In this document: positions 1 to 52,376 of the stretch, in pieces | How the letters are laid out: each line of letters begins with the position of its first letter | How positions within the stretch are numbered: position 1 is the stretch's first letter | Virus record (IMG/VR): IMGVR_UViG_3300037486_000387 | Location: 1 to 52,376 of that record | Origin: a virus | Taxonomy: Duplodnaviria > Caudoviricetes | Length of the DNA stretch: 52,376 nt | Reading direction: 5' to 3' (one strand) | Notes under the pieces: model-generated | Told to the model about the DNA's origin: nothing | Seen by the model: the letters and a program-made list of their open reading frames with translations, nothing else | Database searches by the model: none | Made by a program: the position numbers and the translations under genes

Positions 1-2
1 GT

Positions 3-74
3 CTTATTGTGACAGCTGCGGCTGGAACATCTACTGTACATGCATCAATGGATTGGGAAGAAGCTTCAAGATGA
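3..74 (+). CDS. 3' end of a truncated phage protein (…HASMDWEEASR*)
   Basis: Open frame from the window edge to TGA at 72-74. Confidence 0.5.
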   Translation, partial: LIVTAAAGTSTVHASMDWEEASR

Positions 75-121
75 AATGGTAAGTAACATTTGTTAAACTA
101 GATAAACAAAGGCATTTGACT

Positions 122-676
122 ATGTATACCCCTGGTCCTCAACCGTATCAACCTACTGAAACCACACAGGTTCAACCGGTTCCTCAGCCCCAGGACAAAC
201 CCAAGGCTCCTGCTAAGTCGAAAGCTAGTGGAGATATCGGGGCATTCATCCAGCAGTTAATTGCACTGTCGTCTTATGTAAAAGAACTTGAGACGCAGTC
301 TCATTTGATTCACCTTAATATTGAAGGTTCAAATTTTCTTGGGCTACATGCATTTCTAAAGGATCAGTACGAAGCGCACCTTGAGCAGTTCGATACCCTT
401 GGTGAGTTTGTCCGTAGCATGGACTACCTCATGCCGATGTGTGGCTGTGGGTTAAAAGATCTGGCACCACCGATACAAGCAGTTAAGTCTTATAAAAGTA
501 GTGACATGCTTGGTGTGTACTACAAAAACCTTGAGGAGCTTGGTGCCAAGGCTAAGAAACTAGAACCTATTGCACAGAAGATCGGTGCTATTGACATCCA
601 GAATTACATGGCTGATCTTGTTGGACAAGCGTTTAAAGCAGCTTGGAAAATTAAAGCTACGTTGCGGAATAACTGA
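122..676 (+). CDS. dps: Dps-family ferritin-like DNA protection/iron-binding protein
   Basis: Dps-like signature SHLIHLNIEGSNFLGLHAFLKDQYE…FDTLGE; P/Q-rich N-terminal extension; ATG at 122. Confidence 0.75.
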   Translation: MYTPGPQPYQPTETTQVQPVPQPQDKPKAPAKSKASGDIGAFIQQLIALSSYVKELETQSHLIHLNIEGSNFLGLHAFLKDQYEAHLEQFDTLGEFVRSMDYLMPMCGCGLKDLAPPIQAVKSYKSSDMLGVYYKNLEELGAKAKKLEPIAQKIGAIDIQNYMADLVGQAFKAAWKIKATLRNN

Positions 677-1203
677 TGGAATTTGCTGGGCGTTTTAAAA
701 AAGAAATGGAGTCAAAAGAACCAAATTGGACTCAAGTAAATGCAGGTTCTTTAGGAACCATTGGATTAATTGCTTCTCCACTTATAAATTATGCGACAGC
801 ATTTGGGAATGCACCAAGGGATGAGTCGATAATTGACCGTGCTGTTCAAACTGAAAAGTATTTTAATAAAGATATTGACCCACGTTTAAAGAATCTTTAT
901 TTACAACAAGGAGGCTTTGGTCTGCAATACAGAGCAGGGCCTATTCTTCAAGAGTTAATTCCTTCAACCACTACTCCTTTTGTACCAGCTGACCTTTCTT
1001 TAGCTGGTAAATATAACGAAGAATTAAAAAAAATTAAACCAGCTAACTACCAAGCGGATATTATTACGGTTACACCTAGTCCTAACCCAGCACGTTTTGC
1101 TACACCAGAATTAACAGCAGTTGAAACTGGGGAGGGTGGTTCCAAGGGATATATTTGGGGAATCCTGAAGAACCTCAATGGACTTATGCACGAGGAAATT
1201 TAA
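676..1203 (+). CDS. hypothetical protein, possibly the N-terminal part of a frameshifted gene
   Basis: 175-aa ORF coupled to the dps stop (TGATG); overlaps the next ORF by 49 nt. Confidence 0.6.
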   Translation: MEFAGRFKKEMESKEPNWTQVNAGSLGTIGLIASPLINYATAFGNAPRDESIIDRAVQTEKYFNKDIDPRLKNLYLQQGGFGLQYRAGPILQELIPSTTTPFVPADLSLAGKYNEELKKIKPANYQADIITVTPSPNPARFATPELTAVETGEGGSKGYIWGILKNLNGLMHEEI

Positions 1204-2273
1204 ACAGAAAAGTTGTTACAACTTCAAATCCAACGTTGTACATGACTAGGCTTGATCTTAACCCTGAAAACAAAAGCTCTTTTAGAACAACAGGAGAAGT
1301 TGAAAATAATCCGACACTCATTGAAAATCGTGTATGGGGACAGCGTCGCCAAGATAAAGGGGATATATATTTTCCTAAAGAAAATATTCAAGCAAGAGGA
1401 GAAGTAACTGCTGCAGACTTGTATACTAAGTTACGAGATTATGGTTTTAATCCTGAACCTTTAGCTGATGTGAATCGACCAGATAAATATTTTATGAACT
1501 TAGCTAATCGTTTAGCAACTGTTGAAGGAACGCCAGGACGCCCAGCACCAATAAATCAAGTGTTGCAAAATATAGCTACACCTGTACCTGCTTTAGGTGT
1601 TTCTGAAAGAGAGCGTGGCTCTATACCAATTTTAAAAGAGTTTGATCCATTAAACGCAACAGCTGAGCAAAGAACAAAAGCTGGAATTAACAAAATTTTT
1701 AACAATTCAATGGATCCAAATTTAAACTCTGATTTTACATGGGACCACGTAAAGGTTGGAAACAGAGAAACTTTATTAACTATTCCAGAAGGTTTATCTA
1801 GAGAACCGTCTACATATGCAGGCCGTGGTTTCAGGAACATTAGCCCATTAAAATCAGGTGCTTTTGCTGCAGGAGCTTTTTATAGTCCAGAAATTTTTGA
1901 AGACCTAGAAAAAGGACGTTATGACTCTGCTGTAGCAAAAGCAGGCGCCGCTGCAACAACAGGCGCATTGATGGAAGGGGCAGTTAGAACTGGAGTTGTT
2001 AAAGCTGCTCAAGCTGGAATTGCTGTTCCAGCGCGTGCTTTAGCTGTTGCTAATCCTATTGTTTCCGCGATTACAACAGCAACTTTAGCTCCTCGTTCTT
2101 CCAGAGTAACTCCTGCTGTTGTTGCTGCTGAAAAAAAAGCTATTGAAGCGCAGTTCCAAAGAGCAGAGGCTGCTCGAAAACGTGGTGGCAAATGGAAGTT
2201 TCCAACACCTTTTGGCCAAGTAACAATTCCTGAACTAGGCTTGTCCGAAGCTGGTGGTTTGTTTTTCCGTTAA
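1155..2273 (+). CDS. hypothetical protein with Ala-rich hydrophobic C-terminal part, possibly virion-associated
   Basis: 372-aa ORF with a weak TTG start inside the upstream ORF. Confidence 0.6.
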   Translation: MGNPEEPQWTYARGNLNRKVVTTSNPTLYMTRLDLNPENKSSFRTTGEVENNPTLIENRVWGQRRQDKGDIYFPKENIQARGEVTAADLYTKLRDYGFNPEPLADVNRPDKYFMNLANRLATVEGTPGRPAPINQVLQNIATPVPALGVSERERGSIPILKEFDPLNATAEQRTKAGINKIFNNSMDPNLNSDFTWDHVKVGNRETLLTIPEGLSREPSTYAGRGFRNISPLKSGAFAAGAFYSPEIFEDLEKGRYDSAVAKAGAAATTGALMEGAVRTGVVKAAQAGIAVPARALAVANPIVSAITTATLAPRSSRVTPAVVAAEKKAIEAQFQRAEAARKRGGKWKFPTPFGQVTIPELGLSEAGGLFFR

Positions 2274-2524
2274 TCTACCCAGTGCTCAAGCCTGTGGCAA
2301 TTACAACATAGTGGTATACATTTCTTGATTTCTTTTTGGATGCGCTCCCAAGCATATCCATGATTAACCATTGAAGATATGTTTAAATCTTTATCGCCAA
2401 GGTGATGAAATTCAAGGACACGATGATCGGACAACTCACAATGATCACAACGTAAAGTCTTTTTATACGCAAGTAACGATTGACGATTTCGTTCAATACG
2501 TTTTCGTGCGTGTGTCCAGGTCAT
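2270..2524 (-). CDS. small HNH-type endonuclease
   Basis: CDHC…LEFHH…CIPLCCNCHRLEH zinc/HNH motifs. Confidence 0.8.
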   Translation of the reverse strand: MTWTHARKRIERNRQSLLAYKKTLRCDHCELSDHRVLEFHHLGDKDLNISSMVNHGYAWERIQKEIKKCIPLCCNCHRLEHWVD

Positions 2525-2528
2525 TTAA

Positions 2529-2600
2529 TCTGCTGTACTGGAATCGAACCAGCTTTCTAATTCCCTTGTCGGGATGTCCTTACCAATAGACTACCAGCAG
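2529..2600 (-). ncRNA. tRNA-like RNA with non-canonical anticodon arm
   Basis: Acceptor CTGCTGG/ACAGCAG, D arm GTCT-ATTGGTAA-GGAC, T arm GCTGG-TTCGATT-CCAGT; middle arm TCCC-GACAA-GGGA has only a 5-nt loop. Confidence 0.75.
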
Positions 2601-2614
2601 GTAAGATATAACTT

Positions 2615-2858
2615 TAGCTCTCTTGCCACCAGGCTGCTGAGGTGCTACACTTCGTTTGTGGATTTCGCTCTGTCACCACCGACTAAAAGAACAAGAGCCG
2701 CCCTGGCCGGTGCGTATCCGATACCCCCGTTTCCTCTACAGGATGAAGAGGGTGCTTAGTCCCAGCGGATTGTAGGGACCCAGCAGGCGAATCGGGCCTG
2801 CGTTCAACCCTTTACTTAAGTGGGGTTGAGAAAGTCCTGGGGTTAGTCACCCAGGCAA
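2615..2858 (-). ncRNA. multi-hairpin structured RNA(s), possibly related to the cyanophage manA/wcaG RNA motifs
   Basis: Five consecutive hairpins (2836-2855, 2804-2829, 2783-2801, 2759-2779, 2733-2751), loop complementarity to ATCGGAT at 2716-2722, and an enclosing stem 2620/2697; family name is from memory only. Confidence 0.6.
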
Positions 2859-2875
2859 CCATTTGCTTCTTTACA

Positions 2876-3235
2876 ATGAACACATACAAGCTCACATTAA
2901 GCCAACTAAAAATACCAGGAGTAAAAATTCTTAAGAGCTTAGTGGCAGGACCAAAGCCATATGATTACAACAAGCTTACTTATTGCCATTTTAAAAACTC
3001 GGATGATTATTACGCATTCAAATTTAACTTAAATCTACATGACATACTTGCGGAAATTTTTGTAGGATCAGAAATTCTAGAAGATGAAGAATACACTATG
3101 GGTTGGAAAGGTTTGACAGATAAAGAAAAAATTATCTATGGCAATTTTGCAAATATTGTATTTTTGTTGAAGCAGGACATCGCAAGCTTACAAGAAGAAA
3201 TATACGCCCTCACTGAAAGACTGGACAACATTTAG
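2876..3235 (+). CDS. hypothetical AT-rich protein inserted antisense inside the RNA cluster
   Basis: 119-aa ATG ORF with C-terminal coiled-coil pattern. Confidence 0.6.
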   Translation: MNTYKLTLSQLKIPGVKILKSLVAGPKPYDYNKLTYCHFKNSDDYYAFKFNLNLHDILAEIFVGSEILEDEEYTMGWKGLTDKEKIIYGNFANIVFLLKQDIASLQEEIYALTERLDNI

Positions 3236-3310
3236 CACTTAGGAGTGATTCGAACACTCATCGTCCTGCAGCAGCAGTAACCGCCCTATCCAATTGGTTC
3301 GCACTGAGTG
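3235..3310 (-). ncRNA. tRNA-like RNA with aberrant D and anticodon arms
   Basis: Acceptor CACTCAG/CTAAGTG, perfect T arm GAGTG-TTCGAAT-CACTC, D-loop-like AATTGGATA, middle arm CTGC-TGCT-GCAG. Confidence 0.7.
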
Positions 3311-3317
3311 AATGTTT

Positions 3318-3406
3318 GGGGAGAAGGTGAACTTGAACCACCATTGCCAATGGACGGAATCGAACCGCCTCTGACGCCGACGCGCCCACCGCCAAGGTGC
3401 TCTCCC
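3318..3406 (-). ncRNA. five-arm tRNA-like RNA with two T-loop-like hairpins (copy 2)
   Basis: GGGAGAG/TTCTCCC closing stem; CACC-TTGGC-GGTG; GGCGC-GTCG-GCGTC; GGCGG-TTCGATT-CCGTC; GGTGG-TTCAAGT-TCACC. Confidence 0.8.
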
Positions 3407-3439
3407 AGTGTTGTTCCAGCTTACCAGAAGATCAATGAA

Positions 3440-3528
3440 GGGAAGGCGCAGGACTCGAACCTGCCTTGACCTTACGGAATTGAACCGTTCCCCGCCGTCG
3501 CGAGCCGCACCGTTTGCGGATACCTTCC
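3440..3528 (-). ncRNA. five-arm tRNA-like RNA with two T-loop-like hairpins (copy 1)
   Basis: GGAAGGT/GCCTTCC closing stem; CCGCA-AACGG-TGCGG; CTCGC-GACG-GCGGG; ACGG-TTCAATT-CCGT; GCAGG-TTCGAGT-CCTGC. Confidence 0.8.
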
Positions 3529-3532
3529 AGTG

Positions 3533-3681
3533 ACCCCCAGGTTTGAGCATTGTTAAGAGGCTTAGGGGGTGTTTTGGCGGTCTCTGCAGAGTAGGTCACC
3601 GACTATACGCCAGCAACCACCGCCAGGATAGAAGGAGCAAGCGTAGGCTTTGGTTAAAAGCGTAGAGGCTTGCCCTCTGTC
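3533..3681 (-). ncRNA. three small structured RNA modules at the 5' end of the RNA cluster
   Basis: ACCCCC/GGGGGT stem (3533-3570); three-way junction closed by TGGCGGT/ACCGCCA (3575-3625); hairpin AGAGG-GCAAG-CCTCT with loop complementary to a downstream CTTGC (3631-3681). Confidence 0.6.
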
Positions 3682-3687
3682 AGAAAT

Positions 3688-3696
3688 ACTATAGCA
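3688..3696 (-). promoter_or_regulatory. extended -10 promoter TGCTATAGT for the RNA cluster
   Basis: TGn-TATAGT about 7 nt upstream of the first structured element. Confidence 0.6.
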
Positions 3697-3698
3697 GA

Positions 3699-3866
3699 TT
3701 ACTTCTTCTTAGCAGCAGCCTCTTTCTTTTTGGCGATCATCTCTTTGAACTTGTCACGAGCAGTTGCTTGAGCATCACTGACACCAGCCTTGCCCTTGGG
3801 GGGAACTGGCTTGCCTTTAGGTGGTACAGCTTTACCTTTGGCAACGGGGGGTTTCTTGGCAGCCAT
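3699..3866 (-). CDS. small Lys/Pro/Ala-rich basic protein
   Basis: MAAKKPPVAKGKAVPPKGKPVPPKGK…; ATG at 3866. Confidence 0.65.
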   Translation of the reverse strand: MAAKKPPVAKGKAVPPKGKPVPPKGKAGVSDAQATARDKFKEMIAKKKEAAAKKK

Positions 3867-3938
3867 GATATCTAATGGATGTTTAAGATCATCTTTATTA
3901 TTATACAGTTTCATTTGGTGTTTTAATACTACTATTGG

Positions 3939-4265
3939 TTAATGACGATGACCTTCGTGGGCTTTATGGAATTTTTCCATCAGGTCTTCCATGTGCTCCA
4001 GGGATTCGAGCCGCATTAAGATATCTGAAATGGTGTTGATCGTGATTGGGTGTTCGGCGCGAGCAGCAAATGCCAACGCATCACGTAGGCAATTGGTGGC
4101 ACCAAGGATGGATTCCTTGACTTGATTTGAAAGTGCCATTTCAGAACGTAGGCAATTGGTGGCACCAAGGATGGATTCCTTGACTTGATTTGAAAGTGCC
4201 ATTTCAGAACGTAGGCAATTGGTGGCACCAAGGATGGATTCCTTGGCTTGATTTGAAAGTGCCAT
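3939..4265 (-). CDS. small cyanophage-type hypothetical protein with triplicated N-terminus
   Basis: MALSNQ(V/A)KESILGATNCLR occurs three times, then DALAFAARAEHP…. Confidence 0.6.
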   Translation of the reverse strand: MALSNQAKESILGATNCLRSEMALSNQVKESILGATNCLRSEMALSNQVKESILGATNCLRDALAFAARAEHPITINTISDILMRLESLEHMEDLMEKFHKAHEGHRH

Positions 4266-4271
4266 TTCAGA
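4083..4271. repeat. 3 x 63-bp tandem repeat
   Basis: Copies at 4083-4145, 4146-4208, 4209-4271; one substitution in the third copy. Confidence 0.95.
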
Positions 4272-4330
4272 TTGTTTTGGTGCTCTCAGTATAGGGCCTG
4301 CAATAAACATGTGCATACTGTGGACTACGG

Positions 4331-4933
4331 TTATTCTGGCACGGCTTCTTTCCAGATCCAACCTACTTGATAACCGTCAAGGTAGGGTTCGATCCCCAGG
4401 GATTCCATTAGTTCATAGATGAGACGCCCTTTACCAATACGTTTTCCAGCTGGTGTTACAAGATTGTCATCCACTACGATCAACGTGCCATCTTTGATGC
4501 AGTTCTTGGCTGCGAACAACTCCTTTAGGTGGTGTGCAGCAGGTGCCCAGTCGTTATTCCAATCGTCGATATTGTAGGAATCTAGGTAGAGCAGATCAAT
4601 TTTACCTTCGAGAGTACCAAGGAATTCAACTGAATCTGATTCAATAACCTCAGTGAACCACGTATTTTTTTCTGCGAGCTTGCAGGCGACAGGATCAATG
4701 TCAACGGAAAGAACGTCGCCGCCGTGATAATCAACAAAGCTATCAAAGAGAAGAGTAGAGCAGCCGTCACCTTCGTAATTGTTTTCTTCACGGTAAGTAC
4801 CAGTCTCGACAATGACAGGATTTTTAACGGTGGTTAGGTATTCAAATATTTTTTTGAAACCATCCCTGCGATCGTTAAGACGTGGTTGAATCTCTTGGAA
4901 GTATTCAGCCCAAGTTTCGTGATAATCTTTCAT
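4331..4933 (-). CDS. class I SAM-dependent methyltransferase (Methyltransf_24-like)
   Basis: IVETGT, SVDID, DLLYLDS and IVVDD motifs. Confidence 0.8.
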   Translation of the reverse strand: MKDYHETWAEYFQEIQPRLNDRRDGFKKIFEYLTTVKNPVIVETGTYREENNYEGDGCSTLLFDSFVDYHGGDVLSVDIDPVACKLAEKNTWFTEVIESDSVEFLGTLEGKIDLLYLDSYNIDDWNNDWAPAAHHLKELFAAKNCIKDGTLIVVDDNLVTPAGKRIGKGRLIYELMESLGIEPYLDGYQVGWIWKEAVPE

Positions 4934-4945
4934 GACAAAAAAACT

Positions 4946-5098
4946 TTAGAGGTCAATGCGGAGGTAATCAATTTTTTCTTGTTGAAGATGTTCTTCGTGA
5001 AGATCAGCTTCTATGTCTTCGTAGTCATCAAAGGCTAGTTTATTGAAACCGTCAGGGGTGTGTTCTCCGTAATAAAAACGCACTGACTTACACACCAT
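4946..5098 (-). CDS. small acidic hypothetical protein (50 aa, not in the ORF track)
   Basis: MVCKSVRFYYG…DYLRIDL*, directly upstream of the methyltransferase. Confidence 0.55.
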   Translation of the reverse strand: MVCKSVRFYYGEHTPDGFNKLAFDDYEDIEADLHEEHLQQEKIDYLRIDL

Positions 5099-5224
5099 AA
5101 TAGATTATTTAAAGATTGGGTTGGTCTACTACCAGGGTAGCGTACGCCAGTTTGATTGGAAAGCTGGGAATTCTTACGATTCGTTCATATATGCGTTAGA
5201 TTGCTGGCAATATAAAAAACGCAG

Positions 5225-6040
5225 ATGAGCAACGATTGGCGAGGCCGGCTCGAAGGTTTGAACCGTGGTCCGGCACGAATTACGCTCAATGGTAAGCGGC
5301 ATTACGTCACTCCTTTTGATACGGGGCCAGCACCCTCAGTCACTACGATTCTTTCGGAGACTGCATCAGAAGCAAACAAAAAAAAATTAGAGATGTGGTC
5401 TAAGGCAAATCCTGGAGTGAAGGAAGCTGCTGCGGAACGTGGAACTGCTATACACTATGGGATGGAACAATACCTTAAAGGTAATAAAGCTCCGGAGATC
5501 AAGGAAGATTATGCGGATTTTTGGTCAGGTATGCCAGGGATTCTGGACCAATTTACGGAGGTACTTTGGGCAGAATCTCCAATGGTTGAACGTTTTAACT
5601 TTACTGTGGGTTCTGATGATGTGGCTCGCGTGTGGGGTTGCGATGATGAAGGCCGTGCTTGGGCTGGCGCTCCTGACATTATTGGCGTGGTTAATAACAA
5701 GCTTACTCTTGCTGATTTGAAGACTAGTGTCAAACCCTATAGTCGTAATTGGCCTAAAGATTTGGAGAAAGGATCGCCTGAATGGCGAGACTTACTGGGG
5801 GGTCATTTGAAGTTTAAAAAGTGCATGTTGCAGTTGGGAGCTTACGACCTATCTATTACCCAGACTTTAGGAATAACAGTACAACAAGCTGCAATCATTG
5901 TTTCAACACCAATACGTACACAAATTTTTAAAATCTCTAGAAATTATTTAAATGTGATGCATGAAAAATGGCACAAAATAGTTAAAGAGTACTATACACA
6001 AATTGAAACTTATGGCAGGCATGATCCTGATTTAATTTAA
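5225..6040 (+). CDS. PD-(D/E)XK exonuclease (Cas4/RecB/MGME1-like phage exonuclease)
   Basis: PSVTTILS, RGTAIH, AGAPD, ADLKTS and QLGAY motifs. Confidence 0.85.
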   Translation: MSNDWRGRLEGLNRGPARITLNGKRHYVTPFDTGPAPSVTTILSETASEANKKKLEMWSKANPGVKEAAAERGTAIHYGMEQYLKGNKAPEIKEDYADFWSGMPGILDQFTEVLWAESPMVERFNFTVGSDDVARVWGCDDEGRAWAGAPDIIGVVNNKLTLADLKTSVKPYSRNWPKDLEKGSPEWRDLLGGHLKFKKCMLQLGAYDLSITQTLGITVQQAAIIVSTPIRTQIFKISRNYLNVMHEKWHKIVKEYYTQIETYGRHDPDLI

Positions 6041-6745
6041 AAATAATATCCATCCACCAGTTGAATACTGTTTTCCTAAAGCAACTCTATTTACAGCTGC
6101 TTGATGCAAAGCAAGAACCCTAACAGCTTCTTTTTGGGATACAAAAGATTTAATTTCTTTTGTTTTTATGTTTTGTAAAACTACTACCTTGCTCTGATCA
6201 GGTCTATTAATCCATTTATCTTTGTTGTACACACCAATTTTACGGCGTGTTTCCTTAGACATTCTTTTTCCTAAAGCTTTTGCTTTTATTTTTTCTTTTG
6301 TTGCCAGGCTGTGTTTCCTTCCTGTGTTTGCTAATTTAAGACGTTCAAGATGCCACGGACTAAGTTTTTTATTTTTGTTTTTTTGTCTAATCTTTTCTTT
6401 TGTTTCTTCACTCATGTTTCTACTGGCAATACGTAACCGTTCGATAGTTTCTTTGCTGTGATGTTGGCCAGCCCAGGTAAATCCCGTTGTCGTTACCCTT
6501 GCTCTATTAGCAAACGTGTTGCTGACTGCAACGTCCAAAATAAAATGCAAATAAATTTCATGTTTAAAAGCTTCTTCCCTAGAGCGGAATACTTTTAAGA
6601 TAATCTTTTGCTGTGGTTTAAAAGACTTATCCTTGTAACTTCCGAAGTATTTTGTATCTTCTTTGGGTAAGCACTTGCACGACCTACTGCCAATGTATTT
6701 ACGCTCATCTGCAGGATCAATACTCATGTAAGTGTAATGGTACAT
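6032..6745 (-). CDS. GIY-YIG homing endonuclease with NUMOD3-like repeats
   Basis: YHYTY…KYIGSR…YFGS…E…N catalytic domain; HSKETIERL, MSEETKEKI, HSLATKEKI and MSKETRRKI repeats; C-terminal HTH. Confidence 0.85.
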   Translation of the reverse strand: MYHYTYMSIDPADERKYIGSRSCKCLPKEDTKYFGSYKDKSFKPQQKIILKVFRSREEAFKHEIYLHFILDVAVSNTFANRARVTTTGFTWAGQHHSKETIERLRIASRNMSEETKEKIRQKNKNKKLSPWHLERLKLANTGRKHSLATKEKIKAKALGKRMSKETRRKIGVYNKDKWINRPDQSKVVVLQNIKTKEIKSFVSQKEAVRVLALHQAAVNRVALGKQYSTGGWILFLN

Positions 6746-6843
6746 AAAAACAAGAGCTTTCTGTGTATGATATTAGCACGTAAGCGATCTTTATGGAAAG
6801 GCATGAGAACGTTAAAAGTTGTAACAATTGTAACCTTAGCTTT

Positions 6844-7026
6844 TTAATTGTAATACGCCGATTCATTTTGACTTAGCCCCAGGTCACTCGCACCAAATGC
6901 AAGGCGTGGGTTTGCTTGTAGCATCGCACGTTCTGGGCTTAAGCTTTTGATTTTTCCTTCGATCTTAGGACCCGCCATTTCCCTGGAAGGAGCCACATCA
7001 GCTAAATATTTTCCAGCAATCTGCAT
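6844..7026 (-). CDS. small hypothetical protein (MQIAGKYL…)
   Basis: Internal ATG at 7026 of the track ORF. Confidence 0.5.
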   Translation of the reverse strand: MQIAGKYLADVAPSREMAGPKIEGKIKSLSPERAMLQANPRLAFGASDLGLSQNESAYYN

Positions 7027-7168
7027 AGGTTTATTGCTGCAACTCTCATTATAAACGAACTGCTGCTTGAGAATCATGTGTCTCATTAGACTTATTGATT
7101 CTTATGATTCTGGTAGTTTTTAGCTGGCTGACCAGGGGTAGGATAGGAAAGCACTCAAATCGATCCCC

Positions 7169-7402
7169 ATGGAAATTCATGTTTTCACTGGGGAATGGCT
7201 AACTTCACTGAATAAACGCATGGCATCTGCTATGGATGGGGACATTTTTTGTCTTCCAACACCTATGCACGTTCATGCTTTTTTATTGCTGAAGGATTCC
7301 CAATTTCCCCAAAGAAACTTAGAGTGGACCCTACGACCAACCTGCACCGCACATGACAAGTACCAACAAACTGTCCCTGCGACCGGGAGAAATACGCCTT
7401 GA
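7169..7402 (+). CDS. hypothetical protein
   Basis: 77-aa ORF after a TAGGAT -10-like motif. Confidence 0.5.
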   Translation: MEIHVFTGEWLTSLNKRMASAMDGDIFCLPTPMHVHAFLLLKDSQFPQRNLEWTLRPTCTAHDKYQQTVPATGRNTP

Positions 7403-9875
7403 CTTCATTCCACTTGATTGGCCACTCACTCCGTTAGGCGCCCGAAAGGATCCGTACATCAAAGGATGGCAAGGTAAACCATTTAGCCCATATGAAATTG
7501 AAGAAGAGATACTTGCTGGTGACTGTAAAGCAATTGGTGTTATGGGTGGCCCTGCCTACAACAATCCTTATGGGTTGGTATGGGTAGATATTGATGGGTC
7601 AAGTATTTACACACTTGTTAACGAGTTGGCAGATGAAACAGACTTTGATGTGGCACTACCGCCAACGTTAACTGTTTGTAGTGGAAAACTTGGTCGAGAA
7701 CGTAAGCTGTATAAGCTGCCTCGCGAAAAGCATAAACACTTCATTCGTAATAAATACACTTGGCATGGGGAAGCACCTAAAGAAAAACTCGAGATTCTTT
7801 GGTCCCGGCACCAGGGGGTACTTATGGGTTTGCACCCTGAGACAGAGGGTTACTACACGGCAGAGGGACAAGGATTTGAATGGTGTGACAAGCTGCCTGA
7901 ATTTCCGGACTGGCTTCTAAATGCCATCATCAATAAGAATATTAAGCAGGGGATTCCGGCTAAGGAGACCACCCGTTCTGTAGGTAGTAATTTTGCAGTG
8001 ATTTCTGAGATTAGTCTTGAACGTGACATGCAGTTGGCGCAGGAAGCTATGTGGGCTTTACCTGTAGCAGCATGTGACGACTATGACATTTGGATCACAA
8101 TCGGTCAAACACTCCACTCAACAGATGAATCATTACTTGATGCTTGGGACGAATGGTCCCAGCAATCTGCTAAGTACAGAGAAGGTGAATGCCACACGCG
8201 TTGGCTTTCTTTCAGTAAGAAAGGTGGGCGTGGTCTTGGATCATTGATCCACATCGCTCAAGAACACGGCTGGAAACCTTCGCAAGATCATCGCGCCATG
8301 AATGTACAGGTAAAAACGTTGGCGCTCCCAAGAGCGAAACAAGGTAAAGACCAGAAGCCAAGGAACCCATCATCGGATGTGGTGTCGGATGTACTGCGTC
8401 AAATGTATAGCGGAAATCTCCGGTACAGTCAAGCCCAGGGGACATTCTTCATTTATGAACATCATTGGCCTGGGTTGTGGTCTCAGTTGTCGGAGCATGA
8501 GGTACGAGGTGACATCAAACATAAGTTTGAGATGGTGAAGGATAACTTCCTGCATAACGGCTACAGTATGAATTTGATTAATGATGTACTAGAGCAGCTT
8601 CGTATCACACTCATCTTTGATGATTGGCATGAAGGTAATGAACACCTGCTTTTTACCAATGGCATCCTTAATATTCATACCAGGGAGCTGCTGCCCTTCG
8701 ACAGGGAAATGCACATTACACAACAACTGCCATACCCTTACGACCCAGGGGCAGGATGCGAACCCATTATCAAGTGGCTTAAGGGAGTTCAGGATGATTC
8801 CTGGGGTAGGGTGCAAGTCTTGCGGGCTTGGCTGCGGGCCGTGCTCTTGAGTTGTGCTGATATTCAAAAGTTTGTTGAAATTGTAGGTCCAGGGAAATCA
8901 GGGAAATCGACTTATGCAAACTTGGCACATGCTTTGGTGGGCGATGACAATGCCATGATCTCTTCGTTGGAGCATTTGGAAAAGAACCGGTTTGAGACAG
9001 CTAATTTGTACAAGAAAAAACTGTTGCTGTTCAATGATGTTGAACGTTATGGCGGTTCAGTCTCAGTATTGAAAGCACTGACGGGTCGCGACCTTATCCG
9101 TAATGAACGTAAGTTTCAGGCTGGTAGCCAGAAGCCTTTCAAGTTTAGTGGTCTTGTGATGATTACGGCTAATGAACCGATTCAAACGACTGATCCTACA
9201 TCTGGCCTCGCCCGTAGGCGTCTTACTATTCCTTTTAATAATGTTTTTAGTGGCTCATCCGCCCAACAAAAAACACTCATCGATATGGACGACCGTGGTC
9301 GACCGTTTGGTGAATTTGCTCATCTCCTACCTGGATTGGTTAACTGGGTTCTTGACATGAGCGAAGCTGAGATGCGGGAATATCTTATGGAAACAAATAG
9401 TAAAGTTAAGTTCTTTGCTAAACATCATAGTGAGCAAATTCTAAAGTCTAATCAAATTATGGATTGGCTGCAGCACTGTGTTGTGTTTGATGTGGGTGCC
9501 TCTGCTCCTATTGGTCTGGCAAAACACACGATAGGTGGCTCTTCAAATGTATATGTGAACTGCGATAAATGGTTGTATGCCAGTTACTGTGAGTTCTCGC
9601 GTGCCAGCAATAGTAACATCCTTGGTCGTAGTCGCTTTGAATCCCTGCTGATGGATGTGTGTATGCATCAGTTGAAATTGAACATCTATCAATTTAAGGA
9701 TAGTCGTGGCATGCGTGTTGTTAACTTGGCTTGTCGTGCGGGTGACGCTAAGTATGCAACCTATCCATCTATTGTGGAAGTTGGCTTGAATAAGGAAGAG
9801 TGGCGAGCTCACTACGGAGATGTCTTGGATAGAAAGACGGATGAAAAAATAGAAGACGAAGTAGCTGTAACGTAA
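7353..9875 (+). CDS. primase-helicase (Prim-Pol + PriCT-2 + D5-like SF3 helicase)
   Basis: VDID primase motif; DYDIWITIGQTLH…WDEWSQQSAKY PriCT-2; Walker A GPGKSGKST; Walker B LLFND; ITANE motif C; LARR finger. Confidence 0.92.
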   Translation: MTSTNKLSLRPGEIRLDFIPLDWPLTPLGARKDPYIKGWQGKPFSPYEIEEEILAGDCKAIGVMGGPAYNNPYGLVWVDIDGSSIYTLVNELADETDFDVALPPTLTVCSGKLGRERKLYKLPREKHKHFIRNKYTWHGEAPKEKLEILWSRHQGVLMGLHPETEGYYTAEGQGFEWCDKLPEFPDWLLNAIINKNIKQGIPAKETTRSVGSNFAVISEISLERDMQLAQEAMWALPVAACDDYDIWITIGQTLHSTDESLLDAWDEWSQQSAKYREGECHTRWLSFSKKGGRGLGSLIHIAQEHGWKPSQDHRAMNVQVKTLALPRAKQGKDQKPRNPSSDVVSDVLRQMYSGNLRYSQAQGTFFIYEHHWPGLWSQLSEHEVRGDIKHKFEMVKDNFLHNGYSMNLINDVLEQLRITLIFDDWHEGNEHLLFTNGILNIHTRELLPFDREMHITQQLPYPYDPGAGCEPIIKWLKGVQDDSWGRVQVLRAWLRAVLLSCADIQKFVEIVGPGKSGKSTYANLAHALVGDDNAMISSLEHLEKNRFETANLYKKKLLLFNDVERYGGSVSVLKALTGRDLIRNERKFQAGSQKPFKFSGLVMITANEPIQTTDPTSGLARRRLTIPFNNVFSGSSAQQKTLIDMDDRGRPFGEFAHLLPGLVNWVLDMSEAEMREYLMETNSKVKFFAKHHSEQILKSNQIMDWLQHCVVFDVGASAPIGLAKHTIGGSSNVYVNCDKWLYASYCEFSRASNSNILGRSRFESLLMDVCMHQLKLNIYQFKDSRGMRVVNLACRAGDAKYATYPSIVEVGLNKEEWRAHYGDVLDRKTDEKIEDEVAVT

Positions 9876-9932
9876 GTAACGGTCGACAGCGCTGTCAAAT
9901 TGAGTATAGTAAAACAAGTTATCCCGTCTTAA

Positions 9933-11183
9933 ATGACAACTAAAAAGAAACTGCTTTGGTGTGGTGACATTGTTGCTATGACCGGATTCGCGCGAGTGAC
10001 TGAAAATGTCCTTGCGCGGCTTCGGGATGATTATGAGATTGTGGTCCTAGGCCATAACTGGTGGGGAGATCCGACTCCTTTGCAGCAGTTCTATAAAATG
10101 TATCCATCATCTAATCGGTTCCAGCAGGCACCGTTCGGTGAGCAACGCATCAGGGAAGTAGTTGAGAGGGAAAAGCCTGACGTTATCTTTACCATTAATG
10201 ACATGTGGATCATTAATGAACAGTACAAGCAAATTGCTGATCTGCATAAGGCAAAGAAATTTAAGTTTGTTGGGTACGCCCCAATGGATTCGTATGCCTG
10301 GACTGGCGCATTGGCTGATACGGCTAATGACTGGGATGCAGTTATTTCCTATACGGAATTTGGTGCGTACGAATTTATTGCTGGTGGTATTACCAAGCCT
10401 GTAGCAGTGATTCCTCATGGTGTGACTCGTGGTCAGTTCTATCCGATGGATAAGGCTGAAGCTCGCAAGAAGCTGAACCTACCTGAGGACATCTTTATTG
10501 TGTTTAATGGTAACCGTAATCAATTTCGTAAGCGGATTGATATTACGATTGAAGGCTTTGCTAAATTTGCCAAGGATAGACCGGATACCCAACTGTACTT
10601 ACATATGGGGTTGAAGGACCAGGGGTGGGATTTGATGCCTGTCTTTGCTCGTGCTATGAAGCGGGAAGGGCTCGATCCTAATGGACGCATCATCCTTACA
10701 GCTCAGACGGAAGGCCCGCCCAACGTCGAGGTAGAGATGCTCAACAACATCTATAACGCTGTCGATGTTGGCGTCAATACTTGTAAGGGTGAGGGCTGGG
10801 GGCTTGTCAACTTTGAGCACGCTGCTTGCCGTGTTGCCCAGGTGGTGCCAGCACACACGTCCTGCCGTGAGATCTTTGAGGGGTACGGACGCATGATCCG
10901 GTGTGACCACGTCGATGTGGATGTCAACTACGCACGGGAGATGCCCTGTCCTTCCAGTGATCACCTTGCGGAAATTCTTACGGATCTATATGAGAATCGT
11001 GAGAAGCTTGATGCGACAGCTGAGCTTTGCTATGAACGCGTCACCGATAAGCAGTTTGATTGGGATACGGTTGCATCTCAGTTTGGCGGCATCTTTGAGG
11101 ACGTACTCAAGGAGGCTGATTATACGGTAGAAGAAGAGCCTAAAAAGAAAAAAGAACGCCGGAAGAAACGTATTGTCAGCTGA
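9933..11183 (+). CDS. GT4-family (GT-B) glycosyltransferase
   Basis: TGFARV, IPHGV, NRNQFRKRID and EGWGLVNFE (E-x7-E) motifs. Confidence 0.88.
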   Translation: MTTKKKLLWCGDIVAMTGFARVTENVLARLRDDYEIVVLGHNWWGDPTPLQQFYKMYPSSNRFQQAPFGEQRIREVVEREKPDVIFTINDMWIINEQYKQIADLHKAKKFKFVGYAPMDSYAWTGALADTANDWDAVISYTEFGAYEFIAGGITKPVAVIPHGVTRGQFYPMDKAEARKKLNLPEDIFIVFNGNRNQFRKRIDITIEGFAKFAKDRPDTQLYLHMGLKDQGWDLMPVFARAMKREGLDPNGRIILTAQTEGPPNVEVEMLNNIYNAVDVGVNTCKGEGWGLVNFEHAACRVAQVVPAHTSCREIFEGYGRMIRCDHVDVDVNYAREMPCPSSDHLAEILTDLYENREKLDATAELCYERVTDKQFDWDTVASQFGGIFEDVLKEADYTVEEEPKKKKERRKKRIVS

Positions 11184-11222
11184 ACTGGAAGTAGTTACGC
11201 ACCGCAGAATGGTCGCTCAAAT

Positions 11223-11251
11223 CCCTTGCTACGGCAGGGGGTTTTTTATTT
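11223..11251 (+). terminator. Rho-independent terminator
   Basis: CCCTTGC-TACG-GCAGGGG followed by a T-tract, after the glycosyltransferase. Confidence 0.8.
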
Positions 11252-11468
11252 GTTGACTCAGTCTCAGGTTGGGACCAGGATGCGATACAGAGAATGCAGA
11301 CTTTGGGGGGTGTTTTATTCCCCTATAAGCCAAATGACGCCGCTGTCGCACAATGTATGTGTCTTATGGGACTCAGGTGAGAAACACGTACACTTTGCGA
11401 CAGCGGCGTCATTTGGCTCTAGACTAAATAAAATTAACCCAAAGTACGCAAAGTCTGCACAGGCACCC

Positions 11469-12155
11469 ATGGCAAACGTCCACCGACAGGTCAAAAACGT
11501 AGTTGAGCAGGCCGCTTTCAGGTATGTACAGCTGATCGAGCAGCTCACCGAGTCTCAACTTGAGTCTCATGGGTATCATCATGGGTACTATTGCCCCCAC
11601 GGGCATACCATCAGGGACTCAACCAACCACTGGTGTTACTTCTGTGTCAAAAAAATCCTTAGCAACAACTGCGGCTTTGACATCAACTTTCTCCACAATG
11701 ATTACAAACTGAAATATTTGAAGCTTTGGAAGCGTGTTGAGGTCGGTCATTCAGAAGACTGTTGGACCATCACTGCCCCTGGTACCTACAGCCCCAAGCG
11801 TGTGTGTATGCCCTCCTACCGGGCTCAGTACAGCCATCAGAAGGCTGAGAACGTGACCATCCCCAAGGCGATCTACCAGTGCGCCTGGGGGGACGTGGGG
11901 TCCATGGTTGTCACGCGGGCCTGCGGGAACCCAAAGTGTGGTAACCCCTTACACATGGTCTCAAGTTGGAATCGTTCGTTCTCACCTGAGAAAGTCCACC
12001 CATTTGAAATTGAATTCAAAGCAGAAAAGCTGATGCAAATCAGTCGGGCGCGACTGTTAAACCGTGAGCAGGAAATTATTACACAAGATTACAAACCAAC
12101 AATTACGCATCCGCTAAATGTTAGGGAAGTCCCCGATTATGATGAGGGAGGCTAA
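11469..12155 (+). CDS. Zn-binding protein with His-Me-finger (HNH-like) domain
   Basis: CPHGH…CYFC and DCW…VVTRACGNPKCGNPLHM; start probably ATG 11469 because the track start lies in the terminator. Confidence 0.65.
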   Translation: MANVHRQVKNVVEQAAFRYVQLIEQLTESQLESHGYHHGYYCPHGHTIRDSTNHWCYFCVKKILSNNCGFDINFLHNDYKLKYLKLWKRVEVGHSEDCWTITAPGTYSPKRVCMPSYRAQYSHQKAENVTIPKAIYQCAWGDVGSMVVTRACGNPKCGNPLHMVSSWNRSFSPEKVHPFEIEFKAEKLMQISRARLLNREQEIITQDYKPTITHPLNVREVPDYDEGG

Positions 12156-12174
12156 CTATTAATAAGTGTAAATA

Positions 12175-12831
12175 ATGCGTACCAACCAACAAAGCCAAAG
12201 GCAACGCACTAAAAATAATCCTTTAAATCTTGGCTTGTTTAGCGTAACTTCTTCGCGTCTTCTAAAAGGAACACTTGGTCCTACGTTCCAGGTTGTTGGG
12301 CGAGCTGATACTTGGGACACATCTAACGGAGGTTATGGCGGCGGCACTTACAACCATTGGTTCGAAGTTAATTTAGAAACAGAAGCCTGGATTGTTGTAA
12401 GAAAACAAGGACCACGTCCTAAGTATATTCAAGTTTCTTTTTATGATTTAAACAAAAACCCAATTGAACCACGCAATATTTTTGATAAGGATAGTATCGA
12501 AGTTACAGTAAACGGGGTGGCTACTTATCCTTACGTCGGGCGTGCAATGAACGCTCAGTCTTATCTGTATAATAATTTTGATCCTAATGCTGTTGACAAA
12601 GGCGATAATCGTTATTTTCGTTTACCAGCTGGTGCGTATTTAATTTGTATAGCAACAACCCGCAATGAACTTTTAGACTACATAGTAGAATTAGTCATTG
12701 AGATTGAAGCTGGTTTATCCCAATACTTACTCGAAACAGGAATCGGAAATTATCTTGTTTTTGAATCAGCTACAGATGATGCCGGCCTTTCAAATCCTGA
12801 GAACTATATTTATTTTGATGGTTCCGCATGA
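12175..12831 (+). CDS. hypothetical beta-rich protein, possibly structural
   Basis: 218-aa ORF. Confidence 0.65.
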   Translation: MRTNQQSQRQRTKNNPLNLGLFSVTSSRLLKGTLGPTFQVVGRADTWDTSNGGYGGGTYNHWFEVNLETEAWIVVRKQGPRPKYIQVSFYDLNKNPIEPRNIFDKDSIEVTVNGVATYPYVGRAMNAQSYLYNNFDPNAVDKGDNRYFRLPAGAYLICIATTRNELLDYIVELVIEIEAGLSQYLLETGIGNYLVFESATDDAGLSNPENYIYFDGSA

Positions 12832-12840
12832 TTAAAGCTA

Positions 12841-13266
12841 ATGAGATTACAACGACACAAAAAGGTTTGTACGACTTTTTTGCCCCAGGGAATGATCCTC
12901 AAACTGCGTTTGATTCCGTGGATCAAGACTGGCTCGGGCTGCATATGGTTGACGAGCATGGCAGTGGGAAAAAGCATGAAGCAAATAAATCAATGGATGA
13001 ATCGCCGTTCGACTACCAGAGTCTGCCGTCTGGATTCGTCTTTGACTGGTAGATTTGGTCCTAAGACCCAAGCTATTGCAATACGTCAGGTGCGCCAGTG
13101 GTTAACTGAAATACCTGCGGGTGACTCCATCTGCTTGCGTTGTGAATCAACTTTGCCAGAGAAACAGTTTCGTGTGTGGAAAAAATGGTTTAAAACCCAT
13201 GAAGATATCCACTGGGAAATATCTGAAGAACACAAAGCTTTCTTTTTTTATAATAAGGGTTGCTAG
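12841..13266 (+). CDS. hypothetical protein
   Basis: 141-aa ORF in the same gene run. Confidence 0.6.
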   Translation: MRLQRHKKVCTTFLPQGMILKLRLIPWIKTGSGCIWLTSMAVGKSMKQINQWMNRRSTTRVCRLDSSLTGRFGPKTQAIAIRQVRQWLTEIPAGDSICLRCESTLPEKQFRVWKKWFKTHEDIHWEISEEHKAFFFYNKGC

Positions 13267-13292
13267 GATAAATTTAAATTACCACGCTTCCC

Positions 13293-13430
13293 ATGGATCC
13301 TGCTACTCTTGCTGCTGTTGCTATTGCTGTTGCCGCCGGCTCTGAAATCATCGGCTTGCTTCCCATTAAAGAAAATAGCTGGGTGCAACTGATTCTTAAA
13401 GTGTTGAGGGTTGTTTTCCCAAAGCGTTGA
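13293..13430 (+). CDS. small membrane protein, holin-like (45 aa, not in the ORF track)
   Basis: MDPATLAAVAIAVAAGSEIIGLLPIKENSWVQLILKVLRVVFPKR*; preceded by TGCTAGGAT. Confidence 0.65.
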   Translation: MDPATLAAVAIAVAAGSEIIGLLPIKENSWVQLILKVLRVVFPKR

Positions 13431-13630
13431 AGCAGGCGCAAGATTACAAGTTTGAAAAAACTCTTGCGCCCAAGATTGATCGTGCCATTAAAGACTGGGA
13501 GGATACTCAACCAGTTGAGGTAAAGTTACCAGAAATTATTGAATACCCTGTTGACAAATCAGTTCAAACAGGGAAAAGCCAATTGCTTGGTGGGCCTATG
13601 GAGATTAAATCTCCGTGGTCAAACAACTAA
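13427..13630 (+). CDS. hypothetical protein
   Basis: 67-aa ORF whose start overlaps the upstream stop. Confidence 0.5.
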   Translation: MKQAQDYKFEKTLAPKIDRAIKDWEDTQPVEVKLPEIIEYPVDKSVQTGKSQLLGGPMEIKSPWSNN

Positions 13631-14151
13631 GCAATTACGCACCAGCCAGAACTTGGGCCTTCTACTAACCAACGGGGTTCAAAGTTTTTAAAACTGTAGT
13701 GCAACTTTTTACCGTTAGTAGAAAGATAGGTGCCATTAATTAAATCACAATCCCCCCAGGGATCGTGTACCCAATATCCAGTAGGACTGTATCCAATAAT
13801 ACAAAGGTAGTGACCTCCTCCTTGTGGATTCTGCATGGCGCCATGATGCAGGAACCCAGCTGGTACCGGTTTACCTGCGTCAATTTGTTTTTTAATTAAC
13901 GAACGGCTGCCATTAGTAACGAACCTAGCAGGCAAACCGTAATGTTTCAGGGTAGACAGCTGAGCGTCACTAGAAGTACTGTCGCCATAGCTGAATACAG
14001 TGCGAATGTAGTCATCGTCACCTTTAATGGAAGTAGGTTTGAAAAATTTTAACATCATCGCGCAGCTGGAGCTAAAACATGTGCGGGAAGCATCACGATA
14101 ATTATCCCGCTGACTCATGTAAAGAACCGAAAGTGGATTTTGTTTTGTCAT
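13627..14151 (-). CDS. C39-like cysteine peptidase, putative cell-wall hydrolase
   Basis: Q…TCFSSSCAM…GHYLCIIGY…HDPWG papain-fold catalytic residues. Confidence 0.8.
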   Translation of the reverse strand: MTKQNPLSVLYMSQRDNYRDASRTCFSSSCAMMLKFFKPTSIKGDDDYIRTVFSYGDSTSSDAQLSTLKHYGLPARFVTNGSRSLIKKQIDAGKPVPAGFLHHGAMQNPQGGGHYLCIIGYSPTGYWVHDPWGDCDLINGTYLSTNGKKLHYSFKNFEPRWLVEGPSSGWCVIA

Positions 14152-14163
14152 TTTGTTTTTAGG

Positions 14164-17016
14164 TTATGGCTGCTGTAAAGCTGCAACCGTCGCTTCAAGT
14201 TGTTCAATGCGAATCACAGCTTCTTGTAATGCTTTTGTTAATAGTGGCACCAACTTGGCGTTATCAACTGCCCATGTATCAACAACTTCGTCACCATCAT
14301 CACCTTCTTTTACAGCATCAGGAACAACTTGATTTAATTCTTGCGCAATAAAGCCGTAATCAATTTGATACCCAGTTTCTTTCCATTTGTAGGAGCGAAC
14401 TTTGATAGACGATAGGAGATTGATTGCGCTTGGAGCAAGTTGAATATCTGATTTAAGGCGCTGGTCGGATGTTACGTTAAAACGAACTTGTCCTGCAGCC
14501 CGGTTGTAATCAATTCCTCCACGCGTTGTTCCTGCTGCACGTGCTTCAGTTATAAAAGTTACAAATTGGTTATCTCCGGTTGTTGCTGTGTTATGAACAG
14601 TTATGGGATAATCAGTGGAATTAGTATTTATAAAAGCTGCTACTTGCGAGGCGTTTTCAAAAACTACAAGGCGAGAGGCATAGCTAGTAGTCGTACCTAC
14701 CCAGAAATTACCAGTATCAGTAAAACGACCACGCTCAGTATTTGTGGTTGAAAAACTAATATATCCAGCATCTTGCGCAACAAGGCTAAATCCGTTAGTA
14801 CCACGGTGCCGGAGTTCGGTTAGAGAATTAGCTCCGCTAGCACCACGGGAAACACGAAAGGCAAAATCTGTATAAGTGGTGTCCGCTGTAAAATCTACAT
14901 ATACAAAACGGTTACCGGTTGCGCCTCCACCAATCTCAATCTGTATGTCACTTGCGTCTTTAGGTCCGATTCCTACATTACCGGCAACATCAAACAGCAG
15001 GCCAGGGTTTGTGGTACCAATTCCAACACGACCACCAGAATCAATGTGCAACCGTGATGCACCAGATGTAACTAAAGCAACAGTGTCTGTAGCAAGACTA
15101 TATAAACCTGGCTTAGTAGTAGTTCCATTACCTATTGAAATTGCTGGTGAGCTAACAGAACCTGCTGCAAAAACACCAGAGGTAAAACTTGCTGTAGTAC
15201 CTGTAACCGTAACACCCGTAATAACTGTAAAGGCACCTGAGATGCCAGTCACAGTTGTGAATTGAGCAGTAGTGCCAGTTACGGTTGCACCAGAAACTCT
15301 AGTGGTAAACACACCACTTGCAAAGTTAGCTGTTGTCCCAGTAACCGTTACTCCTGTAACAATTGTGAAGTTACCGGAGGAACCATTAACAGTTGCGAAG
15401 TTTGCTGTAGTGCCAGTAACCGTTGCACCAGTAATAACTGTAAATGCGCCAGAAATACCAGTAACTGTGGTGAATTGTGCCGTAGTGCCAGTAACGGTTT
15501 GGCCGCTAGTTGTTCCAGTTACTGAAATACCTGAGCTGAAAAAACCAGAACCGCTAACCGTTAAATTACCTGCAATCACTGCACTGGTAAACGCAAGGTT
15601 TGTAAAATTACCAGTAATTGCATTAACCGTAGTACCAGTAATTGTTGTTCCTGTGACTGTGGTAAAACCGGCCGTGTTACCAGTGATTGTGGTGAATTGA
15701 GCTGCATTACCTGTGATAGTTAACCCAGAAATACTGGTAGTAAATACTCCTGCAATACCGGCTAAGTTACTAAAATTTCCGGTATTACCGGTAACAGTTA
15801 AACCTGAAACAACAGTTGTAAAAATACCAGTCCCACCGGTAAGAGTAGTAGCTAATACCGTATTACCTGTTACAGTTAGGCCGCTAACACTTGTCGTAAA
15901 AACACCGGTTGCTCCAGTTACATTAGTAAAGCTACCCGTGTTTCCTGTAACTAAGACACCAGAAACACTAGTGGTAAAAATTCCAGAAACACCTGTGATT
16001 GATGAAACTCTTGCAGTGTCTCCTGTGATTAGAGTGCCAGAAAGGCTCGTGGTATAAACACCAGATACGCCAGTAATGTTACTGAATCTTCCGGCGTCTC
16101 CTGTAATAATTGCACCAGAAAGAATTTGTGTATAAACACCTGAAAGCGCTGTAACGCGTCCAAAAGAACTTAAATCACCAGTAACAGTTGCCCCGGAAAG
16201 AGTTGTAGTGAATGTACCAGAAACACCTGTGATATTAGAAACTCTTACAGTATCACCGCTGATAACAGACCCACTTAAAAGAGTAGTAAATACGCCAGTG
16301 GCTCCAGTGATTGTAGTTGTTCTTATTAGTGTCCCAGTAATGGTGCTGCCTGTAAACACACCAGTAGTGTTAATTGTAGAAGCAAACTGAGCAGCCCCTG
16401 AAACAATTAATCCACTTACAACCGTTAAGTCTCCGCTAATAATAAGAGCAGGAATTGAAAGTGAAGAAAATATACCAGTTGTTGCTTGAACAGTTGTCCC
16501 TGTAATTGTTACGCCACTCAATGCGTTAAAAACACCTGATGTACCAGAGATATTATTACCGGTAATTGTTGCACCACTTAAACGAGTAGAGAAATTTCCA
16601 CTAACTGCGTTTACAGTTGTACCGGTAACGGTTGTTGCTGTAACTGTTACACCGTTAATACTGGCGCCTTGTACGGTACCGCCAGTAATTGCTGAACCAC
16701 TGATGGTTCCATTAACTGTTGCGTCGTGTAAAACAACTAAACTATTGGTAGACGCCTGGTCACTGACAACTAAGCCAGAAGTGCTAGTTAAGCTAGAAAC
16801 ACTGAGAGTTCCGCCGATTGTTGTATTACCACTGATAGTACCTCCAGTGCGAGGGAGATAATAAACATTCAAATATTGTTTAGTTCCAGAAATAGTAATC
16901 TTTTTGTTTTTTAATTCTGGATCAACTTCTGCTACACGTACAAGAGTGAAAAGATCTTGCTCAGCAAGGTCGATGCCAGCAAGTTCTTGTAAGTCACTAA
17001 TGCGCCTGTTGGCCAT
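14164..17016 (-). CDS. tail fibre/spike with Thr/Gly-rich repeats and C-terminal peptidase S74 chaperone
   Basis: MANRRISDL N-terminus, long G/T/S repeats, GRVGIGTTNP, TSDQRLK autocleavage motif, GFIAQE, terminal coiled coil. Confidence 0.88.
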   Translation of the reverse strand: MANRRISDLQELAGIDLAEQDLFTLVRVAEVDPELKNKKITISGTKQYLNVYYLPRTGGTISGNTTIGGTLSVSSLTSTSGLVVSDQASTNSLVVLHDATVNGTISGSAITGGTVQGASINGVTVTATTVTGTTVNAVSGNFSTRLSGATITGNNISGTSGVFNALSGVTITGTTVQATTGIFSSLSIPALIISGDLTVVSGLIVSGAAQFASTINTTGVFTGSTITGTLIRTTTITGATGVFTTLLSGSVISGDTVRVSNITGVSGTFTTTLSGATVTGDLSSFGRVTALSGVYTQILSGAIITGDAGRFSNITGVSGVYTTSLSGTLITGDTARVSSITGVSGIFTTSVSGVLVTGNTGSFTNVTGATGVFTTSVSGLTVTGNTVLATTLTGGTGIFTTVVSGLTVTGNTGNFSNLAGIAGVFTTSISGLTITGNAAQFTTITGNTAGFTTVTGTTITGTTVNAITGNFTNLAFTSAVIAGNLTVSGSGFFSSGISVTGTTSGQTVTGTTAQFTTVTGISGAFTVITGATVTGTTANFATVNGSSGNFTIVTGVTVTGTTANFASGVFTTRVSGATVTGTTAQFTTVTGISGAFTVITGVTVTGTTASFTSGVFAAGSVSSPAISIGNGTTTKPGLYSLATDTVALVTSGASRLHIDSGGRVGIGTTNPGLLFDVAGNVGIGPKDASDIQIEIGGGATGNRFVYVDFTADTTYTDFAFRVSRGASGANSLTELRHRGTNGFSLVAQDAGYISFSTTNTERGRFTDTGNFWVGTTTSYASRLVVFENASQVAAFINTNSTDYPITVHNTATTGDNQFVTFITEARAAGTTRGGIDYNRAAGQVRFNVTSDQRLKSDIQLAPSAINLLSSIKVRSYKWKETGYQIDYGFIAQELNQVVPDAVKEGDDGDEVVDTWAVDNAKLVPLLTKALQEAVIRIEQLEATVAALQQP

Positions 17017-17070
17017 TTATCTATTCATGCAAATACCGTTAAGTAAATTATAGTGTGCCCGCACCTAGCT

Positions 17071-17382
17071 CTACTTAATTTGAATCTCAATACGAGGCAA
17101 TGTCTTGGTTGCAAAATCCCAGCCAACTTGAACTGCTGTTACAAGACCACAGGACAAAAACATAATAAGAATAAGTTCAGCTACTGTTAAGTTGCGACGA
17201 ACATAAACAATTTGTGATGGAACCACCTGTTGTTGCCGTTGCTCTAAGGATGTGCGTACCGCTGCCTCCCGTGCACGGGCCTTCATCATCTCAAGTTGTT
17301 CTGGGGTAATGGTTCCAGGGATAGGCGTTGAGGGCTGACAAACCTCGAAGGGGATTTGGCTAGGAGAAATTTGTTCTTCCAT
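17071..17382 (-). CDS. hypothetical membrane protein
   Basis: C-terminal hydrophobic helix LTVAELILIMFLSCGLVTAVQVGW; ATG at 17382. Confidence 0.6.
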   Translation of the reverse strand: MEEQISPSQIPFEVCQPSTPIPGTITPEQLEMMKARAREAAVRTSLEQRQQQVVPSQIVYVRRNLTVAELILIMFLSCGLVTAVQVGWDFATKTLPRIEIQIK

Positions 17383-17435
17383 AAGACTGCAGAATCTTTC
17401 CTCACACACTAGCATTAAACAAAACTTTCTGTCTT

Positions 17436-17849
17436 ATGAAATACGGACTTCGAAAAGGATTAGAAGATGTGGCATTTGAATTGAAAGGAATCAGGAATAT
17501 TTTGGCATCCATGTGGCATAGCCGTTACCAAAACGGAGAAACTGATCTGTTAAATCCGGAGGCGTTTGCAGACGAATACATTCCAACCGAAGAATGTGCT
17601 AGACGCCTTGGAGTGTCTGATCAAACCATTCGCAACTGGATGGCAACTGGTCGCCAAAATACAGGTAAAGGGTGGACCGAAGGTGTCCATTACATCAATG
17701 TTTGTCCTGATATTGGTAAACGCGCTGTAATTCGTATACCCTGGAATCATCTGGTCCGATCGTTTTCCAAAGATAAACCTATGGTTGATTCTGATTTTCA
17801 TAAAATAAAGACGTTGTATCAAACCACTACCGAAGGGAAATTAGAATAA
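17436..17849 (+). CDS. helix-turn-helix DNA-binding protein (excisionase/MerR-like)
   Basis: IPTEECARRLGVSDQTIRNW. Confidence 0.75.
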   Translation: MKYGLRKGLEDVAFELKGIRNILASMWHSRYQNGETDLLNPEAFADEYIPTEECARRLGVSDQTIRNWMATGRQNTGKGWTEGVHYINVCPDIGKRAVIRIPWNHLVRSFSKDKPMVDSDFHKIKTLYQTTTEGKLE

Positions 17850-18307
17850 TGGCTCATCGTTTCCATGGAATTTGTATTGATTCCGTCACAGTTAACAACT
17901 ATGAAGAGCTCTTGCCTGAGTCTTTAGTGTTTCAAATTATAGATTTTCTTCCTCCCAACGGCTCCTTTGATAATGAGTGTTTGCAACGTTATTTACAAAA
18001 CCTAAAAAACTATGAAGAAGAAGACGCTAACTCCAATATGACGTTGGCAAATCGGCTGCGAATAGCATTCAAAGATATGGAACCAGCCACCATCTGCGGT
18101 AAATTTCCCTTGGCTGAATTGCCTTTGAAGAGGAGGCTGCGATGTGTAGCAGAGTACTTAATTCGTTCAGGCGAATTTGACAAGGTACGAGATGAGAAAG
18201 GTAAGCTGGTTAAAAAACGTGGTAACTTAGGCAAGCTTGTCGTACTATATAAACCTCTTCCCAAGCTCCTTGACTCTTTAGCACGCCAAAAACTTTTAAG
18301 TAAATGA
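17849..18307 (+). CDS. hypothetical protein
   Basis: 152-aa ORF, translationally coupled. Confidence 0.7.
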   Translation: MAHRFHGICIDSVTVNNYEELLPESLVFQIIDFLPPNGSFDNECLQRYLQNLKNYEEEDANSNMTLANRLRIAFKDMEPATICGKFPLAELPLKRRLRCVAEYLIRSGEFDKVRDEKGKLVKKRGNLGKLVVLYKPLPKLLDSLARQKLLSK

Positions 18308-18690
18308 AAAAACGTGAACAGTTAATTGCTTCGGTCATCGGGCCAGACTTGGATCCAACTAAAGCCAGGATGCTTGATGCCACCATAAAACTGATTCTAG
18401 GTGACATGGGGCAACAATATTCCAAGATGTGGGAACATGAAGGCCCTGGCGTAATGGTGTTTCAGCCTGAAAGTAAAGAACGTTCTATGTTTTTTTTGAC
18501 GTTAAAAGAACTTCACTCAGCACAGGAAGAGTGTGAGCGTAGCAATGATGATGACTTAGCTGAAAGTTTTCGTCGCATCCTTCAAGCCGCACAGAAAATT
18601 GATCCAATTGAAAAAGCTGGTTACCTCATTAATGATCAAGATGGAATGAGGTATTTTGAAATTGATTACAACCAGGCCGCTGAAAAGTAA
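18304..18690 (+). CDS. hypothetical protein
   Basis: 128-aa ORF, translationally coupled. Confidence 0.7.
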   Translation: MKKREQLIASVIGPDLDPTKARMLDATIKLILGDMGQQYSKMWEHEGPGVMVFQPESKERSMFFLTLKELHSAQEECERSNDDDLAESFRRILQAAQKIDPIEKAGYLINDQDGMRYFEIDYNQAAEK

Positions 18691-19277
18691 TGCCCATTCA
18701 TGACATCCGTAGCCGCAAAGAAGATCTTGAGTTAATCACTAACTATGACTTGATAGCTTCTGCACATGCTTTGCTTAACGGCATTGAACTTGATGTTGCT
18801 AGTTCCAAGGTTGCTAATACGTATGTAGAAGCTGAGAAATTTTTTACTCCGTTGGATGACGGTTTAAATGCTCAGCAGTGGTACGGACGTGTCTATTTGT
18901 TTCCACCAGGGGGAGCATATTTCCACGATAAAAAAAACGATAGATGGAAGATGACTAGGGCTTCGTCTCCAACCTTGGTTTCTTCTCATGCTGTTTGGTT
19001 CAGAAAACTTTATCGTTCGTGGTTTAACCGTGAAGTTGAACAGGGCCTGTACTTTACAAACTGCCCAGACATGATTCGATATGAACAGAAGATCTTTGAC
19101 TTTCCTATTTGTATCTTGAAAACCGCACCAACACTGGTCAAGAATACCAGTAAAGGTATTGGCAGACACAAAACCTGTACTTCGTTCTTGGTCTACCTGC
19201 CACCTATGGAGGATTCAGGAAATGCCGTACAAAAATTCATCAACATTTATGGCGGAAAGGGCCGGATTCTTTGCTAG
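18690..19277 (+). CDS. phage Dam-like N6-adenine methyltransferase homolog with altered catalytic motif
   Basis: IELDVASSKVAN…DDGLNAQQWYGRVYLFPPG; FPPG where NPPY/F is expected. Confidence 0.65.
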   Translation: MPIHDIRSRKEDLELITNYDLIASAHALLNGIELDVASSKVANTYVEAEKFFTPLDDGLNAQQWYGRVYLFPPGGAYFHDKKNDRWKMTRASSPTLVSSHAVWFRKLYRSWFNREVEQGLYFTNCPDMIRYEQKIFDFPICILKTAPTLVKNTSKGIGRHKTCTSFLVYLPPMEDSGNAVQKFINIYGGKGRILC

Positions 19278-19310
19278 GTTTTGTAGACTAAAAGACGTTT
19301 CAGCATTTCA

Positions 19311-19898
19311 ATGAGCATCCTGGCAGATTGGGAAATTAAATACCTGGTTGAAAATAAGGAGATGATCACTCCGTTTATAGATCATCTTGTTAGCCAACGA
19401 GGTGAGCAACCGATCTTGAGTTATGGACTAAGTTCCTATGGTTATGATATTCGCTTGTCAACTCAACAATGCCTTGTTTTTGGTCGTATCCAGGCTGGTG
19501 AGTGTGATCCAAAAAACTTTAACCCTGAGATCCTGTGTGAATCAGAGTTACTAGAAGATGAAAATGGTTTGTATTTCCTACTGCCTCCTTATGGTTATTG
19601 TTTAGGCGTTGCACAGGAACGTTTAAAACTTCCTGGTGATGTGACTGTGGTTGCGGTTGGCAAATCTACTTATGCCCGATCGGGAATCCTGGTTAATATC
19701 ACTCCAGCAGAATCTGGATGGGAAGGTTATCTGACTTTAGAAATCAGTAACTGCACGGGTTTGTTTAATCGGATCTATGCTGATGAGGGAATTACCCAAC
19801 TTCTGTTCTATCGCGGCAATCCCTGCGAGGTCACTTACCAGGATCGAAAAGGCAAGTATCAAAATCAAAAGAAAGAAATTGTTTTCTCTCAAGTTTAA
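19311..19898 (+). CDS. dcd: dCTP deaminase
   Basis: SYGLSSYGYDIRL, GKSTYARSG, TPAESGWEGYLTLE and EGITQLLF motifs. Confidence 0.93.
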   Translation: MSILADWEIKYLVENKEMITPFIDHLVSQRGEQPILSYGLSSYGYDIRLSTQQCLVFGRIQAGECDPKNFNPEILCESELLEDENGLYFLLPPYGYCLGVAQERLKLPGDVTVVAVGKSTYARSGILVNITPAESGWEGYLTLEISNCTGLFNRIYADEGITQLLFYRGNPCEVTYQDRKGKYQNQKKEIVFSQV

Positions 19899-19919
19899 TT
19901 AACACCGAAAAAATATCTA

Positions 19920-20117
19920 ATGAGTGTAGAAAAAAAGCTTGACATCTTAGAAGTACTGACTCGTTCAGTCATCTTCCAAGAGAACGATGAGATAGCCAAG
20001 CAATTGTCTCGATACCGCAGCGATGATGTGCAATGGATACTCAATATGCTTGCTGATATGTTTGAGCAGCTTCAAGATTCCTTGGAACTTGAAGCTTACA
20101 ACAATCGCTATCTTTAA
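19920..20117 (+). CDS. hypothetical protein
   Basis: 65-aa helical ORF. Confidence 0.55.
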   Translation: MSVEKKLDILEVLTRSVIFQENDEIAKQLSRYRSDDVQWILNMLADMFEQLQDSLELEAYNNRYL

Positions 20118-20551
20118 AAGAATCCTTTAAAGCTGCCAGAAAAACGCTGTGGGCCATCAGCATAATTAGTGCTGCCTGCTTGACCAATCCTGTCACCCAT
20201 GCTTGGTAATGCGGTCCCAGCGATGTTAGCCTCTGTTCTAGGGGTCTTACCACGAATGGTCGGTTCATCAATGGCAGCTTTTTGACGGAACTTACCAGCA
20301 CTCCTAGCGGCTGCAAAATATTTTGCGACTTGATCTTGTTTATCGTTTAATGATTCAACGGCTGGTCGCTCTTCTGCTCTTACACGGCGAAGATCTGTGT
20401 CATATGCCTGTTCAGGACGTAAGTCTGATGATTCAGTACCAGAGGTACCAGAGTCATTCCTTGGATCGTATTGAAGACGCCCTCTTCTACCAATCCGCGT
20501 ATCAAACGGTTCGTCTTCTTTGCCTTGACGAGGGTCGTAAAATCTTGCCAT
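20114..20551 (-). CDS. hypothetical protein (MARFYDPRQG…)
   Basis: ATG at 20551 avoids overlap with the divergent gene. Confidence 0.6.
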   Translation of the reverse strand: MARFYDPRQGKEDEPFDTRIGRRGRLQYDPRNDSGTSGTESSDLRPEQAYDTDLRRVRAEERPAVESLNDKQDQVAKYFAAARSAGKFRQKAAIDEPTIRGKTPRTEANIAGTALPSMGDRIGQAGSTNYADGPQRFSGSFKGFF

Positions 20552-20591
20552 GATAATATTGTAATTGAGAAAATTTAAGTCGTATATAGCC

Positions 20592-20963
20592 ATGCACGGC
20601 GCCGCTGGATTCTTAGACGATTTTGTTAAAGACGAAATCGATTGCCGCTGTCTTAGTGAAGAAAATTTTGGTGGTCCCCTCGATAACGAGGAAAATGATG
20701 TACCATTGTATGACATGTACAACAGGGGCCTAACGGTATGCGAGCAGGGACTGGAACGCAATCCTCTTCACCTAGAAGGAAACCCTTCGCTGCAGGGGCA
20801 GAGGCCGGGCATGACCGGGTATATTCCGTCGATGGAGGAAGCTCTCGAACAGTATCCAGCTTCTTCCCCGAAGCCCAAGACGCTGATGGTGGCACTACCT
20901 TCGGCGGACAAGCTGGAACAGGAACAGATGTTGTCCAGGCAGCGCCGTGGTTTGAGCCGGTAG
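20592..20963 (+). CDS. hypothetical protein (MHGAAGFLDD…)
   Basis: ATG at 20592, in frame with the track ORF. Confidence 0.6.
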   Translation: MHGAAGFLDDFVKDEIDCRCLSEENFGGPLDNEENDVPLYDMYNRGLTVCEQGLERNPLHLEGNPSLQGQRPGMTGYIPSMEEALEQYPASSPKPKTLMVALPSADKLEQEQMLSRQRRGLSR

Positions 20964-21304
20964 GAGAGTATGGTTGTAAAGATGGAGTTTGCTCAGTTCC
21001 ATGGATGGCTGGTACTTTTTTAACTGAAGACCGTAATTCAAATTTTCCTGGGGAGAACACTATTCCCCAACGTCCCGAGTCGACCGTGGATGTAGTTAAC
21101 AATCCTTCTCATTATACTGATGGCGAGATCGAATGCATCGATGCCATCGAAGCGCAGCTAACCGCTGAAGAATATCGCGGATACCTGAAGGGCAATATTG
21201 CCAAGTATGTTTGGCGTGAGCGCCATAAAGGCGGGACAGAATCACTGAAGAAATCACGTTGGTATCTGAATCGGTTGGTGATATTTGACGAAGACCGATT
21301 TTAA
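20738..21304 (+). CDS. DUF3310 (SaV-like) domain protein; start uncertain
   Basis: DVVNNPSHYTDGEIECIDAI…GNIAKYVWRERHKGGTESLKKSRWYL. Confidence 0.8.
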   Translation: MRAGTGTQSSSPRRKPFAAGAEAGHDRVYSVDGGSSRTVSSFFPEAQDADGGTTFGGQAGTGTDVVQAAPWFEPVGEYGCKDGVCSVPWMAGTFLTEDRNSNFPGENTIPQRPESTVDVVNNPSHYTDGEIECIDAIEAQLTAEEYRGYLKGNIAKYVWRERHKGGTESLKKSRWYLNRLVIFDEDRF

Positions 21305-21615
21305 AAAGGAACAGCTTCTCTATCTTCATCTTCGTCATCGTCATCCTCGTCGTCGTATGCAAATGCGGCGGCGAGTTCTACTAGCTCTAGATCAGTAGGG
21401 GCATCGAATTCAATCTTAATGTTTTCGCTTTCCAAGATGTCCTTGACTGACTGCCATTCCATTAGTCGTTGGTGATAAAGGCTTAAAAGCGTATAGTGAA
21501 GCTGCTCCCAGGTCATTTCATCAGCCTGAAGTTCTGCTTTGCGCATGGCAAATTGAAGTTCTAAAGGCAGTGAAAACTCCTTGGGTCCAGATGTGCGTTC
21601 CATCTTTGTTTTCAT
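21301..21615 (-). CDS. nblA: NblA-like phycobilisome degradation protein
   Basis: SLPLELQFAMRKAELQADEMTWEQLHYTLLSLYHQRL matches the NblA L-x-L-E-x-x-F…M-(S/T)-x-E-Q helix-loop-helix pattern; acidic C-terminal tail. Confidence 0.75.
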   Translation of the reverse strand: MKTKMERTSGPKEFSLPLELQFAMRKAELQADEMTWEQLHYTLLSLYHQRLMEWQSVKDILESENIKIEFDAPTDLELVELAAAFAYDDEDDDDEDEDREAVPF

Positions 21616-21633
21616 AGCTTCGATGAGAGCATT

Positions 21634-22323
21634 CTAAGACCAGCTGTTAAATAACGAATCTAGCTCATCGGAGGGGTAGTCGACCCAGTTGGTGGCATCA
21701 GTTCGAAAATCGTTAGCAAATTCTGATAGTACATATGGACTAATGCGTTGCTCTAGCTGCCGGATTGCTTGTACCTGGCCAATGGATGCCGTGTAGTTTC
21801 GGAAAGCGGCAAGCAGAATATCTGTAAAAGACCGAGAAGGCACCCCTGCTTTTTGAAGAAATAAGTTAACTTCTTCTCGCCTGCGATCCAGGAGGCCGCC
21901 AATAGCACGGTGCTCTTCATCAAAAATCCAACGGCTAATCTCTTCAGTTACTGTGCACAATTCTTCGTGTTCAATACCATCGATTACACGGCTGTAGAGA
22001 AACGCTTCCCATCCTACCGAATGAATAAACGAGATCAACGCCTGGCGCATGCAATCATCTAGATGAAGGTTTAGCTTAGAAAGCTGCGTATCAATAACAT
22101 TGATTTCATGAAATAAATACTCCAGCGCTTTCTCTTTACTGCAACACTGCCCTCTCTTTACTGGCGCACCGTCTGGATAAAATTGCGTACCATATCCAAG
22201 TGTGTAAGGTTCGCCACCAGTAACAGGATTGGCATAAGATTTTTCATTAAACCCTTCGTATTTACGAATGAGATTAATGGCATGTGAAAAATCTGCCATG
22301 GGAGCAACTGCTGTTACTCCCAA
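21634..22323 (-). CDS. GH24 phage lysozyme (endolysin-like)
   Basis: LIRKYEGF…YANPVTGGEPYTLGYG…ALISFIHSVG…GLLDRRREE. Confidence 0.82.
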   Translation of the reverse strand: MGVTAVAPMADFSHAINLIRKYEGFNEKSYANPVTGGEPYTLGYGTQFYPDGAPVKRGQCCSKEKALEYLFHEINVIDTQLSKLNLHLDDCMRQALISFIHSVGWEAFLYSRVIDGIEHEELCTVTEEISRWIFDEEHRAIGGLLDRRREEVNLFLQKAGVPSRSFTDILLAAFRNYTASIGQVQAIRQLEQRISPYVLSEFANDFRTDATNWVDYPSDELDSLFNSWS

Positions 22324-22334
22324 TCATACACAGT

Positions 22335-22454
22335 TTATGTACCTTGTCCGCGCCTTTTCTTGCGTCCGTGATTAGGAACTGAATGTTTCCCTTGGCCTTG
22401 ACGTGTTTTTTTGGGTTTAGATCCCAAATTAAGCAGTGAAGTTGGTTTTGCCAT
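22335..22454 (-). CDS. small basic protein (39 aa, not in the ORF track)
   Basis: MAKPTSLLNLGSKPKKTRQGQGKHSVPNHGRKKRRGQGT*. Confidence 0.6.
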   Translation of the reverse strand: MAKPTSLLNLGSKPKKTRQGQGKHSVPNHGRKKRRGQGT

Positions 22455-22491
22455 GCGTTTTGAATGAACTCCGCAGATACCTTACCACAAA

Positions 22492-22779
22492 TTACCAGAG
22501 CTTGGAACAAGCCCAGTACTTAGGCGTGTTTTTGTCCATTGGTTTATCACATCCCATGCGTGCTCTAAAGTTCGTACGTCGATCTTTGTCCTGATGTTGC
22601 GTATAGTCTTCGTAACCACGACGACCATATCTAAGAATTTTTTCTTCGCCATCGTGGCAGCTTTTAACAACCCACTTATGAGTGTCACCAGCAGGAGCCC
22701 GCTGCGGCTTGTTGCACGCCATCTTGTCCTTCTGGTATCGCTGAGATGCACGCACAGCTTTTTTTGCTTTGTCCGACAT
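22492..22779 (-). CDS. small basic viral protein (DUF5754-like)
   Basis: RYGRRGYEDYTQHQDKDRRTNFRAR…TPKYWACSKLW. Confidence 0.65.
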   Translation of the reverse strand: MSDKAKKAVRASQRYQKDKMACNKPQRAPAGDTHKWVVKSCHDGEEKILRYGRRGYEDYTQHQDKDRRTNFRARMGCDKPMDKNTPKYWACSKLW

Positions 22780-25436
22780 TAGAGCCCCTTAAACAATGAG
22801 GTAAATTCACCTAAGATTTTTTGTCCGGTTGGAGATTTGTAATCTGTATCCTCCTCATCTGATCCTAAGCTGAAAAAATCTGACGTATCTGTACCAGTTG
22901 TTTTTTTAGTAGTTGTTGTTTTTGTATCTTCATCTTCAAGGAAACCTTCAATTGTACCAAGGGAGGCAAATGGATCATTGAAGTCCAGCCCTATTGTTTT
23001 AAGTCCTTTGTTAGAACCAGCTTGAGTAAGTAGTGTTTGCTCAGATCTGTCTACATCAGGGAAGAAGTTTTTGTAAAAATCTTCTTCTGTACCCTGGAAA
23101 CCAGCAGATTGAAATGTTTTATACAGTTCTGTTTCTGCGGTGGGCTGTGTGTTTTTAAAATCTTCGGGACGTTCAATGTAAGTGAGTCCCAAAATTTGTT
23201 GTGTTGGTTTTTCTTTTTTTTCGTTCAGGTATTTAATCTGCGCTCTGATATCTTGCGCCGATCCTGTACGTAAAGTTTCAGCTACGTATTCTTTTAATTC
23301 TCCTACAGTTCCATTAAAATCAGTCAGGCCATATTGTTCAAGTACTTTATTCCAGCTCTCTTTATCGTTTGGATCTAGACCAGCCAAGAGCTCATCAGCA
23401 AATTCTTCAGGTGTTACAAATAAGCCAAAAACTGAACCTTGTTTCAAAACTTCTTCGTTTAGTGCCGGAAGGATATTAGTGTAAATTTCATCTTGTACTT
23501 TACCAGCGTTAAGAATATCTTCGGCTGCATCGTAACCTTTCCCCTGGCCCTTAATTTCAAAATGCATACGTGCAAATGCCGCTTTGTCATTGATGTCTAC
23601 ACCAAAGCGATAAGCTTGTTGTTGCCAATACGCATCTCCTTGCTTAGCTGATTCCCAATCTGCAGCAACAGTCGACGCCTGACTAGCGTAATCTGTTTCT
23701 CTTGCTTTGTCTCCTGTCGGATTGAAATAAAAATTAGGATCAAAACTACGAGGAGCTGTGGCTTTTATTTGGTCTAAATACTGTTGTGAGCGTAGATCAG
23801 CAGTAAGTTTTGTAGCGTTAAGTAAGTCTTGTGTTTGGAATGGGTTCTGTTCTTTTTGACTTACATCAAGATAACTAACAAACTCATCCATTGACCTAGC
23901 AGTATTAAAGCGAGGCGTTAAATACTTATCAATAAAATCACGTGCAAATGCACCGTCAATTTTTACTTGTTCATTCGCTTGGTCTTGTGTATAACCAAGT
24001 TCTACATCTTTGCTGTATTTGTCTTTTAATGCGGTATCAAACCATTGCTGCCAGTTATATATTGTGTTGTTCTGAATACCTGTAATCTTTTGAAGACTCT
24101 TATTTAAAGATTCTTCTGCTTTACCAGAACCTGTAAAAGACAGGACTCCACCAACACCACTGTCACCTAGTATTGAATCCGTAAGTGTTTTATTGATATC
24201 CATTATTTCACTAAAGCCGCTAAAACCGCGCAATAGTTCCAGGGATTGCTCTTGTACCTTGGCTTTTTTCATTTCTGCTATTGACTCTTTCAATACATTC
24301 TGAGCAAGTGCACCAAATTTTTTAACGTCTACTATTGTTTTCTCACCGACAGCTTGATTCAAAGCGTCCTCAAGCTGGGTAACACCATACCCAGCATTGA
24401 TGTTGTAGTTGAGACTTACTTGCTTGTCCTCTGGACGATCGGATAATCGAAACAATGCAGCAAATTCATCTGGCTTAGAAACATCTAAAGACTTTTGTTG
24501 AGCTAAAGTTGTCCAGTATTGATCGCCATCTTTAGCTGCTTGCCACTGTTGTGCAATTTCTGGAATCCTAAGCAAACGGTCAGCTTGTGTTTGCGTATCT
24601 ACGCCTAGCTGTAGATCTCTTACAGCTTGTAAATCGGCATCTGTTGGTGTTGCCTCTAAATACCTGGTTGCAGCTTGTGTTGCCTCTGCTGCATTACCAC
24701 GTGCTCCTGCTGGTTTTCCTCGTGTTGTGTAATCTTGTAAATAAAAGTTAGCCTCACCATAACGTTCCGTAATATCAATATCATCCTTGTTTACTGCATT
24801 GGTCCAGTCTTCTGCTGCTCTTGAGTTATTACTTTTGTAATACTTGTAATCAAAAGTGCCGTACGGAGGTTGGGCTCCTAGCCCCGAATTCCAAGTTTGT
24901 AATTTTTCTGTTCTGTAAAAATTCTTATAGTTATCTTTCAGTGAGGAAGTAAACGCCGCTGCCTCATTTTCTGAAGCACCAGTGTTTTTCAGGGTGTCAG
25001 TAATACTGTTAAAACCATCCCGTTGGGTGACGTAATCACCACCATTTGTTCTACTTGCAGTAGCAAGAACAGTATCATAGGCTGAATTCTTAACTGTGTT
25101 TTGGTTGTTTAAAAGTTCATTCTTTTTGTTTTCTTCAGCATTAATTTTCCAGGTATCTTGATTGGCCTTGTAGATATCTTGAAGTTGTTGGCTGTACTTA
25201 AGATCATTAAGCTTGACATTGCTATCAATCAAAATGGATTCAACTTTTATTTTGCTACTGTTAGGTCCAGGTTGTGGAGGTTCCGTAGTGTAAGTTACCA
25301 TTCCCGAGTTAAGAACGGTAGGGTCAGTTATTGTGACTTTATATACAGTTGTACTTGTCGGTCTCTTTGTATCGTAATCTATTTTTTCTTTTGCTACATC
25401 CCATTTTTTTGCTGTCGGATTGTAAATAATTCCCAT
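22779..25436 (-). CDS. large putative virion protein
   Basis: About 885-aa ORF in the morphogenesis region; ATG at 25436. Confidence 0.75.
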   Translation of the reverse strand: MGIIYNPTAKKWDVAKEKIDYDTKRPTSTTVYKVTITDPTVLNSGMVTYTTEPPQPGPNSSKIKVESILIDSNVKLNDLKYSQQLQDIYKANQDTWKINAEENKKNELLNNQNTVKNSAYDTVLATASRTNGGDYVTQRDGFNSITDTLKNTGASENEAAAFTSSLKDNYKNFYRTEKLQTWNSGLGAQPPYGTFDYKYYKSNNSRAAEDWTNAVNKDDIDITERYGEANFYLQDYTTRGKPAGARGNAAEATQAATRYLEATPTDADLQAVRDLQLGVDTQTQADRLLRIPEIAQQWQAAKDGDQYWTTLAQQKSLDVSKPDEFAALFRLSDRPEDKQVSLNYNINAGYGVTQLEDALNQAVGEKTIVDVKKFGALAQNVLKESIAEMKKAKVQEQSLELLRGFSGFSEIMDINKTLTDSILGDSGVGGVLSFTGSGKAEESLNKSLQKITGIQNNTIYNWQQWFDTALKDKYSKDVELGYTQDQANEQVKIDGAFARDFIDKYLTPRFNTARSMDEFVSYLDVSQKEQNPFQTQDLLNATKLTADLRSQQYLDQIKATAPRSFDPNFYFNPTGDKARETDYASQASTVAADWESAKQGDAYWQQQAYRFGVDINDKAAFARMHFEIKGQGKGYDAAEDILNAGKVQDEIYTNILPALNEEVLKQGSVFGLFVTPEEFADELLAGLDPNDKESWNKVLEQYGLTDFNGTVGELKEYVAETLRTGSAQDIRAQIKYLNEKKEKPTQQILGLTYIERPEDFKNTQPTAETELYKTFQSAGFQGTEEDFYKNFFPDVDRSEQTLLTQAGSNKGLKTIGLDFNDPFASLGTIEGFLEDEDTKTTTTKKTTGTDTSDFFSLGSDEEDTDYKSPTGQKILGEFTSLFKGL

Positions 25437-25437
25437 T

Positions 25438-25806
25438 TTAAATTGCCAGTTGTAACGTATTCGGCTGGTACACAAAGAGGTCTATGGGCTCTTGAGATGT
25501 CCAGGTTTTAATCCTATCCATCTTAGCCTGCTTAAAAAATTCTTGTTTTTTGTACCAGGTTTCCATCGGCTCACTTGCCTTGGATGTATTGCAACGCTGG
25601 CAAGCAGGAAGCAAGTTATTACGATTACTGGAACCAGATTTAAACCTTGGGATGATGTGGTCAAGGCTCGTAGCTCTATCTCCGCAATAGCCACATGTAC
25701 AGTCCCAAGCATCGTAGATGGACTGTCTGAATCGTTTCTTTGCAAGTTTAGGAGTAAGTTCAAGGAGCAATGCGAGGGGTTCGTGTTCGCAGTTGAACAT
25801 GCTCAA
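25438..25806 (-). CDS. HNH endonuclease
   Basis: CGYCG…SLDHIIP…GSSNRNNLLPACQRCN. Confidence 0.88.
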   Translation of the reverse strand: MSMFNCEHEPLALLLELTPKLAKKRFRQSIYDAWDCTCGYCGDRATSLDHIIPRFKSGSSNRNNLLPACQRCNTSKASEPMETWYKKQEFFKQAKMDRIKTWTSQEPIDLFVYQPNTLQLAI

Positions 25807-25904
25807 TTTGCAGTTACTTTATTTTAATTTGGACTTACACCTTTACGACTGAAATGCCAATGTGAAGAAAAGTAAAGATCCCTGACAGCCGGCGCAAAAG
25901 CGCT

Positions 25905-26147
25905 ATGGTAGATGTGTATACGACTTTTGTTCAAATCATGGCCAAGCAACACGAGTGGGTTTCCATCCAGCAAGCTGAAGAACTTCTGGGCATTGATCGC
26001 AAGACCCTTTTCAAATACCGCGATGATGGCACCCTGAAACTCGGCCCCCATTTCGCTGCTTTCCCTGGCACCTACTCACGTGATAGCTACCGCTGGAACG
26101 TTGAAAAAGTTCGGAAGCATCTGAACAAAATGGCAGTTGCTGTCTGA
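25905..26147 (+). CDS. small helix-turn-helix DNA-binding protein
   Basis: VSIQQAEELLGIDRKTLFKYRDDG; true start may be the second ATG (MAKQ). Confidence 0.7.
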   Translation: MVDVYTTFVQIMAKQHEWVSIQQAEELLGIDRKTLFKYRDDGTLKLGPHFAAFPGTYSRDSYRWNVEKVRKHLNKMAVAV

Positions 26148-26163
26148 TTCTTGAATAAAACTT

Positions 26164-26194
26164 AAAACAGTCCTGGCTATGGGACTGTTTTTTT
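26164..26194. terminator. bidirectional Rho-independent terminator
   Basis: AAAACAGTCC…GGACTGTTTTTTT between convergent genes. Confidence 0.8.
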
Positions 26195-26459
26195 ATGCAG
26201 GACCAATGCCGCTTGCATAAGCCGCCCATGCATTACCCAACGCATTCATCGTTGAAGTTTCTCCAGTGGCATAAGGTAGGTTTACTACATCACCAGGGGA
26301 ATACACGGTGGGACTACCACTGTAAAACACTTCGCTAAAACCAAATTTACTGGCGTTTAATTGTTCTTCAGAAAGGATGTAACGCGTTTCAATAATCTCA
26401 CCAAAATCAGCCATGTTAAGTAGCGGGTCGTTGCCCGGCTGCTGGGTTGTAGAAGGCAC
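26193..26459 (-). CDS. hypothetical protein
   Basis: Last ORF of the minus-strand run; start probably MADFGE. Confidence 0.6.
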   Translation of the reverse strand: MPSTTQQPGNDPLLNMADFGEIIETRYILSEEQLNASKFGFSEVFYSGSPTVYSPGDVVNLPYATGETSTMNALGNAWAAYASGIGPA

Positions 26460-27897
26460 CAGTCTTATCCTGCATTCTAAAGTTCTCCAACCTAATAAAG
26501 GATGCTGGCACGTTAAGTAATTTCTGCATCATTGGAAGTACTTGAGGTGATTGAAAATTCTTTGGTGGTACATCCATAAGTGCTAAGGCCCGTAATCCAG
26601 TCATCCTTCGAATATGCTCTTTGCTTGCAGAGCTTTCACGAATTAAATCTTGTTCCCATTTTGTAAGGCTTTCTTCTGTATCTACTGGAAGATCCGAAGG
26701 CTCTGGCGGTAAAATACCTTCTTCAAAGCGAAGCGCATAGATGTGTTTGCAATAACGCATCTCATCAAGCAATGGGGACCAATAATCGGAATATGAAACG
26801 ATTTGATTATCTTTTGCTTTGTAGTCAACAAAGGTAGTAGGACCTTCCGCTCTTCGGGCGGCTGAAAAGTTACGTAAATATCTTCCACCAAAATCACTAA
26901 AGACTCCTGGGTTATCAATCGAATCTGAGGTTAAAGCTAGATCTCTATTGGTATTGGCATCTGTCATTGCACGGTTATCAATCGCACCTGAATTTGGATC
27001 TGTAATTAATTCGTGTCGCCCGTATTTAAGCAGAGATGGTTTGGTGTATGGAAAACGACGGCGTTCTTTGCCGTCAAGGTTCATCAAGAATGCATAACTC
27101 CGGCGGCTAAAATCTTGGCAGGAGCAAGCATAACGAGTTCCCACTGTTAAATAACGTCCTACATTTGGCTTTCTTGTGGAGGGCGTTAGGTAAACATTGT
27201 CGGGACTAGCCTCAAAAGAACTTGTCTTTTGTAGTTTTAAAATACCTTTCTCACCATCAACATCAATCAACAGTGCCTGAACATAACCATATTGTTTATC
27301 TGTAGTGGGATTTAATGTCTCATGGGTCACCGGAGCACTACCAGGTGTAATAATGCGATCTTCTAGTATTTCACCAAGTAAAGGTTTAAAAGGTGCTCCA
27401 GAGGGATTAGGAACATAAAGAGGAGGTGGAAGTGGATTGGTACTGCTCCATGTTCCTGATAGTTGTACGTACCAGTATTCATCGTCTTCAGTAACTGATT
27501 CGATACTTGCTAAAGTTCCCGTCGAGTCGGTCACGGTATCAAACCGAAGAATAGCCCCTACACGGCATCCGGCCCAGTGTACGCCGAATTCCCTGCCTGC
27601 CGTTGGAAAGCCTTGTACAACGCCAAGGATCAATGGCTGACGGCCTTCTGTTGGCGCGGTACCGTCTGGATACGGAACCTGGTACTCAAACGGATATGTT
27701 AACGCGTGTTGAATACCAACGCCAGCTGCAATTTCCCATCCGCGTCTCCACCTAGTCCAGGCAGATTCTCGATCCATCCTTAGGATAGAGTTTGGTACAG
27801 AACCTTTAGAAAATTCTGTTGTAATCGGTTTTATTCTTCCGATATTGGTGATTTCCTGGGCTCCAAAAGAACCAAAGTTACCTCCTTGCTTAGCCAC
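26416..27897 (-). CDS. hypothetical protein with split SWIM-type zinc finger
   Basis: YACSCQDF … RYCKHIYA. Confidence 0.7.
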   Translation of the reverse strand: MAKQGGNFGSFGAQEITNIGRIKPITTEFSKGSVPNSILRMDRESAWTRWRRGWEIAAGVGIQHALTYPFEYQVPYPDGTAPTEGRQPLILGVVQGFPTAGREFGVHWAGCRVGAILRFDTVTDSTGTLASIESVTEDDEYWYVQLSGTWSSTNPLPPPLYVPNPSGAPFKPLLGEILEDRIITPGSAPVTHETLNPTTDKQYGYVQALLIDVDGEKGILKLQKTSSFEASPDNVYLTPSTRKPNVGRYLTVGTRYACSCQDFSRRSYAFLMNLDGKERRRFPYTKPSLLKYGRHELITDPNSGAIDNRAMTDANTNRDLALTSDSIDNPGVFSDFGGRYLRNFSAARRAEGPTTFVDYKAKDNQIVSYSDYWSPLLDEMRYCKHIYALRFEEGILPPEPSDLPVDTEESLTKWEQDLIRESSASKEHIRRMTGLRALALMDVPPKNFQSPQVLPMMQKLLNVPASFIRLENFRMQDKTGAFYNPAAGQRPAT

Positions 27898-27900
27898 TAT

Positions 27901-28680
27901 TTAGAAGAATCCGCCTTGTGCAATTACTTGTACACCAGGAAGATAACCGGCAACATTGGGTCCATCAGGAAAAACACCGACGTAAATACGGTCGCCTCGC
28001 TCCAAATAAACCCCTTTGTTGCGTAAAGGAGATCCTGTACCCAATCCATTTGTATTACCTGCGGCAGGCATTGGGAATGCCAGTTGTGGCATTACGTCTG
28101 AGCAGTCAACTACACCACTGTTTGCGGGAATGGTTTTAGCAAATAAAACACGGTAATCGCCAGATGCCGGAATAGGTGTGGTCGTATTACGCGTTTGGTA
28201 GAACACAAAGGTTGCCGGTTGCTGGTAACCATATGAAATACCTTGGTAGTTAAATCCTGTTGCAGTACCACCTGAATAGTTAAATGTACCTAGCTTGCCG
28301 GTGATAGTAGTTGTACCTGTGTACGTGTAGTAGCCAATGCCACTAGCTGTACCAGTGTTCATAGCACCTGTGGTGGTAATGGATACAATCTGACCATTAA
28401 CCAAAGAAACAGCAGTACCAGAGCTGGTGGTATCTAAGGTGAAATCAGGACCACGGTAAAAGTCATTACGTACAATCGTAATGGAATCAACGATACCACC
28501 AGAGTTATTATCTTCATTCAAGGTTGCATCCATGTCAACCAAGATGGATGGTGCTTGTCCACCTTGTACAAACAAAGTGTTGACGGATGCACTCCCAACT
28601 GTTTGCGTCGTTACTCGAACCGTATCAAATAACGGACGGTCAATGAATACGGGTTGCTTATTCGATGAGGTCGAGCTCAA
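27901..28680 (-). CDS. putative structural protein
   Basis: 259-aa beta-rich, T/G-rich ORF with TTG start. Confidence 0.7.
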   Translation of the reverse strand: MSSTSSNKQPVFIDRPLFDTVRVTTQTVGSASVNTLFVQGGQAPSILVDMDATLNEDNNSGGIVDSITIVRNDFYRGPDFTLDTTSSGTAVSLVNGQIVSITTTGAMNTGTASGIGYYTYTGTTTITGKLGTFNYSGGTATGFNYQGISYGYQQPATFVFYQTRNTTTPIPASGDYRVLFAKTIPANSGVVDCSDVMPQLAFPMPAAGNTNGLGTGSPLRNKGVYLERGDRIYVGVFPDGPNVAGYLPGVQVIAQGGFF

Positions 28681-28744
28681 TGTTGACTAAACACCTTGTC
28701 TCTGGTAAATTGACAAGGGTCCCTGAAAAACTTCTTTTATTCTA

Positions 28745-29293
28745 ATGGTACAAACTAAATTTGTCTGTGAGTGCTGCCAAGAACAATTCGAACGTTTTGG
28801 AAGCGCGGGTGCTTCTTGTCGAAAACGTTTAAAGCAACGTGGTTACGTGTTTTGTTCTAAATCCTGTGGTAGCTACAAACACGGAGGATTTAAAAATAAA
28901 ACAAGTGAATACATGTCTTGGGGAGCAATGAAAGATCGTTGCAACAATCCTAATTCCACAGCGTATGCACGATACGGTGGGCGTGGCATCACACACGATC
29001 CTAGCTGGAGCAATTTTGAAACATTTCTAGAGGATATGGGTTTAAAAGAAAATTCAAAACTAGAACTAGAACGTATTAACAATGAAAAAGGTTACTGTAA
29101 AGAAAATTGCCGTTGGGCTACACATAAAGATCAAACACGCAACCGTGGTGGCAAGCGTGCAACAAGACTTTATACATTTGAAGGAAAAACTCTGTGTATT
29201 GCTGACTGGGCAGAGGAGGTTGGCATCTCACCTCAGTCGATGCAAAAACGATTAAACAAAAACTGGCCTTTGGAAAGGGCCTTTAACCGTTAG
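28745..29293 (+). CDS. HNH homing endonuclease, antisense within the structural region
   Basis: CECC…FCSKSC, SWGAMKDRC, YGGRGI, LERINNEKGYCKENCRWAT, C-terminal HTH. Confidence 0.85.
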   Translation: MVQTKFVCECCQEQFERFGSAGASCRKRLKQRGYVFCSKSCGSYKHGGFKNKTSEYMSWGAMKDRCNNPNSTAYARYGGRGITHDPSWSNFETFLEDMGLKENSKLELERINNEKGYCKENCRWATHKDQTRNRGGKRATRLYTFEGKTLCIADWAEEVGISPQSMQKRLNKNWPLERAFNR

Positions 29294-29546
29294 TCATTTG
29301 CATGAAGTCCAAAAATTTAGATGGTAATTTAACTTGGGAGGACATGGCAGCATCTGGGTTGTTTTGCCAATTTAAGAAGTCTTGAAAAGAAGCTCTCTTA
29401 ACAGAAGACCCTGGTCGAAAATTCCATTTTTTAGTGGCTTCATACAAAGTAGTAGCCAGGGGATTTGTTGCCGCTGTTTCGTAAGTAGACCGGCGAATCT
29501 CCCCTGGTAAGTAATTTGAATCTAAGTAGTTAGCAAAGCGTGCCAT
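29283..29546 (-). CDS. hypothetical protein
   Basis: 87-aa coupled ORF. Confidence 0.6.
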   Translation of the reverse strand: MARFANYLDSNYLPGEIRRSTYETAATNPLATTLYEATKKWNFRPGSSVKRASFQDFLNWQNNPDAAMSSQVKLPSKFLDFMQMTNG

Positions 29547-30241
29547 TAGGGGGCAGTTCCAAAGATACTAGGAATTAACTTCCGAATAACATCGAATGTA
29601 AACCCTTGCGCAAAGTCTTTAGCCACGTTTTTTTTTTCTTCCGTCTTAGGAGATCCTAGGCCCAGTTTCGAAAGGATTGAGTCAACAGGAGGTGGCGTAG
29701 ATACCGAAGATGGAAGAGGTAAAGTGTTTGGGGCAGGTGGCACAGCTGTAGTAGTAGGCACTGGAGCCGTGCCATAATATTTCTGTAACTCTGCCAGGGA
29801 CTTAACAGGTTGGCCGTAATAACTACGTCCCGTCTCTGTTGGGAATGAAGCCCACTCTGGCGACAGAGCAGCAGCCACACGTTGACTAAGACCTTCCTTG
29901 CGGATAGTTTCTAAACCACCTATCTTCAGCAAACGATTACGCGCTAAAGCTAAGGCGGCAACGTCTTGTTCTGCTGGACCAAACCCTTTCAAACCAAGGC
30001 GAGAAGATTGTTCTTGCCAAGTTCCAGGGAGAAACTGATAGGCGCCTGCTGCTGCACTTGAGTACCCATTACCATGAATTACACGATCTGGGTGGCGACT
30101 TAGGTCATTAAACGTACCGCCACCAAACATCGTTTGATAACCTTTAGGACCAGAAGTTCCTTCTGCAAATCGAATAGTTTTTAAAAGGCGTTGACCCTCA
30201 GGTGTTTCGCGAAACTTTTCTAAAAGAGTGCGTTCACTCAT
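29546..30241 (-). CDS. lambda-R-like lysozyme/lytic transglycosylase, probably virion-associated
   Basis: TIRFAEGT, SRHP, SAAAGAYQFLPGTW, QD and EWASFP motifs; Pro-rich linker. Confidence 0.85.
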   Translation of the reverse strand: MSERTLLEKFRETPEGQRLLKTIRFAEGTSGPKGYQTMFGGGTFNDLSRHPDRVIHGNGYSSAAAGAYQFLPGTWQEQSSRLGLKGFGPAEQDVAALALARNRLLKIGGLETIRKEGLSQRVAAALSPEWASFPTETGRSYYGQPVKSLAELQKYYGTAPVPTTTAVPPAPNTLPLPSSVSTPPPVDSILSKLGLGSPKTEEKKNVAKDFAQGFTFDVIRKLIPSIFGTAP

Positions 30242-31233
30242 TGGCGTTCTCTCAATTTCAATAGTTCTCTGTAAGCAAGAGCTGGGTTCTTCTCGGCCCA
30301 GATCTTCAGATTTTCTGGTGTCATCCCAGGCGCACCACCTAGTCCCTGGAGCTGACTCACCAAAGTTCCTTTCTGCATCATACTCCTACCCAGTTGCTGC
30401 TGGCCCTCATAGAAGGAAGGAAGAGGAACATTTGTAGGAGCATTGAACTGCTGAGCAGCGTTAAGTACTTCTTGAGGGAGTGCGCGGTTAACAACATTAG
30501 GTTTTTGTGCGGGAACACCGGCCCCATTGGAGATGACATTAGGAGTAATGTTGGATCCCACTTGTCCGGCTTGCCGCCCACTAAATAGGTTCTGTGGAGA
30601 ACCAGGGGCAGGAGTAGAAGGCGGGCTAGCGCCTCCTGAATACGTTCTCTGCCAACCTAAGTTATCACCTTGCCACGAAACTTCATTACCATTAAGTGTA
30701 GCTATTGTGCCAATAGGTCGTTGTTGAGTTTGTGCTTGATTAACTCGGAAGCCGGGTAGGTTTGCTTCTAGGGTTCCATCCCCTAATCCAACTCCTGTAC
30801 TGTGTCGATTTAAGAACATATCATACAACCCACCTCCAATTATTTTGGCAGGAATACCACCAGGAGTAAGCGATGCAACTGTTGCTGTATCACGCATTCG
30901 CTCAGGCAAAAGATAATCTACAGCAAGTGATGCACCATAACCGGCCAAGTTTAAAGGATTTAATGGATTAATAAATTTACCTGCTTTACCAAGTAGTGTG
31001 GTTGGTGTGCTTGTTCTAAGCGGATTCAATGCTGTTGAACCAAGGCCCTGCACCTTGCCGAAAAGTCCTCTGGCAGCATCGACACCACCTTGAGCTTGAC
31101 GTTGAAAATAACGCCCCTTGGCACCCAGGTAAGTCAAAGGATTGTCAAAGGGAAACGAAGTTGACGCTGGGTTGCGTGCAGGAAAGCCACTTGCTTTAGC
31201 TTGCCGTAAAAGCTGCAAAAAAAGTTTATTCAT
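30238..31233 (-). CDS. putative internal virion protein
   Basis: 331-aa G/P/Q-rich ORF. Confidence 0.7.
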   Translation of the reverse strand: MNKLFLQLLRQAKASGFPARNPASTSFPFDNPLTYLGAKGRYFQRQAQGGVDAARGLFGKVQGLGSTALNPLRTSTPTTLLGKAGKFINPLNPLNLAGYGASLAVDYLLPERMRDTATVASLTPGGIPAKIIGGGLYDMFLNRHSTGVGLGDGTLEANLPGFRVNQAQTQQRPIGTIATLNGNEVSWQGDNLGWQRTYSGGASPPSTPAPGSPQNLFSGRQAGQVGSNITPNVISNGAGVPAQKPNVVNRALPQEVLNAAQQFNAPTNVPLPSFYEGQQQLGRSMMQKGTLVSQLQGLGGAPGMTPENLKIWAEKNPALAYRELLKLRERQ

Positions 31234-31694
31234 TATCTACATACCATCCGTAAATAAAGACGTGAACCAACTGCAGTATCAGCTGGGCCGGGTAAAGCTT
31301 GAATGAATTCCGCACCAGAGCGTTCGTAACGATAACGAGCCTGGAAAGGATCTTTGTAGTTAGGGACGTAAAGAATACCAGCTAAACGATTGGTTTCGTA
31401 AAGATAGATCTCATCCCAAACTTTTAACGCTTCTTTGGCATTACTGGATCTAATAGTACGATCAACGTCACCAGCAATGCTTTCCAGGCGAGTCGAAGGT
31501 GAGGTCGCAACTTCAGTTTTCTTTTCAGCCGTATCACAACGACCAATCTGAATGACAATTTTATCGTAGAAATAAGAATCTGGAACAGTATTCATTGCTT
31601 CTTCGAGCCTGGCATAGTCACCAGCAGGCACAGAAACAGTGAAGTACCCCAGGTGGTACCTGACTCTACTCTTGTCGAAGTCAGATAGATTCAC
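31233..31694 (-). CDS. putative head completion/structural protein
   Basis: 153-aa ORF downstream of the capsid genes. Confidence 0.65.
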   Translation of the reverse strand: MNLSDFDKSRVRYHLGYFTVSVPAGDYARLEEAMNTVPDSYFYDKIVIQIGRCDTAEKKTEVATSPSTRLESIAGDVDRTIRSSNAKEALKVWDEIYLYETNRLAGILYVPNYKDPFQARYRYERSGAEFIQALPGPADTAVGSRLYLRMVCR

Positions 31695-31732
31695 TTCTTA
31701 TTGCTCCTATTCATTTATTATAAAGGAGAAAA

Positions 31733-32542
31733 TCAAAGCGGGTATCCGGAAAGGTAGTTAGACGTAGAAGCCGCTTGACCCATTAGGTATGGTTGTTGAT
31801 TAACAAAAGAAGAAAGGAAGGATTTTTTAGGTGCTAATGCATTAGATAAAGCTCCTGCAAGTAACTCGCCTTTCAAAGTTTCTGCTAAAGTTTTTTCTTT
31901 TTTAGGCTCTTGGTATTTTGTTCCATACATAAATGCTTCAAGAATGTCTTCAGTTCGTGTATTATTTGTTGCTGCTGATGGTGGTGTTGTACCAGGGGCA
32001 GGAGGTAGGGTAGGTGGTGCCAAATCTAGTACATCAATATCTCCAACTTCTGGTCGGTCCACATTGCCATGCCCGACTTTAGCAATAACACGTCCCTTTG
32101 GATCTAATGATTGAGAAAAATAACCATAGCCCCCACCAGAACCTCTTGTTACTCTGCCTCCAGGGACCCCTGGTAAATAAATAGAAGCATCTTCTACAGC
32201 ACCTTTGTCAAATCTAGTTTTACCTTTAAACGGTGTGTAGTAATCAAACGATTGCCAACCATCATGTACGCTATGCCCATGAGTGGCAGCAGCTTTTTCA
32301 AGTAAATCAACTTTATCCGCTAGATTTGCATTTAGGTTCCAACGCCTACCAGAGACTGCAGGATTAGAAAATTCAACTTCTCTTCCGATAGATTGATGTT
32401 GACGTGCAATTGCGTCCAGCATCTTTACCCTTTCTCCAATGGGTAAAGATTGCAGTAATTTAAGATCCTGGTGATACTCGGTTGAACCACCAATCTTATT
32501 ACTGGGTCCGGTAAAACCAGATCTAATAGGAACGTAACCCAT
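31733..32542 (-). CDS. M23-like metallopeptidase-fold protein (putative virion lysin)
   Basis: HDGWQSFD…GGRVTRGSGGGYGYFS…KVGHG; Pro-rich linker like the neighbouring lysozyme. Confidence 0.55.
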   Translation of the reverse strand: MGYVPIRSGFTGPSNKIGGSTEYHQDLKLLQSLPIGERVKMLDAIARQHQSIGREVEFSNPAVSGRRWNLNANLADKVDLLEKAAATHGHSVHDGWQSFDYYTPFKGKTRFDKGAVEDASIYLPGVPGGRVTRGSGGGYGYFSQSLDPKGRVIAKVGHGNVDRPEVGDIDVLDLAPPTLPPAPGTTPPSAATNNTRTEDILEAFMYGTKYQEPKKEKTLAETLKGELLAGALSNALAPKKSFLSSFVNQQPYLMGQAASTSNYLSGYPL

Positions 32543-32567
32543 TATCGTTTTATTTCCTATTTTAAAA

Positions 32568-32592
32568 CAAAAAACCCCCGGTTACCCAGGGG
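32568..32592 (-). terminator. Rho-independent terminator of the capsid gene run
   Basis: CCCCTGG-GTAA-CCGGGGG-TTTTTT on the minus strand. Confidence 0.8.
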
Positions 32593-32610
32593 AAGCAAAG
32601 GAGACGAGAA

Positions 32611-33021
32611 TCAGACTCGAATTAGATCGGCAGAAAAAACAGAATTCCAATCAACCCGTTTGATTTGTTTGAGCTGCTCCAGGTTATTGAACTTTTCACC
32701 CGATAAGGACATTTGAAGGTCTTTAATTTCTCGAGCAGTTTTAAGACCGATACCTTTGAGATGATCAGCGATCATTTGCGGGGTAGCGGAATTGATATTC
32801 AAACGTGTTTCTGGCGGGAACACACGGGGTTGCTCTTTGGCTGCTTTGTCCTTGACTTGTAAAGTCGTTACCTTTTTGGTAGCAACTTCATCAAGAATCA
32901 ATTCAGTTTTGTAAGCGGTAAAGATGCGACCGTCTTGGTCTTCAACCATCAACCAATCGCCGTTGTCAAATTCACTAACAACCTTAACGCGAGCACCGGT
33001 TTTTTTGTGTTGATAAAGCAT
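32611..33021 (-). CDS. helix-hairpin-helix (ComEA-like) DNA-binding protein
   Basis: LNINSAT…LKGIGLKTAREI…FNNLEQLKQIKRV. Confidence 0.8.
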   Translation of the reverse strand: MLYQHKKTGARVKVVSEFDNGDWLMVEDQDGRIFTAYKTELILDEVATKKVTTLQVKDKAAKEQPRVFPPETRLNINSATPQMIADHLKGIGLKTAREIKDLQMSLSGEKFNNLEQLKQIKRVDWNSVFSADLIRV

Positions 33022-33063
33022 TTAGGGACCAAGAAAGAATTCACTGGTCCCAGTTTAGCTTAA

Positions 33064-33876
33064 TCAGCTGACAGTGCGGTTATTAAGATATGCTTCGATA
33101 TCTTCGTAACCAGGGGCAACGTCGGGCTGGACATAGCACACTTCAACAACCAGGTAACCAACACGGCCAGCAGCGGCATCACCACTGGAGATATAGAAAC
33201 CACTGGCGGTAGAAGTCGCGTTCGCAGTTGCCTTAGAGAACACCCGAACGGTGGTAGAAGCAGCAACTGGATAATAAGCGGTACCAGGACCAGGGACCGT
33301 ACCAGCAGCACCAGTGGTGGTGATGAAAGGATCAGTGCTAAAAGCCTGGGTGCCACCAGCAAAGAAGATTTCATTAACCTGGAGACCCGAAACAGTAGAT
33401 GCCAGGTTCGCCTGGAACACACCTTCTGCAACACCAGAGGCAGCAGTGGGGCTACCAGCGTTACTGCGGCCCACAGAAATTACGACACCAGTGGCGTTAT
33501 AGACACCAGAAGCAACACGATCATCACCCCAGCCAGAAGCCACGGAGATGGCGGTGCGATACACATAGCCAGTGCTCGTGGAACTACCAGAGATCACCAT
33601 ACCGGTGATGTCGGTACGGGTATCATCCTGCCGATAAGGGGAAGGGATGATAATCGAAGCAGAAGCAACTGGGCCAGCACCAGAAGTATTGGTAACAGGT
33701 ACATAACCACGTTGCTGGAAATAACGGTAACCAGGAATGGCTAACACACAAGTGGGGCCGCCTTTACTGGCATCGTCGGTTCCATCGGCGGGGTTCGCGT
33801 CGATGTTTTTGTACCAACCATTTAAAGCATTTACCCAGTTACCAGGATAAATCTTTTTAGCAGACAAGTAAGTCAT
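33064..33876 (-). CDS. putative capsid decoration/minor capsid protein
   Basis: Directly downstream of the major capsid gene; beta-rich. Confidence 0.65.
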   Translation of the reverse strand: MTYLSAKKIYPGNWVNALNGWYKNIDANPADGTDDASKGGPTCVLAIPGYRYFQQRGYVPVTNTSGAGPVASASIIIPSPYRQDDTRTDITGMVISGSSTSTGYVYRTAISVASGWGDDRVASGVYNATGVVISVGRSNAGSPTAASGVAEGVFQANLASTVSGLQVNEIFFAGGTQAFSTDPFITTTGAAGTVPGPGTAYYPVAASTTVRVFSKATANATSTASGFYISSGDAAAGRVGYLVVEVCYVQPDVAPGYEDIEAYLNNRTVS

Positions 33877-33904
33877 TTATTTTTCCTAAAGTTATTGTTA
33901 ATTA

Positions 33905-35065
33905 TCAAATGATGCCGTCATCAGAGACAAAGCTGAATGCAGTGGTGACAAAATCTTTGTTCAAAATTTCAAAACCAGCGTACAGTTGCCAAATCAGGAT
34001 GATGAAACGACTGAAGTCATCATTGTTATTGATGAGAACTTGAGCATTGGGGCCACCAATACCCACACCAATTGCCTGAGGACCAAAGAAATAACCTTGA
34101 GAGATTTCTTGGCTGGCAAAAGAGCTAGCGTTAAAGCTGGCGCTAATAGTCCTGGTGGGGAAGTTGGTCGATTCGAAGAACTTCACACCTTCAAACTGAA
34201 CGCCAGTAGGCATCACAGGTTCGCCAGCAAGGAAATAACCTTGTCCAGCTTGAGGACCCATGTAGAAGCTGGCATTGTTAGGCATCATGGGGTTACCCAT
34301 GTACATGCCTTGGCCAGGATTACCAGCGTAACGAGCAATCTCACGGAAGTCAGGGTCACGACGCAGATGCATCATGAACGTGGGATCGCAAATACAACGA
34401 TACAGACCGTCCGAGTAGGTAGGAACGTTGCGCTTACGAAGGTCCTTGACGATATTCAGAAGGTCAGTACGTACTTGGAACTGTTGAAGATCAGCGGTAT
34501 ACTCCGTGGTGGTGTAAGAAATAGAACCGTTGGCAGCCTTCGTTTTGTTACCAGGGAAGTAATAACCACCTTGAGTAGTCGAAGCTTGACCATTAGCTTC
34601 TGCTTTGGAAAGTTCGTCAATGAAGACGCGGTCACGCCACCGACGATAGTCATCCAGCAGCGTGAGGCTACCGATGGACTGGTGGAACATGTTCAGGTTG
34701 CCACTGTCAAGCAGCATGCGCTGCGCGGTGATCAGAGTCTCACGAGCAATCTTGAAAGTCGAAGGCTGGGTCGGATCGCCGGGATCAGCGGGACCAGTGT
34801 ACTCCTTAAGCACCACAAGGACTTTCTCCTTGGTGATGTTACGGCTGTTAGCACTACCAATGGTCTGGTCAGCAATACGTTCGCGACTGTCTTTGGTACC
34901 AGGGGTTCCCCAGAACTTATAGCGGTCTAGCTGAACAGTTTGACCGGGTTGACGAGTGAAGTCATGGACAACCACGGGCTCCACTGCCATCTCGGCAATG
35001 TAGGCAGGGTGGGGACGATAAAGTTCCGCACCTAGGATCTTCGGAAAATCGCTATCAATAAACAC
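33905..35065 (-). CDS. major capsid protein
   Basis: 386 aa; position after portal and scaffold; GGAGG RBS with GTG start; HK97-like segments (PGQTVQL, G-x-FEGVKFFES, YFFGPQAIG). Confidence 0.8.
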   Translation of the reverse strand: MFIDSDFPKILGAELYRPHPAYIAEMAVEPVVVHDFTRQPGQTVQLDRYKFWGTPGTKDSRERIADQTIGSANSRNITKEKVLVVLKEYTGPADPGDPTQPSTFKIARETLITAQRMLLDSGNLNMFHQSIGSLTLLDDYRRWRDRVFIDELSKAEANGQASTTQGGYYFPGNKTKAANGSISYTTTEYTADLQQFQVRTDLLNIVKDLRKRNVPTYSDGLYRCICDPTFMMHLRRDPDFREIARYAGNPGQGMYMGNPMMPNNASFYMGPQAGQGYFLAGEPVMPTGVQFEGVKFFESTNFPTRTISASFNASSFASQEISQGYFFGPQAIGVGIGGPNAQVLINNNDDFSRFIILIWQLYAGFEILNKDFVTTAFSFVSDDGII

Positions 35066-35169
35066 TTTGGTTTATCCTCCAGAGTCTCAGGAATTTTTTT
35101 TATCGGGTGAAAGATTCAGACATCAATATGTCTTATCTATCACACATTTTAGCAGTCCGTAATTTTTGT

Positions 35170-35757
35170 TTATGCGTACCGTGGGGTATACGCTAAAGTT
35201 GTATCAAAATTAGTACCGCCATTACTAGAACCGTAAGCTTCTGGATCAATAGGCATGTTTTGCTGGAAACCAGGTACTCCCAACGCACCAAGCCCACCAC
35301 CTGCAGCGACACCGCCTAAACCAGCTAGGGCTCCAGCACCAGGGACTAAGCCAGCGGCAAGAGCACCACCTAGGTTCCTTTGAACATTCTGTGTTGGAAA
35401 AGGAAGGGACGCAGATATGCCCGCACGAGGATCACCGAAAAGACGAGTATCCATTGCGTCTACAGCATCAGCTGCAACATTAACTGCCCCACGACGTAAT
35501 CCCCTTGGAGGAAGATTACGCCCAGCATCGCCAACTTTGGTACCAAGATTGGATACTTGTTTTTGCATTGCTGAAATTAAAGCTGGATTATATTTGCCAG
35601 CGAGTTTTCCAGCTGACAATAAACCAGCAACACCACCGGCGCCGCCGGCTAATCCAGCCAACGCAGCAGATCCTGGATCTTCATCTTGAGAAAGAGCGTA
35701 CCCACCAGCGGCTAAGCCACCAGCAAGAGGTACGCCATATCTAATGGATGGACGCAT
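35170..35757 (-). CDS. Gly/Ala-rich hydrophobic putative virion protein
   Basis: 195 aa, between scaffold and capsid genes. Confidence 0.65.
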   Translation of the reverse strand: MRPSIRYGVPLAGGLAAGGYALSQDEDPGSAALAGLAGGAGGVAGLLSAGKLAGKYNPALISAMQKQVSNLGTKVGDAGRNLPPRGLRRGAVNVAADAVDAMDTRLFGDPRAGISASLPFPTQNVQRNLGGALAAGLVPGAGALAGLGGVAAGGGLGALGVPGFQQNMPIDPEAYGSSNGGTNFDTTLAYTPRYA

Positions 35758-35760
35758 GAC

Positions 35761-36729
35761 TCACTCCATCACAAACAGTTTGTTCGCAACAGTGCCAGGT
35801 TGAGCTTGATTCAGTAGACGCCAGGCGTTCTGGGGATCACGCGCCATTGCTTCGTTGAAACCACCCCAGAAGTTTTCAGGCATCTGCGGAGCAGCGGCTG
35901 CAGGAGGTGCCGGGAACTGACCCATGCTGGGTGCTTGCATTTGTGCCGTGGGATAACCACGCGTCTCAAGCTGGGCTTCGTTTTCGTACACAGGATACGG
36001 ACCTTCAGGACCGAAGAATTTCAGCGTGTAATCACTGAGAACATCGGGGTTGGTAAGGATCTCGTTATAAGCCAGGTTCTCCTGGTGCTCATTAACAGCA
36101 AAGTTGGCATAACCAACGATGTTACTTGCGGCCCGGTTTCCCCACTGGACGGCGCTGTCCAGCATTCCTTCCAGTTCCAGGGCGTAGTTGTTCAGGACTG
36201 TCGGAGCTTCGATCCCGAACGCGTCCATTACCTGGCGGCTTTCCTGGCTCATTCCCACCAGGTCCGCGAGTTGCTCCAGCGAGGGACTCGAAGAGGTTTG
36301 GGAATAGTTGGGCGAGTATGCCTGGCTGGGATACGAGGTCTGCGGAGCCGATTGTTGCGTAGCTTGGCTGCTGGCCAGACCGTAGTTGGCCGGGGTATAC
36401 GCGGTCGTCGGTGCTGACGGTTGACCCTGGAACGGGGATTGGACTGGTGCGCTCAGCAGGTTGACTACCTTGTTGAACGCCGATTCCCAGGGATTCCCCG
36501 ACAGGTCCGCCGGTTGGGATTGGGGGGCGTACTGAGTAGGGGCGGATTGGTAGCTGTAAGCTGCCTGAGGTACCGCTTGCGGGTAGCTCATACCCACCTG
36601 ATAAGCCTGGGGCGCCGCCTGGTAGTTGACCGGAGCTGCCTGTGGTGCTGCCACCACGTAGCTGCTCGGGGCGACTGCCACTGGTGCTTGGCTCGTCTGT
36701 GGGATCGATTGGACGATAGCGTCCTGCAT
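35761..36729 (-). CDS. putative capsid scaffolding protein
   Basis: Q/P/A low-complexity N-terminus, acidic helical C-terminus; AAGGAG RBS; position between portal and capsid. Confidence 0.65.
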   Translation of the reverse strand: MQDAIVQSIPQTSQAPVAVAPSSYVVAAPQAAPVNYQAAPQAYQVGMSYPQAVPQAAYSYQSAPTQYAPQSQPADLSGNPWESAFNKVVNLLSAPVQSPFQGQPSAPTTAYTPANYGLASSQATQQSAPQTSYPSQAYSPNYSQTSSSPSLEQLADLVGMSQESRQVMDAFGIEAPTVLNNYALELEGMLDSAVQWGNRAASNIVGYANFAVNEHQENLAYNEILTNPDVLSDYTLKFFGPEGPYPVYENEAQLETRGYPTAQMQAPSMGQFPAPPAAAAPQMPENFWGGFNEAMARDPQNAWRLLNQAQPGTVANKLFVME

Positions 36730-38479
36730 AACTCATCTCCTTTTGTAGAGCTTCTAAGGTTCGATACAGATATGGAGTTAAATCCAATCTCGGATCCGCA
36801 GCCATCGGTAAATCCGGTGATTGCGGGTGAGGGGTCTGCATCATGCCCCCCACAAGGCGAGAGAACTGAGAATATGCATTCTGTAGTTCACCCACCATCC
36901 TGAATGGGAAGCCTGATAGCATCCCGGCCCTTTCTTCATCTGTTTTAGATGGGAAAAGATATTTCAGTGCTTCAATGCTATCAACCCCTAATTCTTGTAG
37001 GTTCCTCACAACAATCGAGTTGTTTAAAATGTCTTGAGTGGAGTCTTCATAAACAGGCCCCAACCAACGCCATAACATTGTAACGTCACCATCAGGGATA
37101 AGACCTAAAACACCAGGAGGAATCTGTTGAGTCTTAAGACAAGCCATCATTAACTGTTTGACTTTCTCTTCAAAACTTGCCATTGCATCTTCGTACATTG
37201 CCATGTCTTGAGCACTTGCCTCTTCAGGTAGTTCCAGGGGTTTTTCAAGTCCTGCCGCCCCTGCTAACGTTTCACGGAATAAGCGTTCCTCTTGATAGAT
37301 AATCAATTCCAAACACCTACAGATGCCATGTGTATAAATTGCAGTTGCTTTCTTTTTAGATGTTGCTGATACGCGTCCAAACAGTGATTTGTACTCAGTT
37401 GCAGTTACGCCTGCCGAAATCGAAAGTTCATCAACACCACCAAGAGCTGTCCTAATCTCTTCTCTATACTGACGAGCAAAACTATTTTGATCACCAGTAA
37501 TAGCATCTGGCACAATGTAACCAACTCTATCGTTTGGCTCCAGGTTTGAAATGATGCGCGGCACCCTCATTTGGCCGTCAGCACCACGGCTAATGGGATC
37601 TTGCTTGAAAGTAGAACGACTCAAAGAGCCCATGCTGCCAAATCCAGAATTGGCTGCAATAGATGGACGTTGTACAACAGAATCACTACCGGATTCCATT
37701 AAGTCAGTTTTTGGACGCGACGAAAGCAATGTTGGATTACCAAAGAACTGAACGTTCTTTCGCATGGTCCGAACCATTTCATCATGCGTACAAATATGAT
37801 TAGCTAACGCATCAAATTCCCCAACACCCTCAGTAGAAAAACCCTTGGGGTTATTGAAGATTTCAACACAAGGAATGAAGCCTAGTGTATTTTTAAAAGT
37901 TTTGGTTTTACCTGGTATTACTTGATAAAGCGTATCAAAAGAAAGCTCAGCTTCTGAGTGAGTTTCTTCAATTGTTTTGCGTTTAATTGAAAGCCTGATG
38001 TAACGCTTGGATCCTTGGTTACCCATTGTTGCGGAACCAGACAAACCACTGGCACCAATATCTTGCTGAAAGCCAATCCCATGACGAACTTTATAGCTAT
38101 AGATGATTACAACTTCATCTAGCTCGCCGTCAATATTGTAGAAAGTGCGGTACTCGTGTTTACGGAAGTAGTAAAGACGATAGTTGTTTTGTGTGGGTCG
38201 AATATAAAATAATCCCTGGCCATCAGCCAGGTGATAATCCCAGATGGAATCAAGGCGTATATCAAGTTGATTGTATTTGATTACGCGATCAATAAAATCT
38301 TTGCGTTGATTTCCGAAGTTATCTTGTGATGGGAAAAATTCTACACCTTGGCGAATGCCAAATAGTCGCATTTGTGCCAGGTGGGATGCCACAATCCCAG
38401 TATCAACTGCTGATCCCCCATCTTTTTCAATGTAGGAATCAACAATATCTTTTAATCGGGACTTAGCATCAACAGACAT
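36122..38479 (-). CDS. portal protein with long C-terminal extension overlapping the scaffold gene
   Basis: Size and position after the terminase; NTLGFIPCVEIFNNP…GVGEFD portal-like segment. Confidence 0.75.
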   Translation of the reverse strand: MSVDAKSRLKDIVDSYIEKDGGSAVDTGIVASHLAQMRLFGIRQGVEFFPSQDNFGNQRKDFIDRVIKYNQLDIRLDSIWDYHLADGQGLFYIRPTQNNYRLYYFRKHEYRTFYNIDGELDEVVIIYSYKVRHGIGFQQDIGASGLSGSATMGNQGSKRYIRLSIKRKTIEETHSEAELSFDTLYQVIPGKTKTFKNTLGFIPCVEIFNNPKGFSTEGVGEFDALANHICTHDEMVRTMRKNVQFFGNPTLLSSRPKTDLMESGSDSVVQRPSIAANSGFGSMGSLSRSTFKQDPISRGADGQMRVPRIISNLEPNDRVGYIVPDAITGDQNSFARQYREEIRTALGGVDELSISAGVTATEYKSLFGRVSATSKKKATAIYTHGICRCLELIIYQEERLFRETLAGAAGLEKPLELPEEASAQDMAMYEDAMASFEEKVKQLMMACLKTQQIPPGVLGLIPDGDVTMLWRWLGPVYEDSTQDILNNSIVVRNLQELGVDSIEALKYLFPSKTDEERAGMLSGFPFRMVGELQNAYSQFSRLVGGMMQTPHPQSPDLPMAADPRLDLTPYLYRTLEALQKEMSYAGRYRPIDPTDEPSTSGSRPEQLRGGSTTGSSGQLPGGAPGLSGGYELPASGTSGSLQLPIRPYSVRPPIPTGGPVGESLGIGVQQGSQPAERTSPIPVPGSTVSTDDRVYPGQLRSGQQPSYATIGSADLVSQPGILAQLFPNLFESLAGATRGPGGNEPGKPPGNGRVRDRSSDSPEQLRPGTGRNAGQRRPVGKPGRK

Positions 38480-38625
38480 TAACTGTTTTCCCTTTCATCT
38501 TTACTGATCTTAGCAGATTTCTTTTTCTTCTTTTCGGAAAGCCACAGATTAAAGTACATCAATTCTCCGGAGCTAAAAAGTTCCGGGCTTTCAAATGCTT
38601 TTTTAATTAGCTTTTTTGTTTTCAT
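38479..38625 (-). CDS. small basic protein (48 aa, not in the ORF track)
   Basis: MKTKKLIKKAFESPELFSSGELMYF…; coupled to neighbours at both ends. Confidence 0.6.
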   Translation of the reverse strand: MKTKKLIKKAFESPELFSSGELMYFNLWLSEKKKKKSAKISKDERENS

Positions 38626-38957
38626 CAGGATACGCTTTTACCAGCAAAGCCTGTTGGCATTTGACCGTATTGCGGGCCTGCAAAGAAACCTGCATTTCCC
38701 GTAGGTACTTGACCATTTATTGATGCCAAGGGAAGAAGAGTAGGACCACCAAATTTCCTATTATCATAAATATTTTGCAACTGTTGTGCCGATCCTGGAT
38801 CCCACTGTTTAAGTTCTTCGAGTTGAGCTGGGCTCATACCACGGATCCCACGTTGTGGAATAGTGAATTGTGGTCCAAAGGGATTACCTGCTAGTGCGCC
38901 GATATTCCCTGCGGCACCGGGGACATTTTGTTCACCTTGGTAATACTGGTAAGACAT
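38625..38957 (-). CDS. hypothetical G/Q/P-rich protein
   Basis: 110-aa ORF. Confidence 0.6.
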   Translation of the reverse strand: MSYQYYQGEQNVPGAAGNIGALAGNPFGPQFTIPQRGIRGMSPAQLEELKQWDPGSAQQLQNIYDNRKFGGPTLLPLASINGQVPTGNAGFFAGPQYGQMPTGFAGKSVS

Positions 38958-38981
38958 TTAGGAGTTTCTGTTGTTCTTATT

Positions 38982-39167
38982 TTACTCCTCTAATACTACA
39001 TACCCAGCTGGATCACTAACTTTAGTCAAAATAATCCCTTCTCCCTTCACATCCCAATTCAGGATGTCTCCTTCTTGCCACCCAAGACCTTCAATTACTT
39101 CATCCGGAAAGACTATGAATAACTCCCCGTCATCATCTCCCTGGATCTCTAAAATGTAACTGCTCAT
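38982..39167 (-). CDS. AbrB/MazE-like swapped-hairpin DNA-binding protein
   Basis: DDGELFIVFPDEVIEGLGWQEGDILNW. Confidence 0.7.
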   Translation of the reverse strand: MSSYILEIQGDDDGELFIVFPDEVIEGLGWQEGDILNWDVKGEGIILTKVSDPAGYVVLEE

Positions 39168-39457
39168 TTGGTTAAAAGCTTTTCCATAAGCTTATCAAGC
39201 TTACTGTTGATTTGTTGAAAATTATCGTGCATGTTTTGAATTTCCCTAAGGAAGTCAACTTTTAAAACATATTCCAAGGGCATCCGATTTATGTGTTGCT
39301 CCAAGGAATCCACACGATTTTCTTGGGAGCGTAACGATTCATTAAGTGTTTGTATCCGTTCGTGCGTTCTAGTTAAAATTTTATTTGCCACCCAAGATCC
39401 ACTCGTAATAGCTGATACAACTGCGGTAAGAGCAAGCGTTAAGTATTCTGGTCCCAC
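39164..39457 (-). CDS. membrane-anchored coiled-coil protein
   Basis: N-terminal hydrophobic helix followed by a heptad pattern. Confidence 0.65.
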   Translation of the reverse strand: MGPEYLTLALTAVVSAITSGSWVANKILTRTHERIQTLNESLRSQENRVDSLEQHINRMPLEYVLKVDFLREIQNMHDNFQQINSKLDKLMEKLLTK

Positions 39458-39505
39458 AGCTGTAAATCTTTCTCTAATCTTAAACGCAGCTTATCTGCAT
39501 CCTCT

Positions 39506-41032
39506 TTAATAATCTAAATGTAGATTGCCTTTCCTTGCCAATCCAGTGACTAACCAAACCAACGCATCCACACAATCATCATGACCACTTACGCCGAAAT
39601 TCGTGAGTTCCTCGAAGAGATTTGTGAAATTCCTGAAACGGTTGAAGATGATTTTGCGGTCTTCAAACATGCCCATAATCCCACGGAATCGTGCCAGCTT
39701 ATCTGCACGAAAACCTTTGACTGGATGCCAAATCAAATTGTAAAGACCTTCGTTATTTAAACAAACACGCTTAAAGTCAGCCTCCAAGGATGCTTGGTAC
39801 TGGACCGCTTCTGACCAGATATCACACGTGGAATAAGTTGGGAAATAATTACCACCTTCATCAGCACCAAGAATTGACCAGTCATTGAGAAGTTCTTTCA
39901 TGGCATCAAGCTTTTCAAGGTTGCCCATGACGCGGATTCGTCTGTAATCAATAATGTGAATACGGTCGCCAATGCGACCACCAAGAATCATTACTGTGTA
40001 GTCATTCTTTTCTTTAATGCCCGCAGACAAGTCAACACCAATTCCCAGGGCATCAAACTCTGTTGCAATTTCCGCCTTAACAATAAGTTCTGGTGCCAAT
40101 GAGAGTTCACTTTGTCTGATAATTTGATTCATGTATTGAAACGAAAAAGCAACAGGTGCTTGTCGTTTCTTTTCTTTTAAGTATTCCAGGGACCACATAT
40201 CAGGCCAATAGGATTCTTCGTCTCCTGTTTTAACATTGTTTTGAATAGCAGAAAGAACAATCTGGGTCCAATTATTCTGTTCGTTAAAGGTTGTAGCGTG
40301 AATATCGTCATGTCTAAAACGTGTGCCAAGACAGATGGCTCGCGCCCCTTCAAACATCGTTGGTGCGATCACAGCATTCCAATTTTCCTGCATCATTTTC
40401 CTGATGTCAGGGTTTGCAATATCAGCGGCTGATTTGATAGGGTCATCAATCATCACTAAGTGCGAACGCTTAGAAGTCACGGAACCTTTCAAGCCAGCTG
40501 CACAAAGCGTAAATTGCTCATCACCGGTTACGTCGATACCAGCAAATTTATGGTCAATAGACCAGTACTCATTACTGGTAACGTTCTTAAGAAGACGGAC
40601 TGTTGGAAAAACTTCTTGGTATCGTTTGCTTGCAATAATGCGTTTAATGGTTGCTGACTTTGAGCGAGCGATATCAACCGTATACGACAAGTAAAGAACT
40701 TGAAGAGGAAGTTTAGCTTGTGTATGAATACCAATGGCCCAAGCAGTTAACAAACCAAGGACCGTACTTTTCGCAGAGCCCCTTGGAGCCAATAGATCTA
40801 CGTTGGGACCAGCAATTCGAATTAGGCAGTTACTATCTTCATTAGTAATAAAGTGACGATGCCAGCTTTGGTGGTGTTGAGCAGGTGGTTTATCTGCTAC
40901 ATACTCACAGAAATATCCAAAATCTTCTCTGGCGCGTTCCAGGAGATGTGCGTTGCTTGGTGCCTTGACCTTGAAATTCTTAGACGCCGCACGCGCATTG
41001 CGACGGTAAGCAAGATGCTGGTAAGAAGGCAC
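39506..41032 (-). CDS. terL: terminase large subunit
   Basis: APRGSAKST Walker A; VMIDDP Walker B; GTRFRHDD; GVDLS…NDYT and HDDCVDA nuclease motifs. Confidence 0.93.
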   Translation of the reverse strand: MPSYQHLAYRRNARAASKNFKVKAPSNAHLLERAREDFGYFCEYVADKPPAQHHQSWHRHFITNEDSNCLIRIAGPNVDLLAPRGSAKSTVLGLLTAWAIGIHTQAKLPLQVLYLSYTVDIARSKSATIKRIIASKRYQEVFPTVRLLKNVTSNEYWSIDHKFAGIDVTGDEQFTLCAAGLKGSVTSKRSHLVMIDDPIKSAADIANPDIRKMMQENWNAVIAPTMFEGARAICLGTRFRHDDIHATTFNEQNNWTQIVLSAIQNNVKTGDEESYWPDMWSLEYLKEKKRQAPVAFSFQYMNQIIRQSELSLAPELIVKAEIATEFDALGIGVDLSAGIKEKNDYTVMILGGRIGDRIHIIDYRRIRVMGNLEKLDAMKELLNDWSILGADEGGNYFPTYSTCDIWSEAVQYQASLEADFKRVCLNNEGLYNLIWHPVKGFRADKLARFRGIMGMFEDRKIIFNRFRNFTNLFEELTNFGVSGHDDCVDALVWLVTGLARKGNLHLDY

Positions 41033-41064
41033 GAGTATTATTTAGAGCAGTACTAAACAATATC

Positions 41065-41229
41065 TTACTTCTTTTCTTTACCTTTCCGTTTTTGCTCCTG
41101 ATATTTACGTGCCTTATCCAAAGCAGCTTTACGCTTTTCCTTATCGCTCATCTCTGAGCCATCTTCTTTTTTGGCTTCTTTCTTCTTGAGATACTCAAGA
41201 AACTGTGGAGGCATTTTACCTTTAGACAT
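41065..41229 (-). CDS. small Lys/Glu-rich protein (54 aa, not in the ORF track)
   Basis: MSKGKMPPQFLEYLKKK…; coupled to the upstream stop. Confidence 0.6.
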   Translation of the reverse strand: MSKGKMPPQFLEYLKKKEAKKEDGSEMSDKEKRKAALDKARKYQEQKRKGKEKK

Positions 41230-41537
41230 TAAAAATTAGACCCCGCATTTTTCATTGGGTTTGAATTGCGGATACGCTCCATCATTTGATCATAAACAGG
41301 TGATCCCTGTTCACTGAATCCGGATTCAGTTGAACCTTGCGGAGTTCTGGGTAGACTGACATCAGGTGATCCACCACCAAATACGTTGGGGGTTTTAGCG
41401 CCAGGGGGCGGCCCTTCGTTTTTCAATCCCCTGTTCTGTAATGCTAAACGACGTATCTGGATCCCTTGGCTGGCTGCCTCACGCAGACGGGCGGCAGCGT
41501 CACCAGCTAAACGTGTATTTCCTACTTGAGCACCCAT
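41229..41537 (-). CDS. hypothetical protein
   Basis: 102-aa ORF. Confidence 0.6.
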   Translation of the reverse strand: MGAQVGNTRLAGDAAARLREAASQGIQIRRLALQNRGLKNEGPPPGAKTPNVFGGGSPDVSLPRTPQGSTESGFSEQGSPVYDQMMERIRNSNPMKNAGSNF

Positions 41538-41575
41538 TCAAAAACACTATGTGATTTATTAATATTTTAAACCAT

Positions 41576-42109
41576 TTATTCTTCTAGTTGCATACGTGCC
41601 CACACACTCATTGAGGCTTCTTCCAGGGGGCCTTCAAAGGGATCATCTTTAAAGATAAACATTAACTCACGTATGGCTCTATCAGCACCAGCCATTAACA
41701 AACCTTTGCGGTCTTTAGTTGAAGTAAATTGCTCAACCTGAGCAATGGTGCCGCGTAATTCTTTTTGCATCGAAGCAACACGTGCAACACCTGCGTCACG
41801 TTTCACGGCTCCAAACTCTACGTCTGCTCTTAATTTACGGATATCTTCCTGCATCTCATCAATCTCATACAAGAGGATTTTACGATGATCAGGTTTTTTG
41901 TAATTATCTCTTACCCAAAGATCGCACGCAGTGATGCTTCCTCTATAGCCAAGGAATCTGGCATATAGGAAAATTTCAATTACAGAATAATTCTCTGAGG
42001 AAAAAGAACAAAATGATTCCTGGGTCGATGAATCAAGGTTATCTACCCAAGTATCAAATACTTCAATATCGATAAGCTCGTTGGGCTTGGTTGTAATCGC
42101 GCCCTTCAT
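41576..42109 (-). CDS. helical hypothetical protein; terminase small subunit candidate by position
   Basis: About 177 aa upstream of terL; ATG at 42109. Confidence 0.5.
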   Translation of the reverse strand: MKGAITTKPNELIDIEVFDTWVDNLDSSTQESFCSFSSENYSVIEIFLYARFLGYRGSITACDLWVRDNYKKPDHRKILLYEIDEMQEDIRKLRADVEFGAVKRDAGVARVASMQKELRGTIAQVEQFTSTKDRKGLLMAGADRAIRELMFIFKDDPFEGPLEEASMSVWARMQLEE

Positions 42110-42326
42110 CTCTTTGCCTGAACTCATCAGCTTGTTCGGCAGAGGCTCGAGATTCTGTTGCCCCTTTACCGATGGTTTCACGTTCTTGAGCACCAGCCTC
42201 CTCCATTTTTTTCTTCGAGAATTCGTAAGCCACACCAGCAGCTTGGCGATACTTATCTAGATCAAACCAGTCATCCTCACCGGATTGACCGATGGGTACT
42301 GATGGATCGGCAAAGCTGCTAGTCAT
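42063..42326 (-). CDS. small protein sharing the SVPIGQS-x-x-DD(W/Y)FD N-terminal motif
   Basis: 87-aa ORF. Confidence 0.7.
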   Translation of the reverse strand: MTSSFADPSVPIGQSGEDDWFDLDKYRQAAGVAYEFSKKKMEEAGAQERETIGKGATESRASAEQADEFRQRDEGRDYNQAQRAYRY

Positions 42327-42351
42327 GTCTTCTGTACTCTATAGGAAAAAA

Positions 42352-42657
42352 TTAAAAATTACTCATCATCCCAGAAAGTCCCTGCGCATAGATATCGCGG
42401 CGACCCTCTATGGATTTCTGGCGTTGCTGGCGACCCTTGGAACCTTCAAGTCTGTTAAGTAGTGACTCAAACTTATTGATATCAAAATAGTCATCACTTG
42501 AAGGTTGGCCGGTAGGCGTGGTTAACTGATCAAGTGTACGGCCTTCGGCTCTGCCACTCCTGTTGTAATGATCGCGAGCTGCTTCTAAATCTGAACCAAA
42601 AGCAGATTTTAGGTCTGGATACCTATTTAAATAACCAGCATAATCTCCATTATCCAT
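42352..42657 (-). CDS. mini-protein paralog 3 with extra N-terminal YLxxYPDL…HYxxxGxxEGR module
   Basis: C-terminal ~50 aa nearly identical to the two upstream paralogs. Confidence 0.75.
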   Translation of the reverse strand: MDNGDYAGYLNRYPDLKSAFGSDLEAARDHYNRSGRAEGRTLDQLTTPTGQPSSDDYFDINKFESLLNRLEGSKGRQQRQKSIEGRRDIYAQGLSGMMSNF

Positions 42658-42669
42658 TTTGGTTTCCTA

Positions 42670-42846
42670 TCAGAAATTACTCATCATACTAGCAAGACCT
42701 TGCGAATAGATATCGCGACGGCCTTCTAAGGATTTCTGACGTTGTTGACGACCCTTAGAGCCTTCAAGTCGCTGGAGCAATTGCTCAAACTTATTGATAT
42801 CAAAATAGTCGTCGTTCTCAGACTGGCCGATAGGTACAGAAGTCAT
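42670..42846 (-). CDS. 58-aa mini-protein paralog 2 (not in the ORF track)
   Basis: MTSVPIGQSENDDYFDINKFEQLLQRLEGSKGRQQRQKSLEGRRDIYSQGLASMMSNF*. Confidence 0.8.
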   Translation of the reverse strand: MTSVPIGQSENDDYFDINKFEQLLQRLEGSKGRQQRQKSLEGRRDIYSQGLASMMSNF

Positions 42847-42858
42847 TTTGGTTAGTTA

Positions 42859-43035
42859 TTAAAAGTTGCTCATCATACTGGCGAGACCTTGCGAGTAAAT
42901 ATCGCGGCGACCCTCCAGGGATTTCTGACGTTGTTGACGACCTTTGGAACCTTCAAGTCGCTGGAGCAATTGCTCAAACTTATTGATATCAAAATAGTCG
43001 TCGTTTGCAGATTGACCAATAGGTACAGAAGTCAT
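42859..43035 (-). CDS. 58-aa mini-protein paralog 1 (not in the ORF track)
   Basis: MTSVPIGQSANDDYFDINKFEQLLQRLEGSKGRQQRQKSLEGRRDIYSQGLASMMSNF*; upstream TGCTATAAT. Confidence 0.8.
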   Translation of the reverse strand: MTSVPIGQSANDDYFDINKFEQLLQRLEGSKGRQQRQKSLEGRRDIYSQGLASMMSNF

Positions 43036-43093
43036 GTAATGTGCGTCAATTTAAAGTAATTATAGCAATCTTAAATTTTAAAAATTAAAGCTA

Positions 43094-43984
43094 TCAACCA
43101 AAATTAAAGCTACCAACCAAACTATTGTAAATCGAACCTTGTGATTGAACTTTAGCTAACTCCTTAGATCCCTCCGTTTTTAACTTCTGGGTTTCTTTGT
43201 CAATTTCACCTTGAAGATTGGTGAGACCAGCACTGTATAGATATTGACGAGTGTCACGTACATTCTGCGTTTGTTCATCAATCTCTCCTGGTGTTCCAGT
43301 AAAAGAATCAAATTGTGGTGTAACAACTCCAGTGCGTTTTGTAGCACCTTCCGCCATTTGCGGAAGAAGATTGGACGCAAATTTAAACGTACGCTGACCT
43401 GTTTTTTTCCCTGCTGCATCGGTAGTTTGTTTACCGAACATCGTGTCATAGTAATTATCCAGGTAGCTCTGGTTAAACTTGTCGTTATACTCTGAACCCT
43501 TGTAAAGAGAATTACGCAAGTCTTCGTTAGAACTATAATAACCTTGGTTAAAACGTTCAGTAGCTTTTGCTTGTTCTTCAGGTGTAGCTTGGCGTCCCAG
43601 GATCTCTTCGTAAGCGGAGCCTATACCCGTCGCACGGCGACCGGGGAGAAGTTCTTTGGTATAGATATCAGTAAGTTGATTAACGTCCCCTTCAGGAGGC
43701 GCCATCTCATACTTAGTTGCATAACTGCGCAACTGATCAGCTGCACCTTCGTAATTGATTAAACCTTGTCGAAGTTGGTTTTCAACACCTGTACGTAAAC
43801 CAGAGTATCCTGCAGCGCCTGCCACATTACGTGCAGTAGCTGCCGCTTTTTCCTCTGCCTTTTCCTGTGCAGCAAGTTTCTCTGCGTCCTTTTCTTTACT
43901 TTGTTGGTACGATAAATACTTCTCAAAGGTATCATCCTTTGGGATTTTTGGTGGATTGTAACTAACTTTTTTAGACCCGCCCAT
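43094..43984 (-). CDS. putative internal virion protein
   Basis: 296-aa helical ORF starting MGGSK. Confidence 0.7.
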   Translation of the reverse strand: MGGSKKVSYNPPKIPKDDTFEKYLSYQQSKEKDAEKLAAQEKAEEKAAATARNVAGAAGYSGLRTGVENQLRQGLINYEGAADQLRSYATKYEMAPPEGDVNQLTDIYTKELLPGRRATGIGSAYEEILGRQATPEEQAKATERFNQGYYSSNEDLRNSLYKGSEYNDKFNQSYLDNYYDTMFGKQTTDAAGKKTGQRTFKFASNLLPQMAEGATKRTGVVTPQFDSFTGTPGEIDEQTQNVRDTRQYLYSAGLTNLQGEIDKETQKLKTEGSKELAKVQSQGSIYNSLVGSFNFG

Positions 43985-43986
43985 AA

Positions 43987-44490
43987 TTACACCATTAACG
44001 ATTCAATAGGAGCTTGTGCAATACGACCAAACATTCCTGTTGGTTGCGCTCTTGCTGCCGCAATTGTTTCTTGTAGTCTACCAAAACGTTTTTTACGTGA
44101 TACATTTTCAAATAAAGGACTACCCTGGAAAGCTGCTTCCCATTTTGATTGATCTCGTTCTAGGCCCATTTGCTTGGGCATGAACTCACCCAGTTCCAGG
44201 CGTTTACCACGAGCTTGACGATTAAAATCAAGGTCTGCTCCAGTGGTAGAACCATAGATTTGAGGGAACATGGCCATAGCCATATTACCCTTGGCGGAAT
44301 CACGGTTAAAAAGAATGCCTTGCTTTAACGCATCAGCTTGAGCAGCATTTTGCGCATTGGCAATATCAGCTGCAGTACGTTGTTGCCCAAAGCCAGAAAT
44401 TAATCCGCCTACTGCGCCGATACCTGCTACTGCTACATCATCCCAACCAAACATGTTCCCTCCTGATTTACCTACAGATTTAGACGGCAT
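43987..44490 (-). CDS. putative DNA pilot/ejection-type protein
   Basis: AVAGIGAVGGLISGFG hydrophobic N-terminus followed by A/Q-rich helix; two alternative RBS+ATG starts (44490 and 44454). Confidence 0.65.
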   Translation of the reverse strand: MPSKSVGKSGGNMFGWDDVAVAGIGAVGGLISGFGQQRTAADIANAQNAAQADALKQGILFNRDSAKGNMAMAMFPQIYGSTTGADLDFNRQARGKRLELGEFMPKQMGLERDQSKWEAAFQGSPLFENVSRKKRFGRLQETIAAARAQPTGMFGRIAQAPIESLMV

Positions 44491-44523
44491 GTTCCCTCCT
44501 GATTTACCTACAGATTTAGACGG
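44452..44523. repeat. 2 x 36-bp perfect tandem repeat containing RBS and ATG
   Basis: Copies at 44452-44487 and 44488-44523. Confidence 0.92.
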
Positions 44524-44578
44524 GCTGCTCAAATGACCAGCAGCCGACCCAAGACTATTTGTTATTATTATAAGTCAG

Positions 44579-45151
44579 CTAGCTGAAATAACGTACTTGT
44601 GCTGCATTATAGCTAGGTGCTTGAATATTCATCGATGGCACACTTGCGAATGTGCCACGATAAATTTCAGGAATCTGGCTCATGCCCTGATAGTATTTAT
44701 CAGCCGCAAAAGAACGTTCAATTTGACCAGGGATATTAGCAAGCGTTTGGAACTCTAACATTCGCTTGGCTTGCTCTTTAGCCATTTCTTTACCCATCTC
44801 AAGCTGTTCACGCATGCCTGCAGGGCTTTGATTGTAGATCTGTTGATCCAGCGACCGCTGAAGAGCACCGTAAACTTTATCCATTCCTTGTTGTTCAGGC
44901 GTAGGCGGGGGTGCAGCTTTAGCCATTGCACTCTCAATCTGTGCTTCAGTACGCCCTTGTCTCCTTAAAGTATCTTGGTATTCCAATACGCTTTGTGGAG
45001 TCCTGTTCCAGGCACTTGGAGGAGCAGCTGCAGGTGGCTTCAGTAATGATTGAAAGTCTCCTCCTTTAAATCCGACATTAGGAGCAGTGTTCCAATCAAA
45101 AGTAACTGGGTTATTTAAAAGGTTGTTAAAACCATATCCTTGGTCAGCCAT
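44579..45151 (-). CDS. putative virion protein
   Basis: 190-aa Q-rich ORF. Confidence 0.65.
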   Translation of the reverse strand: MADQGYGFNNLLNNPVTFDWNTAPNVGFKGGDFQSLLKPPAAAPPSAWNRTPQSVLEYQDTLRRQGRTEAQIESAMAKAAPPPTPEQQGMDKVYGALQRSLDQQIYNQSPAGMREQLEMGKEMAKEQAKRMLEFQTLANIPGQIERSFAADKYYQGMSQIPEIYRGTFASVPSMNIQAPSYNAAQVRYFS

Positions 45152-45153
45152 GA

Positions 45154-46047
45154 TTACCTCAACACTGCGTTGGCATAAGGGTTAGCCGTAAGCATGGTAC
45201 GAATAGTTGCACCAGTTTCAGACTGACCGCCAGTGGCAAGCTGACCAGCAGTACCAAGGACACTCAAGTTACCAAGTTGTTGACCTTGGCTTGCAAGAAG
45301 AGATTGCTGACGAATAAGGTCTGCATTCTTCATTTGATTTATAAGAGGCAGATTTCGCTTTAAATCATAATGCTGAAGATCGGACGCATATTTCTGAAGA
45401 TCACGAATTGCACTGGTTTGAACGCCAAGGTTGTTACGGTACTGTGTAGCACCTAACTCACCCATAGCTTGTTGTGCTGCAAGTTGAGAAGCAAAATCTC
45501 CTTCTTTACCTTTGGTTGGAATCTTGGTAACAGCTTGGCGACCATACTCAGCAGCTTGTGCGCCTTGCCCTGCACCAATTTGGGCACCAAGGAAAGGTAA
45601 AGCGACTTGAGCAGCTTTTCCAATTAAGCCAAAACGACCAGTACTAGGGATAAGGCGAGCTGCACCAGCGGCTGCTACACCGCCAATTCCGGCCCCAAGT
45701 AGGGCACCACCGGCACCAACGGTACGTCCTTCACCAAGCTCAGACAATGCTGTGGTAACACCAGGGATAAGTCCAGCTCCTAAGCCAAGGCGCCCCGTTG
45801 GAATCTCTGCAAGGCCACCCTTAGCCTGCCTCATATACCCCATCATGTCTTCTAAGGTTCTGCCTGCAAACTGCTTGGCTTGTTGAGCTGCGGGAATAGC
45901 AGGACCCTTCGGAGCAATGGTAGTGGCACCACGCCCTTGCAAAACTTCTGCAGGAACGGTTCCAGCGGCGGCCTGTTGTTGGATATTTTGATAATAAGCA
46001 CGTGGGTCAAGACCAGCCTGCATCTTTGCAATTTCGTCTGGAGTCAT
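45154..46047 (-). CDS. Gly/Ala-rich putative ejection protein
   Basis: 297 aa with glycine-zipper-like hydrophobic segments. Confidence 0.7.
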   Translation of the reverse strand: MTPDEIAKMQAGLDPRAYYQNIQQQAAAGTVPAEVLQGRGATTIAPKGPAIPAAQQAKQFAGRTLEDMMGYMRQAKGGLAEIPTGRLGLGAGLIPGVTTALSELGEGRTVGAGGALLGAGIGGVAAAGAARLIPSTGRFGLIGKAAQVALPFLGAQIGAGQGAQAAEYGRQAVTKIPTKGKEGDFASQLAAQQAMGELGATQYRNNLGVQTSAIRDLQKYASDLQHYDLKRNLPLINQMKNADLIRQQSLLASQGQQLGNLSVLGTAGQLATGGQSETGATIRTMLTANPYANAVLR

Positions 46048-46070
46048 TATTAACGCAGTTATCTTGTTAG

Positions 46071-47030
46071 TTAAATTCTATCAGCACTTATATTTTGATA
46101 CTCATTAACCGTAGGGAACTTTGGACGATTTGCTGCTGCAATTTGTTCATTAACTGCATTACCGGCTGCAACACCTGTTAACGACCCAAGTAAACCACCA
46201 GCCAAACCACGGGCAGCACGTGCCAAGGGTGTCTTGCCACCAGGGATCCCTAAGCGCTGGCTACCTTTACCTGCAAGTACAGCACCAGTTGTTCCAGTAG
46301 CAAAACCTGCGACCATTGGAATGTTTACAGGGAAGCCTAACATTCGAAGCTCTGGTACACCTTGAAGATTTTCAGTTGTTCCTTTGAGAACACCAAGACC
46401 TAGTAAGCCTCTATCGTTGTAAGTGTAATCTAAATAATTACCGTATCGTTGTGGCGTCAAACTAGGAATATCTCTTTTAGCTGTTTCGTACTTAAGCGGC
46501 TCACCTGTACGCCCCAAGAAGAAACGTTCGAACATCTCTTGAACTGGTTGTTGAGATGTTCTTCGATCATCCGTACCAAGTGCTGAATAGGTTTGTGCAA
46601 ATCCCTTAGGACGGAATTGCTCTTCTGGGTTAGTAATATCATATGTGCCAGCGGCTGCAACAGCTGGTACTGCAATCCCAAGAGCTATTGCCGCACGTGC
46701 CGTAGGTGATCCAACCCAATCTCGATTAACTCCTGATTCAAGCCCACGTTGCGCAATTGCTAACGGATGGTTATAGCGCCACCAGTACGTACGAGTACCG
46801 TCGTTTGCAGCATCAACCATCATGCGAGATGCATAAGCACCTAAGAATTTAGCTGGGTTTTCACGAGCGTAAATCCCTGCTTCTGCAACTTTAGTTTTAA
46901 AGCGAGGATCTAAAACACTTTGACCATACCCCATGCCATCATTAATCATCTTCTGCTGAATACGATCAGCAGTTTTAAAACCTTCTTGAAGGTCTTGTGC
47001 AACTTGTTTAATTGGCTGAAAAAGATTCAT
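46071..47030 (-). CDS. putative virion protein with hydrophobic segments
   Basis: 319-aa ORF. Confidence 0.7.
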   Translation of the reverse strand: MNLFQPIKQVAQDLQEGFKTADRIQQKMINDGMGYGQSVLDPRFKTKVAEAGIYARENPAKFLGAYASRMMVDAANDGTRTYWWRYNHPLAIAQRGLESGVNRDWVGSPTARAAIALGIAVPAVAAAGTYDITNPEEQFRPKGFAQTYSALGTDDRRTSQQPVQEMFERFFLGRTGEPLKYETAKRDIPSLTPQRYGNYLDYTYNDRGLLGLGVLKGTTENLQGVPELRMLGFPVNIPMVAGFATGTTGAVLAGKGSQRLGIPGGKTPLARAARGLAGGLLGSLTGVAAGNAVNEQIAAANRPKFPTVNEYQNISADRI

Positions 47031-47620
47031 AGCGTTTGTCCCTGCCTTGCATAAGAACGCAAGTCATTTAGGTATTGTTCATACTCAGGCATCAACTCAG
47101 ACATGTACTGCTGAGGTTTTGTAAAGTTTTGTAAAAACTGTTGTTCGAGACCCTGCATTTGGAACTGTGTTCCAGGGGAAACTAATTGTGGTTCCTGTAG
47201 ACCATTAATAGCAGCACGTTGTTCCATTTCTTGAGCAACCTGTTGTTGCTGAAGAATATTGCTTTGAGTAGTTTCTGGGTACAAAGCTCTACCAGCTACT
47301 GCATCTGCAACAAGAGGAGAAACAACAGATGCCCCTAAGTTTGCAGTCATCTCCAAACCACCTTGTAGTGTCTTTGGGGAAATTCCCATTACAGGTTTGG
47401 TGATTTTTGAACCAAGCTTACGAGCAATTAACGTAGCTGGGTAAGCTGTTAAAAAATCAGCTGCTCCGTATGCGGCGGCAGCTTTTGGTCCACCTCCCAG
47501 TAAACCAAACCCTGCGGTTAACGCACTGCCGGTAGCAACGTTCCCGACAATGTCTTTATTTTTTCCAGCGTATTGAGCAAGACGCTGAAGAAGACCTGTG
47601 GGAATCGGCATCTTATGCAA
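47027..47620 (-). CDS. putative virion protein
   Basis: 197-aa ORF; hydrophobic N-half, Q-rich C-half. Confidence 0.65.
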   Translation of the reverse strand: MHKMPIPTGLLQRLAQYAGKNKDIVGNVATGSALTAGFGLLGGGPKAAAAYGAADFLTAYPATLIARKLGSKITKPVMGISPKTLQGGLEMTANLGASVVSPLVADAVAGRALYPETTQSNILQQQQVAQEMEQRAAINGLQEPQLVSPGTQFQMQGLEQQFLQNFTKPQQYMSELMPEYEQYLNDLRSYARQGQTL

Positions 47621-47646
47621 CCTTTATCTATTTATTTTATCCGTAC

Positions 47647-48309
47647 CTAAGTCAGAGTTTTACCTGGGGAAGTATTAGTTTCTGTTTCATTGGCATTGGC
47701 TGCTTGTTCTCCTTGTTTTTCTTCTTCTTTAAGTTGTTGCACTTTAATCAATCCTTCACGATCAAGTAACTGAGAAATAGAAGGTTTGTCCTCAACTTCA
47801 TTCTCTGCTTGTTTCTCAGCCATTGCCATAAGATATCCTTGAGGATCTGGGTTTCTGAGTCGTGGCATTGGATTTTTAGCCATCTTTGCCGGATTCAAAG
47901 TCGGACTAATTTTGTAGGCTTCCATCCATTGCGGATTAAAATCAGGTTGCTCTTGTGGACGTTGCATCGTTTTGCCACGGCCTTCAGCAAAATCATAATC
48001 TTGAGGTCTGTTAAAACGCCCAACCCCATCAAACATTTCATACTCAGGCGTTACACCATTTTTATTACCATCAAAGAAAGGTGCATTACCAACAAAATTT
48101 AAGGCTGGATTCAATGTCTCTTTACGAGTCATCATCCGCCTTGTCAAATCACGTTCACTAAATCTTGATGGGTTCCAGGGGTACTCCCCTGTTGCAGGTT
48201 TAGATGCAAACAAATCATGGAAGTCAAGTTTTTTACTTACTTGCCCTTGCCTGTTAAAAGGATTTGATACGTAACGACCAAGATCTAGGCGTGCGTCTTT
48301 TGCCATCAA
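47647..48309 (-). CDS. hypothetical protein
   Basis: 220-aa ORF. Confidence 0.7.
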   Translation of the reverse strand: MMAKDARLDLGRYVSNPFNRQGQVSKKLDFHDLFASKPATGEYPWNPSRFSERDLTRRMMTRKETLNPALNFVGNAPFFDGNKNGVTPEYEMFDGVGRFNRPQDYDFAEGRGKTMQRPQEQPDFNPQWMEAYKISPTLNPAKMAKNPMPRLRNPDPQGYLMAMAEKQAENEVEDKPSISQLLDREGLIKVQQLKEEEKQGEQAANANETETNTSPGKTLT

Positions 48310-48542
48310 TCCTCAGTTTTCTTGGTTTTTTTCTTGTTGTGTAATCCTACCAAGGTCTTGCGGAGGTTGGCTTGTTTTTGAGTAGTTTCATCGTATTTAT
48401 CTGGGCTGCTCAAAACATTTTCCTGTAGTTGAGCAGTGGTAATACCCTTACGTTTAGCCTTAGCTGTGAAGGCACCTTCCTTCATATCAGAAGATTGAAT
48501 CCACTTGCTTGGCTTATCTTCTTTGTTTTTCTTTTTAGACAT
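48306..48542 (-). CDS. small basic phage protein
   Basis: KWIQSSDMKEGAFTAKAK…KQANLRKTL. Confidence 0.65.
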   Translation of the reverse strand: MSKKKNKEDKPSKWIQSSDMKEGAFTAKAKRKGITTAQLQENVLSSPDKYDETTQKQANLRKTLVGLHNKKKTKKTED

Positions 48543-48544
48543 GA

Positions 48545-51220
48545 TTAGCGATTACGACGTTTGCCTGCACGACGACCTGCTTGCGCCAGTAGACCTGTCA
48601 TCGCTGTCTCTATGTTACCAGCTAAGGACGCTGCTTCTTGCTGAGGAGCAAGATGCGGAAATTGAGCTTGCCAGTTTTTATTTTCAACATTCTGCATTGC
48701 GGAACGCATTTGTTGTAATTCGGCTCCAGTACCAGTTGTTGCTGCTGACATCGGTTGTTGCCCAAGACCTGGGCGACGTGCGCTACCTAGTTCAACAGAC
48801 CGAAAACCTGAATAAGGTAAATCACCTTCATCAAGTACTGAACCTCTTACGTCACGATTTTGTTGAAGCATATCTTCGTCTTCTGCAGCAACACCAGTTA
48901 ACGTACCCTTTGGTGCTTCTTGGATATTTAAGGTGGGCACACCAGTTGCTTGTCGAGGACGTGTAACACTTGAGAAACCACTCTGCCCAGCTTTTCTGGT
49001 ACCAAGAGCTGGTAATTGATTAACATCTAAAAATGTTTCGATTTGATTGGCGGCAATAGGATAAATTTCCCCAAGACTGCCCATTGTTCCGTACATGACA
49101 CGAGCTGGACGGCTACTCGGGCGACCACGCACATTTTCAATAAAGTTGAAGGCAGTATTAGAAGACAGTACGGGAAGTTTAATGTTTTGAGTATTGATCA
49201 AGTGCTGATTTAACCTATCCGCTAATATGTTGTAGTCGGCATTTAAACCAGCTTTATGTAGCTCACCTTCTAAGCGATCTAGTGTCCCATTAAGTGTTGC
49301 ACGTGAAATTTGTGCAGATCCACTGACTTCTTGATTCGTTGTTGCATCAAAAACTTGAAGAGGTGCATACGTAATGTGATCTTCAATTTGAACTAAAGGA
49401 GCAGAAAAACTCTTGCCTGTGCTCCTAGCAACACGTTGAACATTACGTTGACGTGTATTACCTTGTACATCTGCTTCAAGCACGGGCGTAACACGACGCA
49501 CTGACATGGGTTGCGTTAAAACTGAATGTCGTTGCTGTGCAGCGGAAACTTTTAAAACGTTTCCCTCTCCATCCAAGAGTGGTCCAAGTGAATTCAATTC
49601 GTCTAATGTTTCAACTGGAATGGCTGAACCGCTTTGATCGAATCCAACAACTTTAATTGGAAATTTATTTTTAGGATCAGAATCTATTTGGAATTTAAGA
49701 GGTGCCAAAGTGTCACTTAAAGCTTCTTCCACTGCCCCACCAACAAGTTTGCCACGTTGCGATCCAGGACCGCCCTTGGGAGTAATACCAGTTTCCCCTG
49801 GCTCAAAATAAGTACCTTCCGTCAGGTTGGGAATATATTTAGATTCTTCATAAGGACCAACATGTTTTTGGTGTAACTGTACCAAGGCACGCCCTGTGCG
49901 TTGATAGTCTTGTGCAACAACTTTATTTGTAAGCGTTGGATTGGTTTTGTAATCTAAATAAGCTCTACCTTTGTTCACTTGAAAAGGAACATCTAATACA
50001 ACGTTTTCACCTTTTTCAATTTGGCTAACAACCTCTGAGGGAAGAGTATACCTATAAAGAGTGCGACTTAAACCTTGCCCCTCACTACCTTTTTCAATAT
50101 TTACAGGAATGTCTAAATCTTGAAAATCAACACGTCGTTCGGCGCGGGCAGGCATAACAATGTCGCTATAGTCACCTTCGTTAGTTGCCATGCGCCTAAC
50201 GTTTTCCCGAACGTGACTATCCCATTCTCCTCGCAAATCTTGAATTGCTTTATCGTATTGCTCACTCAATTTAAAAGAAGCAGGCGAAGTACTGGCACCT
50301 TGTGTCAAGCCAGTGACTTGTTCACTAATTGGGTCGTAAGATTCAGTATCTACATTGTTTAATGTTTCCGAAACCGCTGTTTGCTTTTTAGCAAAAGCAG
50401 ACATACGTACATCACCCTCGGGATTAACTAACTCACCATCAATGAGCTGCATTTGGCTGTTAACTTTTGCGTTACGTACTCCTAACGCTTTCAAGTATTC
50501 GTAATGCCCAATGGTTTTAGAGTTTACATTCGGATTCAATAATGCTTTATCACCCGTGCTTGCATATGCCTGCATACGAGCATTGATTTCAAACTCAGGG
50601 AGTTGTGCAGCTTGTAAATCTTTATAGGTATAAGTCGCATCTAGATCAATAGCTGGTTCTTCCTTAACTTGTTTGGTTAAAAATTCTTGAGCTGAAATTT
50701 TTTGGGTATTGACTTGATCGCTAACAGGCAGACGGCCTGTAGTAGCATCTGTATCTCGTTGAACCTCGCGTAATTGGCGACCAGTAAACTGATCTTCCCC
50801 AGATTCAAATGCGCTTCGCTGTTGTTGTGCAACTTCTTTACTTGGAGGCGGATTTAAATTACGTTGTAAATTTCCAACAGCTCCATAGTTGGCAATATCT
50901 GGCGCAACTTGTGCTCTAGCAGTTGTCTCTGGAGTTACCCCAGTACCTGAAGGCGGATCAAAAACGGTTATACGGCCACGACCAGCAAGTCCTCTACGCA
51001 AACCATAGGCTCCTGCTCCAACTCCTGCCGCTAATGCACCAACGCCAAGTAAATCACCTACATCAAAGCCATCATTTTTTTCTTGACGTGGAGCCCTGAG
51101 TTGATTACGACGGAACTCAAGTACTTCTGGCACCATCCGTGCCTGTTCCTCCGGATCTTGCGGTACAGGGGCACCAGTAGCACGGCTGTAGGCGTAAAAA
51201 TCAGCTTGAGAGAGCGCCAT
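48545..51220 (-). CDS. large putative internal virion protein
   Basis: 891-aa ORF, first gene of the minus-strand run; one hydrophobic segment near the N-terminus. Confidence 0.75.
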   Translation of the reverse strand: MALSQADFYAYSRATGAPVPQDPEEQARMVPEVLEFRRNQLRAPRQEKNDGFDVGDLLGVGALAAGVGAGAYGLRRGLAGRGRITVFDPPSGTGVTPETTARAQVAPDIANYGAVGNLQRNLNPPPSKEVAQQQRSAFESGEDQFTGRQLREVQRDTDATTGRLPVSDQVNTQKISAQEFLTKQVKEEPAIDLDATYTYKDLQAAQLPEFEINARMQAYASTGDKALLNPNVNSKTIGHYEYLKALGVRNAKVNSQMQLIDGELVNPEGDVRMSAFAKKQTAVSETLNNVDTESYDPISEQVTGLTQGASTSPASFKLSEQYDKAIQDLRGEWDSHVRENVRRMATNEGDYSDIVMPARAERRVDFQDLDIPVNIEKGSEGQGLSRTLYRYTLPSEVVSQIEKGENVVLDVPFQVNKGRAYLDYKTNPTLTNKVVAQDYQRTGRALVQLHQKHVGPYEESKYIPNLTEGTYFEPGETGITPKGGPGSQRGKLVGGAVEEALSDTLAPLKFQIDSDPKNKFPIKVVGFDQSGSAIPVETLDELNSLGPLLDGEGNVLKVSAAQQRHSVLTQPMSVRRVTPVLEADVQGNTRQRNVQRVARSTGKSFSAPLVQIEDHITYAPLQVFDATTNQEVSGSAQISRATLNGTLDRLEGELHKAGLNADYNILADRLNQHLINTQNIKLPVLSSNTAFNFIENVRGRPSSRPARVMYGTMGSLGEIYPIAANQIETFLDVNQLPALGTRKAGQSGFSSVTRPRQATGVPTLNIQEAPKGTLTGVAAEDEDMLQQNRDVRGSVLDEGDLPYSGFRSVELGSARRPGLGQQPMSAATTGTGAELQQMRSAMQNVENKNWQAQFPHLAPQQEAASLAGNIETAMTGLLAQAGRRAGKRRNR

Positions 51221-51322
51221 ATGTAGTTATTACAACTAACTTTTACCTTCACACATTCTATTGTTTCTTCATCCAGGGAGTAGGGACGGTATATTAAGTA
51301 AAGAAGTTCAGTTCACACCAGG

Positions 51323-51535
51323 ATGGACGCGGGAACACGTCAAAAACGAGTAGAAGCTCTAGAAGCAATTAAAGATAGGGCTATGAGCATGGCTACTAAG
51401 GGCCATGACTCCCTTGATGTGCGTGGTTTTGTTAAAGATGCCAAGATGAGTTTGGCATACGAACTACCTGACAAAGAAGCATTCGAAAAAGCTAAGGCCG
51501 CAACATTGGCTTACAAAAGATCCAAGGGTGGATGA
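51323..51535 (+). CDS. hypothetical protein
   Basis: 70-aa ORF with its own downstream terminator. Confidence 0.65.
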   Translation: MDAGTRQKRVEALEAIKDRAMSMATKGHDSLDVRGFVKDAKMSLAYELPDKEAFEKAKAATLAYKRSKGG

Positions 51536-51559
51536 TATAAGCCAGTAAAATTAACAAAC

Positions 51560-51583
51560 GCCGGGTTTACCCCCGGCTTTTTT
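51560..51583 (+). terminator. Rho-independent terminator
   Basis: GCCGGG-loop-CCCGGC-TTTTTT. Confidence 0.8.
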
Positions 51584-51869
51584 GTGTAAATTCTTGGGCA
51601 AATTGGGGTAAGTACATACAGAAATGCAGTTTTACCTCGAAGTAGGGACCACAATTTTTAAAAATAAATCGATATTACCCCAAAAAAGGGTCGTATAAAT
51701 CCCATATAGGGTACAGATTTACCTGACGCTTCTTCAGATAGCTAACCGAAAGTGAATGTGGGGAGAAAAAAAGAATGGGGGGTATGACCCAGATCTTTTT
51801 TCCTCATATTAAGTGAGGTTAGGTGTCTGCTACCAGGGGAGATTAGCACCCTATCAACGGAGAAGGTTA

Positions 51870-52106
51870 ATGACTGATCGAGTTGAGAGGTTCGAGAGGG
51901 CGGCAGAGGTGCTTGCAGCTGGCCGTAAGGTTAGTGTGCCAGTTCATGAATTGCCACAAGGTAATGTCGCAGCTTGGTTAGCCGAGTTACGTGGATACGT
52001 TATCTTCGGTCACACAGATCCAGGGGATGAGTTCACTTACAAAGTTTACGTAACTGTTCGAAGCGGCAATGCAATTGCTGCGGCGAAGTTAGTTTACGTT
52101 GATTGA
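51870..52106 (+). CDS. hypothetical protein (possible early gene)
   Basis: GGAGAAGG RBS before ATG 51870. Confidence 0.6.
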   Translation: MTDRVERFERAAEVLAAGRKVSVPVHELPQGNVAAWLAELRGYVIFGHTDPGDEFTYKVYVTVRSGNAIAAAKLVYVD

Positions 52107-52131
52107 AGCTAAGTGAGTCATTATTACGCTT

Positions 52132-52147
52132 GATACGAATTCGTATC
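52132..52147. promoter_or_regulatory. perfect 16-bp palindrome GATACGAATTCGTATC (operator-like)
   Basis: Self-reverse-complementary and intergenic. Confidence 0.5.
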
Positions 52148-52220
52148 GCGCTCAATTTAGGGCTCCGCTCCGCCACGTGGGGTGCTTCAGATAGGACTGT
52201 AATTTATTGAGGTTATCATC

Positions 52221-52376
52221 ATGGACATTGATTCACTGCAACGTGCGCACTCTGTTGCACTCTGTGAACTACAGCAGAAACAGAATGCTGAACTGCTACG
52301 CATTAAGAAGTTAGTTAAGCATGAGCTATCAAAGTTATCTTTGGTTGCGACTTCACAAGGATTTGTGAATGCTGAA
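52221..52376 (+). CDS. hypothetical protein, truncated by the window end
   Basis: GAGGT RBS with ATG; frame open to the edge. Confidence 0.55.
   Translation, partial: MDIDSLQRAHSVALCELQQKQNAELLRIKKLVKHELSKLSLVATSQGFVNAE

Follow-up and report, generated by a model that had tools for sequence, protein, structure and literature searches.

Two Paralogous Elements of a Phage Belong to a tRNA-Shaped RNA Family With a Second T Arm

Introduction

Phage tRNA arrays are usually read as codon supply or as spares against anticodon nucleases. The window analyzed here, i.e., the whole 52,376-nt stretch of the IMG/VR virus record IMGVR_UViG_3300037486_000387 (Duplodnaviria; Caudoviricetes), is without any normal tRNA and yet carries on its minus strand two tandem 89-nt elements, designated E1 and E2, which are shaped like tRNAs. 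The locus raises the question of what such RNAs are and of what they could do for a phage. A preliminary description made from the sequence had proposed an undescribed class of processed phage RNA, for example a tRNA decoy or an elbow-binding RNA, with an aberrant decoding tRNA as the alternative.

Results

The two elements were resolved into the following features (loops are written as RNA).

3528–3440, minus strand: E1, 89 nt, member of the subgroup with a UUCAAUU loop and a GGUCAA linker
3528–3522 (5′ strand) and 3447–3441 (3′ strand), minus strand: E1 acceptor stem, 7 bp
3521–3520, minus strand: AU between the E1 acceptor stem and hairpin A
3519–3505, minus strand: E1 hairpin A, 5 bp, 5-nt loop AACGG
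3504–3491, minus strand: E1 hairpin B, 5 bp, GACG loop
3490–3489, minus strand: E1 spacer GA
3488–3474, minus strand: E1 hairpin C (T-arm copy), UUCAAUU loop
3473–3465, minus strand: E1 linker, 9 nt
3464–3448, minus strand: E1 T arm, UUCGAGU loop, stacked on the acceptor stem
3440, minus strand: E1 discriminator C
3407–3439, minus strand: spacer between E1 and E2, 33 nt, with CACU at its end (direct reading)
3406–3318, minus strand: E2, 89 nt, member of the main, cyanomyovirus-type subgroup
3406–3400 (5′ strand) and 3325–3319 (3′ strand), minus strand: E2 acceptor stem
3399–3387, minus strand: E2 hairpin A, UUGGC loop, abutting the acceptor stem with no linker
3386–3373, minus strand: E2 hairpin B, GUCG loop
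3372–3370, minus strand: E2 spacer AGA
3369–3353, minus strand: E2 hairpin C, UUCGAUU loop
3352–3343, minus strand: E2 linker, 10 nt
3342–3326, minus strand: E2 T arm, UUCAAGU loop, flush with the acceptor 3′ strand
3318, minus strand: E2 discriminator C

The outline given in the preliminary description, namely two 89-nt minus-strand elements sharing a five-helix layout and each directly preceded by CACT (3529–3532 for E1), was found in place throughout. In both elements the five helices come in order, the hairpin A loop and the linker each contain GG, and hairpin C has UUCRAUU as its loop. E1 deviates from the usual form in having AACGG instead of UUGGN as its A loop and a 2-nt linker after the acceptor stem. 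The window contains two instances of paired T-loop-like motifs spaced 14–24 nt apart, and none was seen in any of 100 shuffles. The minimum free energy (MFE) structure of E1 is the five-arm fold (−36.8 kcal/mol, 60% of the ensemble, z −2.10), an energy equalled by 7 of 200 shuffles. The plus strands of E1 and E2 folded more poorly (−29.0 and −27.0 kcal/mol; z −1.19 and −0.75). The family fold of E2 (−34.6 kcal/mol) lies 4.4 kcal/mol above an alternative MFE structure (−39.0 kcal/mol); therefore, thermodynamics alone does not pick this fold, and it is the comparative data that do so.

Comparison with known RNA classes was carried out over the whole window. The sole ARAGORN call was a "tRNA-???" at 2529–2600, neither E1 nor E2 being called, and Rfam 15 at gathering scores returned abiF RNA only, with no family matching either element. 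The tRNA model RF00005 (gathering score 29 bits) gave no match to E1 or E2 with permissive filters and E-values up to 10. The best permissive Rfam match of E1 was tRNA-Sec (RF01852; 18.7 bits vs. a cut-off of 47) and that of E2 was a partial mascRNA (16.7 bits vs. a cut-off of 42.5); the tRNA-Sec model scored 23.0 and 26.3 bits on relatives, also below 47. For tmRNA, standard or permuted, neither an Rfam model match nor an ARAGORN call was obtained in the window. The preliminary description had looked to a known Rfam family or a normal tRNA as the evidence against novelty, and neither was found with ARAGORN and Rfam 15. Neither element has, directly after the D arm, an anticodon arm made of a 5-bp stem and a 7-nt loop; the hairpin at this position has a 4-nt loop. 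The sole 7-nt candidate anticodon loop is that of hairpin C, in which the sixth base is U and which equals the T-loop of the same molecules.

A BLAST search of cultured phages identified a single homolog of E2, in Synechococcus phage S-CREM1 (84.4% identity). The S-CREM1 element is located at 44482–44571 of OP535465.1 and takes up the whole of an unannotated 97-nt interval that separates tRNA-Phe from tRNA-Ile in the tRNA array. A strict pattern derived from E1, E2, and the S-CREM1 element retrieved 67 viral stretches from IMG/VR, corresponding to 41 distinct sequences (L024, L027, and L067 were left out of these owing to layout mismatch), and a looser pattern retrieved at least 120 viral stretches; both patterns required UUCRAUU in hairpin C. 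A covariance model, R1, was then built from 19 E2-type sequences, E1 not being among them. R1 scored E2 at 103.2 bits and E1 at 45.0 bits (E 5.2e-7 in 664 kb), and both elements match it over model positions 1–90 at the level of at least ∼35 bits by which membership in the double-T-arm family is defined. Spot-checked lower R1 matches (19.0–33.5 bits) were tRNAs or other non-members. Homology to rnaC and rnaD of phage T4 was considered and rejected, as R1 with filters off gave 12.4 bits on rnaC, below its scores on the T4 tRNAs, and matched rnaD in a 17-nt fragment only (2.6 bits).

The members fall into three subgroups. The first comprises GACG-tetraloop forms in cyanomyovirus-type arrays and includes E2. 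The second is found in very large tRNA arrays, some adjoining GOLLD RNA, and has a self-complementary hairpin B loop of 8–12 nt and often a 3′ end of the form G-CC(A). The third combines UUCAAUU with a GGUCAA- or AGGCAA-type linker and includes E1, whose nearest relatives in layout are L146, L147, and L163. The host phages range from small ones to one of 359 kb. When one palindromic-loop member and one E1-like member were compared by BLAST with 50,697 records of cultured phages, neither was matched, and S-CREM1 is the only named isolate identified as a carrier. A 5′-anchored pattern scan without the hairpin C constraint added, among the matches listed, only a truncated-looking copy (L263), the listed matches being mostly coding DNA of GC-rich phages. 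In prokaryote genomes, 4 of 80 loci among the matches listed were found at an R1 E-value up to 0.001 (31.5–36.9 bits). Of these four, the others being L328 and L331, L296 was rejected because it is a tRNA 3′ end in duplicate, and L315 is a repeat of the viral L139; the two-T-loop matches listed for prokaryotes were mostly tRNAs along with chance or duplicated T-arm pieces. The family occurs almost solely in viral contigs, and E1 and E2 represent paralogs within this phage-borne family of tRNA-shaped RNAs. A search of the literature found no description of a phage tRNA-like RNA with a second T arm. The family is apparently undescribed, being absent from Rfam 15 and unannotated in S-CREM1, and to that extent the novelty suggested in the preliminary description stands; Fremin et al. 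(2023) report 8,495 unnamed IMG/VR RNA candidates, tRNA-like ones included, and the double-T-arm family may already sit unnamed among them.

The helices were evaluated by covariation. In a MAFFT alignment of 19 sequences, 99.8% of the cells were paired, and double changes were seen in 8 of 26 pairs as against 0–2 when the partners were slid. In an alignment of 50 diverse matches, which was fitted to the R1 model and still held one tRNA and a few doubtful rows, 97.5% of the cells were paired, 22 of 26 pairs showed double changes (7–17 for slid partners), and the covariation score was 0.689 (0.060–0.100 for slid partners). When a plain MAFFT alignment of 12 diverse members was given to RNAalifold, four helices (acceptor, B, C, and T) were independently recovered, and 14 of their 18 pairs were compensated; hairpin A was missing from this result owing to misalignment. 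Each of the top 18 column pairs by mutual information was a pair of the model, and the mutual-information search of the family alignment showed no tertiary covariation beyond the helices. All five helices are supported by covariation, and the covarying stems noticed earlier between E1 and E2 have accordingly turned out to mark a conserved class of phage RNA.

The anatomy was counted over 42 distinct full-length members. Hairpin A has 3–5 bp, with GG in the loop in 42/42 and a loop that is usually UUGGN, and in 35/42 it follows the 7-bp acceptor stem with zero intervening nucleotides. Hairpin B is variable; its cap is either a tetraloop of the GACG type or a longer loop that is self-complementary, and never a 7-nt anticodon loop. 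A short purine spacer leads to hairpin C, which has 5 bp and the loop UUCGAUU (38/42) or UUCAAUU (4/42). The linker of 9–12 nt contains GG in 42/42, with A-rich bases after it, and the true T arm directly adjoins the acceptor 3′ strand. The discriminator varies (A in 17, C in 13, T in 7, and G in 5), position −1 is U in 30/42, and the acceptor stems are wholly different between subgroups, the third pair being G-C, A-U, or similar. In all 16 palindromic-loop members, the B loop, as read by eye, contains a self-complementary run of at least 6 nt, a feature that might allow a kissing dimer.

As the invariance of the hairpin C loop was partly set by the search patterns themselves, it was also probed by three extra scans of 2.9 million viral contigs, in which the stem and the T arm were kept and loop position 3, 4, or 5 was forced to differ. 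These gave 4 matching stretches only, which had no ARAGORN call and no T or acceptor stem and were judged to be non-members. No departures from C-R-A at loop positions 3–5 were found; therefore, the hairpin C loop behaves as a T-loop and not as a varying anticodon loop.

With respect to genomic setting, 27 of 51 elements begin at most 11 nt after a same-strand tRNA, and in 50 of 51 rows all ARAGORN tRNAs of the locus are on the strand of the element, the exception being L095. Canonical tRNA-Ser genes already adjoin the element in arrays carrying it. This tRNA-like gene placement makes processing by tRNA enzymes the natural expectation, in agreement with the preliminary description, and maturation in the manner of a tRNA is well supported by context. 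In the palindromic-loop subgroup, the discriminator is followed by CC in 12 of 16 members, 5 of which have CCA. When whole records were scanned, 46 of 49 were matched, each with one family copy; a second match was seen in two records and proved to be a tRNA-Gln in one (G002) and a 29-bit match in the other (G038). Since a single copy per record is the rule, the E1–E2 tandem of the window is unusual. The element is also retained in a complete 77-kb phage, whose lone other tRNA lies 2 kb away on the opposite strand. Neighbor-gene clustering of the family loci brought out no conserved protein partner gene; a metallophosphoesterase of ∼180 aa, seen in 11 loci, and endonucleases of the HNH or Endo VII kind, seen in 8, may reflect plain synteny and not partnership. 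One metatranscriptome run contained contigs of 100% identity over 3109–3486 and 2387–2740, in a data set that also covers coding DNA, such that DNA carry-over is possible, and that does not resolve strand or ends.

Three further RNA-like stretches are present near the elements.

3533–3569, minus strand: abiF RNA motif (RF03085), cmscan 55.3 bits vs. a gathering score of 37, model positions 1–37 of 37
3232–3312, minus strand: T3, a weak third tRNA-shaped stretch with a UUCGAAU T arm, a 6-of-7 acceptor stem, and a 4-bp/4-nt hairpin at the anticodon-arm position
2529–2600, minus strand: T4, a cloverleaf with an anticodon arm of 4 bp and a 5-nt loop, ARAGORN "tRNA-???", Rfam tRNA 33.2 bits vs. 29

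The abiF motif ends 4 nt upstream of E1, with CACU in between, and no Abi_2 protein (PF07751) is encoded in the 52-kb record. In the fetched loci, all 8 distinct abiF motifs are followed after 3–7 nt by a tRNA or a family element; the split of 4 tRNAs (Ala, Arg twice, and Thr) to 4 elements (the window, L095, L099, and L153) is biased, the loci having been picked for the element. This order suggests that an RNase P cut at the downstream tRNA shape would set the 3′ end of the abiF RNA. According to Saunier et al. (2025), abiF RNA neutralizes the AbiF HEPN toxin, and an abiF RNA in S-CREM1 is mentioned by the authors who described that phage.

In L136/L414, the element is placed inside a permuted tmRNA gene, within the segment that is excised (tmRNA_permuted, 96.6 bits vs. 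47), and in L414 it falls within the inserted, unaligned part of the match. ARAGORN agrees on this nesting for L136 and L163, and L147 has the same flanks. Nawrocki et al. (2025) state that the transcript of the excised tmRNA segment is cut by tRNA-processing enzymes and present a tRNA within such a segment as a unique feature.

The MFE structure of T3 is not a cloverleaf (z 0.05), and no ARAGORN or Rfam match was obtained for it. Unannotated homologs of T4 are present in S-PM2, S-RIM8, S-SZBM1, and S-CREM1, and T4 belongs to a second tRNA-like family separate from that of E1 and E2. The 275 nt between T4 and a plus-strand ORF (2601–2875), which by eye appeared GC-rich and structured, were discarded as a candidate at z 0.03.

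Discussion

The explanation we put forward, with somewhat less than even confidence, is that the elements are non-decoding tRNA mimics that are matured by RNase P and CCA addition and act in trans as a decoy or cofactor. Hairpin A, hairpin B, the 3–5-nt spacer, and hairpin C would correspond to the D arm, anticodon arm, variable loop, and T arm, respectively, of a tRNA body with a capped anticodon arm, to which an additional module of a D-loop-like linker plus a T arm has been added. Judged from the motifs, such a molecule may form two elbows of the GG:T-loop type. The stack of acceptor stem and T arm, together with U at −1, would make it a substrate of RNase P, and its 3′ end would be trimmed and bear a CCA, part of which one subgroup already encodes. 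Being devoid of an anticodon loop and variable in the discriminator, it would not decode; it may rather tie up or recruit a factor that recognizes the elbow, the T arm, or the acceptor end of a tRNA. Possible targets are a host tRNA-targeting defense enzyme or an enzyme of tRNA processing or modification. As a side effect, the element may provide the RNase P cut that frees the antitoxin-type abiF RNA upstream. A decoy role needs high RNA abundance.

Three observations bear on this explanation. Each T-loop is carried by a full 5-bp arm, and the two separate GG segments are conserved in 42/42 members each; the simpler reading is that of two tRNA-type elbows, i.e., a mimic and not a binder. The preliminary description had likened the elements to an elbow-binding device such as the paired T-loops found in RNase P, in T-box RNAs, and in the L1 stalk, and in this form the analogy is not supported. 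The occurrence of one copy per record and the retention of the element in a 77-kb phage having one other tRNA favor an independent function. The abiF RNA without an Abi_2 protein, along with the neutralization of AbiF by this RNA, favors a counter-defense neighborhood. An extended form of the proposal, which we regard as rather doubtful, is that the family represents the first natural RNA with two complete elbows and no anticodon, serving as an RNA-only tool of counter-defense or takeover in phages from cyanomyoviruses to jumbo phages of ∼350 kb. Such an RNA would be cut from tRNA arrays by host RNase P, would bear a CCA, and would block or divert a host enzyme that recognizes the tRNA shape (e.g., an abortive-infection nuclease or a nucleotidyltransferase), and together with the orphan abiF RNA it would constitute an "RNA anti-defense cassette" in the window.

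The main rival to a trans-acting mimic is a role in cis, in which the element is processing punctuation, i.e., a cleavage site for RNase P (and RNase Z) that frees the flanking RNAs (abiF, tmRNA pieces, and tRNAs), the released RNA being a by-product. We consider this unlikely. It agrees with the short distance (3–7 nt) from abiF to the next tRNA or element in 8/8 cases, with the occurrence of family elements as the excised part of permuted tmRNA genes (seen in L136/L414 and L163, and in L147 judging from the surrounding sequence), and with the 27/51 elements that abut a tRNA. However, ordinary tRNAs, such as the Ala, Arg, and Thr tRNAs after abiF, already do this job, and between E1 and E2 there is nothing to release. 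Punctuation also leaves unexplained the single-copy pattern and the strict conservation of hairpins A–C, both GG segments, and the second T-loop across diverse phages.

It is improbable that the elements are charged non-decoding RNAs, either donating an amino acid outside the ribosome or acting as tmRNA-related RNAs that consist of the tRNA-like domain only and disturb trans-translation. The minihelix of acceptor stem and T arm is intact, CC(A) is encoded in 12/16 members of one subgroup, and some elements are nested in phage tmRNA genes; a precedent is available in the CDS-less tmRNA of mycobacteriophage DS6A, which inhibits host tmRNA as described in Nawrocki et al. (2025). These points are opposed by a discriminator that is not conserved, by acceptor stems that differ wholly between subgroups, and by the lack of a tmRNA model match in the window. 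Alanine charging of tmRNA needs a G-U third acceptor pair, and the third pair of the family is not G-U.

An even smaller probability is given to an aberrant decoding tRNA with an extra arm (Ser-CGA for E2 and Leu-CAA for E1), the alternative raised in the preliminary description. Hairpin C does combine 5 bp with a 7-nt loop having UU before CGA or CAA, ARAGORN reports Ser(cga) at 12 of 70 family sites, and Ser and Leu are the long-arm classes of similar length. However, the 20 of 70 sites that ARAGORN forces into a call are inconsistent (Ser-cga 12, Leu-cag 7, and Tyr 1); the Ser(cga) and Leu(cag) calls fall on near-identical sequences and hence conflict, and the calls truncate the molecule or disrupt covarying helices. 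The Rfam tRNA model does not match, and tRNA-Sec reaches 18.7–26.3 bits vs. 47. Position 37 of a tRNA is a purine, and the corresponding sixth base of the hairpin C loop is U; the loop is the same as the T-loop of these molecules, without departures from C-R-A, and no other "anticodon" occurs in the family. Most members lack nucleotides before hairpin A, the discriminator is variable, and a canonical tRNA-Ser is already beside the element in arrays. Decaying tRNA pseudogenes or chance resemblance, which would accord with a window having no normal tRNA and two more odd tRNA-like stretches (T3 and T4), are contradicted by the covariation (double changes in 22/26 pairs over 50 matches), by the 0/100 shuffles with the motif, and by a family extending from small phages to 359-kb phages, and are hardly credible.

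The finding that many phage tRNA arrays, as well as some phages with almost no tRNAs, carry a conserved tRNA-shaped non-decoding RNA offers a widespread and defined candidate for a new RNA-based phage–host interaction. Gene finders miss the element or label it tRNA-Leu(CAG) or tRNA-Ser(CGA), thereby skewing phage tRNA censuses. The natural duplication of the T arm can be used for asking how tRNA elbows are built and read, and S-CREM1 on Synechococcus CB0101 is a cultured system carrying the element. The order of abiF RNA followed by a tRNA shape suggests a route by which phages mature an orphan antitoxin RNA.

Comparison With Known Systems

Canonical tRNAs, above all the class II tRNA-Ser/Leu and tRNA-Sec, have in common with the family an acceptor stem of 7 bp that runs directly into a T arm of 5 bp with a UUCRANU loop, a D-like GG hairpin, a length of ∼89 nt, the position in arrays, and U at −1. 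The family differs from canonical tRNAs in having no 7-nt anticodon loop at the position of the anticodon arm, a second full T arm, a second GG segment, and usually no nucleotides 8–9. The abiF RNA is a separate RNA from E1 and merely its neighbor.

The tRNA-like domain of tmRNA, including the DS6A tmRNA, is comparable in being tRNA-shaped without an anticodon and in its maturation by tRNA enzymes, which for the family would follow from context. E1 and E2 differ from tmRNA in the absence of a G-U third pair, a tag frame, and a model match. In the two-piece tmRNA genes of phages, the family element is the excised part and not the tmRNA itself.

Phage T4 RNAC and RNAD (species 1 and 2) are likewise small stable RNAs in the tRNA cluster of a T4-type phage, and RNAC has a T-arm-like hairpin. 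They differ in size (139 and 119 nt), are without a second T arm, and are not homologous to the family; they are its nearest positional analogue. Their function is given as unknown in PMC3014915 and PMC9697503.

RNase P, T-box stem I, and the L1 stalk resemble the family in having two T-loop motifs within one RNA. The T-loops of these RNAs are interdigitated pentaloops on one stem, which bind the elbow of another RNA; the two interlock in head-to-tail fashion into a flat face that stacks on a tRNA elbow. At the level of secondary structure, the family of E1 and E2 differs in possessing two full 5-bp T arms located 9–12 nt apart, each with a candidate GG partner.

abiF RNA in Phages

The abiF RNA (Rfam RF03085), an antitoxin-type RNA of AbiF systems, was detected in the window and in other viral loci fetched for comparison (L-numbers, own coordinates):
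Window 3533–3569, minus strand: abiF RNA (Rfam match)
L002 3001–3047; L031 748–784; L411 26–62; L413 204–240: abiF RNA (RF03085)

In every case among the loci examined, a tRNA or tRNA-like element was located 3–7 nt downstream of the phage abiF RNA. The abiF RNA of the window is an orphan: no gene was present there for Abi_2, the toxin protein of such systems. In phages, abiF RNA appears to be an antitoxin RNA of the phage's own making, with RNase P cleavage defining its 3′ end; this makes the orphan form a candidate anti-AbiF device.

Further tRNA-Like RNAs and Neighboring Genes

The region around the double-T-arm tRNA-like RNAs (the element family, with copies E1 and E2 in the window) harbors the following:
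3232–3312, minus strand: third tRNA-shaped remnant, immediately after E2
2876–3235, plus strand: AT-rich 119-aa ORF, opposite in strand to the tRNA-like RNAs and between them
2529–2600, minus strand: cloverleaf RNA (ARAGORN "tRNA-???"; Rfam tRNA, 33.2 bits)
2270–2524, minus strand: 84-aa ORF

The cloverleaf RNA is a member of a second conserved non-decoding tRNA-like family. Its anticodon arm has a 4-bp stem and a loop of just 5 nt, and ∼58 nt of it share 83–90% identity with DNA that carries no annotation in the Synechococcus phages S-PM2, S-RIM8, S-SZBM1, and S-CREM1. The remnant retains a good T arm, an acceptor stem with 6/7 pairs and, at the anticodon position, a 4-bp hairpin with a 4-nt loop; neither fold nor homology backs its tRNA-like shape. 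A further viral tRNA-like form (L113, L121, L143, L157, and L158; e.g., L121 4011–4081) consists of a 9-bp acceptor-like stem around two T-arm-like hairpins only, beginning right behind a stop codon and ending in ACC.

The 119-aa ORF had no match in a Pfam search. The 84-aa ORF falls into a cluster of homing-endonuclease genes of the HNH or Endo VII type; in seven other loci, these adjoin the element. In 11 loci (L003, L010, L015, L016, L030, L034, L082, L095, L096, L099, and L153; e.g., L015 4974–5531), a calcineurin-like metallophosphoesterase gene (∼180 aa) shares the strand of the element and is at most about 2 kb away from it; this may reflect plain synteny or an RNA-end-healing enzyme.

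Elements in tRNA Arrays and Permuted tmRNA Genes

In all 16 palindromic-loop members of the family (L005, L008, L013, L021, L026, L028, L044–L046, L048, L050, L056, L057, L059, L062, and L066), the tip of hairpin B, at the anticodon-arm position, carries a self-complementary run of 6–12 nt. Its central dinucleotide alternates between two self-complementary options, a sequence pattern that hints at loop–loop dimerization. Some large tRNA arrays with such members also contain GOLLD RNAs:
L048 3393–3857: GOLLD RNA (213 bits)
L056 7888–8305: GOLLD RNA (201 bits)

Complete double-T-arm elements were also observed inside the excised intervening segment of phage-encoded permuted (two-piece) tmRNA genes:
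L414 1135–1491 (= L136 1149–1539)
L163 5815–6212
L147 around 4748–4832

A tRNA within the excised tmRNA segment is described as a unique feature in a 2025 tmRNA survey (Nawrocki et al., 2025).
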